Assembly (NCBI GenBank): GCA_951406725.2
Contig: OX597831.1
Span: forward strand, 61,504,001-61,568,000
Direction of reading: 5' to 3'
Length of the DNA: 64,000 nt
DNA from: Octopus vulgaris
Taxonomy: Eukaryota
In this document: in pieces, positions 1 through 64,000 of the stretch
Numbering within the stretch: position 1 is the stretch's first letter
Layout of the letters: each line of letters begins with the position of its first letter
Translations under genes and position numbers: made by a program
Notes under the pieces: generated by a model
Databases searched by the model: none
What the model was told of the DNA's origin: nothing
Seen by the model: only the letters and a program-made list of their open reading frames with translations

Positions 1-578
1 AAACTGAAAAGTCCAGGCAAAACAGAAAATTCAACTTACGTGGGTGAACTATTTCGAACCCTACCCCCAGCCGCCCACAAAATTACCAAAAATCAAAATA
101 TACAATAATTCTAACCATTCTGATCGCAATTGCACTTAGCTTACACATAGCAAAAGCAAAACAAAGAAGCAAAAAAAAAAGAAAAAAACTATCATGCAGA
201 GCTGTGAAGGAAAATTGAGTTAACAAATCTTAAATCGAATCTGTACAAAGCAAACATTGTAAATATGTGTAAAAACAAAATTGAAAATATCTGCACTAAC
301 CTATTTTTGGAAATGAAATTTAAAAAATAAAAATGTGATGTCATCAGAACGAATTCTGAGAAACCAAGAATTCCAGACAACCTGTAAAATATTCCATCAT
401 ATTTTTAAAATTCTTATTTCGCTTTTCAGGCATAGCGAGTCAATGACACATTATTAAATTTCAAATGACAGAAAGAGTGTGATTTGTGACATTTCCCTGC
501 TGTTTCCTACAAGTCAAACAACCACACAGAAACAATGCAACTGACTCATAAGCTCCAGTGAAAAAGTAAAAGCGATTC

Positions 579-1179
579 TATCATTTATATTGTATTCCTA
601 ACAAAGCAAATCAATATTATAAAATTTTAAATCTCCATTTATTTATCTCCTGCATTTTACTTGGCTAATAAACAATTCCTACTTCAATTTAATCCGAGCG
701 GATTTAGGTAATTTCTCAACCTGCTAGGAACAGCAGCCAAAACCTTGGTGAATCACACTCTAATGTGAGCATTATATTGATTATAATTATATTGATTAGG
801 AACTCTCAGAAGAGCTAAGCAGCAGAGAGTCTTAAGAGATGAAACCTCCTACGGGTAAGTGTCTTGACTCTTAACTCCTTACATTCTAAAGGAGCTGGGC
901 CGCATCCAGGTCACATAACGTAACTTGACATAAACTGTTTGAAAATGTTCTTTAAGCAAAAAGAAAAAGAAGAAAAAATATGCTGTTAAATCTGTGGTTT
1001 ATCATTCATATCGTATACCTAACAAAACAAATCAGTATTATGAAATTTTAAATCTCTATTTATTTTTCTCCTATATTTTACTTGGCTGATAAACAATTCC
1101 TACTTCAATTTAATCTGTGGGCATTTAGGTGATTTTTCAACCTGCTAGGAATAGCAGCCAAAACCTTGGTGAATCACAC
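579..1179 (+). repeat. Local direct duplication of about 180 bp (579-758 and 1000-1179)
   Basis: Both copies run from TATCATT.ATAT to GCAGCCAAAACCTTGGTGAATCACAC with scattered substitutions. Confidence 0.9.
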
Positions 1180-1181
1180 CT

Positions 1182-1726
1182 GAGGGTGGGGAGAGGACTT
1201 CAGAAAATTCACAAGATCCGAGCTTTTCCCTTGAAACTTTTAGAAAAATGGGTTTTTTCATTGAAATTTTATAGAAATGCTTTTCAAACGGCATACATTA
1301 CGATTACTAAAAAAATTTTTCCAAGGGGGTGGGAAGAGGACTTCGGAAAATTCACAAAATCCGAGTTTTTCCCTCATAACTTTTAGGAAAATGTTTTTTT
1401 TTCAATGAAATTTGATATAAATGCTTTTGAAAGGGCATACATTATTATTATAAAGTAATTTGTAGGGAAAATCTTGAGGTGGGGAGAAGACTTTCGGAAA
1501 ATTCCCAAGATCCAAATCTTTCTTCGTTATATTCCAAAATCACATTCATATTTCTACAGATACCCTAGCATAGTACTACTACACTATGTAGTGTTAATTC
1601 TACCCACGTTCAATAAGCTTTAGTGTTTTGGTTTCAATTTTGTTTCATTTTTAATTATTTTTACGCATTTTTTACCCTTCGTCATTATTCTTATTCACTC
1701 GTTATTATTTCCTCTCTCTCTCTATC

Positions 1727-1766
<40 letters not shown>

Positions 1767-1900
1767 TTATATACATACACATATATATATATACATATAT
1801 ACATACACATATATACATACACATATATATATATACATATATAATACACATATATACATACACATATATATATATACATATATATACACACACACACACG

Positions 1901-1946
<46 letters not shown>

Positions 1947-2195
1947 CAAACACATACACACACACACATATATATACTCAGTTATGAGGGAAAAACTAGG
2001 ATCTTTTGAATTTTCCAAAATCCTCTCCCCACTCTCTTTGGAAAACATTTTCCCCCACAAATTACTTTATAATCGTGATGTATGCCATTTGAATGGCATT
2101 TCTATAATTTTCATTGAAAAACCCCCATTTTCCTAAAAGTTATGAGGGAAAAACTCGGATTTTGAGAATTTTCCGAAGCCCTCTTCCCACCCTTC
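1182..2195. mobile_element. Foldback-like structure: tandem ~145-bp units (1182-1530) with inverted copies (1978-2195) around a microsatellite core
   Basis: Unit GGGTGGG.AGAGGACTTC.GAAAATTCACAA.ATCCGAG..TTTCCC occurs about 2.5x on +; its reverse complement occurs about 1.5x at 1978-2195. Confidence 0.7.
1712..1977. repeat. Compound (CT)n/(TA)n/(CA)n microsatellite
   Basis: Direct reading. Confidence 0.98.
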
Positions 2196-2782
2196 CGTTG
2201 CTTTCTGCGCATTTTTTTTTTCATATTCGTTTTCTACACGTTATTTTACACCCAATCCAGTACTTTTTTTTTTTTTTTTTCATTTCCGAACCGAGATGTA
2301 AACATTAACCAGCTGGATCAGCAAATAATATATTAGCCAGCAAGATGGCAAGCTGGCAGAATCGCTACCGCACTGGGAAAACTGTTTAGCGAAGATTGTA
2401 AAGCGTTGACATTGCCTTTTATCCTTTTGGGATCGATAAAACTGAAGCAGATTAAATTGAAGTAGTTGTTTATTAACCGAGCAAAATGCAGGAGATAAAT
2501 AAATGGAGATTTAAAATTTTATAATATTGATTTGTTTTGTTAGGAATACAATATAAATGATAGCATCACTTTGACATTGCCTTTTATCCTTTTGGGGATC
2601 GATAAAATAAGTACTAGTTGAACACTGGGGTTGATGTAATCAACTTATCTCCTCCCGTGAAACTGCCAGAATTTGAAAATATCGAATTCGCCAGTTGTAG
2701 TAGTCACAGGAGCAGAAAGAATCAAATAGAGTCAGATCAGAAGAGAGTGAACTGGGACGCAAAGAAATAACAGAGACGAGAT

Positions 2783-3200
2783 AAGGCGGCGAGCTGGCAG
2801 AAACGTTAGCACGCCTGGCGAAATGCGTAGCCGTATTTTGTCTGCCGTTACGTTCTGAGTTCAAATTCCGCCGAGATCGACTTTGCCTTTCATCCTTTTG
2901 GGGTCGATAAATTATGTACCAGTTACACACTGGGGTCGATGTAATCGACTTAATCCGTTTGTCTGTCCTTCTTTGTCCCCTCTGTGTTTAGCCCCTTGTG
3001 GGTAGTAAAGAAATAGGTATTTCGTCTGTCGCTACGTTCTGAGTTCAAATTCCACCGAGGTCGACTTTGCCTTTCATCCTTTCGGGGTCGATAAATTAAG
3101 TACCATTTACGCACTGGGTTCGATATAATCGACTTAATCCGTTTGTCTGTCCTTGTTTGTCCCCTCTGTGTTTAGCCTCTTGTGAGTAATATAGAAATAA
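2783..3200 (+). mobile_element. Octopus tRNA-headed SINE, family A, with two body units
   Basis: Head AAGGCGGCGAGCTGGCAGAAACGTTAG, B-box GAGTTCAAATTCC, body GCCTTTCATCCTTTCGGGGTCGATAAA; body repeated from about 3016; imperfect TSD AGAAATAACAGA(G/A)A(C/T)GAGATA. Decayed relatives at 2340-2440 and 2570-2700. Confidence 0.9.
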
Positions 3201-3853
3201 CAGAAATGAGATAATTGAAGTCATCGATCAAATATTTTCGCCGTTATTATGACAACTTTCCTTGCTTACCTTCAATAACGACACAGTTTCTGCCCAGTCT
3301 TGTCAATGAAATCAATTCCACAAGGATAACTTTTTATCAGCAATACAAGAATAACTAAACGCTCATAACAATAGATTACCAGAAATGCAGCCTATTTCTT
3401 ATTATAAATTGATACACCTTCTTGCCATCAACTTACATAAAAAGAAAAAGAAAATGCAAGCAAACCGGCAAAGAATGCTATCTATGGACAATATCAAGAA
3501 CTGGTTGGACAAGAGTGGCAAGGCATCTGGAGAACTTGAGCCTAATTGGGAAAATCTTCACTGTGGTGTCATCAATGTGCTGTAGGCATACTATAAATGA
3601 CGCTGACACCTATAGCCTCGTGCCAACCAAAGTTTACTGTGTAGATCTGGTAGACGGAAGCTGAAAGACAGTCACATTTGTGTTTTATAGGTTAAGCAAA
3701 TTTAAAATTTAAAATACAAATTGACAAAACAACAAAAGTTCAAAGGACATACACATGGTAGTTAATAGCTTGACGCTTCGTATAAGATCGGGGAAAAAAA
3801 ATAATATGTAATATGTGTATCTGTGCAACAGAGAGGAAAATTAAAACTGCATA

Positions 3854-4221
3854 TGTTGTGAACTTAGAATATGTATTTATTAATAAAAGATTAATAACGA
3901 TAATCTTTTATTCATACGAACGTAACTGATATGACATATTTGTCATAAATAACAGGGACAATTTCAAATGACACCGCAAATTATTGTTGTTGACAACAAT
4001 CCGGAGATATTGAATTCACCTCAATAGACGTCATTGATTGGTTGAAATTTCCGAAATGCAAGATATTAAAGAACAAATAGCTTACAAACTACAGAATTTT
4101 CTCAATAAAGCCAAGAGAAAAAGATGTTTTATAAACACATTCTACCAGTATACGAAGTTTAAAAGTGTTTAGTTACCTAGAAATTATTTTTATAAATCTG
4201 CCGGTCAAAACGAAAAGATCC
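3854..4221. mobile_element. One-ended copy of the GGATC-TIR MITE (long-arm subfamily), inverted relative to 4821-5172
   Basis: Ends in TIR CTGCCGGTCAAAACGAAAAGATCC; internal sequence is the reverse complement of 4821-5172. Confidence 0.8.
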
Positions 4222-4820
4222 AAAATTACCTCACTTACTACCTTTTTATGTATTTCTTCATAGATTGTGACTTCCCGACATTCTAAAAGTTGGGGAACTA
4301 CTGCGGAAAAAATTCCATGATGTAAAATCTGTGACGTATCTGAAATCGTATTTAAGTTTTGCAAATTTGTGTTTGCTTCGTGAGGAAGAGGATTAAAATG
4401 AAAAAAAAAACTTAGCTATGAAACCATTATATTGGATGTGATGCGACAGCAAAGAACTATTAAGACACGCCTACATTATAAATGACACACAAAAACAAAT
4501 ATTAAGGCACGCCTATATTGTCAATTTACAGACTATTCAGAAACAACTTTATCACGTTTCAAGGTGACAGTTCGATCAAGAAAGACACGCCTTTGTTTAG
4601 CCTCACATTCCCTGCTGCTAGAAAACCGGATAAACAAATAGTGTTATATCAACCAAATTGCAAAATCTATTGACCAGTCAAAGCAGTTCAAACAAATTCG
4701 GATCAAAACAAAAAGAAATAGGACACAGATACAAAATAGAGAGATAAAATAATTCACTTCTTCACGACGAATACCAAAACGGTTTTCAGCGAGTCGTTCA
4801 CTACTATTCACACAGAAGAA

Positions 4821-5290
4821 GGATCTTTTCGCTTTGACTGGTAGATTTTTAAAATAATTTCTAGGTAACTAAAAAATTTTAAACTTCGTATACTGGTAGA
4901 ATGTGTTTATAAAACATCTTTTTCTCTTGGCTTTCTTGAGAAAATTCAGTAGTTTGTAAGATATTTGATGTTTATTTTCTTGCATTTCGGCAATTTCAAC
5001 CAATCAATGACGTCTATTGAGGTGAAAACGATTTCTGCCGTATTTTTCTGGCGGTGTCATATGAAAATGTCCCCGTTATTTATGACATATTTCATATCAG
5101 TTACGTTCGTATGAATAAAAGATTATCGCTATTAAACTTTTATTAATAAACACAAATTCTAAGTTCACAACAGAATTTTCTCAAGAAAGCCATGAGAAAA
5201 AGATGTTTTATAAACACATTCTACCAGTCTACGAAGTTTAAAATTTTTCAGTTACAAAGTAAAAATCTGCCGGTCAAAGCGAAAAGATCC
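4821..5290. mobile_element. Merlin-like MITE, long-TIR subfamily
   Basis: Termini GGATCTTTTCGCTTTGAC...GTCAAAGCGAAAAGATCC; ~120-bp inverted arms; 8-bp TSD CAGAAGAA/CAGAAAAA. Confidence 0.85.
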
Positions 5291-5305
5291 CAGAAAAATT
5301 CTTAC

Positions 5306-5474
5306 CTGTACTCCTTACTCCTAAAGATTTTGCCTGAGTTCCCCATTTATCAGAGCAGAGAATGGGTTTTATTAGCTCTCCTGTGCCATAACCAAACGTT
5401 GCGCCAAGAAGAAGAAGAGACAAGGGTAACAAATCCATTATTAGTAGCCCCACTGCGTTGGAAGCTCTCCAGCC
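5306..5474 (-). CDS. Candidate first coding exon of an unknown secreted or membrane protein (ATG at 5438; MDLLPLSLLLLGATFGYGTGELIKPILCSDKWGTQAKSLGVRST)
   Basis: Minus strand: acceptor ttttacag, 169-nt open exon, ataATGG Kozak-like start, hydrophobic signal-peptide-like N-terminus, donor AG|GTAAG (phase 1). No downstream in-frame exon found in 1-5300. Confidence 0.45.
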
Positions 5475-5489
5475 CTGTAAAAGTATATA

Positions 5490-6300
5490 TCTTTTAGGGA
5501 GAGTTTACGAAAAACACAAAAGACGAAGACAGGTGGTGTATAAAACAGCACTTTAAGGAACATGAGCTTCTTTCCCAGACGGGTAGTGCTGGCAGCGAGG
5601 GCTCCACCTCATCATTCAATAGGGAGTTGGTAGAGACCAAGTGTGACGACGCGCTGAGGAGAAACCCTGGGCTTCGACGATGGTCAACTTGCTGGACTGT
5701 TCCGAAGAACATTTGGGACAGGGTCTATGGATAGCTTCTAAAAGTAACTGGTTTAGCTGTGTTACCGAGGAGCCATACAAGTTCGAGATAAACTTGCCTG
5801 GCATGAGTTTTCATGCACGCCCCCTTGCCCAAGATGCTCACAGAGCAGTGAAACTGTTCTGCATGCAATTGTACAGTGTCCGGAACTTTCGGAATTGTGA
5901 GTATATGTTGAACAGCGTTTTGGAAGAGAACAACTGTCTTCCGAGTCTATAATAAAGATTTTTCGACCGCCCGCTCTGAATAGAGAAGGGAAGGTTTGTT
6001 TTCTCTCTCTGTAGTGGCTGTGAAAAAAGGGTAGTGTGCAGGACACACATGAAAGGTTTAGTGACAGGCGTCCTCATCTCCAGCTTCGGTTCAGTAAACT
6101 TTTTTTATTTTCCATCTTAAAACGAAAATAAGGCTGGAGAGGAGACGCTTGCTACTCAGTACATATGAGAAAAGATGGAAGAAAGTAGCAAGCATGTTGT
6201 GAATGGATGTGCTTGCTTAAGGGAGAAGATAAAAGTCTCATAAAGGGATCAGGGGTGGGATGTGGTTTGTGGGGTCGCACCCGTCCCTCAGTCCCTCATC
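5490..6300. promoter_or_regulatory. CpG-retaining, largely non-repetitive segment; possible promoter or 5'UTR exon(s) of the minus-strand gene
   Basis: Higher GC and CpG than its surroundings; candidate minus-strand donor CG|GTAAC at 5761-5767 and acceptor ttttttcacag near 6018; lies directly upstream of the candidate exon. Confidence 0.3.
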
Positions 6301-6367
6301 ATCCAATTTTATATATTATCACTAATTTTTAATCTTGTCATTTCATTCGATCCCCACTACTCCTTTG

Positions 6368-6542
6368 GGATCTTTTCGGTTTGACCGGCAGATTTTTAAA
6401 ATAATTTCTTTGTAACTAAACACTTTTAAACTTCGTATACTGGTAGAATGTGTTGATAAAACATCTTTTTCTCTTGGCTTTCTTGAGAAAATTCTGTAGT
6501 TTGTAAGATATTTGTTGTTTTTAATTTCTTAATTTTAGATCC
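6368..6542. mobile_element. Internally deleted Merlin-like MITE
   Basis: Left TIR intact, right TIR reduced to AGATCC; perfect 8-bp TSD CTCCTTTG (6360-6367 and 6543-6550). Confidence 0.85.
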
Positions 6543-6987
6543 CTCCTTTGTCCTTTCTTTGTCTCTAACTTTATGGTAAATAAAAAATCAGATATTAATC
6601 TCAGTAGCCCTAAAGATTTAAAATCTGACAGGAGATGAAGTTGGTGGATAGCTTGATGTCAGTTTTCTGCATCTGAAAGAAAGACAAATTGTGGAATTGT
6701 TTAACGGCACTCAGTAGGTTCTTACACACGGCCCAATGTTTCTACGACTACTATTACTACTAAAGACCTGTTTTGGTGAAAATACTGCTAGCCAGTCATG
6801 CCAAGTTGAACAAGAGAGGCTACATATGTTCGCATATAGGAAGGGAGGCACAATGAGTAATATTTACTGCATTTTTTACTTTAAAGTAAAAGATATCTTT
6901 TTACAAATGTTCACTCCTTTACAAAACCGCTAAGCTGTTGACCTACACTTTTCCCGTTAGAATCAAACATCTTCATTCAGATGTTCG

Positions 6988-7433
6988 GGATATTTTCGGT
7001 TTGAACGGCAGTTTTTTCTAGCGGTGTCATATGAAATTGTCACCCATAATTATGACCTTAGTATCGATCTATTGCATTTCAATCTATTTTAGGTTTAGGG
7101 TTAGAGTTAGGTTTAGTTAGGGTTAGGGTTAGGGGTGGGGGAAGGGTATCTGTTTTTCTTCAGAAATGTAAATAAACCCAAACTGTTTCTTAAACGAGGG
7201 ACATATTCATATGGCACATAGTGTTATTTACCTCAATGGACGTCATTGATTGGTTGAAATTGCAGAAATTGAAGAAAAAAACCAACAAATATCTTACAAA
7301 CTATAGAATTTTCTCAAATAAAGCCAAGAGAAAAAGATGTTTTATAAACACATTCTACCAGTATACGAAGTTTAAAAGTGTATAGCTACGTGGAAATTAT
7401 TTTTAAAAACTGCCGTTCAAACCGAAAAGATCC
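6988..7433 (+). mobile_element. Merlin-like MITE containing a TTAGGG tract
   Basis: TIR GGAT.TTTTCGGTTTGAACGGCAGTTTT; internal TTAGGGTTAGGGTTAGGGGTGGGG; no TSD recognisable for this copy. Confidence 0.85.
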
Positions 7434-7603
7434 CTTTAGTTTGTGGTATGAGTATTGCTCCCATAAATAAGCGTGTGTTCTTGAGAACAACTGTTTTCTG
7501 TGTAGTTGGATTTTCTATGTGTGTTATACTTGATTCTTATTGTAAATTGTGGGGTGAGCCTAGAGTCAAGCGTTGCACTTATATGGTCAATATAACAGAA
7601 AAT

Positions 7604-7822
7604 AGGGCAGCGAGCTGACAGAAGGAGAACATGCCGGGCAAAATACTTATCGGCATTTCGTCCGTCTTTACGTTCTGAGTTCTAATTCCGCCAAGATCAT
7701 CTTAATCTTTCATCGTTTTGGTGTCAATAAAACAAGTACCAGGTGAATACTGGGGTCGATGTAATTGACTTACCCCCATCCCCCGAATTTACTGGCCTTG
7801 TGCCAAAATTTGAAACCAATAT
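7604..7822 (+). mobile_element. Older family-A SINE
   Basis: Head GGCAGCGAGCTGACAGAA, B-box, decayed body. Confidence 0.8.
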
Positions 7823-7871
7823 AACAATTAAAATCCAATGAATTTATAACTTTCACTTTTACTGTCTAATC

Positions 7872-8050
7872 CAGTGGTTCCCAAAATATGGGTCGCGAAC
7901 GGAATCTTAGTGGGTCGCAAAAAGTCATAAAATTACGCATTAGCTTTGATTAATTGCTGTCTATCGAGATACTCAGTAGGGTTAAGTGGGTCGTCATAAA
8001 TTGGTGTGATAAATAGTGGATCGCGACTCTAAAAAGTTTGTGAACCACTG
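7872..8050. mobile_element. hAT (Charlie/Buster-type) MITE
   Basis: TIRs CAGTGGTTC...GAACCACTG; perfect 8-bp TSD GTCTAATC. Confidence 0.92.
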
Positions 8051-8801
8051 GTCTAATCTATGAATTACATTGGTCGATCGAAGCATCTTGAGTTTATAGC
8101 CCCGAGGTTTGTTGCTGGATTTTAATATTTGAATATTATTATTGGTCTTTTTAGTGTTTGTTTATTGTTTGGTTGATGCAGTGTTTCGTTCAACGAGAAT
8201 TTTGATTATACGTCGGACTCTTTCACATCTGGAATGCATCTGATTCAAATAATTGGATGTGATTCGTGAAATTTTAGTAGGGTTAATACGTAATGTATTG
8301 TTTGCAGCGCTGTGTTTTATATTTGTTAGTCTACAAGTTTGTTTAGATATCCATTGTTGATTTGTGTTTGCTTTTATTCTGCGGATTTCCTTATTTAGAG
8401 CTTCATTTGTCAAAGAGAATCTTACAGCATCCTTACCACTGACATGTTGTAACTATGTGAGTATTCGCTGTCTCTATGTTGAAGTATGTATTTGTTTGTC
8501 TTTCGTGTGCACTGACGTAATGTATCTATTGTTTTTAATCTGAATATTTGTCTAGAATTGAAATACTATTATTATTTTGATTGCAGATATTTTTGTATTG
8601 AATTGTTCTCTAGGTCTTCTTTTAATTTCTCAATCTTTTTCGAGGTGTCTGTGACAACTAGCTTAACGGCTATATATTTAGTGTATATCGAATGTTTGTG
8701 TTTAGGCGTAATTTTGTTTTCTACTGGAGCTCAATAAAATGTTGAAAACACAAATCCTAGAACAGAACACATAACTACTTCATCTTTTTTACGAAGTCTA
8801 C

Positions 8802-9220
8802 GGATCTTTTCGGTTTGAACGGCAGTTTTTTCTAGTGGTGTCATATGAAATTGTCACCCATAATTATGACCCTAGTATCGATCTATTGCATTCCAATCTG
8901 TTTTAGGGTTAGGGTTAGAAGTGGGGGGAAGGGTATCATTTTTTTCTTCACAAATGAAAATAAACCCAATCTGTTTCTGAAACGAGGAACATATTCAGAC
9001 GGCACAGAATGTTTTTTACCTCAATAGACGTCAGTGATTGGTTGAAATTGCAGAAATTGAAGAAAAAAAAACAACAAACATCTTATAAACTATAGAATTT
9101 TCTCAATAAAGCCAAGAGAAAAAGATGTTTTATAAACACATTCAACCAGTATACAAAGTTTAAAATTTTTTAGTTACCTAGAAATTATGTTAAAAACTGC
9201 CCTTCAGACCGAAAAGATCC
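8802..9220 (+). mobile_element. Merlin-like MITE with TTAGGG tract
   Basis: GGATC...GATCC TIRs; TSD AAGTCTAC/TAGTCTGC (6/8). Confidence 0.88.
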
Positions 9221-9869
9221 TAGTCTGCTTGTCGGGAACATAAAGTTACTTTGCTTGTTAAGGTAGTCAGTTTTTCAAGATATTTGCTACTTTCAGGAGT
9301 GGCTTTACTTTAGGTGTCTATCTATGGACATTCTCAAATTTCGATTGCTTTTACTACTGGAACATAAGTAGAAAGACTACAACTACGTACGTATTGAGAA
9401 TTTATGAGTAAGTGTATTTATTTGAGAGGAGCCGTTTCTCCAATGTAATGGAATCATAGCCGTGCATTTTTGCTATAATTATTTCATTTTGTATAATTTT
9501 GAATTGGTTCGTGTTTTTGGAGTTTTATATATAAACATCCTTTACTGTGGTATGTTCGTTTTGTATCCATGGTTACAAACATGTTTTAGTCACTCTGACA
9601 TGTTTTTATGTAAGACTATAATATGTATTTTGTTGATTGTTTGCTTCGTCATTTATGAGAAAGTGACTAACATTTATTAACCAATATATACGTAGCTCAT
9701 TGATAATACACATACAGACATCACATGCTAACACATTAGATACAGTAATATAAACTCGATAAAACAAAAAATATTTTTACCCAAACAAGAAAATAAATTT
9801 ATCAGCTTATCACAACATACATTCAACATAGATCAAATCACGCTCTTTTGGTTATGGTATTAACTTCAA

Positions 9870-10430
9870 ACTGCATCCGAAATATGGTACAAAAAAAGAA
9901 AGAAAGAGAAAAAGAAAGGTTGAAATTAACTACTATACAAAAGCATAGAAAATCTAAGTGACAAAAGATGGTAAACATTGGTGGTAAACTCCAGGACTTA
10001 CTTCATGGTGAATGCAATAAAAATAGATACCCACTAAAGTATAAAAAAAATACTCAACAAGAGATTCAAACAAGTCCTACATGATTTAAAAGATAACAAC
10101 CGCATAAAACATGCAAGTGGGACAAAAAGCAATATGTTTGTAATAGTGGAAAGAGATAAATATATTGTGAAAATCAATAAGTTATCTAAGGACAAAAACA
10201 AGTTTCCAAAGATCTAAAAAGATAACACCAACCAATCAAAAGTCAAACTAAATAAAATGATTTTAGCAGTATAAGTAGATAACAAAGATTTCCTTATTTA
10301 ACCTCATATCGAAAGAAAATTCCCTGCAACACATATGGTACCGTTAAATTTGACAAACAAAACAACCACCCCCTCCAATCCATATTTCAAATAAATATAC
10401 CTACGTTCGACAAATCATGAAACAAAAAAG
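9870..10430 (+). mobile_element. Decayed Penelope-like RT N-terminal fragment
   Basis: Translates with stops to LKDNNRIKHASGTKSNMFVIVERDKYIVKINKLSKDKNKF...YGTVKFDKQNNHPL, resembling the PLE ADKG..YGLPKIHK..PLRPI region. Confidence 0.55.
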
Positions 10431-10435
10431 ATAAC

Positions 10436-10842
10436 AGGTGCAGTAGTGGCTGTGTGGTAAGTAGCTTGCTAACCAACCACATGGTTCCGGGTTCAGTCCC
10501 ACTGCGTGGCATCTTGGGCAAGTGTCTTCTGCTGTAGCCTCGGGCCGACCAATGCCTTGTGAGTGGATTTGGTAGACGGAAACTGAAAGAAGCCTGTCGT
10601 ATATATGTATGTATATATATAAGTGTGTGTGTATATGTTTGTGTGTCTGTGTTTGTCCCCCTAGCATTGCTTGACAACCGATGCTGGTGTGTTTACGTCC
10701 CCGTCACTTAGCGGTTCGGCAAAAGAGACCAATAGAATAAGTACTGGGCTTACAAAGTCCCGGGGTCGATTTGCTCGACTAATGGCGGTGCTCCAGCATG
10801 GCTGCAATCAAATGACTGAAACAAGTAAAAGAGTAAAGAGTA
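10436..10842 (+). mobile_element. Octopus SINE family B (tRNA head, CORE-like segment, internal TA/TG microsatellite)
   Basis: Head GTGGCTGTGTGGTAAG...GGTTCAGTCCC; CORE-like GGCA.CTTGGGCAAGTGTCTT; tail TGACTGAAACAAGTAAAAGAGT. Confidence 0.9.
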
Positions 10843-10956
10843 TTGGCATGTATCACAAATGCAGTGTTGGGTCATCAGACAAACTTAGGAAATTTGTTAT
10901 TTCAAATAATCTGCATAGGTCTTATATGGAAGCAGGTAATATATATATTACCTACA

Positions 10957-11321
10957 TCTCTCTATATATATAAACGGCAAAATGTCTGCGTGTGTGTCCT
11001 TTGTACAAATTCACAATATTTCAGTTAGAGGGCTCGCACTTTCTATGGTCATTCAAAACCATCCAAGGGTGGTCGTGCACATCTTTACATTTCCCCAGTA
11101 ACCCCACAAAGCCATTAAAAAATCAATAGAAGTGACATTTTTGTGAATTTTCTATCCCAAACCCAATCAAAATGCCCGAAACTTGATACGCCAATTGAAT
11201 GCTAGCTAGCTGTATGTGATTGGTCAGAGATTTGGACAGTACTCGCGTGTATGTGTGCACGCACACCCCTGTATATGCATGCACTAGCACTATGACTTGG
11301 CAACACCAGGTCATAGTGCTA

Positions 11322-11322
<1 letters not shown>
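10957..11322 (+). mobile_element. Non-autonomous Helitron
   Basis: 5' TC(TCTCTATATATA), 3' hairpin CACTATGACTTGG/CCAGGTCATAGTG then CTAG; inserted between A and T; no TSD. Confidence 0.85.
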
Positions 11323-11371
<49 letters not shown>

Positions 11372-12099
11372 GTGTGTGTAGGTATTCAGTAATGAATTTC
11401 AGACCCGTACTGATATTCATAGCTTTGTGCTCTGTGTTAGGCTATATGCACTATTCTACAACACTCCACCTGCATCTAATGAAGAGGACTGCTTCACCAA
11501 ACTGGGCCACCAACCATCGCACTGAACGCCACCTCCTGGCCAGTTCTAAGCAGTCGATCATTTTTCGGGCGTCTGTCAATGTGTTGTGGACCAGTTTAAC
11601 GTTCACAGGCGTCCCCGACATCTGAACATATGGAGTGTGGCTTTTAAGCTAGTACATATATAATAGAAAGCTGACAAAGGAGTAAATGAGTCTTATGAGT
11701 AAATGAGTCTTGGCCAATGAAGTTCATAAGAGAATCCTTTATTCCTTTGTCATCTCTCTTTCTTATTACCACTCTATACTCAGCTAACATTTCATTCTGA
11801 ATCAAACGTGTATTGAGCTCTAAACTGGGTTATTGATCTCACAATCCTAAGCAAAATATATATATATGTATAAACCTGTGCGTGTGTCTTTGTGTCTCTG
11901 TTTGTCCTCCACCACTGCCTGGTAACTGCTGTTAGTATGTTTACATCCATGTAACTAAATGGTTTAGCAAAAAGAGACTGATAGAATAAATATCAGGTTT
12001 AAAATAGAAAAGGGATTTGGATCAACTCCTTCAACTTAAATTCAATTTTCTTCATATATATGTTTACATGTGAAAGATTATGCTAAAACACTGTTAGGT

Positions 12100-12300
12100 C
12101 TTAAACAAAATTCACACATTCATAGATATGGACTACCAAATATAAATAGCATTCATTATGGAATTTCATCTCAGTGAACAAATTTCTTCTTGCAGTTATT
12201 GTGTAAATATACTTCAAGCTCCATATGATGTCAGCAGATGACCAAACACCAAGGTCTTTAATAGCTTTCATCTCATTACTGATAGACAATGTCTCTATTC
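12100..12300 (-). mobile_element. Highly decayed LINE (CR1/L2-like) RT C-terminal fragment
   Basis: KAIKDLGVWSSADIIW resembles the KDLGV..S.DL.W motif. Confidence 0.35.
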
Positions 12301-12512
12301 TCTTGGGCTAAATAGGAACTTTGATTCATATGTAAAAATCAGCAAAACAATTGCCTGACATGTGATGAAGCTTGCCAAGTTGGAATTAAATCTGTATATG
12401 AAGCAAGTAGTATCAAAGTAATGATGTGTACATTTATTCTTATTCTGTTCCCGTACACTCAAATATACAGGGTTTTGTGTTGGTAATCAAGATACTCTTT
12501 ATAGACTTTTTG

Positions 12513-12930
12513 GGATCTTTTCGGGTTTGAATGGCAGTTTTTTCTAGCGGTGTCACATGAAATTGTCACCCATAATTATGACCCTAGTATCGATCTATTG
12601 CATTTCAATCTGTTTTAGGGTTAGGGTTAGGGGTGGGGGGAAGGGTGTCTTTTTTTCTTCACAAATGTAAATAAACCCAATCTGTTTCTTAAACGAGGGA
12701 CATATACATACGGCACAGAATGTTTTTACCTCAATGGATGTCAGTGATTGGTTGAAAATGCAGAAATTGAAGAAAAGAAAACAACAAATATCTTACAAAC
12801 TATAGAATTTTCTCAATAAAGCCAAGAGAAAAAGATGTTTTATTAACACATTCTACCAGTATACGAAGGTTAACATTTTTTAGATACCTAGAAATTATGT
12901 TAAAAACTGCCGTTCAGACCGAAAAGATCC
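12513..12930 (+). mobile_element. Merlin-like MITE with TTAGGG tract
   Basis: GGATC...GATCC TIRs; perfect 8-bp TSD ACTTTTTG. Confidence 0.92.
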
Positions 12931-13212
12931 ACTTTTTGTTTTTAATAAATAGTCTATTTATCAGATAGGTATTCATACATACACATGTAGATAGTAAGAA
13001 CATCTTAGATTAAAAATTTTTTTTTTTTTCTGGCAACAATTGCTTAAAGGATCATATCATGCTTTGGCTTCATGAAATATAATGGTAGGGGGTAAGGAAG
13101 GGATTGCACACCTGGATAAAGCTAATCACAGAAAGTTTTTTTACAGTTGAAAAATATCTTAAATTTCAGAATATTTCATATATATATATGGGGAAGGGTG
13201 TGTGTGTGTGTG

Positions 13213-13390
13213 TATGAGGGAGTGCTAAAAGTTCCTGGATTTGGGTACAAGAAAATACAGGAGGATCAGTTAATTATGATTTTATTCAACATATTCCCCA
13301 TCTCAGACTTATTGCAGCAGTAGTCCTTCAGTAAAAGAACTTGGAAGGCTGGCTTTCTAACCAGGCCTTTCACGATACCCTTTACAGCCT
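13213..13390 (+). mobile_element. Tc1/mariner-type non-autonomous fragment (second copy 18868-19060)
   Basis: TA(C/T)GAGGG.GTGCT.AAAAGTTCCTGG terminus typical of mariner TIRs; the two copies align over about 180 bp. Confidence 0.65.
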
Positions 13391-13829
13391 CTCCTCATGT
13401 ATGTATATGTATGTACACCCGCGCACACATACTCACACACATATATATATCATAAAATATATTTGCCAACTAAATGTGGCAGTCCTATAGAGAATGGTGT
13501 TACTGTTGTTTTTAGCCCCAGGAAGACATCTTCACCGCTGGCCAAAGACACACAGTCTGTATCCAATAAGTATTTGTGAGGGAGGTCATCATTGCCATAT
13601 CTAGCCTTATGTGGTGCAAATACTCAGGTTTCTGAGTGGTTACCTGTCTTCAGTATGTGTTAATCACTGACTAGTGATGAAGAACTCATTCCACTAGCAA
13701 AATACTTTATCGTTCTTCTAGCGACACACTGTCACTGACCTCATAAATAGAGAGATAAGTTATATTAAATCTCTGAGCAAGATATAAACAGTAACAGTAC
13801 AGAATTGTAATATATACATATATATATAC

Positions 13830-14063
13830 AGGCGGCGAGCTGGCAGAAACGTTAGCACGTCGGGCGAAATGCGTAGCCGTATTTCGTCTGCCGTTAAGTG
13901 TTCTGGGTTCAAATTCCGCCGAGGTCGACTTTGCCTTTCATCCTTTCGGGGTCGATAAATTAAGTACCAGTTACGCACTGGGGTCGATGTAATCGACTTA
14001 ATCCCTTTGTCTGTCCTTGTTTGTCCCCTCTATGTTTAGCCCCTTGTGGGTAGTAAAGAAATA
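13830..14063 (+). mobile_element. Family-A SINE (single unit, young)
   Basis: Near-consensus with CpGs intact. Confidence 0.92.
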
Positions 14064-14072
14064 TATATATAT

Positions 14073-14470
14073 ACTCTTACTCTTTTACTTGTTTCAGTCA
14101 CATGACTGTGGCCATGCTGGAGCACCGCCTTTAGTTGAGCAAATCGACCCCAGGACTTATTCTTTGTAAGCCTAGTACTTATTCTGTTGGTCTCTTTTGC
14201 TGAACCGCTAAGTTATGGGGACGTAAACACACCAGCATCAGTTGTCAAGCAATGTTGGGGGGACAAACACAGACACACAAACATATACACGCACATACAT
14301 ATATATATATATAAATATATACGACGGGCTTCTTTCAGTTTCCGTCTACCAAATCCACTCACAAGTCTTTGGTCAGCCCGAGGCTATAGTAGAAGGTACC
14401 ATGCAGTGGGACTGAACCCGGAACCATGTGGTTGGTAAGCAAGCTACTTACGACACAGCCACTCCTACAC
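14073..14470 (-). mobile_element. Family-B SINE, tail-to-tail with the preceding SINE
   Basis: Reverse complement of 10436-10842. Confidence 0.9.
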
Positions 14471-14505
14471 TATATATATATATGTGTGTCTGTGTGTATG
14501 TATGC

Positions 14506-14544
<39 letters not shown>

Positions 14545-14699
14545 TATGGTGATGCAAACGAGAATTAGGACTCAAAATATGAGTATGTGTATATTTTTAT
14601 TAATATTAGCTGAAGCAAAAGATTAACTCAAGTGCCAATGCTCAAAACACTCAGCCCTTGAGTTACTCTGTTGCTTCTACTAAATATTTGATAGCTTCT

Positions 14700-15540
14700 G
14701 TTACCTAGGTGATCAAGTCAGTAGTGTAGCAGCTAGAACAAGAATAGGTTGGGCAAAGTTCAGATAGGTCCTACTTCTGCTGGTAACAAAGGGCCTCTTC
14801 CTCAGAATGAAAGACAGTTTGTATGATGCCTGCGTGCAAAGAGCCATACTACATAGCAGTGAAACATGGAGTGTAACTACTGGGAACATGCATAGGCTTG
14901 AAAGAAATGAAGCTGGTATGGTTCACTAGATGTGAAATGTCAGTGTGCATGTACAACAGAGTGTAAGTATCTTGAGAGAAAGGTTTAGCATAAGAGGCAT
15001 CGGATGTGGTGTGCAAGAGAGATGACTGTGCTAATATGGTCATGTGATGTGCATGGATGTGGACAGCCGTGTGAAAAAGTGCCAATCTTTATCAGTGGAA
15101 GGATGTCGTCGGACCAGGTGGTAAAGTTTGATCTTCAAACGTTGGCCCTCAAGGAGGCAATGACTGGTGAGTGAGACCTTGGGCAATATATCATACAGGA
15201 GAAGACCCATCAAGTCAAGTGAAATTGTAACTGGCACCTAAAAAACACCTTTTGAACATTGAGTCTCATGGAGGTAATATGGCTGATGCTGGTCTTGCGT
15301 AACTGGCACCCATATCGGTGGCATGTAAAATGCATTTTTTGTGTGCTGGGCCTCATGGAGACAATAACAAATGGCTGAGACCTTTGTCAATATGCTGTGC
15401 TTGAGGAGACCCATCAAGCCAAGTGAAATTGTAGTTGTATCATATGAATGGCATATAAAAGCCCCTATCCCACCCTTAGAGTGGTTGGCATTAGGAAGGG
15501 TATCCAGCCATAGAAACAGTACCAAATCAGACTGGAATCT
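14700..15540 (+). mobile_element. Decayed RTE-clade LINE 3' part (ORF end plus 3'UTR)
   Basis: RIGWAKFR..LYDACVQRAILHSSETW...RLERNE with stops, continuing into the GAGTGGTTGGCATTAGGAAGGG tail family. Confidence 0.75.
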
Positions 15541-16237
15541 ACAATAGCAAAAACGGATGTATCTAAATGAAAGCAAATAAAATATTGTCCATGTTCAAAG
15601 TTCAAATATTCAAACTGGTTTTAAAATATCAAAAAAAAAGGAATTGAAATAACAGCTTTTAGAAATGAAAATTAAGAATAATATATAATATATAAAAAAA
15701 AATAGGTGGTGTAAATCACCCAGAAATATGGAACACCATGTAATGTGTATATGTGTGTGAAATAGACTGCAACTGAAGCCTACAGAAAAGTTTTTTTTTA
15801 ACTTTGGACATGTCTGCTGCAAGTACGTAAACATGTTTTTGAACAAATGTCATTTGCAGGGCAGGGTAATCTTCTTTTTTTTTATTTGTTAAAATAACAA
15901 ATGAGATGCAAAGTATACAAAAATATGCTCAAGAAAAGTAATTGAGAGTCTCTTTGCAAATTCGTGTATGCAAAACAGTTTATTGCAATTCAGCTTTGTG
16001 TTGCCAGCTTCTGCTGGGCCACAAAATACAACTGTCTGGTCCATGTTAGCAGCTTTTTCTGTTGAAGAAATTTTTCGGTTCCCTTGATATATTCTGTATA
16101 CACACAGTAGACTGTATATTATAATATAATGGTGTTTGCTGACTCTTACTGTTCAGTAGTCATCTGTGTTGGAATATAAAGTATTAGTTATGTTTGGTAA
16201 TCAAATCTTTGATTTCACTACTTAAAGCAGGAGGCAA

Positions 16238-16772
16238 TCATCATCATCATTGTTCGACCGTGGTCGAGACAATGGAATTTACTATGTTACGCCAGACTTC
16301 AGGGACCATCATAGCATTATGAAGGTCCTGTTGCTGGATGCCTGTATCCCTGGAGATTACAACAGGGTAGGAGAGTGTGCACCCTCTGTTATCGCGAGTA
16401 GATGGCTTCCAGAGGAGAAGAGTAGAAATTACCTCGTTTTCAGCTCTACAACAATGTCCAGCAAACTGGACTCTTCTACCTTTCACAAGAGATAATACAG
16501 GTGGTAGTTTTCCATATATTTGTATTTTGGTTGGATGACGCTTCCACGAGAGATTTTGAGCTCTCATAAGGAAGCGAGTGTAAGTTCCATCCAACCGCCT
16601 CTCAAGCTTCTTTGATGATGTCCAGGTTTCTGAGCCATATAGTAGAATTGGTTCGACTGTGGCTTTGAAGATTTTAAGTTTGAAGTCTGTACTTAGATTT
16701 GATGACCAGATCTTATGCATATCATTACAGGCTGACCTGGCCATACCCTTTCTAGCTAGAAAATCTTTTGCC
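16238..16772 (-). mobile_element. 5'-truncated RTE-clade LINE with open ORF C-terminus
   Basis: KIFKATVEPILLYGSETWT...LDGTYTR...RRVQFAGHCCR; (ATG)n tail; TSD GGAGGCAA (16230-16237 and 16773-16780). Confidence 0.9.
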
Positions 16773-17591
16773 GGAGGCAAAAGGCAGACTAAAAGGTGAA
16801 ATTGATGCATATTTGAAGAAATTTCATTCACTGAGAAAACCAAGGGAAAGGATTTCCAGCATAAATAGGAGAAATGAAGGACAAAGCAGCTTGAATTGCT
16901 AAGCTATTACTATTTTCAGAAGAAATGGATGGGACAGGTAAAGTTGCCATTCTTTTGGGAATAGAAATTAGTTGAAACCTCGCGAATGAAAGGATATGAA
17001 AAGATTGGAGAAGTTTGAGATCAGCTTCACTCCGGAATCACATATGAGAGAAGAGTTTCCTCATGTCGAAGAGTAGATTTAATTTCTGTTTCAAGCAAGA
17101 TGGAAGATGCGCCTGGGCTAACAGCGTTCTTGATGTTGTAGTTTGTACAGGTAGGTGTTGCAGTAGATAGAACTGCATGTGAGGTGGCTTTTGCTCCTTT
17201 TGATCTTCTCATAGTTGTGAGTCACTAATGTCACACTTTTTTGTTGTCAGCTGGTCTTTGGTGATGACTGGTTGACATGATGAATGAAAATATGTCTCTT
17301 GGTCATCTGCATGGGCTGACTGGTGTGGTAAGAATACACATCACAGCTGCCTCAGCATTCTGCTGGTAAGAGTGTGGGAACCAAAAGTGGCTCTTTTATT
17401 ATAGAGTACAAGGAAAGGATTCTAAAAGATTGAATCAAGTGATGGCTTCATACTTATTGGCTACTTAACAGACTGATCATGTGAAACAACTGTGGTTAGG
17501 TCGTGATGTAAGAACAGTTACTAGCGGTTTGGTTTCAAATCCCTGTCATAGTGTATCAAATGATGCAGAGATGCTAGAGAAATATGTCCTG

Positions 17592-17627
<36 letters not shown>

Positions 17628-17631
<4 letters not shown>

Positions 17632-17858
17632 TCTTTATTGCCCACAAAGGGCTAAACATAGAGGGGACAAACAAGGACAGACAAAGGGATTAAGTCGATT
17701 ACATCAACCCCACTGTGAAACTGGTACTTTATTTATCGACCCCGAAAGGATGAAAGGCAAAATCAACCTCAGCAGAATTTGAACTCACAACATAACGGCA
17801 GACGAAATACCACTAAGCATTTGCCTGGCACGCTAACGTTTCTGCCAGCTTGCTGCCT
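17628..17858 (-). mobile_element. Family-A SINE
   Basis: Reverse complement of consensus; flanking duplication TGTCCTGT(A/G)TATA. Confidence 0.9.
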
Positions 17859-19704
17859 ATCTCTGTCCTGTGTATAACGGGACCCACAAGAGAGGTAAAA
17901 AGGTTAAAATAGCTAGATCATGCATCTCTCCTTTATATTGTGCAATACATACAACCTCTTGTATACCCTCTCATCACCCCCAACATCTTTCATACCCTCT
18001 CATCTCCCCATCATATCTTCAATCACCATGCCATGCCAAACATAACTGAGAGAGAAGCACTTGATCTGTTCTTATTGAATATTACCTTTCCCCTATGTCC
18101 ACCTTTCAGGCTTGTGACTTTTCCTTTTCCTAGCCCTTCAAACTATGATGCCTGAATAGAGAAAGAATGCTGGACATATTTGTCCTTTTTGAAATGTTTA
18201 CACTTTGAGAGGCTAAACAAACTAAAACAAAATTGTGCAAAAAAAATCTATTAAAGAGAACATACTTTGTAGCAATAAATTTTGTTAAAATATTGAAAGA
18301 ATAAATTTGCATTTTTATTTTTAATACCCAAAGTAAGGCTTTGTAAATTTTCACTTTGCTTCTGATTTTTTGCTGTGCATGAATACATTTTAATTAATGA
18401 TGAACCATCAAAAGCACAAATATTCAATTTAGGCTATCCACCTTGCTGCTAACCTAATTCATGACGGTTTATAAGCAGCTGATCAATGCCATTGATTGGG
18501 GAAGGAAGCCAAGGGAGAGTCAACAGATCAGGAAATAGCCCATCAGAAGAGACCCTCGTTTTTGCACATCAGAAGTATAGAAAGAATTTGTTTATGTTCT
18601 TATTCAAACCACAGTAATGCTTAGTATTAATTAAATTAATTTCAGTTCTTCTGATCTACAGTACCATGCATAAGTAGACATTATTTATATATTAATCGTG
18701 GCATTAAATTTACATTTCATTTTAATTCAAATCCCCAATTTTTTTTTTATAGTGTTGTAAAACATATAAATGAGAATTAATGAAGCAAACAAATCATCAT
18801 TTCAATAATCTAATTAAAAACTAGAAAACATCTATTTACCAAAGATATAAGCTTTAAATTTGTGGTTTACGAGGGGGTGCTGAAAAGTTCCTGGCTTTGG
18901 GTGAAAGAAAATACAGGAGGATCAGTTAATTATGATCTTATTCAACATATTCCCTCAAATTCATACACTCATTGCCGTAGTCCTTCAGTTTTTCTAATTC
19001 CTGTAAAAGAATTCGGAAATTGGGCCTCAAACCAGGCCTTTCACAATACCCTTAAAACCACAATTCTTCACATTGACTTAGTGAGCTTAAAGCCCACTAA
19101 TTTGATCATTTGATCAAATATCCGGTATTCCTTCGATAGCTGTAAGAGTTAATCCAATGAAAAACAACAGCAATTCATGTGAGTTTTTGAGGCCTTCGTG
19201 TACATGGTATGTTTATTCTGATCCGAGAGGAGAGCATTCGTACGGAGCTTGAACATTTGTGTGTTTTCCGTCCTATAACTGTCTATCTTTCTACTTTTGT
19301 AGGGTCTTTCTTGTTGCTGTCACATAATGTCAAATTTTAAAATTACATCAAAATTTTCAAATTTGATATATTGAAATAATTTTCCACGTTAAATCCGATT
19401 TTGTTATTTATTTCTTCCTAACATCCAGTTGAATTATAGACAAATTGGATTTCAATAAAAATCTATAATGGGCCCCCTAGGGAAGGAAGCTGTAGCACAT
19501 GTTTACAAATCAGCTACGATAAGTTACGGCACATGACAATGCCAGCTACAATACACGGACTATTTGTCAATGTGTTTGTAAATGTATCTATTTATCTAAT
19601 TTATTTTACTCAGATGCGTATTCATTTGTTAAAATAATATAGAGACATCTCTTATTCACCAACTTGTTTATTTAATTATTTGTAATACCTATTTCTAACA
19701 CTAA

Positions 19705-20030
19705 GGAAGGAGCACTCCGTCGGTTGCGACAATGAGGGTCCCAGCTGATACGATCAACAGAACAGCTTGCTCATGAAATTAACGTGCAAGTGGCTGAGCA
19801 CTCCACAGACACATGTACCCTTAACACGTAGTTCTCGGGGAGATTCAGCGTGACACAGAGTGTGACAAGGCTGATCCTTTGAAATACAGGTGCAACTCAT
19901 TTTTGCCAGCTGAGTGGACTGAAGCAATGGGAAATAAAGTGTCTTGCTCAAGAACACAATGCACTGTCGGGAATTGAACTCACGACCTTACAATCATGAG
20001 CTTGGTACCTTAACCGCTAAGCCACGCACT
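19705..20030 (-). mobile_element. tRNA-headed SINE sharing its middle domain with 22611-23120
   Basis: Head GCGTGGCTTAGCGGTTAAG...GAGTTCAATTCC; middle CAGCCTTGTCACACTCTGTGTCACGCTGAATC. Confidence 0.85.
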
Positions 20031-20109
20031 AACAATAAACTATTACCATAAAGGTTAATAAGATATTTAATGGCTTAATTACACCTAACTGATTCTAAAA
20101 TTTATATAC

Positions 20110-20235
20110 TGACATAGGATTGGGGATAGGAATGGGAGCAGAACTAAAATGGGATAGGATATGTAACAGTGTAATAGGAATGGGAACTGGAAATAACCCC
20201 TGCTTTTCCAGGTATTACCGGGTAATTCAGCTAGT
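20110..20235 (+). mobile_element. Helitron 3' end fragment
   Basis: GGGATAGGA repeats, small hairpin CCAGGTATTACCGGG, then CTAG-T. Confidence 0.45.
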
Positions 20236-20399
20236 GCATATATATATATATATATATTATATTGTGTGAAATTTGATTTAGTATTTCTAAATTGAATTTT
20301 TTCCTTGTAATTTTGGATTTTATACCCTCAAATAATAATTATACATATATATATATATATATATGAAATATACACATAAACTGCATAAAGAAGTGTTGA

Positions 20400-20585
20400 T
20401 CTCTAGCTAGTGGGAAGCTGTGGAAGAGGGGGAACCTAGCAGGACATGGAATGAGGTGGTGAAATATGATCCTCGCTTAGCCAGTGGAGTGGCATCATTT
20501 GAAGGCTAAAACAAGGTGAAGCGCATTGTGACCAGCGATGTGTAGCAACATCTGATAGCCTGGTCGGTCACGGTGATCACAGTGA
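20400..20585 (+). mobile_element. RTE ORF-end fragment followed by a family-C SINE tail fragment
   Basis: GRG.P.RTW.EVV..D-like remnant; 20475-20585 matches the tail of 62866-63137. Confidence 0.55.
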
Positions 20586-21866
20586 CATATATATATATAT
20601 ATGTATGTATATGTATTCACACACACTCATGCAGAGAAGAGGAGAGAGGCACATAATTACATGCACATGCATAGATGGTAGCCCATCATGCACTTTCCAT
20701 TGATCAAATTTCTTGCACCTGTATTGATCAACCCCAATGCTTGCCCACGGTGCCACACACTGTGTATAAACCCAAACTGCTGGATTGCAGTGTGAACTTT
20801 CCAAGCACATTATCATCTTCTTATAATCATTCACATGATTCACCTGTTTAGAATACATCAGTAGAATTTCCATAGCTTGAAAGATAAATTTTCTGCTTCT
20901 ACTATACTCATGTAACCATAATGTTTTATTTATTTTCTATTTACCACATTGTAAAAAAAATATTTGATTAGCTACATTTATTCTTCTATTCCCTAATCCA
21001 GTATAATGGTAACTTCAATGAAGTTTACTTAAGCCATGTAAAAATACCGAAATACAATTTCTTTAGTAATGTAAATACAAAAGATATATTCAAAATTGCC
21101 TAATCACAAATCTCCCATCTATATTTATTATGATGACCAACAAAGGAGATATCAATGATATTTATATGATCATCCCTAGATACATCACTATTGATTCTTT
21201 ATAGTGTATTTTACTTGTATTTTTTATCACAAATTCTTGAAAGAAAATATACAAACGTAAACAAAAATCAAATAACAATTTTCGATAATGATTCAAAATA
21301 TTCTAAGACTTGTGAATTTTACTGTACATTTATTCAAATACACCGAAATATATTTCTCCTAACAGCTTCATGAATTTCAAGTAGCAGTCACTTAAGTGCT
21401 TTTCTTCAAAATTGCTACCACTATCAAAAAGACACCCAAATCTTGTATTTTCGCCATTAAATGCTGCCTTCATTCTTACTTCAATATATATTAGCTGAAA
21501 TGTATTTCAAGAATTTCAAGTTGTAGTATATCCTATTAATTTCCCAATTCAAATACATTCCTATTATCTTGAACTTTAGAGTAAGCTATAAACGATTGTT
21601 ATTTTACCGATATGTATATATAAATACACACACACACACTCACACACACACATATAGACAGACACATACACACACGCATGCACACACACATATGTATATC
21701 GACCTAGTTGTTTGTTTAAGCTGTATTATATCTATTGTATAAGCTGATGAAGTCCTTTCAGGTAATGCTCTTATGTAACAAAGCATAATGTTTTTAAAAT
21801 ATTTACATAGTATGCACACATGCATACATACATCTGCACGCAGTCACATACACACATATAAAAGCA

Positions 21867-21914
<48 letters not shown>

Positions 21915-22061
21915 AAAACACACATTTAATATACATGTACTTGTGTGTATGTATATGTACACGTATAAATATGGGTATATATAAATATATATATGTATGT
22001 ATATGTAAATATATATATATATGTATATGTAAATATATATATATATGTGTGTGTGTGTGTG

Positions 22062-22115
<54 letters not shown>

Positions 22116-22154
22116 TTATATGTGAGTGTGTTATATAAGTATATTATATACTGT

Positions 22155-22535
22155 CATGACTGTGTAGTAAGAAGTTTCTTTCTCAACTACATGGTTCCAG
22201 GTTCAGTCCTACTACGTGGCACCTTGAGCAAGTGTCTTCTGCTATAGCCTTGGGCCAACCATAGCCTTGTGAGTAGATTTGGTAGACAGAAACTGAAAGA
22301 AGCCAATCACATGTATGTGTGTGTGTGTATGTTTGTTTTTTTGTTCCCCTCAACTCTTTGACAACCGGTGTTGGTGTGTTTATATCCATGAAACTTAAGG
22401 GCTTAGCAATAAAGACTGATATAATAAATAACAAGCTTTAAAAAATAGTCCTGGGGTTGATTCAGTCAACTAAAATTTCTTTAATGTGGTGCTCCAGCAT
22501 GGCCATGGCCTAATGACTGAAACACATGAAAGATA
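22155..22535 (+). mobile_element. Family-B SINE (older)
   Basis: Similar to 10436-10842. Confidence 0.85.
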
Positions 22536-22553
22536 TATATATGTATATGTGTG

Positions 22554-22604
<51 letters not shown>

Positions 22605-22610
22605 GTATAT

Positions 22611-23120
22611 GGAGGCACTGGCTCAGTGGTTAGGGCAGCTGACTCACTGTCATAGAATCATGGTTTTGATTCCCAGACCAGGCATTGTGAGTGTTTGTTG
22701 AGCGAAAACACCTAAAGATCCATGAGGCTCTGGCAGGTGGGGGGGGGGGTGAACCCTACTGTACTCTTTCACCATAACTTTCTCTCACTCTTTCTTCCTG
22801 TTTCTGTTGTACCTCTATTTCAAAGGGCCAGCCTTGTCACACTCTGTGTCACGCTGAATCCCCTCGAGAACTACGTTAAGGGTACATGTGTCTGTGGAGT
22901 GCTCAACCACTTGCACGTTAATAAATGAGCTGTGACATCACTGGTGCCAAGCTGTATCGGCCCCTTTGCCTTTCCCTTGGATAATATCGATGGCAAGGAG
23001 AAGGGAGGCTGGTATGCATGGGTGACTGCTGGGCTTCCATAAACAACCTTGCCCAGACTTGTGCCTTGGAGGGTAACTTTCTAGGTGCAATACCATGGTC
23101 ATTCATGACCGAAGGGGGTC
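22611..23120 (+). mobile_element. Family-C SINE (tRNA-like head), tail type 1
   Basis: Head GGAGGC.C..TGGCTCAGTGGTTAGGGCAG...GATTCCCAGACC; tail ending CATGACCGAAGGGGGTC. Confidence 0.88.
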
Positions 23121-23150
23121 AATCTAATACATACATATGCACACTCACAC

Positions 23151-23199
<49 letters not shown>

Positions 23200-23200
<1 letters not shown>

Positions 23201-23450
23201 ACTAATACAATTGTTTGTTTGTTTCCCACCTGCCTTCGTCTTTTGTCTATTTTCATAAAGCTTCCCGTTATATATATATATAGTTGGAAATTACAACAAG
23301 AACAAAACAGAAGACAAAGACAGGTGTGTAAACAACAAACAGAAAGTGAGAAAGTCTTTTACATTTCGAGCCAATGCTCTTCAACAGAAAAGAATACAGA
23401 AATAAGCAGAGAGAGAAAATAAAAAGGGTTTAGTGGCAAGCAATCAATCA
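23200..23450 (-). mobile_element. PLE pseudo-LTR fragments (inverted pair around a TA tract) with hammerhead-like motif at 23356-23391
   Basis: AAGACAAAGACAGGTG family; minus strand CTGTTGA-A-GAGC-ATTG-GCTC-GAAA-TG-TA. Confidence 0.65.
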
Positions 23451-23909
23451 TATGTGTTGTCTGTGTATATATACATATCTATATATCTATATATATATAT
23501 ATATATATGTGTGTGAGTGTGTGTGTGTTGTCTGTCTATATATATACACATATATATATATATATTCATTAACCCATAGTCTCCATAATTTTATTTCAAT
23601 TTTAGTTTAGGTTCATTGGAATATGCTATATTAACAATACTCTTTGGGACTTGCAGCTTCTTATATTGAACAGTCTCCTCAAGTTGACCTTAATATTTAA
23701 ATACTGATTATATGCGATATAATACACAAATGATTTATAGTCAACATCATGTATATTTACATCATGTATATTCACATATTGCATTAGAGCTATAGAAATT
23801 CAGAAATATCGCATATTGTATATATTTATTTATGTGTGCTGTGTATGTGTCTTTATGCTTGTATGTATAACTGTATCCAGGTGTTTATGTATGTATGTAC
23901 CTATTGGTC

Positions 23910-24069
23910 TCCTTCCCCCTTTATCCCCCTCTTTTGGTATATATATATGTATATATATATATATACTAGAATATATTAAATATCTATCTATCTATACATG
24001 TGCGTGTGTGCGTGTGTGTGTGCATGTATGTATATGTATGTATAAATATGTAAACATATTTAATGTGTA

Positions 24070-24110
<41 letters not shown>

Positions 24111-24128
24111 ATCCCCCTTTATCCCCCT

Positions 24129-24159
<31 letters not shown>

Positions 24160-24251
24160 CTTGAATATATTAAATAACTATCTATCTATATGTGTGTGTG
24201 TGCGTGTGAGCATGTATGTATATGTATGTATACATATGTAAACATATTTAA

Positions 24252-24290
<39 letters not shown>
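23910..24290 (+). repeat. Tandem duplication (~195 bp) of a microsatellite-rich unit
   Basis: CCCCTTTATCCCCCTCTTT...GAATATATTAAAT...ATATGTAAACATATTTAATGTGT occurs twice. Confidence 0.85.
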
Positions 24291-24696
24291 TTTTTCCGTT
24301 GGGTCTGCATTGAAACATTTAAATTCTTGCATATTTTGTTGGATTCTTCTCTTTTAAAGTACATACTTGCTTAGGTTTTGATAAATGACAATCAAATAAA
24401 ACAAGTAATTTATAATCAAATTCCCATGACAAGTATATCTGAAATCGTTTCAACATATTAAAACATAAGACATTTTTTTGTTTGTTTTTTTTATTACTCC
24501 GAACAAGAAATTTCTCTAATTTTATAATAATATATTTGTTAATGTTTGTATCTACAGCAAAGAATTCTAAAACCAATGTCTTTCTTTTTCCATTTTATTC
24601 TTTTTTTCAGTTTTGCCAACTAAATATTTACCAGCTATAATAGGCTTCATTCCATTTTCTGAAGTAGAAGTGTTTTTCATTATGTCACAAACGTTC

Positions 24697-25188
24697 ATCA
24701 TCATCATTATCAACATCATCGTTTAACGTCCGCTTTCCATGCTAGCATGGGTTGGACGATTTTGACTGAGGGCTGGCAAACCAGATGGCTGCACCAGGCT
24801 CCAATCTTGATTTGGCAGAGTTTCTACAGCTTGATGCCCTTCCTAACGCTAACCGCTCCGAGAGTGTAGTGGGTGCTTTGTATGTGCCACCAGCATGGAG
24901 GCCAGTCAGGTGGTACTGGCAATGACCTCGCTTGAATCTTTTTACATGTGCCAAAGTTGCAAGAGCCAGTGAAGCAACGTTGGTAATGATCACGCTCAAA
25001 TGGTGTCCTTTTACGTGCCACGGGTACGGAAGCCAGTTGGCTGCTCTGGCAATGATCCACTCGAATGGTGCCCTTTTACATGTCACAGGTACGGAAGCCA
25101 GTTGGCTGCTCTGGCAATGATCCACTCGAATGGTACCCTTTTACGTGCCACGGGTACAGAAGCCAGTTGGCTGCTCTAGCAATGATCA
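24697..25188 (-). mobile_element. RTE LINE 3'-end (tail family) with internal ~61-bp tandem units
   Basis: (GAT)n tail; CATGCTAGCATGGAAAGCGGACGTTAAAC end; three ~61-bp units at 25000-25188. Confidence 0.85.
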
Positions 25189-25294
25189 TAAATGTTATCT
25201 GTATATTTTCTAGTGCATATGTATGTACATTCGTATATATGTGTGTATCTATGTATATGTGACAACTGATGAAGCAATTTTATACACAACTATT

Positions 25295-25742
25295 ACAGAG
25301 GTAAAGGAGATGCTTTAAATAGAGAGAAGTTATCAGAGAGGTATTGAATTGCTGGGCCAGACCAGAAAGCTTATGAAACGGAAACAACCTAGAGGAGATG
25401 CAGTTTGGTTTTGTGCTAGGAAGAAGTACTGATGGTGTTCTCTTTCTGGTAAGACAATAGCAGTATTTTAGTATTTAACTAAAAGTAAACACATGTAATC
25501 AGCTTTTGTTGACTTTGAGTGTGGCCATTGCCAGTACCGCCTGACTGGCCCTCGTGTCAGTGGCACATACAAAGCACCCACTACACTCTCAGAGTGGTTG
25601 GCGTTAGGAAGGGCATACAGCTGTAGAAACTCTGCCGGATCAGATTGGAGCTTGGTGCAGCCATCTGGTTTGCCAGTCCTCAATCAAATCGTCCAACCCA
25701 TGCTAGCATGGGAAGCGGACGTTAAACGATGATGATGATGAT
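25295..25742 (+). mobile_element. RTE RT fragment joined to an RTE 3'-end copy (25521-25742)
   Basis: KGDAL...EMQFGFVLGRSTDGVLFLVRQ...AFVDFE, then tail-family sequence ending in (GAT)n. Confidence 0.8.
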
Positions 25743-26654
25743 TAAATTGTCCCCAGGGCTTATTTTTTATAGCCTAGAACTGATTTTATCGGTCTCTTTT
25801 ACTACTGAACCAGTTGTCAAGCAGTGATGTGGAGGACAAACCCAGACATAAAGACACTCTTACATAGATATATACATAAAGACACTCACACATATATACA
25901 TAAATATATATATGATGGGCTTCTTCCAGTTTCCGTCTACCAAATCCACTCACAAGGTTTTGGTTGGCCCAAGTCAATGTCATGTGCTCAACATTACTAT
26001 CAGCCTCACCACCACATCTATTATTGTTGCTGTTAGTGATGGCACTGGTAGCAGTAGTAATAGCACTGCCAGTGTTGACCATATGAACATTGATTTTAAA
26101 AATGTAAAAACAATAGAAATCGATGCAAACAGGAAAGTTGTTTACAATATTCCAAAATATAGACAAGCAATTATTCCTTTAGGCGCAGTTAAAATGAAGA
26201 ATCCTTGACATCATACCCACCAAGCAGTGATGTCTAAGCTGCATACTAATCAGTCGAAATACAGTTAGGAATTAATTGGTGCACTCACCAAACCGTGACA
26301 TCTAAACCACATACTGATTGGTCAAAATGCAGTTCATAAGATTCAGACCACTGGAGCCTACCAGGGGGTATTTAAAGGATAAATCTAACCATTTCATTGC
26401 AGTAGCCAATTGTGGAACATGACTATCATTGCATAAACTTGATGATTACATACCGCATGAAAGTACTAGTTTATTTCGATATTGTTAACTTGTAAAAAAT
26501 TACAAAGAGCAAAATATGAAAATCAGACTTAGTTGGAATTTCATTAATTATTATATTCTTCTATACACAATCATACAAACTCCGTTAACTCTCTCCCTCT
26601 CCCTCCCCCTCTCTCTCTCTATATATATATATATTATATATATGTGTGTATATA

Positions 26655-26707
<53 letters not shown>

Positions 26708-26740
26708 GTATATATATATATATATTTATATATATATGTG

Positions 26741-26807
<67 letters not shown>

Positions 26808-27543
26808 GTATATATATATATATATGTATGTATGTATATTATCATTAACATGAATGGATCCAAGTAATCTGTAATTTGAAATAGTTGAATGGATTCTTAA
26901 TTGTGGAAGCCGATATTTTATAGCTTCATGATTTAATATCACCACCACCTATCACAACCACCACCACCACCACCACCACCACCACCAATCACCACCACCA
27001 CCACCACCAATCACCACTTTCACCACCACCACCACCGCCGCCACCACCAAGCACAACAACTACATCATAAACAATAACAATTTATCAACATATTTATATG
27101 CTTGATATGCTACAATTATAACTAAAAGAAAGATATATGCGATATTGAAAATGTTATTTAGTCACTCACCTTGAGTTTGGTCATGGTTTACGGTTATGAA
27201 AGTTTAAACAAATTAAAAACTGACAAAAATTGTTCTTGCTAAAAACATGCTTATTTATTACCATATTTTCTTCTTTAAGATACTATACCCCAAATGCCTT
27301 TTACCATACTATTGCAAGAATCTCTGGCCTCTGTTGGCTTTTAGAGGTCCTTAATTTTATGTTGTGTGTCTCTGACATTAATATAGTTAAGCAGTCTTTG
27401 TCTTCTATTAGGATGCAGAAGTCCAAAAATATAACATTTTATTGGTACAGATGTGGCTGTGTGGTAAGAAGTTTGCTTTCCGTTCACTTGGTCTTGGGTT
27501 CAGTCCCACTGTGTGACACCATGGGCAAATGTTTCCTACTATA

Positions 27544-27963
27544 CTTATTTACTTGTACTTGTGGCGACATTCACCCTGGGTCGGCTTCTTCTAGCACCCT
27601 CGAGGCTTCTCGAACCATGGCAGCCCACACACAACGGTCCTGCGCCAGTTCACTGGAGATAGCGAGCCAGTCACGGTTCCATTAACACAGGCTGACCACC
27701 TGCGGTCCCGTGAGCACGGAGAGGTCCTCCTTGATCATCGTAACCCAGGGCTTCAGCAACCGTCGGGTGGATCGAGTTCTCACCGCCAATCTCCGACTTT
27801 GCCTGTCTCTGCGGCCCCTTCCATCTGTCCTTCTGCAATGGCGCTTGCGGTGGTTTGGCCATGCATGTAGGTGTCCGGTGGCTGAACTGAGCCGTGATGT
27901 CCTTCTCCCAAATTCCACTTCCCAACTGGCGGAAATGCGCGGGTGGGCAGCTGAAGACCTGGG
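27544..27963 (-). mobile_element. RTE LINE insertion with 5' inversion, nested in a family-B SINE (27447-28345)
   Basis: Minus segment PWVTMIKEDL...LAQDR plus CAAGTA tail; plus segment RLRWFGHACR...GGQLKTWV; TSD T(C/T)CTACTATA. Confidence 0.8.
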
Positions 27964-28624
27964 TTTTCTACTATAGTCCTGGGATGACCAAAGTTTTGTG
28001 AGTGGATTTGGCTGACAGTCATTGAAAGAAGTCCATCATGTGTGTGTGTGTGTGTGCGTGTGCGTGCATACATGCATATGTATGCTTGCATATGTGTGTA
28101 TGTGCACACACATGTGTGTGTGTGCTTTAGTGTTTCCTTTCCTTGATTGCATGCAGTAGTAGTAGTAAGAAGATTTCCAATCTTCTTTGAAAACATGTCA
28201 GCTATAGGAAAATATTACCTTACTTGGAGCAGGTAAGAATTGGTGCCAAGAAGGGCATGCAGTTGTAGAAAATCCACTTTAATAAATTCTGTCCAGTTTA
28301 TTTGAATATACACAAGTGGACATTAAAACAAAACGATGATGATGTTGATTAATAAAGCGTATATACCTTTTGACTCCCTCATCTGAATGACAATCACAGT
28401 GTGAAATTTACAAATCAAAGCTCGACCTTATATAAGATGAGCAAACCGCGCCCTGTCCAATGGACGGTGCTGAGTTGTCAAACATTTAAACCAAATTTTC
28501 TCAAAACAACTTGTCCAACCATTCCATAGGCCTCCCCTTTGAGAAACACTGATTTAACCTAAATTTGAGACACCTACAAAAGACGGATTTCGACTGATGC
28601 ACTTGCACATACAAATGCACATTC

Positions 28625-28670
28625 ACACGGCTATATACATACATACACACACACACATATATATATATAT

Positions 28671-28750
<80 letters not shown>

Positions 28751-28805
28751 TATATACATACATGCATATATATACATATATATGTAAATATATATACATA
28801 CATGC

Positions 28806-28850
<45 letters not shown>

Positions 28851-29023
28851 CACATATATATATACGACGGGCTTCTTTCAGTTTCCATCTACCAAATCCA
28901 CTCACAAGGCTTTGGTCGGCCCAAGGCTATAGTAGAAGACACTTGCTCAAGGTGCCATGCAGAGGGACTGAACCCGGAACCATGTGGTTGGTAAGCAAGC
29001 TACTTACCACACAGCCACTCCTA
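28625..29023 (-). mobile_element. Family-B SINE 5' half running into a long (TA)n expansion
   Basis: Head at 28858-29023; microsatellite 28630-28863. Confidence 0.85.
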
Positions 29024-29304
29024 TGACTATTAGTACATTCAAACTTCGTTTTTGTTACCTGGACATCAATCTTTTGAAACTGACCTATTTTCCATTATAT
29101 TTCAGACAGATCCAGCAGAAATATCATTATAACAAATATTCTGCTCAATACCACAGATTTGCTTGTCAATTGCTTGATGTTAAGCACTTGAGCATGTCCC
29201 TTAGCAGAAGACAATATGTGCATCTCTGATGATGAACAGGAGTAGTGGCATCATAGCCATGTGTTGAGAGAGATTCTTTGGGGTTTAAATAAATATGATG
29301 CTAG

Positions 29305-29699
29305 TAGGGTGCCAAGAGCACCATCCGAGCGTGATCATTGCCAGAGCAGCCAACTGGCTTCTGTGCCGGTGGCACATAAAAGGGCACCATTCAAGCATGA
29401 TCGTTACCAATGTCGCCTTACTGGCACCGGTGCTGGTGGCATGTGTAAAAAGATTCGAGCAAGGTTGTTGCCAGTACCGCCTGACTGGCCCCTGTGCCAG
29501 TGGCATATAAAAAGCACCCACTACACCCTTGGAGTGTTTGGCATTAGGAAGGGCATCCAGCCGTAGAAACTCTGCCAAATCAACATTGGAGCCTGGTGCA
29601 GCCATCTGGTTCGCCAGCCCTCGGTCAAAATCGTCCAACCCATGCTAGCGGGGAAAGCGGACATTAAACAATGATGATGATGATGATGATGATGATGAT
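29305..29699 (+). mobile_element. RTE 3'-end (tail family) copy
   Basis: Matches 24697-25188; long (GAT)n tail. Confidence 0.88.
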
Positions 29700-29889
29700 A
29701 AAAGCAAAGTTTGAAGGAAATACCCATTTTCCATATTTTCTAGGGGTAAGCAAATAGGCAATAACAGTTGCAACCCAAAGACAAAAATCATGTTAGACTG
29801 TAGTCATTATCCCCATCACCATCGCCACAGCCACTGCCACCACCATCAACATCCTCCTCATCATCATCACTGCTGCCACCATCAGCTTC

Positions 29890-30459
29890 TTATTTCTTTA
29901 TTGCCTGTAAGGGGATAAACATAGAAGGGACAAACGAGGTCAGACAATGGGATTAAGTCGATTACATCGACCCAAGTGCGTAACTGGTACTAAATTTATT
30001 GACCCCCAAAAGGATGAAAAGCAAAGTTGACCTCGACGGAATTTGAACTCTGAACGTAGCAGCAGACGAAATACCTATTTCTTTACTACCCACAAGGGGC
30101 TAAACACAGAGCGGACAAACAAGGACAGACAAACGGATTAAGTCGATAATATCAACCCCGAGGGGATGAAAGGCAAAGTCGACCTAAGTGGAATTTGAAC
30201 TCACAATGTAGCGGCAGACGAAATACCTATTTCTTCATTGCCCACAAGGGGCTAAACATAGAGGGGACAAACAAGGACAGGCATAGGTATAAGTCGATTA
30301 CATCGACCCCAGTGCGTAACTGGCACTTTATTTATCGACCCCAAAAGGATGAAAGGCAAAGTCCACCTCGGCGGAATTTGAACTCACAACGTAACGGCAG
30401 ACGAAATGCCGCTAAGCATTTCGCCCGGCATGCTAACGTTTCTGCCAGCTCACCATCTT
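29890..30459 (-). mobile_element. Family-A SINE with three body units
   Basis: One head plus three B-box/body units. Confidence 0.88.
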
Positions 30460-31618
30460 TGCAACCACCAGCTTCACCACCATCATCATCACTTTTCATT
30501 TGTTTTCACCTGCTTGGATAAATTTCGCAATCTTTTCCTGATTATTTCAATTTTTCATCCTCAGACACTCAAAGTAATATAGACACCACCAACAATTATC
30601 GTTGCTGTGTTGATCATAATTTGTGTTTTTGTCTAGGTGGGGTGGGTTAGGATTGTTTTTACACCTGGATGCCTTCTCTATCGCTGACCTCATATAAAAA
30701 CATCTATCATAATAATTAGCTCTATTGCAGTATTCATTAATATTAGAGTGGTGAGTCGCTAAAAACAATAGCATACTACCTTCCTCTCTCTCTTTCTCTC
30801 CTGCAGTAACTCAGTCTGCTTAGCTGTTTCTTTTTCATGTTTTAATTGTTGTCAATCAACTCTAGTGGTATTCTAGAGTTAGCTCAATAAATACACCATT
30901 TCCTTTACAAATTGTGACCTCTGTCTGCTTAAAAGAAATCATTTCCTCCTTCGCCATAAAACTCTCCCTTCCATCATCATTTTTGTTGTCGTAATCATCA
31001 TCATCACCATCATCATAATCCTTATCTTCATAAACCTTTTCAACATTGGTTTATATATACTGTCCCTGCTGACATGGGTTGCATGAATCATCACAGTATT
31101 AATTCGGTGTTTACTGCCCTCTGAAAAAGAACCTGTTTAAATCAAGATAATTAAATATTGTGAAATTAAAAATTGCTATTTCACTTTAAATGAAATAAAC
31201 AAGCTTATGAATGAGCCTCTACGTGGTTACTCATCATCCTTGAAATAGCAGACAAATCTGCATTAAATACCACTCTGTCATCTTATAAAAGGAAAAGGAT
31301 CATTAGATCCTTATACATTATTATCATCAACTGCATCATCATCTTCATCATTGATTTAACATTCACTATTCCATATTTGCATAGGTCACATGACATTAGT
31401 TGGGATGAATTTTCTACTGCTGGATCCCTTTCCTGTTGCCAACCCTCACTTATTTCTGAGCAAATTATTGCTCCCTTTTTACATGACATGCTTACACAGA
31501 ATACTGGAAATGAACAATCCCTCATGTATGACAGTGACACTCCTTTACAGCTGTCATGCAATGGCAAAACAAGGTTACACAAACACACACCCAAGCACAC
31601 ACACATACACACTTTCTT

Positions 31619-31665
<47 letters not shown>

Positions 31666-33085
31666 TGCCCAGGGCCCATGCAGTGGGACTGAACTCAAAG
31701 CCATATTGTTGGGAAGCAAATATCTAAACCATATAGGTATGCTTCTACTTAAATTATATCTGAAAAAATAAAGAGAAGAATGAGAAGAATGATCATTGCT
31801 AGAATACCTGTAATCACAGGTCTGTTGCACCTATGAACAGAGCTGACCTGGGGCTAAACAAAATGACAACAACAAGTGTAACATAGAAATACTTTTAATA
31901 GTGAACATCTCTACAAACAGTGAGAGCAAATATTTCTTGTGATCTTCAAATAAAATATCTCCTTTCAAATACTTAATGGATATTGGTTTTGTAAACAGTA
32001 GGATTCCAATGAAACTAGTGATGGATATTGGTTTCATTAATCCTGTTTACGGACAAAGTCTATAGACACACACTTTTATGAGAAATCTAATCTCACCGAT
32101 TGAGAAAATGTAATCATGACAGAAATTTTTGGAGTTGTTGTTTAACCCCAGGTCAGCCCTAATCAAGCAAATATATAAGCAAAGGTATTCCATGCATGGC
32201 TACCACTTACTTTTTTTTTTAATATCTGGCACTACAGTTTTCAATATATTCTTTTTTTAAGTTGACAGTGTGTGATTTGATAGATGTTTGGCATTTATTT
32301 CTAGCAATATCATGAAATCAGTCTTCCTCTCAGGTGAGTTATTCCTAGTGAATAAATGTTTCAATATCCTTTACCAAAAAGGATCTTAGATCATTTATTT
32401 GTGGTCCCATGCTGTAGTTTTATAGCATGTGTATGATTCATAATGAAACTAAAAAGTAGGCAAGTGTTAGTGTTGATATCTAGAACTTCAAATGACCTTT
32501 CAACAACCTGTTGTACATTGCTAGTTTTGAGCTTGTGAATCTGTTTATCGAAATGGTAGGATGCCTTCCCAGCACCACAAACTAATAAGGCTCATCTTAA
32601 TCAAGGGCAGTGGGTTGACAGATTCATATAGAGCAGAAGATAAACTCCATTACTATATTTTCTTATGGCCTTTTATGTTCGGAATTGAAATATAGCCAAA
32701 GCAATTTTGCCATAATCAATGAAATAAAGTACTAATCAACTACAGGTATTGATATAATCAGCTGTTCCCCTTCCAAAAATTTCAAACTTTGTGTTTATTT
32801 TAGAAGCAGTTAATTAAGCAAAACCTTAGTGGTAATTAAAACAGTGAATTTCACTTCTTCGTTTCACTTGTTTACAATTAGGTACACTGTGCAAATGAGG
32901 GTTCATTATCTTAGTTATGAATACTGAACCGTGTGGGCAATAGAATAATACTTGTTCAAAGAACCAGCAATGTTTTGACTCAACCATAGTTTTACCATAT
33001 AAAATTAATTCAATGACAAACAGTACCAAAATGTCGTAAGTATCTAAATCACACAGAATCTAAAATCTATCACTAGTATCATATA

Positions 33086-33858
33086 GGTACAGGAGTGGCT
33101 GTGTGGTAAGTAGCTAGCTTACCAACCATATGGTTCCAGGTTCAGTTCCTCTGCGTGGCATCTTGGGCAAGTGTCTTCTACTATAACCTCGGGCTGACCA
33201 AAGCCTTGTGAGTGGATTTGGTAGACGGAAACTGAAAGAAGCCCGTCATATATATGTATATATATATAAATTTAAAATGAGGGTGAGAAATTAGATATTA
33301 ATTTAATTAACATCTATTTCACACCAGTGGTCTAGCATATAAAAAAAAACTGAAGGTTCAGTAAAATTGTATTATGTACATATTAGAGGGAAACAACTAT
33401 GTGGACACCCTTATGCTAGAAATAGATCCGCTATGGTCTTACGACTAAGAAATGTTCTCAAGAAAAATTTAGCTAAACAACCAAACCGTACATTTGAGAA
33501 CATTTCTTAGTGGTAAGACCATACCAGATCTATTTCTAGCACAAGGGTGTCCAAATAGTGGTTTCCCTCTAATATGTATATATATATATATATATGTATA
33601 TATAAATATATATATATATATATATGTATATATGCATGTATGTGTGTATATGTTTGTGTGTCTGTGTTTGTCCCCCCAACATCACTTGACAACCGATGCT
33701 GGTGTGTTTACATCCCTGTAACTTAGTGGTTTGGCAAAAGAGACCGATAGAATAAGTACTTAGGCTTACAAAGAATAAGTCCTGGGGTCGATTTGCTCGA
33801 CTAAAGGCGGTGCTCCAGCATGGCCACAGTCAAGTGACTGAACCAAGTAAGAGAGTAT
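33086..33858 (+). mobile_element. Family-B SINE with a hairpin element inserted in its TA tract
   Basis: Head 33086-33250, tail 33640-33858; insert 33270-33578. Confidence 0.88.
33377..33578. repeat. Inverted repeat, 85-bp arms with 6 mismatches, 32-nt loop
   Basis: 33377-33461 versus 33494-33578. Confidence 0.92.
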
Positions 33859-34174
33859 CATGTATACATTGCCAGCCGTACGTCTTAAATTTTCATTAAA
33901 TTTGTTAATAAATACTAAAAATTTTGTATTCATATAATTGTAGAAACTTATTTTACATGTGCTTCATTTATGTTGACTTATCTCTACTAGATTATTATAG
34001 ATATAAAATTAGTCAGAGGAGAAAGAACAATGACCGTGAATTTCACAGGGATTCCCTGACTAAGGAGGTGATGCTGTTTAAACTTCAGTCAGCTCTGATT
34101 TAGAAGACAAGTGGTAACAGATATGGGAGTCATCAGCATAGCTGCATTTTTGTATATCATGTACTACATTGTTC

Positions 34175-34599
34175 GGATCCTTTCGGTTTGAACGGCAGTT
34201 TTTAACATAATTTCTAGGTAACTAAAAAATTTTAAACTTCGTATACTGGTAGAATGTGTTTATAAAACATCTTTTTCTCTTTGCTTTATTGAGAAAATTC
34301 TATAGTTTGTAAGATATTTGTTGATTTTTTTCTGTAATTTCAACCAATCAATGATGTCTATTGAGGTAAAAAAAACATTCTGTGTCGTATGAATATGTCC
34401 CTCGTTTAAGAAACAGATTGGGTTTATTTACATTTGTGAAGAAAAAAAGATACCCTTCCCCCCACCCCTAACCAACCCTAACTAATCCTAACCCTAAAAC
34501 AGATTGAAATACAATAGATTGATTCTAGGGTCATAATTATGGGTGACAATTTCATATGACACTGCTAGAAAAAACCTGGCGGTCAAACTGAAAAGATCC
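34175..34599 (-). mobile_element. Merlin-like MITE with CCCTAA tract
   Basis: Reverse-oriented copy; TSD CATTGTTC/CATTGTTT. Confidence 0.9.
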
Positions 34600-34899
34600 C
34601 ATTGTTTAATGTATCAGAGTGTTTTTAAAAAGTAAATTGATATGATTTCAAACAGATTTTACTACAATTTCTAGCAAGTAGAAAAACCACATTGAAGTTC
34701 TTTCATTTGTTTCTTGCTTTTTTTTTTTTTACACTAAATCTACCACAGCCATTATCTTGAATCAAGCATGACTGAGTAGTATGTGCCATGTTTTCACTAA
34801 TTGTCTTAGGTACCCACAAACTCATGAGTATACATACAAGGGTTGGATGAAAAGCTCATAGGCTGAGCAAGATGCTCGCATGGAATTTGAAGCCCAGCA

Positions 34900-36610
34900 A
34901 AATTCAGCTTCCAACTCAGCAAGACTGCCAATGTTTCCAATCTGAGACAGATTGTTGTATTTGGGCAATGATGCGATAAAGGAAGATTATTCTTATTTTG
35001 TAAGTCTCTTACAACAACAACCAAAGCAGCCAATCTGAAGAAACTCGTGGATGACTTCTTCAGTAACAACGGGCTTTCATGGAATATGGTTTCTGCAGTT
35101 TGTTCGGATGGAGCTCCAGCCATGCTGGGACAATACTCTGGTTTTGGAGCACTGGTGAAATCCAATGCACTGTACATCATTGTTATGCAATGTGTTCTGC
35201 ACAGGCATGCGTTGGTAACAAAAACCATGCCTCCAAAACTGGCAAAAGTATTAAAAATTGTAGCTGAATGTGTGAACTACGTGCAAAATTGCGCTATGAA
35301 GAGCTGTGTAATGAAATGGGCTCTGAATTCGAGGTACTTTTGTACCACTCTAAGGTTTGGTGGTTATCCTGGAGAAAGGTGGTGAATTGCGTTTTTGCCA
35401 TGTATATGGAATTAGGCCTGTTTTTGTGAGCATACCAACATTGTCATGCTGATTGCTTTGAGAATTCTGAGTTCATTCTCATTTGGCATGCATAGCCAAT
35501 ATTTTCGATGCTCTCAATCATCTTAGTTGACAGATGCAGGGTAGTGGAGTTAACATCATTGAAGCAAAAGAAAATCTGAAGGCATTTAAAATAAAAGCTA
35601 CTTTTATGAAAGCGACGAACAGAGAATGTTAACTTCGCAAACTTTCCCTTACTGGATGACTATGTATGTAAGGTCAAAGACATGTCTGGAAATGGAAACA
35701 TTTCTGTATCTGGACAGCTGAAACAAGCAATTGCCATGCACTTAGATGAGCTCGCAAAGTCTCTCAACGGATACTTCCCCCACCAGTGAGTCATATCCAG
35801 CATAGGTGAGACAGCTGTTCACATTTAGTGTTGCGACAGCAGATGTCAACGATGAATATTTTGATGAAATCATTGAACTTCAGCAGAGCCAGCTTCAACA
35901 GCAATTCTTCAGAACAACAATGCTCTCTAAATGTTTTGGTGTCATCAAATCATATTCTTTCGGTCTCTTTTGCTGAACCGCTAAGTTACAGGGATGTAAA
36001 CACACCAGCATCGGTTGTCAAGCGATTCTTGGGGGGAATGAAGACAGACACACAAACATACACACACACACACATATGTACATATATACGACGAGCTTCT
36101 TTCAGTTTCCATTTACCAAATCCACTCACAAGGCTTTGGTCGATCTGAGGTTACAGTAGAAGACACTTGCCCTCTTATTGTTAAGAAAGCTCTTGAGACA
36201 CTCACACCATTTGTTACAATGTATCTTTATGAGCAATCCTTTTTTGAGGACGGTACACATGAAAACTAAGAAAAGGAACTGACATTGTTGTAAAAATGAT
36301 ATGAGAGGGGCACTTGCCAAGGTGAAGCCATGCATTTCTGAACTTGTGTCTGAAAGCAACAGTAAAAGTCACATTTGCAGTAAATATTCATTGAGTTATG
36401 TTTTTGTGTGAAATTCATCTTTCGTTGGTTTTGTTCTTTGAACAGAGTGACTTCATATGCAAATGATGTATGATTCATTTTGTGCACTAATAAAATATAT
36501 ACTTGTGCTTTGAAGAAGTCATATTTTATTTTTCCAATTACAAAGGGTTCGGTTAATGCACTGATGAAGCTTGCAGGGTTCAGTACCCCCAATAAAATTA
36601 AGAACCACTG
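34900..36610 (+). pseudogene. Decayed hAT Buster/Charlie (ZBED5/SCAND3-like) transposase with 3' TIR; interrupted by a family-B SINE fragment (35955-36172)
   Basis: LFCKSL.TTTKA...VDDFF...LSW...VCSDGAPAMLG...CVLHRHAL; terminus AAGAACCACTG; frameshifts and stops. Confidence 0.88.
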
Positions 36611-36972
36611 CTCTAAGCAATAATAGGATCAAAGATGCTTTAAGTTCAGTCTGAACATCAATAACAGAACTTTTACTGCAAATGTGTTAGTGGGAATGAA
36701 TCGAAATAGTGGCAGGGCATGTGAGGAAGAAGCAGAAAAAATGTTTCTTACAGGGCACAGGCTACCAAACACAATACATCTGATAGGAAAGGGAGTGATT
36801 CATTTTGTATTGATGGAAAGATTTTCTCTATAAAAATGTCTAACTTCATGAAATGTTGAATTTAGATTAATTTATTTGTCCCAAGTTATGTCATTGCTGA
36901 TGATTCCCAAGCCACTATACTTGGTTACTAATGAGTAGAAATTTTAAGAACTTTATAAATGTATAAATGTAT

Positions 36973-37399
36973 ACTCTTACACTTTTACTTATTTCAGTCA
37001 TGTGACTGTGGTCATGCTGGAGCACCACCTTTAGTCAAGCAAATCAATGCCAGGAGTTATTCTTTGTAAGCTTAGTACTTATTCTATTGGTCTCTTTAGC
37101 TGAACCACTAAGTTACGGGGATGTAAACACACCAGCATCGGTTGTCAAGCGATTTTGTGGGGAACAAAGACAGACACACAAACATATACACACAAACATA
37201 TACACACATACACATATATATGTACATATATACGACAGGCTTCTTTCAGTTTCCGTTTTCCAAATCTACTCACAAGGTTTGGTCGGCCCGAAGCTATAGT
37301 AGAAGACACTTGCCCAAGGTGCCATGCAGTGGGACTGAATCCAGAACCATGTGTTTTCGTAAGCAAGCTACTTACCACACAGCCACTCCTATGCCTATG
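36973..37399 (-). mobile_element. Family-B SINE
   Basis: Full length, reverse orientation. Confidence 0.9.
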
Positions 37400-37769
37400 T
37401 AGAGTAAAAACATATTGTGTATATTCTGCACAGCCACAATTTCTTTACTCATTGATATGAATTCCAAACTTTCAAGTTCACTCCATCTTAACTTATTCCA
37501 GAAGAGATTTTCTGCCCTATAACAGTTGAGCACCCAGTGCATCCCACCAAATATACATATAACTATTTCTGAAAAACAGAGGTTATATTACCTGTAGAAG
37601 AAGCAATGTGAGGCAACTTGCAAATGTAATTTTGTGGTTGTAGCATATTGTGAAAGAGTCATTGTCAATCAGCTGAACATATCTGCTTTTCTATATATCT
37701 CTCCATCAGTCATTGGTTGGCAGAATCTAAAGGTTTTAGATTTTTGTTATGCTTTCATTTTTCCCTATT

Positions 37770-38571
37770 TCAATGTCAGTGTGCAACAGAGCATTGGTGT
37801 ATTGAGAGATAAGTTGGGCATAAGAAGAATGATATGCAGTGTGCAAGAGAGGATACTGTGCTGGTTTGGCCATGTGATGTGGATGGACAAGGCAGCAAGC
37901 TGGCAGAAACATTAGCATGCCGGACGAAATGCTTAGCGGTATTCCGTCTGCCGCTATGTTCTGAGTTCAAATTCCACTGAGATCAACTTTGCCTTTCATC
38001 ATTTTGGGGTTGATTAAATAAGTACCAGTTATGCACTGAGGTCGATATAATCGACTTAATCCGTTTTTCTGTCCTTTTTGTCCTCTCTGTGTTTAGCCCC
38101 TTGTGGTTAATAAAGAAATAGGATAAGGACAATTGCATGAAGAAGTACTGATCACTTAAAGTGGAGAGGAGTGGTGGAAGATGGAGATGCAGGAAGACAT
38201 GAGATGATGTATTGAAGGCTGAGTTCAAAATGCTGAACCTTATGAAGGAGATGACAGATGACCAAGATATGTGGTGCATTGCTGTACTCAAGAAAACCTG
38301 TCCGCCATAACAGAATTGAGATCCTAGAGCCAAGGTGTCATGTAAAAAGTGGTGTGGGTGCTGGTGCCATATAAAAAGTGTTGTGATGGTGCCATATAAT
38401 AGGCAGCCAGTTTGTGGAATGGTTGACATTGGGAAGGGCATCTAGCTGTAAAAACCAAATCAAAACAGACTATGGAATCTGGTGCAGCCCTTAGACTTGC
38501 AAGTTTCTTTAGAGCCATCCAACCCATGCCTGCATGGAAAATGGATGTTAAATGTTGATGATGATGATGAC
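37770..38571 (+). mobile_element. RTE LINE 3' part (ORF end plus tail) with nested family-A SINE (37889-38120)
   Basis: LRDKLGIRR..VQERILCWFGHVMWMD is interrupted by the SINE, resumes, and ends in the tail family with (GAT)n. Confidence 0.82.
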
Positions 38572-38694
38572 AATATTAAGGAGATTTTTTATCTGCTTGT
38601 AATAACTTGAGGGCTTCTAGTGTATATGATTATATATCAGCCTGTTCCCCTTACCAACAGCAGCAGTATCTACGGCATACTGTTTTAATTAATA

Positions 38695-39070
38695 CTTGCA
38701 TAATGACCCGGCAACGCCGGATCATAGTGTTAGTGCATGCCTAAAAAGCTGTGTGCATGCGTACATACACGTGGGTACTATCCAAATCTCCGACCAATCA
38801 CATACAGCTAGCTGGCATTCAATTGGCGTACCAAGTTTCGGGCATTTTGATTGGGTTTTAGATAGAAAATTCATTAAAAAGTCACTTCTATTGATTTTTT
38901 AATGGTTTTGCCGGGTGACTGGGAAAATGTAAACATGTGCACGACCACCCTTAGATGGTTTTGAATGACCATACAAAGTGTAAGCTCTGTAACAGAAAAA
39001 TAGTGGATTTGTATAAAGGATACACACACACAGACAGACAGACATTTTGCCATTTATATATATGTAGAGA
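38695..39070 (-). mobile_element. Helitron, same family as 10957-11322
   Basis: Reverse-complement similarity over the full length. Confidence 0.85.
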
Positions 39071-40066
39071 TGGTATTTTATTTCAGTTTTGATGATAAGT
39101 CATATTATTCAGCTAACAATGTTGGTTGCATTAATTTTATTTCGAAGAATCTTTGAAAACAAAATAAAAAAAAAAACAGAAAAGAAATGGTTTAATTACA
39201 CATTATCTTTCAAACAGATCTACTAAATTTGTTAGTGATTTGCCATGCAAACTGATCTGATATCTGAAACTCAGATTTGTCTCTTTCTATTAACGCATAC
39301 TTTAATGCCTACAAATGTACTTAACCTCTTCTCTACTGTGACGAGAAAGATCTATATCCTTAACCCCTATAGTATCTAAGTAAATGCTTTGATTCATCTC
39401 AGCAAAGTTATATTTGTCGATACCATGATGTTATCTGAATCTGTAACATGTGCTATATGCAACATATGCAAAAATGTATCAAATAAATGTAGAAGTTTAT
39501 CTTCACACTTGCTTTACATTTGCACTCAGTGTTCGAGTTATTAGAATGGAACATGAAATAATAAATTGTTCGTTCCCCACATATGGATCTTTTCAAGTAT
39601 AACTGAATACATGCGGTTCTCAACATTAGTTATTTATGATCAATACGCTACACCATACAACGAATCTCTCTCTTACTCTCTCTTTCTATATTTTATCTAT
39701 CTATGTGTTTATATAAATATATATGTGTTTGTTTATATGTATATATGTATATATATATATATATATAATATTAGGGAGTATGGCTCCAAACTTACAGGGA
39801 AAAATTAGATTTAGGATTAAATCGAATTTCACACTATAAATATATAAAATATGAATTAGAAATAAAACCACTATTAGGCAACTCAAACAGTGATAGACAT
39901 AAACCAATACATAAATAACAAATAATATAAATATAATTAATATAATATAATAAGTATTATATTATATTTATCATTCTTTTTATACTTTTTGAAAAAAAGA
40001 TCATACTTAAAATTTAAATTTTGTATATATATATATAGACAGACACACACGCACACACACACCATA

Positions 40067-40228
40067 TAGGCAACACTCTGGCTGTCTGGTAACATGTTTG
40101 CTTTCCAACTACATGGGTCCAGGGTCAATCAATCTTACTGTGGCACTTTGAGTGTGTTCTATTATAGCCCTAAGACAGCCAAAGTCTTGTGAGTAGATTA
40201 TGTAGACAGAAACTGAAAGTAACTCATT

Positions 40229-40274
<46 letters not shown>

Positions 40275-40685
40275 GTCACCATGATAGATCGTTAGTCACT
40301 GCACACATTTTTTCCTCTCCTTGTTTTTTTCTGTGTCCCTTTCTGTAGAAGAGCGTAGGCTCGAAACGTAAAAGACTTTTTATATTCCCGAGCGTTATAC
40401 TAATACATCTGTTTGTTTTGTACACCACCTGTCTTAATCTTTTGTTTTTTTTCGTAAACTCTCCCTATATATGTGTGTATTTGTGTTTGTTACCTGCCAC
40501 TGCTTGACAACTAGTGATGGTTTGTTCACATCCTCATAACTAAGTGTGTGAGCAGACAACCCTGATAGAACAAGTACCAAAGTTAAAAGTGTAAGTGCAA
40601 GGATCGATTTCGTTGATTAAACTGTTGAAGACAGTGCCTCAGCATGGCATGGCTGTAGTCCAATGACTGAAACAAGTAGAAAATT
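40067..40685 (+). mobile_element. Old family-B SINE with a PLE pLTR fragment (40275-40470) inserted in its TA tract
   Basis: SINE head and tail flank a fragment containing the hammerhead-like motif. Confidence 0.75.
40338..40376 (+). ncRNA. Minimal type-I hammerhead-ribozyme-like motif (non-canonical U at position 6)
   Basis: cttt-CTGTAGA-A-GAGC-GTAG-GCTC-GAAA-CG-TA-aaag: stem I 4 bp, stem II 4 bp, palindromic ACGT stem III. Confidence 0.55.
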
Positions 40686-40927
40686 ATATGAATATATAGT
40701 TTGATTTTTACATTTTAGTTTTGCATTTTTACACTGATACAATATTATATTACTTCCATGTTTTATAAACATTCACATGAAGATTGTTATCAAAAATGAA
40801 GGTATTTGAAACATAAAATTGTAAAGATACTAAACAAAAGTGCAGACAACAGACTTTGTTCAATTTTATTAACAGATATATTTATCTACATACAATCTTA
40901 TGAACTTTGAATTATACATATATGTGT

Positions 40928-40982
<55 letters not shown>

Positions 40983-41366
40983 GTGTGTGTGTTTGCGTGT
41001 GTGTGTGTGTATACACATACACATATACACACACAGGCATGCATATATATATATCATTGCATCCTGGTTAATCACAGTTCTTCATTTAGGTTACAAGAAA
41101 AATGTAACATCCCAACATTAGTCCATTAGATATGGTGATTAAAAAAAAGGATACAGCATCAACTGAAGGTTGCTGGAAAGACCCTGGCTATATTTAAAGG
41201 AGATAGAAGATGTAGGCTCTTCTTGTATAATGAGTTCAACCCAGCCAAAACATATATTTTACTAAATTTCCACCCTTTTGCCTACCATTGCATCCCCAAA
41301 ACTCTATATGCCTCCAGTACGTAAGTGGCTATGAACTTTCTGTTTGGATATCTGAAAAGTCATTTA

Positions 41367-42601
41367 CTGGATCGTCAAGTATGAAATTTGTCGTATGGTA
41401 TATGGTAAACTTTGACAGCTGCTCATTTTGTGCCATTATTATATTTTGACAATTTAAATTTTTTCTTAGAAAGCTGACACATCTATTTCTTTATTCTAAC
41501 TCATTTTACACTTCATAAAGTATTTATAAATCGTTTTTTGCTATTTTTGTTTAGAGATGGATAAGTCGGAAATTCATACAGTTTTGAAATATGAGTTCTT
41601 TCTTGGCAATACAGCATCACAAACAGCTCGGCATAGTAATGGAGTATGTTATTCTCATGTTATTATACAGCAGACAGAATCAAATTAATTTGCAAAATTT
41701 CGTTCTGGTAACTTTCACCTCACAAACGAACAATGTGGTCAACCAGAAACAAAGGTGGATAATGACGCACTGAAAGCTACCGTCGACTCAGATACATCTC
41801 ACAGTGTCCTTGAACTATCGTTGTTGTTTGGTGTTAACAAGCAAACAATATCGACTCACCTGGTTCAAATCAGTAGTGTGAAAAAGTTGGATTAGTGGGT
41901 TCCACATGAACTCAATGAAAATCAAAAACAGCAACGTTTGGAAGCCTGCATTATGCTACTTTCTCATCATAAAAATGAATCCCTTTTGGATCAAATTGTA
42001 ACAGGATGAGAAATGAATCAAATGCAACAACCATAAATGTTCAGCACAACGGTTGGACAAAGACGAGCCACCATTAAAAGAAGCTGATGGTGTGTGTTTG
42101 GTGGTCTGGGACAAGTGTGAACCATTATGATTTCATTAAACCTTGCTCATCAATCACAGCCAAAGTATACTGCAGCCAAATGGATGCAGAAACTTACAAA
42201 AAAAAACCAGCCGAGATTAGTCAACAGATCCACTCCTATTTTATTGCAAGACAACGCCAGACCACACATCGCAGAAATGACATTAGCAAAACTACTGGAG
42301 TTGCAGTTGGAAGTTCTCCATCATCCACCATACTCACCTGATCTTGCCTCCACTAACTACCAGTTCTTCCCAAATTTGGATAACTTTTTGATAGGAAAAA
42401 ACTTTAATTCCAACGATGCTGTAAAACAGGCCTTCCAAGATTTTATTGACTCTAGATTGCTAGGCTGGACAAGCTAGCTTTGAAATGGCAAAAGTGTATT
42501 GACAATATGGGTGTATAATTTGATGAATAAAATTATTCCTTGTATTTATAAAACATTAGCAAACTTTTTTTCTTTTCTACAAATTTCATACTTGGAGCTA
42601 A
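41367..42601 (+). pseudogene. Full-length decayed mariner (DD34D) transposon
   Basis: TIR core CAAGTATGAAATTTGT at both ends, TA flanks; ORF from 41558 with WVPHEL, IVTG(D)EK, LLQDNARPH, HPPYSPDLA motifs; frameshifts and stops. Confidence 0.92.
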
Positions 42602-44027
42602 TATATTGTCTATGGGTAATATTCAGTGTGAAGCTGGCAGTAACATTCTGGCATGTTATATGCTATAACCAGTTATATATTGGTTGACGATTCAGAAATA
42701 TACCCACTCTTTTATTTATATTGAGCATGCTTTTATTTCAGACTTATGGGCAACTAACCAATATTGTATATATGGAGTGTATTTGTGTAGTATAAGCATG
42801 TGTGCTTGTTACCAATTTAGATGCAAGTGAATTATGCTCGAATCATGTAGAATAAGAAAATTAGCCGATATTGGTTGAGAAATATGCTTCTATTTGCAGA
42901 CATATTGTGATTAAAAGAAAGAAACACTGAATTTGACATTTTGTTGTACATAAAGAATCAGAAATTTTCACATCAAAAGAATAAGAATATATATATATAT
43001 ATTCAAAATGAAGGCAGAAAACCAAAAAATGCATGGGAAAAAGATCCAAAATCACTCAGTGAGAAAATGCATGTAATCCTATAAATTCTAATAGGTGAGT
43101 TCTTTTGAAATGTTAAAAGCTATCTATTCATTTTTATCAATAGAATCGGTAGGAAGCAAAAAAAAAAAACAAGACAAATGAATCAGTTGAGTTATTTTCA
43201 AGTTATCACAAAGTTACAATTAGAAAACTACTTTTCTGTAAAGATGATTTCGAATTCATATCCATTAATTAAGTTACAGATATTTACAAAAAAGAGATGT
43301 CTCGAAGCATTTGCTTTAAGAAATATATATATGGATGAACAATATATGCCAATCAGAAAAGAAACTGAAATTAGCCATAATACTGAACTGAAGTACCAAA
43401 ATCTCTAAAGAACCAAATCAGGCAAAATTCATTCTTATAATGAATCAATGCCCATTACCCAATGCTATTTTCTTCTTCTTCTTCTTCATTTCTGCTTGCT
43501 GTGATGAAAAATTACCCTTATTGAATATCTCTTGCTCTAGGTCACTGATAACTCAGTGAAATCCTATTTAAGAATCTGCATCAGACAATGCAGTCTTTCT
43601 TATATTATGTAAATAAAATCATACATTTAACATTGTTTCTATTTTCTTAACGATGAGAAATGTCATTTTTGATAATGAAGTCTGAAACTGCGAATAGACA
43701 TACAAAAAGATTTTAAACTTCAAGAATTTTTCTTTTTTTCAAAATGGTACATTTTGAACGAAAATATAACTTCTAAATGGCTTAATAAAAGCAGTATGGG
43801 GCATGTAATTTCATGATTTGTTATTCATCCATAAGTTGCTGGAGGATGTGATAATGGTGATGATGTCAATACCAAATATGTAATCATACTCACAGATAGT
43901 AGCTCTCACTCAATTGTAACTACACACTGTTACACAGAGATATTTATGCAATATTATAAATTAAACACACTGTCACATATATGCACTCACACAGCACAAT
44001 AACCATAGACATTCACACACACAAACT

Positions 44028-44417
44028 TGCGTCCCCAAAGTCCATCCCCTCCTCACCGTGGTGGGGACGCTGGCAACGGGTAGTGTCAGAGCTATGCCGT
44101 CAGGAACTTCGGTTCCTGATAGGGCCACCCAAGGCGGATTGGTCTGACACCAAGTGGTATTAGGGCCACAACCCAGCAGACGGGGCTCTGGTGAAAATCC
44201 TCAGCATGTCTGTTTCGGCAACTGGCGGCTCCTCGGTCATTCTGTCCCTGCATCTGCGGACAATTTACAGCAAACAGAATGTCTCTACATGCGGGATTGT
44301 TGGGGACCGCTTGTGAAATCCACATATTCCCTCGAAACTTCTTTTGCCTCGAGGTGCTAGTAGAAGCTGACTCAACCCGCCCAGGGTGAATGTTGCCACA
44401 AGTACAAGTAAGCAAGT
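44028..44417 (+). mobile_element. Bipartite non-autonomous RTE derivative (RTE 5'UTR fused to RTE 3' end)
   Basis: GAGCTATGCCG...AGGGCCACCCAAGGCGGA resembles BovB/RTE 5' ends; 3' end GGGTGAATGT.GCCACAAGTACAAGTAA shared with the element at 27544; perfect 13-bp TSD ACACACACAAACT. Confidence 0.75.
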
Positions 44418-44779
44418 ACACACACAAACTGTTACATAATGTTATTTATAACAATGCTCCCCCACAACTCTGGCTCATTATCAGAGATGCACATATTGTC
44501 AGCCACAAAAGACATGCTCAAGCAGCTGATAAGCAAGTTTGTGCCATTGAGCAGAATATTTTTACTATAATGATATTTCTGCTTCAGCAACTTAGTCCTG
44601 AATCTGTCTGAAATGTAATGGAAAATAGGCCAGTTTTGAAAGATTGATGTCCACGTCACATAAGCAAAATTTGAAGGGAATAATAGTCATTAGTCATTTC
44701 CTTTGATTTCTAGACAGAAACAAATAGGAAATAACATTTACTGGTCAAACACAAAATATATTCTTTCTTTTCTTTCTTT

Positions 44780-45180
44780 TTTCTTTTACTTGTTTCAGTC
44801 ATTTGACTGCAGCCATGCTGGAGCACCACCTTTAATTGAGCAACTCGGCCCCGGGGCTTATTCTTTGTAAGCCCAGTACTTATTCTATCGGTCTCTTTTG
44901 CCGAACCGCTAAGTGACGGGGACATTAACACACCAGCATCGGTTGTCAAGCAATACTAGGGGGACAAACACAGACACACAAACATATACGCACACACATA
45001 TATATATACATATATACGACAGGCTTCTTTCAGTATCCATCTACCAAATCCACTCACAAGGCTTTGGTCGGCCCGAGGCTATAGTAGAAGACACTTACCC
45101 AAGGTGCCACACAGTGGGACTGAACCTGGAACCATGTGGTTGGTAAGCAAGCTACTTACTACACATCCACTTCTGAGCCT
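44780..45180 (-). mobile_element. Family-B SINE
   Basis: Full length, reverse orientation. Confidence 0.9.
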
Positions 45181-45669
45181 ATATATAAAAATAAAAATTT
45201 TGTTAATCAGTACAGTTCATAAATTTCAATAAGTTTGTATATCGTGTAGTCATTTCAGGATTAGCCTTTTGCTTGAGAGTCTTGTCAATGCAAATGATGA
45301 ACAGTTTCTTCAGATGCTGTTTTAATGGATCTAATCCTAGCCATTGGTCCTCAAAATAATTCTACATACCAGAAACATATACATTGACAGACAAATTGCT
45401 CTCCCACAGAACTGTAAATGTATAGATTTTACATAGGATCTTTCACATAATTGTGTAATTATACTCACAGTCATGTAACAGGTACTTTTGCACCTTAATT
45501 AGAACTTTGGATAGAATATATTTTATCTGCTACGCCGCTTTGTGCTTTGAACTCAAATCCATCTTAAATTGATTTTATCTTGCATTATGAATAAGTTCCA
45601 ATCAAAAGTGAGGGATTAATGGATTTGTTAGAGGGCTGGGCAGCATAACTTGCAGTGCATATTCTAGAT

Positions 45670-45889
45670 CAGTGGTTTTCAACCAGGGTTCCGCGTAACC
45701 TTAGGGTTCCGCCAATACAGTCCAGGGGTTCCGCATGATGTTACAAAAACTGCCAAAATCTGCAGTAATTTTTAATTCTCTTGTGCAGATATGTGTGCAT
45801 AAGACAATTAAATTATTGTACAGGGGTTCCTTGAGCCAGTGGAATGCTTTCTTGGGGTTCCGCTCCAGCAAAAAGGTTGAAAAGCACTG
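45670..45889. mobile_element. hAT (Buster-type) MITE
   Basis: TIRs CAGTG.TTTTCAACC...GGTTGAAAAGCACTG; perfect 8-bp TSD TTCTAGAT. Confidence 0.93.
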
Positions 45890-46326
45890 TTCTAGATGTT
45901 TGTCTTCTGATTTCAAAATACCTCTTATCGCTGGCCACTGCAGGGCAAGAAGTTGATACTTTAAGATCTGGCTAATGATGATGGGTTTCCGATGTCAGAC
46001 AAAGCAACACATTGGTTACAGCAGCATCTTGATCACTTCTATAAATACAAAAGGATCTGGCAAAAAGCAGAACAAATAGTAGGTTGGACAAAGAAAATCA
46101 CAAGAGGGCACCAACTTAATGTCATAACATATGAGTTATTACAGAGCGACACACACACATAATATCATAGTGTAAACATAGTCACATAAAACTCTCATAA
46201 TTCATACATTATCACATAGAAAGTACATATCAAAATGTACACACTGTTACATTAGGGACACTCACATGTCATAATATTCACATTGGCTCTTAGGAAACAT
46301 ACACAGAATATCATAATGTTCATATT

Positions 46327-46744
46327 TATTTCTTTACTGCCCACAAGGGGCTAAACATAGAGGGGACAAACAAGGACAGACAAACGGATTAAGTCGATTA
46401 TGTCGACCCCAGTGCGAAACTGGTACTTTATTTATCGACCCCGAAAGGATGAAAGGCAAAGTCGACCTCGGCGGAATTTGAACTCAGAACGTAGCGGCAG
46501 ATGAAATACCTATTTCTTTAACTACCCACAAGGGGCTAAACATAGAGGGGACAAACAAGGACAGACAAAGGGATTAAGTCAATTACGTCGACCCCAGTGC
46601 AAAACTGGTACTTTATTTATCGACCCCGAAAGAATGAGAGGCAAAGTCGACCTCGGCAGAATTTGAACTCTGAACTAAATGGCAGACGAAATATCGCTAA
46701 GCATTTCGCCCGGCGCGCTAACGTTTCTGTCTGCTCGCCGCCTT
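46327..46744 (-). mobile_element. Family-A SINE (two units); 3' partner in the U2 chimera
   Basis: Near-consensus reverse copy. Confidence 0.92.
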
Positions 46745-46877
46745 TAGCCCCTAACACTTTGCCTTGTTCGAAAAATCAGTTTAATATCGATGGCCCCCAA
46801 ATAGGGACCGTATCAGATATTAAGCTGATAAGAACAGATACTACACTTTGGTCTTAGCCAAAGGGCCGAGAAGCGAT
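46745..46877 (-). pseudogene. U2: U2 snRNA retro-pseudogene (about nt 1-133)
   Basis: Minus strand ATCGCTTCTCGGCCCTTTGGCTAAGACCAAAGTGTAGTATCTGTTCTTATCAGCTTAATATCTGATACG, including branch-point recognition GTAGTA and an Sm-like ATTTTT; 3'-truncated. Confidence 0.95.
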
Positions 46878-46906
46878 ATAATGTACATGTTATCACATGA
46901 AGTGAC

Positions 46907-47278
46907 TGTAGTGATGCCTGGTTCTAGACACCATTGTGGAACATTCATTCATGCATGCACATAGAATTAGAGCTTTCCAGAGATTTGACTTCTGACCAGA
47001 CAGGACGCAACTTAGGCCAGCTCCATGGAGCTGGAATCCTGACGGTGAGCAACGTTGCGAGTCTGTGAAAATGCCTTCGTATTTTTGTGGCTAACCATCA
47101 ACCCTGCTGCTTCCACACCAAGGCATCCAGGCTACCGATGTCCAGAGATGAAATGTTTATTCAGGTGAAATAAATTATCATTGTTATTTGTTCGGAGAGT
47201 TCTTGTCCTCGCCTTTTCCTTCCATGAACTATGTATGGAATTGTGAAACACCCATCCAGTGCCAACTCATTTCCTACA
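46907..47278 (+). mobile_element. Solo LTR (Gypsy-like)
   Basis: TGTAG...CTACA termini, AATAAA near 47169, perfect 4-bp TSD TGAC. Confidence 0.75.
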
Positions 47279-47364
47279 TGACTGACATAATATCATAACA
47301 TACATATTGTCACCATACAAACATATAATATACACTTTGTCACATAGAGGCATTTGTTTGTAGC

Positions 47365-47622
47365 TTCTCAAGCCATGCCTTGCTCATAAGGGCCAGTTTC
47401 CCGGTTTCTTTGACGTATAGGTTCCCCACCTGGATGGGACGCCGGTCCATTGCAGGTGAGCTGCAAGATGCAGGAGGAAAGAGGGAGAGAAAGTTGTGGC
47501 GAAAGAGTCAGCAGAAGCTTAGGTGTTTCACTCATAAACACACACATTGCCCGGTTTGAGATTCGAACCCGCAATCCCTCGACTGTGAGTCTACTGCTCT
47601 AACCACTAGGCCATGTGCCTCC
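47365..47622 (-). mobile_element. Family-C-related SINE, tail type 3
   Basis: tRNA head; tail CCTGCAATGGACCGGCGTCCCATCCAGG. Confidence 0.82.
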
Positions 47623-48578
47623 ACCCATAGAGGCATTCACATATCATTACACATTATTATCAGATAAATACACTTGCTAAATGTGGTAATTATATACATT
47701 ATATACATTATAACATAAAGGCATTATATGATATAATCCACCTACGTGTAAATATATTGTGCTTATATATACTCAGCTTACATTCATAAAATCTTAAGAC
47801 AAATATGTAATCTTATACACAAATACAGTTGACACACATTATAAACAAACTAATCAATAAACATGTACTCTTGTAGACAATTTAATCTGTGTTGTAATAG
47901 TTTTTATTTTATCATTTAGAAAGTTGAATAGTATTTTACACCAATATCTACAGACTAGACATTCACTCTGTTTTTAAAAATAACATTTCAAAATCTAAAA
48001 CACGTAGATCAAGAACAATCTCTGATGTTTTCCTACAAGTTTGGAAATTTTGTTTGCTGTATCTAGAGTTTCATGCAGATTTCTTGAAGGGGAAATGAGA
48101 AAAAAAAAAATTCCTCAATGCCACATTAATTTCATTCAGCCGAAACTTGTTTACTAAAGTGACTCCGAAGACATGCAACTAAGATATCGTATTGCTTTAT
48201 TAATGGAAATCATAGCAGGATGTAAGACAGGCAATGTGTTCTTCCTGGATAATCTCAAATAAATCTGTTGGATAAAGTGAGAATCTAGATTGATTTATTC
48301 ATTTAAAATTCATTAGCATTGAATTGTTCTGCAGGTATGTGCAGAGACTAAAACAATAACAAACCAACAAGGTAGCCTCTACATAGTCTAGTCAACTGAC
48401 TGCATGAAACTGGAACTAACTAACTATCCCTCAAATTGCACTCTTATTGTCTTCGGAGAGAAATGTTTATATTGGGCAATATAGTTCTCCATGATATACA
48501 CAAAGACAGTCCTAAATGGAATGCTTTCCATTATAGATTTTATCATTCAGTGCTCACCTAGAGCTCAGCAACAACAGT

Positions 48579-48990
48579 GGAGGTGCAATGGCCCAGTGGT
48601 TAGGGCAGTGGACTCACAGTCGGAGGATCGCGATTTCGATTCCCAGACCAGGCGTTGTGTGTGTTTATTGAGTGAAAACACCTAAAGCTCCACAAAGCTC
48701 CGGCAGGGGGGGGGGGGGGGTGGCGACCCCTGTTGTATTCTTTTGTTCCAACTTTCTCTCACTCTTTCTTCCTGTTTCTTGTCCCCGACTTCCTACGCAA
48801 CCGCTGAGCCTGGATGCGCATTCGTCCATCCATCGATGCTCTCGGTGTCGGGGGTTGACCTGCTTTCTCTTCTGCGGGTCTTACAAATAGCAAAGGACCA
48901 CGTTTCGGACTTCTCCCATCTTGCGAGCTCTGGGACGAAGACCGTTTGCTCAACAGCAACAGCAACAACAACAACAACAACAACAACAAA
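48579..48990 (+). mobile_element. Family-C SINE, tail type 2 with (CAA)n end
   Basis: Same head as 22611, different 3' part. Confidence 0.88.
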
Positions 48991-49349
48991 TGAGTGATAG
49001 AAAAATTTCTTGCCTGATTTATTGTTGTTGTTTACTGCAACTCTTATCCTCATTTTGTGTCTTTCTCATGTATCACTGCCAAAGAAATCACAAACGGCAA
49101 GTGCAGTGGTATGGGACATGACCACACGAGCATAGAAACTTCCCACCACTAGTTTTTAATGAGTTCCCATATCGTAATTTTTCTTAAACATGAGACTATT
49201 GCCTTTTAGAATTTGGATCTGAAAATTTTTAATCAAACCCCTACACTTCTCAAACTGGTTCATCTCAGGATTTGGCATATTCTTTCTTCTATGTATTTTT
49301 TATTTACTTCATCCAACAACACACTCCTAAACAGTAACCTTGAAAATAT

Positions 49350-49753
49350 ATATTTCTTTACTACCCACAGAGAGGACAAACAAGGACAGACAAATGGATT
49401 AATTCGATTATATCAACCCCAGTGCGTAACTGGTACTTAATTTATCGACCCCAAAAGGATGAAAGGCAAAGTCGACCTCGGCGGAATTTGAACTCAGAAC
49501 GTAACGGTAGATGAAATACCTATTTCTTTACTACCCACAAGAGGCTAAACACAGAGGGAACAAACAAGGACAGATAAACAGATTAAGTCGATCATATCAA
49601 CCTCAGTGTGTAACTGGTACTTAATTTATCGACCCCGAAAGGATGAAAGGCAAAGTCGACCTCGGTGGAATTTGAACTCAGAATGTAATGGCAGACGAAA
49701 TATAGCTACACATTTCACCCGGCGTGCTAACGTTTCTGCCAGCTCGCCGCCTT
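49350..49753 (-). mobile_element. Family-A SINE (two units)
   Basis: Flanking duplication AACCTTGAAAATAT. Confidence 0.9.
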
Positions 49754-50833
49754 GAAAACAACCTTGAAAATATCCTCAAGTGGAAACCTGACAGTACATT
49801 TCTCATCATTAACATCAAAACACAGTCAATGCATTTGTCAAGAAAACAATCTGGTCATAAGTATATCGTTTATACTCACGAATACCATAGTTAAAACCCT
49901 CACACACCCTGGGGCCAGTCATTCTAGATGGTCATCTAAGGCAAAGAGAGTTTCTATGTAGTTGTTTCACCTGCTAAACTAACCGCCCAAATTCCCTCAA
50001 ATACCACACTACTGTCTTAAGAAAATATAGTCATGGATATATTAAAGGACACCACAAATGTTAGTCACTTCTGATGACCTTATATCCACAACATAGCAAC
50101 AACTGCATTCCAATGAGTGGATTTAGAAACAGAAAATACTTCAGCTATGGACACTTGATAATACTAGAGAAATGTCAAGTGAGATTTAAAATGGAGAGCA
50201 TATCTGAATTGGTACTGCTGTTACACATATAAATATTCTTGGCTGCATATGCCCCACCAAAACAACAACAAAAAAAGAAATACTTGGATACTATAATTGG
50301 CATATTGGCATAGTGTTGTTCTGTTACACACTATTCCACTGGTAACTGATTCTTTACAACAAAAATGCAGTAAGCAAAGTTGTAGCTGATTCACCAGAAG
50401 AAGGATGTGCACAGATCTGCTCAATCAGGGTTGACAAAAGCTGAAAGCTATTTCCTTCAGAGCTTGAAAATAGTACAGATATGATGGGTCTTTAACCTTC
50501 AGCAAAACCCAAGTGCAATATACATCAAAGTACCGCTATACACAAACATTCTAGGTAACTGGCAAAAGTTCACTGATCAACATTCTCCAACCACTAGTCA
50601 CAGATGCAGTTTGTTCTCTATGATTTTCCTGCAAATACTGTAGGGTATTTTGATATTTCAATTTTTTTGTTGCTATATTCATTGAAATACTCTGTTTATA
50701 TTTCAATTAAATTTAAAAATTAAGAAGAAATTAGTTAAATAATATTGTGATTATTAAGCTGGTGTTTAGAATATAAATTAGCTTAAAATTATAATGGGAA
50801 GTTTTAACTGAGACCACTTTAAACCTGGGAACT

Positions 50834-51827
50834 TGTCATGGAGAGAAGGGACATATCTTGCTATGACTAGAAGAAGTCTAACTGTGACCATTCCATCTTA
50901 TTTGGAGAAGGGACATATCTTGCTGGTGGAGAAGGGACATATCTTGCTGGCGGAGAAGGGACATATCTCGCTGGCGGAGAAGGGACATATCTCGCTGGCA
51001 GAGAAGGGACATATCTCACTGGCAGAGAAGGGAATTATCTTGCTGGCAGAGAAGGGACATATCTCGCTGGCGGAGAAGGGACATATCTCACTGGTGAAGA
51101 AGGGACATATCTCACTGCTGGAAGCAGTTTTCTGGTACATGTCGCCCCGATCAGGCAGGACAGGCTGAAGGGTCTGTTCTACATAGAGCGATATTCAAAT
51201 ATGAATGGCGGCATCTGTAGAATATAGAGGGCCCATCTTCGTGGAGGTGGGAGATGAAGTCTGGGTCAAGCCGCCAAAGTCACACTGCACAACTCAGTGG
51301 AACAGAGGAATAGTGATGGCAGTCAATTCCAAAAAACCAGCATTTCTATGGATGGAATGCCACTTCATGTCTTAGATGTTCATAGGATTGTTGCTTTGTT
51401 GGATTATGATTGGGGAGAGGAGGAAGAGAATGAGGTTCCCAGCTTAAGAAGATCACAACATGCAAGGCGCCCGCTCAGGTGGGTGGTAGATTTTGATATG
51501 GCGTGAAGTGAGGAGGTGATCTTTGAGATCAGTAGGGCATGTGGTGATGAGCTGGAAGAAGAGGGTCATGATGTCAATGGTCAAGGGACTGACCAGAAGA
51601 GGAAGCACAAGAGGGAAAGTGGGATGAGAGAGGTGAGGGCCCACCTCTTCTTGACCACTGGAAGCATCAGGAATGGACATCAGGGAATTCGCTCCTGAGT
51701 TGGTCAGAAAGCAGCTGCTTATACTGGGTGGCAGGGGTAGGGCAGGATCGCCAGAGAGATTACTACTAGACAAGTGCAGATGAGAGAGAGAGGTTGGTAA
51801 ACCTCTTTCCATTTCCCACACATGACA
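50834..51827 (+). mobile_element. Gypsy-type integrase C-terminal remnant with LTR-like 3' part; TGTCATG...CATGACA ends
   Basis: VGDEVWVKPPKSHCTTQWNRGIV.AVNS..SMDGMPLHVLDV (51248-51390); purine-rich PPT-like stretch near 51530; no TSD found. Confidence 0.65.
50841..51120 (+). repeat. 24-bp minisatellite GGAGAAGGGACATATCTCGCTGGC, about 10 units
   Basis: Direct reading; produces the AEKGHISL peptide repeat in the ORF track. Confidence 0.95.
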
Positions 51828-52009
51828 GATTGTTAATAAAATGAACTATACAGTTAGCAGTAAGTCAATAGTATTGTTCTTGTGTATGATATCCATGAAT
51901 AATTTATCATTATTTTAAGAAGATGAATATTAGATTGTTGTGTGAATGCTATGCTATGTAGTATCATAGTATTTCTCATATATCTAGCATGTGAGAACTG
52001 CTGTATGTG

Positions 52010-52243
52010 AAGGCGGCGAGCTGGCAGAACCGTTAGCACACCAGGCAAAATGCGTAGCCGTATTTCGTCTGCCGTTACGTTCTGAGTTCAAATTCCGCCA
52101 AGGTCGACTTTGTCTTTCATCCATTCGGGGTCGATAAATTAAGTACCAGTTATGCACTGGGGTCGATGTAATCGACTTAATCCCTTTGTCTGTCCTTGTT
52201 TGTCCCCTCTATATTTAGCCCCTTGTGGGCAATAAAGAAATAA
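52010..52243 (+). mobile_element. Family-A SINE
   Basis: TSD AGAACTGCTGTATG. Confidence 0.92.
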
Positions 52244-52420
52244 GAACTGCTGTATGCTTATGAGTCCCACAAGAAATAATAGCCAAATTTTACTCAGTTC
52301 TCTATCTGCTGTCTTAAATAAAATAAGTAGGTATAATGTAGTCCAGAATATACTATGTATAAAAAAATAAGATGGAATGGTCACAGTTGGACTTCTTCTA
52401 GTCATAGTTTGTATGAATCC

Positions 52421-52738
52421 CTTCGATCCCTGTGCCAGTGGCATGGATAAAGCACCATCCGAACGTGGCCGATGCCAGCGCCGCCTTGACTGGCTTCCAT
52501 GCCGGTGGCAAGTAAAAAGCACCATCCATTCGTGGCCGTTTGCCAGCCTCGTCTGGCACGTAAAAAGCTCCCACTACACTCACAGAGTGGTTGGCGTTAG
52601 GAAGGGCATCCAGCAGTAAAAACACTGCCAGATCAAACTGGAGCCTGGTACAGCCTTCTGGCTTCCCAGATCCCAGTCGAACCGTCTAACCTATGCTAGC
52701 ATGGAAAACGGACGTTAAACGATGATGATGATGATGAT
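52421..52738 (+). mobile_element. RTE 3'-end (tail family) copy
   Basis: (GAT)n tail. Confidence 0.87.
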
Positions 52739-53098
52739 ATTTGAGTATGCATGTCATTATCTGGGTCAAGTTGCGTCCCTTTACATTTAATTTTATGCAT
52801 AAAATGTTTTCCTCTAATTAATTAATTCCAGCTTGACAGAGTTTTGCATACATCAACAAATATATCCTTTGTTGTTTGAATATAAGAATGGCAGTTCTTT
52901 GTGAACTATGAGTGAAAGATTTGCTATCTGTAGCTGAAAAAACGTAACAATGAAAAAACGCATCTCCTATCTTCTGATGACATCATTTATAGCCCAGTAG
53001 TATTTTCTGTTTTCAGGCACATTCTCTATTATAAGTTCTCTCCTGAGACACTTTCCACAACAAAGGTTGGTATTTCTGTGATCGAGTGTATATGTTAA

Positions 53099-53319
53099 CC
53101 CTTTCGTTACCGTATTTATTTTGAGATGCTCTGTGTTTCTTTCAATTAATTTTAAATTAACAAAGAATTTAGTAAAATAACTTAGTTATCATTAAGCTGG
53201 TGTAAGGAACACAATTTGTGACTAAGGTTTGGTGGAAGATTTTTATTCAAAACTTATGAAAACAAGACATTTATACTACAGAGCCAGAGGCGGTTTCAGT
53301 CGGTTTGGTATTGAAAGGG
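53099..53319. mobile_element. piggyBac-type MITE
   Basis: TTAA-CCCTTTC...GAAAGGG-TT(C)A; decayed relative at about 50650-50820. Confidence 0.75.
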
Positions 53320-54750
53320 TTCAATATAGTTGTATACATCTATATCTTGGTGATCACTACTCAATGCACCTCTAATTAGTTAGACTTAGGATCATGTGAT
53401 GTTTAAATTTATAAAATGACATTGAAAATATTTTCTATAAATACCTCATTTTACTAATATATAAACATTATATATATGATTACTAAGAAAACTGACATTT
53501 GATAATGATGGTGATGATGACAATGATGATGATTAAAGTATCTTGGCCCAGAAATTATAGCAATATCTGGAACAAGATAGCAACTTGTAACACATATTAC
53601 TATAAATATAGCATCTTAGTCACACAACCACTCAAATGCTTTTATCTATTTCTACATCATGCCTTTATACACAATTTTAATGCAGCATATAAAAGCAATT
53701 GAAAAACTATTAAATCTATTTATTGAGAGCCTCTCAGTAAAAGATATTTTAATAGATCAATGGGTAAAACAGAGAGAATTTCAATGCTCGAATAAGGTTT
53801 AATTGTCAATACAAAATATTCCTCTATGGCTGTAAAGGCTCTAAAGAATTTACTTTGAAGATTTCCATTTCTTCTTACCTGGCATACTGACAACTATGCT
53901 AAACAATTTTATGCATGTAATTTTCAATTTTATATCTATTTTCCTTTTTTTAAAGTTATTAGATATTATTTTTATTATTTATATTTTTATTTATTATCTT
54001 TTTATTAAATTTACATTTTTCAGAAAAGGCACTGAGGATTTTTCTCATCATTGCCTTTATACTCAAAGTAATTCACATGAAATTTCTTTAGTTTATATTT
54101 CAAGAATAGTTTCTAAAAGAGAAATTTATAGCTTCATGTTGAACAGTGCAATAGAAATATGTATTAATGTCATCACTAACATAATTAAGTAACATCTTCA
54201 CTAAGGATTAAAGAAATTTGATGAATCACAGATTTGCAATTTCATAGAAATGGCCTGTTTAACATAATTCTAGATTAAAAATACTCTATATCTATATCTC
54301 TTATTGATCCAGGAAATTAAAATGATAATATTTTGCAAGCAAGTTGCTATTCATATCTTCATTTCAATTACATTGAATTTGTCAAGGTTGTTGTATTTTC
54401 CAAGTATTAATCAATATGCATTAAGTGCCAAGCTAAGTATGTATATTTATCACAAATAATATAAATAGTTCAGAGCAACAGAAAGCTCCGATAGGAAGGG
54501 AAAAATATTCATAGCATTCTCAAGTATTAATAAAATGGAATATTTAATTAAGATTAATAATTTTCCTGGGATAATTATAAAACTCAATTTCGATATAGCT
54601 GCTGGTATAGCCGAGTGGCTGGGAAGGTATCTTCACAATCATATGATTCTGGGTTTACTTCTACTAAGTCAAACCTTCTATAGCAGCCTTTGACTGATCA
54701 ATGCTTCAATGATTTTGCATAAAATTGGAAGATAGAAACTGCATGGAAGT

Positions 54751-55168
54751 AAGGCGGCGAGCTGGCAGAAACGTTAGCATGCCAGACGAAATACTCAGCA
54801 GTATTTCGTCTGCCGTTACGTTCTGAGTTCAAATTCCGCCGAGGTCGACTTTGCCTTTCATCCTTTCAGGGTCGATGAATTAAGTACCAGTTATGCACTG
54901 GATTCCATGTAATCATCTTAATCCGTTTGTCTGTCCTTGTTTGTCCCCTCTGTGTTTAGCCCCTTGTGGGTAGTAAAGAAATAGGTATTTCGTTTGCCAT
55001 TTAGTTCTGAGTTCAAATTCCACCGAGATCGACTTTGCCTTTCATCCTTTCGGGGACCAAAAATTAAGTAGCAGTTACGCACTGGGGTCTGTGTAATTGA
55101 CTTAATCCCTTTGTCTGTTCTTGTTTGTCCCCTCTATGTTTAGCCCCTTGTGGGCAATAAAGAAATAA
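54751..55168 (+). mobile_element. Family-A SINE (two units)
   Basis: TSD AGAAACTGCATGGAAGT on both sides. Confidence 0.93.
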
Positions 55169-55406
55169 GAAACTGCATGGAAGTCCTTTCTATATATATA
55201 TATTTGTGTATGTTTGCATGTTTGTGTTATAATTACCAGTGTAAAAACATGTGCCAGGTTGCATCCTTTTATACCCAATTTTATGCTTGAAATTTTCTAA
55301 ATGGAAAATGCATGAAGGCATATTTACATACAAGCCTGATTGCATGTGGGACTGTTTACCACTGCAAAAGCATGTGTTGAGTTCTGTTCCTTTATATCTA
55401 AGAAGT

Positions 55407-55573
55407 CATCATCATCATCATCATCATCGTTTAGTGTCCGCTTTCCATGCTAGCATGGGTTGGACGGTTCAACTGGGGTCTGTGAAGCCAGAAGGCTGCA
55501 TCAGGCCCAGTCTGATCTGGCAGTGTTTCTACGGCTGGATGCCCTTCCTAATGCCAACCACTCCGTGAGTGTA
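55407..55573 (-). mobile_element. Short RTE 3'-end copy
   Basis: (CAT)n followed by tail-family consensus. Confidence 0.85.
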
Positions 55574-56066
55574 TAAGATAGAAGTATAAGATGGAAATAA
55601 TTACTGAGGCCTATATGAACAACTAAACCACTAAAAGGGAGTGTATATATCTATCTGTCTGTGTGTTGTAAACACAAACAATGTATGTGTTTTGCTTGCT
55701 GGTCCACTAAAGTACCTGAAAGATTTCCCCCGTCTGCCAACATTGAAATGAGTGTTTTAACTGGGTGCTTTCAGTTTTTAACACCAGAGTAAAATGCTAT
55801 GAAAATAAGTTACACAGATTGTTATGATATAGCAAGAGTTTATTCCCATAAGTAAAGTTTTTTGACACTACTTACTAAGGTAAACTGGAGCATAAATCTA
55901 GGAAAGCATTAAACAAACAAAGCTTTGAAAAATTAAAGTAGTTGGAAAGCATGGAATTATCCATTAAATTCCGAATAGAGCATACTCCTTTAAAACAACT
56001 GGCTCAGTCAATAAACATAGTTATTGAGACAGCTAATATAAATATAAACTATAATGCCAAATATAT

Positions 56067-56274
56067 TCATCATCATCATCATCGTTTAACGTCTGCTTTC
56101 CATGCTAGCATGGGTTGGACGATTTGACTGAGGTCTGGCGAACTAGACTCTAATCTGATCTGGCAAAGTTTCTACAGCTGGATGCCCTTCCTAACGCCAA
56201 CCACTCTGAGAGTGTAGAGGGTGCTTTTATGTGCCACCGGCATGAGGGCCAGTTTGGTGGTACTGGCAACAGCC
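56067..56274 (-). mobile_element. RTE 3'-end copy; 3' partner in the U6 chimera
   Basis: (CAT)n plus tail consensus, abutting the U6 oligo-T. Confidence 0.87.
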
Positions 56275-56313
56275 AAAAAATATGGAACACTTCAGGAATT
56301 TGCATGTCATCCT
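56275..56313 (-). pseudogene. U6: U6 snRNA 3'-terminal fragment
   Basis: Minus strand AGGATGACAtGCAAATTCcTGAAGtGTTCCATATTTTTT versus U6 AGGATGACACGCAAATTCGTGAAGCGTTCCATATTTT; 3 mismatches, all at CpG sites. Confidence 0.9.
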
Positions 56314-56403
56314 AAGTGTAAATTATTATAGCTTTATGTTGCTGATGTGACAAATTTACATTATCTATATTGTTTATATTAGTCAGATTGGTGTCCTTAC
56401 CTT

Positions 56404-56916
56404 GATTGTTGCTCTCCCTACACTTCGGCTGTTGTATGCCTCAGTCATCTGCAGGTGTCTTGGGTTAAACTCAGTTGTTTTATCAGGATTTCACACCTAA
56501 CCCTTTATTTAATCTATGGTGGCAAACTGCTTTCACTCCATTCTCTGCATTTTGTGACAGTTTTGCTTCAGTTGATCTTTTGTGAATTATCTTAGTTCTT
56601 TGCCTAGGATTGAACTTAGAACCTCTAGATGACCGCACTGTCTTACCAAATGACTATCTTCTATGCTATGCCCATTGGTTAATGCAGTCACCTAGATGTT
56701 CTGAGTTCAATGCCAGGTAATGCACTTAGATAATTCACAAAAAAATCAACAGAAGCAAGAATGTCACAAAACGCAGAGAGCAGAATGAGAACAGTGTACT
56801 CTTGTGGATCAAATAAAAGGTTAGGTTTGAAATTCCAATACAACAACCAAGTTCGATAGAAGACGCCTGAAGAAGACTGGAGTGTAGAACAGCTGAAGCG
56901 TAGTGAAACCAACAAT
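56404..56916. mobile_element. Diverged inverted repeat (~230-bp arms), PLE-type inverted pLTRs with a decayed hammerhead motif
   Basis: 56404-56632 versus 56687-56916; CTGAAGA-A-GACTG..CAGCT-GAAG-CG-TA at 56867-56902. Confidence 0.6.
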
Positions 56917-57327
56917 AAAAACTAATATAAACAGTATACATAAAGTGCAAACTGGGAAATTAGAAATATATTATCTATAGATGCAGTGAAGTTGAATGCA
57001 AAAATACTCCCACAATTTACATATAGGAAAAACAATCGTAGTATAGTGGAAAGAATGGTAGTACTGGCAGGATTATATCAAAGCAAAATACTGTCAATAT
57101 TCTACCAACAGGCAAATGAGAAATATTATAGCTTGATCAAGAATATTGAAGTAAAAATTCAATAAAGTTACTCATATAATGTCACATTAAGGTAAAAAGA
57201 GAAAAACATAGAAAGCTATAATATATCTTAGCGATGGAAAATGGATTTAACTGAAAATATGGAAGAATTAACAATGCCATCACCACCCAGGCCTAAACAC
57301 AAACACTCCAATACCACTACGTACGCT

Positions 57328-57359
<32 letters not shown>

Positions 57360-57365
57360 TGTATG

Positions 57366-57396
<31 letters not shown>

Positions 57397-57426
57397 TGTA
57401 TGTATGTATGTATCTATCTATCTATC

Positions 57427-57476
<50 letters not shown>

Positions 57477-57551
57477 AATATATATATATTCACACGTATA
57501 TAAATGTATGCGTGTGTGTGTATAAATATATATGTATATAAATATAAATCT

Positions 57552-58690
57552 ACAAATAATCAGAAAATGGAGAAAGCCTCAGATTAACAAGCACATCGAT
57601 TGGACCACATTTATAGCTCATTTTTAATATGAAGCATGACATAACAAATAAGTGATGTAACAAATCTTACGGCCGTTTCCGCATCTGTTGCCAAACGCTG
57701 TCTATAAATAATTGTGAAAATAAAATTCTTCATCTTCATAGGACATTTGGATTAAGGCACAGAGCTTCATCAGAGTAAAAAACAAGAGCATCCAATATAA
57801 ACAAAGGGAAGAAGAAATAGGAAGAAAACATGGCCTAGAAAAGAAGCCTAGAAGCCCAATTTATTAAAAGCATATAATCTACTATCTTGGGGCGATGAGG
57901 TCCGTAGGTAAAAGAGTGAACTAATAATGGTCTAGAGAATACTACAATTTATTTACGAATAGTTTCAATTTAAGTGGGGGATGGCAAGAGGTTCTAAAAT
58001 TTAAGAAAAGTTATCAAAAAATATATTTATTTATAAGGAATCTAACATGATTATCAAAAGATAGCACCTATGCTAACGTAGTAAACTCAAGTAAATGTAT
58101 CCAAAACATTACTGTAGGGTGCTTATGAAAGTTCACTCACAGAAATACTACCGAGAATCCCACCTATTGTCCACAATGGCGCAAGTCTAAACCCAGTGGT
58201 CTCTACAATTGGTCAGTTACAATTTGAACTGAGGTCACAATTTAAAACCGTTACAATGGATATGTCAATAAAAATTAACAAATTGAAACTATTCGTAAAA
58301 AAAATTGTACTATTCCCTAGACCATCACACGTTTGCGGACATCGTAGCCCCAAGATGGTAGATATTGTGCTTTTAATATATTGGGCTTCTAGGCTTCTTT
58401 TCTAGGCCATGTTTTCTTTCCTATTTCTTCTCCCCTTTGTTTATATTGGGTGTTCTTGCTCTTTACTCTAATGAAGCTCTGAGCCTTAATCCGAATATCC
58501 TAGGAAGATGAAGAATTTTATTTTCACAATTATTTATAGACAGCATTTGGCTATGGATGCAGAAACGGCCGTAAGATTTGCTATGTCACCTATTTGTTGT
58601 GTCATGCTTTGTATATAAAAAAAGAAGCTATAAATGTGGTCCAATCGATGTTTGTTAGTCGGAGGTTTTCTCCATTTTCTGACTATTTGT
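57552..58690. mobile_element. Long inverted repeat (~420-bp arms, ~310-bp spacer), probable PLE inverted pLTRs
   Basis: 57552-57970 is the reverse complement of 58281-58690 with high similarity. Confidence 0.85.
57665..57776 (-). ncRNA. Hammerhead-like motif with very long stem II and palindromic stem III
   Basis: CTGATGA-A-GCTCTGTGCC...GGCAACAGATGC-G-GAAA-CGGCCG-TA; the copy at 58468-58573 has CTAATGA. Confidence 0.5.
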
Positions 58691-58854
58691 ATTTGTTTCC
58701 TGATAAACCCTTGTTTATCCTGGTGTTTCTTGCACTCTGCGTGCATAGTGTACCTGCACACAAATACCCGAGGATAACATGGGTAACGGATACCGATAGT
58801 ACATATGGATATCTTATCCCTTAGTCGGTTATTATAACCACTAACTCAGTTTAT

Positions 58855-58950
<96 letters not shown>

Positions 58951-59947
58951 AATTGCTTTGTGTTGAGAGTCTACACACACGTATGATAAAATTTAGATGC
59001 ATAAAACAAATATTTTGATAGAAACATAAAAATAAAAATGTCAAAATTTCAATGTTCAGAATCATTGAACAAAGAACTTCCAAGAACTGACGGAAATAAA
59101 TAAACAATATAAAAGCTTTTACACACACAACACACACACAGACAACACATATAAAGATGCAATCTACTTGCATACAGTGAAACTACACAACGCAAAAAAA
59201 CAAAACCACACCATCAACCCAAATGTTAGAAACTATAAACATAGAAGAGAAATGCAAAGCTATCGGTTTGTGAAAAAAAAACTAAGAGCAGATGAAAACA
59301 CACCATTGATAATAACATTGATTGTGACAAAAGAACCTTGACGAATCAACTGATTAATTTATTGATCAAGCGAGTGATTAGTTAATTAGTTAACTACGAT
59401 CTTGATAATAAAAGTAAAAATTGAAATACAACCAGTACATACACATATCAGAGAAACCCCGCTTCTTCAATGTACATGTAAATCTGTTTCAATGCAAGGT
59501 TTTACATGAAGAACGTTTCAAAATATGCTATCTATCTGTCTGTTTGTCTATTGATCTATTTATTTATATGCATGAGGGCATGTGGACTGGTGATTAGGGT
59601 ATTGTACTGATGATCGTTAGATTGTGGATTTGATTCAGGTTCGAGGTGGTACATTTGTTCTTGAGCAAATCATTTCATCTCAAGTTGGTTTGCAATTGCT
59701 CTGACATCTAACATGTGGCACACCATACACTGTACAGGCAGTCTAGATTTCATGGAGGGAGTCATCTTATGTGCAGTATGAAAAATTAAATCACTATAAA
59801 TATATCATCCATGCAGTTTATTCAACAAAAATTGCAGAACTGTCTTTCTTGGATCAAGAGGCTACCATGATACACACACACACACATATATATATGTATA
59901 TGTATGTATGTATGTATATCAACAACATCATCATCATCATCATCATT

Positions 59948-60190
59948 TAACTGAAAGAAGCCTGTCGTGAATGTGTGTGTGTGTGTGTGTGTGTTTGTCC
60001 CCCTACCATCAATTGACAACCAATGCTAGTGTGTTTATGTCCCCGTAACTTAGTGGTCTGGCAAAAAAGACTTAACAGAATAAGTACTAGGCTTACTAAG
60101 AATAAGTCCTGGGGTCGATTTGTTCGACTAAAGGGAGTGCTCCAGCATGATCACACTCAAATGACTGAAACAAACAAAAGAATAAAAGAA
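59948..60190 (+). mobile_element. Family-B SINE 3' half
   Basis: Tail consensus. Confidence 0.85.
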
Positions 60191-60204
60191 TATTTATACA
60201 GATA

Positions 60205-61900
60205 GGAGGGGATTTGAGCCCATTTGGTGCAAAGGAGTGAAGAGAGAAGATTAATTCCTGTTTACGGCGAAGGCGGGAGTCCGGATGGCACCTGTGCAAA
60301 GACAATCCTAACACAGACAGGTGTTGTAATGAATGACTGGTAGAGTGGAAATGATGCTAGACCGGGATGTCATAGCTGAGTCTAATGTCTTGAAGGTGCT
60401 CCGCAAGCCTGTCTGCCAAGTGGAACCCCATTTGACTGATGTACAGAGAAAGACAGAATTTCAGACTTGTGCTATGAATATCAACACAAGTCTGAAATTC
60501 GTTACCGGGTGGAGTGAGGGGGATGAAGCAATGATCCACCCCCCCTATTGAGAAGAGAGCACTTTGCCTCAGAGAGGGGAAGATCAGACTGATGTAGGGA
60601 GGGGTGGATGGGTTAGATGTGGGAGGGGTGGTAGGGGTAGTGGAAGGCTGGGAGGAAAGAGAGGAAGGGTAAGTGTGTGGGGGTTGGAGTGACGTAAGGT
60701 TTGGGGCGAGATGAGGGGGAAGTGTATAGGAGAGGGAGGGGTGGGCCTAGTTGCATCCGGTGTGATGGAATGGACGAGTGAGTGGAGTTTGCGTTGTTTA
60801 GTGTAAACGAGATATTCATGGAAGAGCTGATTTAAATGTATTATGTAGCGTAGAGTGTGCATAGGAATGTGAAAGAGAGGAGTAAAAGATGAAATAAGCG
60901 AGAGGGAGAAAGCAGTCGATGGTGTGTATTTTGGAGAGATTGGAACGAATAATGGCACACATAAGGCGATGGGAAGTAGTACGGAGTATATGTAGGATGG
61001 CTGAAGCAGAGTAGAAAGTGGGGTGGAAGTGGAGGTGGAAACCTTTGGGGATGAGATGGTGGTGAATGCAGCGACTGAGAAATGAAACGTGGCTAAGAGA
61101 ACCATGCTTTTTGGAAATTGGTAAGAAAAGATTAATAAAAGGTTGAAAGCAGCGGAAAGGAAATGGAAAGGTGTTTCTTTAGGCAGTGGTAAAGGTGGAG
61201 GAGGAAAGATTTGTAATCGGGCATGATTGAAAAAGATAAAGAAAGGGGCGTGATAAAGGTAAAGTATAAAAGTTCAAAAGATTCAAAAGGCAGGAGAAGA
61301 AAAAGGAAAAAAAAAAACAGAAAGAAGAAAAAAAGAAACGGAGAGAAAAGGAGAAGAGTAGTAAAGGCAAAAAGGAAAAGAAAAGGGGAGAGGCACAGAG
61401 AGGGAGAGAGAGAGGTAAAGTAACAACATGCGAATTAAGAGAAAACAGAGTAAAAAAGAAACGGAATAAGAAAAAGCAAAAAGTTCAAAAAAGTTCAAAA
61501 AGGTTCAAACGCCACGATGTACTGGAGCGATTTTTCATCAACAGAAGACTCCAGTGAAATCCAGTAGTAATCCGGGTGGAATGCTGGTATGTAGATGAGG
61601 AGATGTGCAGAAATTTCAGGTAGAAGTAACTCCGAGGTGTCGGAGGTAAAAGCAGGATAAAACTGGTGCGACCACGTGAGTGTACAATATATAGTTGAAA
61701 TTTACAGAGAAACAAAGGACAAACACAGGTGTATAATCAACAAGCAGGTGTAATAGTTTGACGCTTGGTGAGGTGAGAAATTGTTTTACGTTTCGAGCCT
61801 ACACTCTTCAGAAATGAACACGAAAGAACAAAAATAGAGTTAGTTATTCAGGAGAGCTAGGAAGAAGAGGAGATAACTAAGTAGTGGTGATCCCAAAACG
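60205..61900 (-). mobile_element. Decayed Penelope-like element: GIY-YIG C-terminus, low-complexity body, pLTR with hammerhead motif (61784-61814)
   Basis: LYISQMGFHLADRLAEHLQDIR..DIPV..HF...LGL...RRKQELIFSLHSFAPNGL; ttt-CTGAAGA-GTGTAGGCTC-GAAA-CG-TA-aaa. Confidence 0.75.
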
Positions 61901-62119
61901 AAGGTACATGTGCGTGTTTGTATGTGAGGGTGTGTGTGTGCGTGTGGATAGGGGCTGGTGACTTTGATGTGTGAATGTGTGCATGTGTAAGTGTATGTGT
62001 CTGTAATGTGTGAGTGTGTGCGGGGTGGTGTGTGGTGTGATGAGAGGGTGGGGTGGGGGTTTGGAGTGATGATGTTGGGGTAGGGGTGGGGTTTATGTGA
62101 GTGGGATGTATGGGGTGGG

Positions 62120-62300
62120 GATGTATATATGTACGTATTTATATATATGTATATATGTATGTACATATATATATATATATGTATATACATATGTATATAT
62201 GTATGTATATATGTATATATATATATATATGTGTATATATGTATGTATATATATGTATGTACATATATATATGTATATACATATGTATATATGTATATAC

Positions 62301-62343
<43 letters not shown>

Positions 62344-62528
62344 AATTGATGTATGTATGTATATATATATGTACATGTATGTATATATTATGTGTGCATA
62401 TATATATATATATACATATGTGTATATATATATTATGTATATATATATATGTATATATATGTGAATGTATATACGTATATATATATATAGATATGTGTGC
62501 ATGCATGTGTGTGTGTGTGTGTGTGTAT
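62120..62528. repeat. Long degenerate (TA)n/(TATG)n microsatellite; similar tracts at 11323-11367, 21870-22120, 26615-26840, 57330-57540, 58858-58945, 63395-63441
   Basis: Direct reading. Confidence 0.98.
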
Positions 62529-62865
62529 AAAATAAAATTCAATACAAGGAAAAATAGTTTCCTTTATAGAGATAGAAAAACATACAATTTTCCTCTGGTT
62601 TTTCCGTAAATATCCAATATGGCAGAGAAAAACTTTTCACCACTCAAAAGCGTATATACTCAATATACAAAATTTAAAAGAAAATCATAAATCTCCATTT
62701 TGTTTCAATTTTTGTATATCTATACAGATATTGTATACCGAGAAAAAGGAAGTAGTCAGATTTATCCGAAATTCTTACTACCTCTTTTTCTCAGTATGTA
62801 TATAGATATGAATATATATATATATTTCTTTATTTATCATTGTGACCGACAAGGCTATCAGATGT

Positions 62866-63136
62866 TGCTACACATCGCTGGTCACAATGCGCTTTGCATT
62901 GTTTTAGCCTTCAAGTGATGCCACCCCGCTGGCTAAGCAAGCAGGGCAACAGAAGAAAGAGTGACAGAAAGTTGTGGCGAAAGAGTACAGCAGGGATCAC
63001 CACCAGCCCCTGCCAGAGACTCATGGAGCTTTAGGTGTTTTCGCTCAATAAATACTCACAACGCCCAGTCTGGGAATTGAAACCCTGATCCTACAACCGT
63101 GAGTCTGCTGCCCTGACCACTGGGCCATTGCGCCTC

Positions 63137-63137
<1 letters not shown>
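62866..63137 (-). mobile_element. Family-C SINE, tail type 4
   Basis: Same head; tail GCGCATTGTGACCAGCGATGTGTAGCAACATCTGATAGCC. Confidence 0.88.
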
Positions 63138-63176
<39 letters not shown>

Positions 63177-63214
63177 CATACAAAGATATATATACATAGA
63201 TAGATATAGATAGA

Positions 63215-63375
63215 TATAGTTGAAATCTAGAAATGAACAAAAGACAAAGACAGGTGTATGAACAACAAGCAAGTGTATTAGTCTGACACTCTTATGTTTC
63301 GAGCCTGCACTCTTCAGCAGAACAGAATAGCAGAAAATAAACAGAGAGAGAATGAAAAACATTTGTAGATTTCAG
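63215..63375 (-). mobile_element. PLE pLTR fragment with hammerhead-like motif (63290-63323)
   Basis: CTGCTGA-A-GAGT-GCAG-GCTC-GAAA-CA-TA. Confidence 0.6.
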
Positions 63376-63389
63376 TAGCCCAACATGTC

Positions 63390-63445
<56 letters not shown>

Positions 63446-64000
63446 TGGTCCAGCATGTCTATGTGTGTATATATATATGTAATTGCTCTTGTTACCAAGG
63501 TAACCAAATCAGTGTGTCAGTGGAAACTGAATGATTAGAATTTAGAATAAATATATCTTCTCATCCATTTTTACTGCTCCCTATTCCTGGAGGGTTATGG
63601 GATTAGAATACACTGGCACCACCTCCATAGGGTCCTATCAGAAACCACCATTATTATAACTTTTCTGCTGATCCTCAAGTGCAATTAATTTAGACTATGG
63701 ATATTATCCAGTCATCTCTACGCTAATCTCCCCCCTAGGTTTCCTGGTGGTTTGATTAGCTTGAAGAAATTGGTTTGTGATCCCTTTTCTGCAGCATTCT
63801 TGCTATGTGTCTGTAGTACTAGAGCTGTGGACCTGTCAGAGCAGAAAAGTAGAATAAGCATAGAGAGGAACAATTTCGGGGAACAGCTTTACCTCTGCGG
63901 TCAATAAAAATATTCCGTTCTCTAACCAAAAGTAGTTTTTATGATGTTTGTCTATGAAATGTAAAGTTGCATGTTGAGGAATGTAGTCAGGGAATTCAAA

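Follow-up and report, generated by a model that had tools for sequence, protein, structure and literature searches.

A 5′-truncated U6 snRNA fused to an RTE-type LINE tail in Octopus vulgaris, and a genome-wide set of chimeras that favours template jumping over RNA ligation

Introduction

How did the 3′ end of a U6 snRNA come to be joined, in the same sense, to the tail of a LINE in the genome of Octopus vulgaris? The question was raised by a locus on the minus strand of a 64,000-nucleotide stretch of contig OX597831.1 (assembly GCA_951406725.2, positions 61,504,001 to 61,568,000), referred to here as the window. U6 fusions to non-L1 elements, RTE included, are already known from Anolis, opossum and platypus. 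The passages of the vertebrate survey devoted to them (PMC4476161) name platypus U6/L2 and U6/Mon-1, Anolis U6/RTEX-2 and U6/AnolisSINE2, and opossum U6/RTE_Mdo; they describe three U6/RTE chimeras in Anolis, two 5′-truncated U6/RTE-type cases without a target-site duplication (TSD) in opossum, and 40 chimeras of U6 with L2 or Mon-1 in platypus, where U6 is mostly truncated. Recent work, in the portion that treats their origin, left open whether U6/LINE chimeras result from template switching by reverse transcriptase (RT) or from RNA ligation (PMC11838501). What the octopus genome adds is the scale of the phenomenon and the junction classes that favour template jumping. Our literature search found no cephalopod study of snRNA chimeras; recent O. 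vulgaris SINEs have been tabulated under the automated classes 'U' and 'U-L1' in a paper whose main text, as consulted, contains neither 'snRNA' nor 'chimer', and whose supplements, outside our search, may hold them (PMC13282606).

Results

Anatomy of the focal chimera

The U6 part matched the Rfam U6 model (RF00026) at model positions 68-105 over window positions 56276-56313 on the minus strand, with E = 4.7e-4 when 701 bases were scanned and a score under the Rfam gathering score, as expected for a fragment. Compared with a U6 gene of the same genome (L032), it corresponded to nt 70-107 and was identical at 35 of 38 positions. It lacked nt 1-69 and a U6 promoter, and the end of an unrelated repeat lay upstream; true U6 genes have promoter-like flanks in common. 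Six T residues (56280-56275) directly abutted the partner at 56274 with no extra letters, one T being common to the U6 tract and the partner's upstream sequence. The partner part measured 206 bp and closed with (GAT)5 at 56069; two letters of the adjoining target flank (56068-56067) carry the GAT repeat on. The same-sense fusion of a U6 3′ end to a LINE, as proposed in the first-pass annotation of the window, is thus a real retro-chimera, with limits at 56069-56313 in place of the 56067..56320 originally drawn (Table 1). The focal copy is probably a dead fossil without function. Only four loci genome-wide carried a focal-type junction pattern, and their U6 lengths and partner subfamilies differed.

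Table 1. Features of the focal U6/RTE chimera and of the U2/SINE chimera in the same window
Feature	Window positions	Strand	Evidence
U6 snRNA retrocopy, 5′-truncated (nt 70-107), with its tract of six T at 56280-56275	56275..56313	-	Rfam U6 match; 35/38 identity to U6 gene L032
3′UTR end of an RTE-type LINE, 5′-truncated near the start of one ~55-60 nt UTR repeat unit	56084..56274	-	93.3% over 209 nt to L169; RVT_1 upstream in L169; full-length relatives are single APE+RT ORFs
(GAT)5 tail of the RTE-type LINE	56069..56083	-	Sequence; flank matches in contigs of two more distant organisms up to 56068
U2 snRNA retrocopy, nt 1 to ~131, 3′-truncated	46746..46877	-	Rfam U2, 105.6 bits; alignment to own U2 gene
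Full-length SINE (named tSINE_B here) with tandem 185-bp unit, 5′ end joined to the U2 piece	46326..46745	-	
Left TSD of the U2/SINE chimera	46878..46888	-	10/11 identical to right copy
Right TSD of the U2/SINE chimera	46313..46323	-	

The partner was traced with a 209-nt query that was 93.3% identical to the 3′ end of another copy, L169. Both L169 and a second copy, L165, ran upstream into a broken RT ORF (RVT_1, 48.5 bits, over the Pfam cut-off), and a PHD-like finger scored just below its cut-off. Three full-length relatives (P0003, P0004 and P0006), 33-48% identical to the C-terminal query, each consisted of a single ORF of 1041-1061 aa with PF03372 and PF00078 domains (APE endonuclease and RT), and the own-genome RTE copies examined were 5′-truncated ahead of the endonuclease. 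An RT protein of Octopus bimaculoides was 80% identical over 40% of a query from the partner family. The C-terminal motif pattern is one that we take to fit the RTE clade. The RTE identity given to the partner from the first was supported by its position behind the RVT_1 ORF in L169, and assignment to an RTE-clade LINE fits the ORF layout, the short-repeat tail and this motif. No RTE-2_OV sequence turned up in those supplements of PMC9115989 covered by our search (files 5-8 lay outside it).

Two further observations concern this family. At window ~55406-55570 on the minus strand, 500 bp from the focal chimera, lies another RTE tail, which is truncated further, belongs to a different subfamily (80% identical to L169) and has no snRNA attached. 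At L009-L012 (G000:C13:65.42-65.45 Mb) an RTE copy lies in a tandem array with a ~7.8 kb period.

Target site, flanks and age of the focal insertion

The focal locus showed no TSD: the best non-simple repeat around the whole chimera was only 5 nt long, in agreement with the failure of the first-pass annotation to find one. A TSD enclosing the RTE part alone, which would have spoken against a joint insertion, was not found either, the best candidate being an AT-rich 6-nt repeat that was not adjacent (3 nt off at both ends). The missing TSD says little, because among RTE 3′ ends of at least 86% identity a repeat of at least 8 nt accompanied only 1 of 29 copies (5 of 89 overall, mostly microsatellite, among the loci analysed).

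Contigs of other organisms were compared across the RTE part of the focal locus and into its 3′ flank. Those of two close organisms (~1% flank difference) continued into the GAT tail. Those of two more distant organisms (~9-10% different) matched the 3′ flank to 56068 and then left the RTE tail, going on for 88 and 91 letters that did not align to it. From this divergence at 56068, the RTE part was probably inserted between the splits of the close and the more distant organisms. A paralogous empty site was not found via the repeat in the 5′ flank, whose other copies continue into unrelated sequence.

This repeat is older and has two oppositely oriented ends in the window, at 56328-56500 and ~56790-56900, one of which, in the 5′ flank, stops ~14 nt before the focal U6 piece. 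Its copies are ~80% identical and often occur as inverted pairs, and it may be Penelope-like.

A genome-wide excess of U6 chimeras

We searched the genome (2.8 Gb, 227 contigs) with a 26-nt pattern from the U6 3′ end, which gave 448 matches at no more than one mismatch and none for the control. The loci examined comprised 100 listed pattern matches (exact, contigs 1-9), 48 Rfam matches and three loci reached through the focal query; nine same-place repeats were removed, leaving 128 loci, and nine genes and five segmental copies were set aside to give 114 non-genic copies. A locus was scored as a chimera when a same-strand element started within 15 nt of the T-tract. By this measure 88/114 copies were followed by a same-strand SINE or LINE tail (85/111 without the three focal-query loci), six of the classed chimeras having provided their own reference sequence. 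Control T-tracts had an element within 15 nt in 20/1200 cases and an RTE piece in 4/1200, and an antisense element beside the U6 T-tract was seen in 0/114. Adjacency of U6 and these elements, the check suggested by the first-pass annotation, therefore exceeds chance genome-wide. Inspection by eye of the 26 unclassified loci revealed 10 further chimeras, 11 copies that were palindromic or had gene flanks, and five others. Solo or poly(A)-tailed U6 pseudogenes were nearly missing from the sample.

At least three T residues were retained in 86/88 chimeras, in a sample selected for presence of the U6 3′ end. In its pattern-derived part, U6 started at nt 1-24 in 35/51 copies and at nt 58-74 in 16/51, the focal copy falling in the second group. 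The TSD test covered 83 chimeras, as five of the 88 lacked a located 3′ end. Repeats of at least 10 nt surrounded the whole chimera in 10/83, compared with 9/489 shuffled pairs (p = 8e-5); six were clean by eye, one of them the U6/RTE chimera L003. A partner-only TSD of at least 9 nt was found in 0/83.

Junction strings were distinct in 66 of 72 cases and three U6 gene variants were mixed across the partner families, so that the chimeras represent independent copies and not a U6-headed SINE. A propagating family with a SINEU-like master copy was ruled out by the same 66/72 figure, and the individual chimeras have the look of dead-end copies that lack a promoter and arose independently. Exact-pattern searches returned 24 joins of U6 to one LINE tail, tailA, against 7989 exact tailA copies; capture is hence rare per insertion, yet it is the main source of U6 copies. 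It is likely that the genome holds hundreds of such U6 chimeras.

Two other arrangements of U6 were seen. One U6/tail chimera occurs six times with its flanks at ~20-kb spacing (L086-L091, G000:C1:132.42-132.53 Mb), which is probably a tandem segmental duplication. Nine non-chimeric U6 copies (L049, L117, L121, L124, L132, L151, L154, L158 and L159) have an inverted U6 part directly upstream, and in these palindromes the inverted part mostly includes the gene's 3′ flank. They may have arisen in another way, conceivably by mobilisation of read-through U6 of the Penelope type.

Partner families and junction classes

The U6 partners belonged to at least eight families, comprising tRNA-like SINEs, four related short tails and RTE. 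The tRNA-like SINEs and CR1-type tails dominated; RTE was a minor partner (7/88 strict chimeras, three of them from the focal query). TailA comes from the 3′ end of a LINE that we assume to be of the CR1 type, its ORF giving an RVT_1 match of 104 bits. Among 30 tailA copies, 18 extended into the LINE, three were SINEs, seven were tail-only and two carried U6.

Junction positions in the partner, expected in the first-pass annotation to vary, turned out to be mostly fixed: the partner started at the SINE 5′ end in 35/88 chimeras and at the foot of the terminal stem-loop, as placed by folding, in 41/88. All 13 strict U6/tailA chimeras started at the stem-loop foot, versus 7/28 non-U6 copies. Tail-only copies were significantly enriched in chimeras for tailA (p = 4e-6) and not significantly for tailD (9/36 vs 1/21, p = 0.07). 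No enrichment of full-length SINEs was found in chimeras over standalone copies (23/36 vs 15/21; 11/12 vs 12/13), which makes the SINE junctions compatible with jumping without being enriched. For RTE, 5/8 U6 junctions lay within 3 nt of the same UTR-repeat motif (2/5 without the three focal-query loci). One to six extra letters were present at 19/22 CR1-type tail junctions with known partner context. T-tracts were about one T shorter before C than before A (4.5 vs 5.7, p = 2e-5), as would be expected if the added base had paired with the last U.

Serial chimeras were also detected: U6-U6(from nt 1)-LINE-type tail at L076 (G000:C2:23365674-23367777) and tRNA-Lys-U6(29-107)-U6(1-40) at L102 (G000:C1:187748743-187751768). 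Joins of U6 to nt 1 of a second U6 numbered only two genome-wide by exact pattern. Separately, the standalone tailA copies L180, L182, L183, L188, L190 and L206 (~1497-1560, oriented) start at the same three letters at the stem-loop foot, which suggests a preferred template end ~50 nt from the LINE 3′ end.

Chimeras of U2, U1 and U5

The U2 chimera mentioned in the first-pass annotation was confirmed, at a distance of 9 kb instead of about 10 kb, and its two parts proved to be enclosed together by an 11-nt TSD with one mismatch. We sampled 50 of 110 U2 pattern matches (the first 30 and 20 dispersed, hand-chosen ones), of which 27 were gene-like by flanks. The 23 non-genic copies included 15 chimeras by script and 18 by eye, with an antisense element in one. 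Two had an RTE partner (L266, and L223 by eye). Several U2 copies extended ~6-18 nt into the 3′ flank of the gene, which suggests that these 3′-extended copies derive from precursors. The proposed frequency of snRNA capture in this genome was upheld for U6 (85/111) and U2 (15/23). For U1, 40 of 42 Rfam matches were examined and 35 were gene-like by flanks; the dispersed copies were chimeric in 0/5 by script (own references) and 1/5 by eye, a weak result that tells against full generality. U5 gave 26 matches, 23 of them clustered on one contig, and two of the three dispersed copies were chimeric. Three U1 copies (L340, L343, L345) and one U2 copy (L270) carry ~19-20 nt of gene 3′ flank leading directly into (ATT)n, with no recognisable partner.

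Discussion

Starting from the observed anatomy of the focal copy, the identity of its partner, the same-strand fusion excess and the whole-chimera TSDs at other loci, we consider it probable that the 38-nt U6 piece, its six T residues and the 206-bp RTE 3′ end arose in one target-primed insertion with an end-to-end template jump. RT would have started target-primed copying on the RTE RNA, run to the 5′ terminus of that RNA, switched there to U6 at its free 3′ end and broken off soon afterwards, leaving a 5′-truncated U6. The join would thereby be made on the cDNA. Across the set, many templates would terminate either where a SINE natively begins or where the 5′ foot of a stem-loop lies; as RT would be expected to stall before a stem, not after it, junctions at this foot suggest that the RNA ended there. 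As the focal locus has no TSD, a one-event origin is inferred for it rather than shown, and the focal copy would have arisen by the same route as the other chimeras.

The genome-wide set favours template jumping over RtcB ligation on four grounds: starts at native SINE 5′ ends, U6-U6(nt 1) joins, 3′-extended U2 or tRNA in the 5′ position, and extra letters at 19/22 junctions. The focal junction alone fits either route. Both had been offered in the first-pass annotation; template switching, in the form of jumping, fits the set better, and RtcB ligation fits it poorly. As described for the human system, RtcB requires a cyclic-phosphate 3′ end and a 5′-OH partner, a 5′-triphosphate partner yielded 0/26 full-length products (PMC6789731), and human U6 bears a 5′ methyl-phosphate cap (PMC5855946). 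If octopus RNA ends are assumed to be a 5′ triphosphate on SINEs, a cap and a 3′ phosphate on U6, and a 3′-OH on U2 and tRNA, ligation would have difficulty in fusing an RNA to the native 5′ end of a SINE or to nt 1 of U6, and in placing U2, extended or not, or a tRNA in the 5′ position. It does not predict the extra letters either, although U6 can be adenylated, and letters consisting of A only could come from this source; moreover, RTE itself carries U2 in two cases. That RtcB joined mature U6 to a cleaved RTE RNA with a 5′-OH, and that the fused RNA was then retrotransposed, nevertheless has several results on its side. The route was demonstrated for human U6/L1. Several other RTE junctions, like the focal one, are clean joins of a T-tract to the LINE; the proximity of 5/8 U6/RTE junctions to one motif (only 2/5 on removal of the focal-query loci) and the 13/13 versus 7/28 at the tailA stem-loop foot are what a cleavage site would give. 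A point against jumping is the clean focal junction, six T at an internal LINE position: it is exactly the ligation-type product seen in human cells. On balance we regard ligation as unlikely to be the source of the focal copy.

End-joining is a less probable source of the junctions still. Extra letters, microhomologies and absent TSDs at LINE 5′ junctions are all compatible with it, and the extra letters, the microhomologies of 1-2 nt and the missing TSDs observed here fit. However, end-joining would not fix orientation (0/114 antisense) and would not always use the U6 3′ end (at least three T in 86/88, in a sample admittedly selected for that end). The idea of two insertions, in which an RTE fragment was added subsequently at the T-tract of a U6 pseudogene already in place, could draw on the lack of a TSD around the focal chimera, the 6-nt AT-rich word common to the U6 end and the 3′ flank, and the abundance of RTE tails, but is very improbable given RTE pieces near only 4/1200 control T-tracts, the 3-nt offset of that word at both ends, 0/83 partner-only TSDs and the near lack of solo or poly(A)-tailed U6 pseudogenes.

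Template jumping by the LINE RT, the reading preferred here, has precedents. R2 RT in vitro serially copies several templates end to end and adds 1-5 non-templated letters, as the relevant experiments report (PMC8594491); the demonstration concerns R2 and extends to RTE and CR1 enzymes by analogy only. In crocodilian SINEU, according to the account of their origin (PMC4494074), snRNA-derived sequence likewise sits on retroelement 5′ ends and was attributed to template switching. The SINEU described there are propagating families with master copies, whereas in octopus 66/72 junctions differ from one another and the partner elements abound without an snRNA head.

The octopus chimeras resemble those of the vertebrate survey, in the sections noted above (PMC4476161), in the same-sense joining of a U6 T-tract to a short LINE or SINE 3′ part, in frequent 5′ truncation of U6, in short or missing TSDs and in lacking a poly(A) U6 class; the opossum cases, with a 5′-truncated U6, RTE and no TSD, share the focal anatomy. 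They differ from those described there in occurring in an invertebrate, in numbering likely hundreds (448 pattern matches, with about three quarters of the sampled non-genic ones chimeric), and in having at least eight partner families, many full-length SINEs, and full-length and 3′-extended U2 in sense orientation; human U1 and U2 chimeras are inverted in that survey. With human U6/L1 chimeras, as far as characterised in PMC6789731 and PMC11838501, they share the sense-oriented junction between a U6 ending in 4-6 T and a 5′-truncated LINE, and the focal junction is equally clean. The same two sources describe human U6 as mostly full length, L1 junctions as dispersed and U6/Alu as rare; in octopus, by contrast, junctions cluster, SINE partners dominate and extra letters occur at most testable junctions.

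A broader reading is possible, though we hold it more tentatively than the one for the focal copy: in this genome, LINE RTs of several clades may as a matter of routine pass from the physical 5′ terminus of whatever template they copy to the free 3′ end of a nuclear RNA, among them the U2 precursor, making this, rather than RNA ligation, the general route to snRNA chimeras. The template left behind could be a SINE in its intact form, a U6 with its cap, or a ~50-nt fragment whose end lies where the foot of the 3′ recognition stem-loop is. If this were true, the copies would preserve, as fossils, both the 3′ processing of snRNAs and a short LINE tail RNA protected by RT. With likely hundreds of independent junctions, some of a kind that ligation should not make, the octopus genome offers a test of the generality of the ligation model. 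The addition of a small RNA to a LINE tail is, furthermore, the proposed origin of SINEs, and the same step is seen here.
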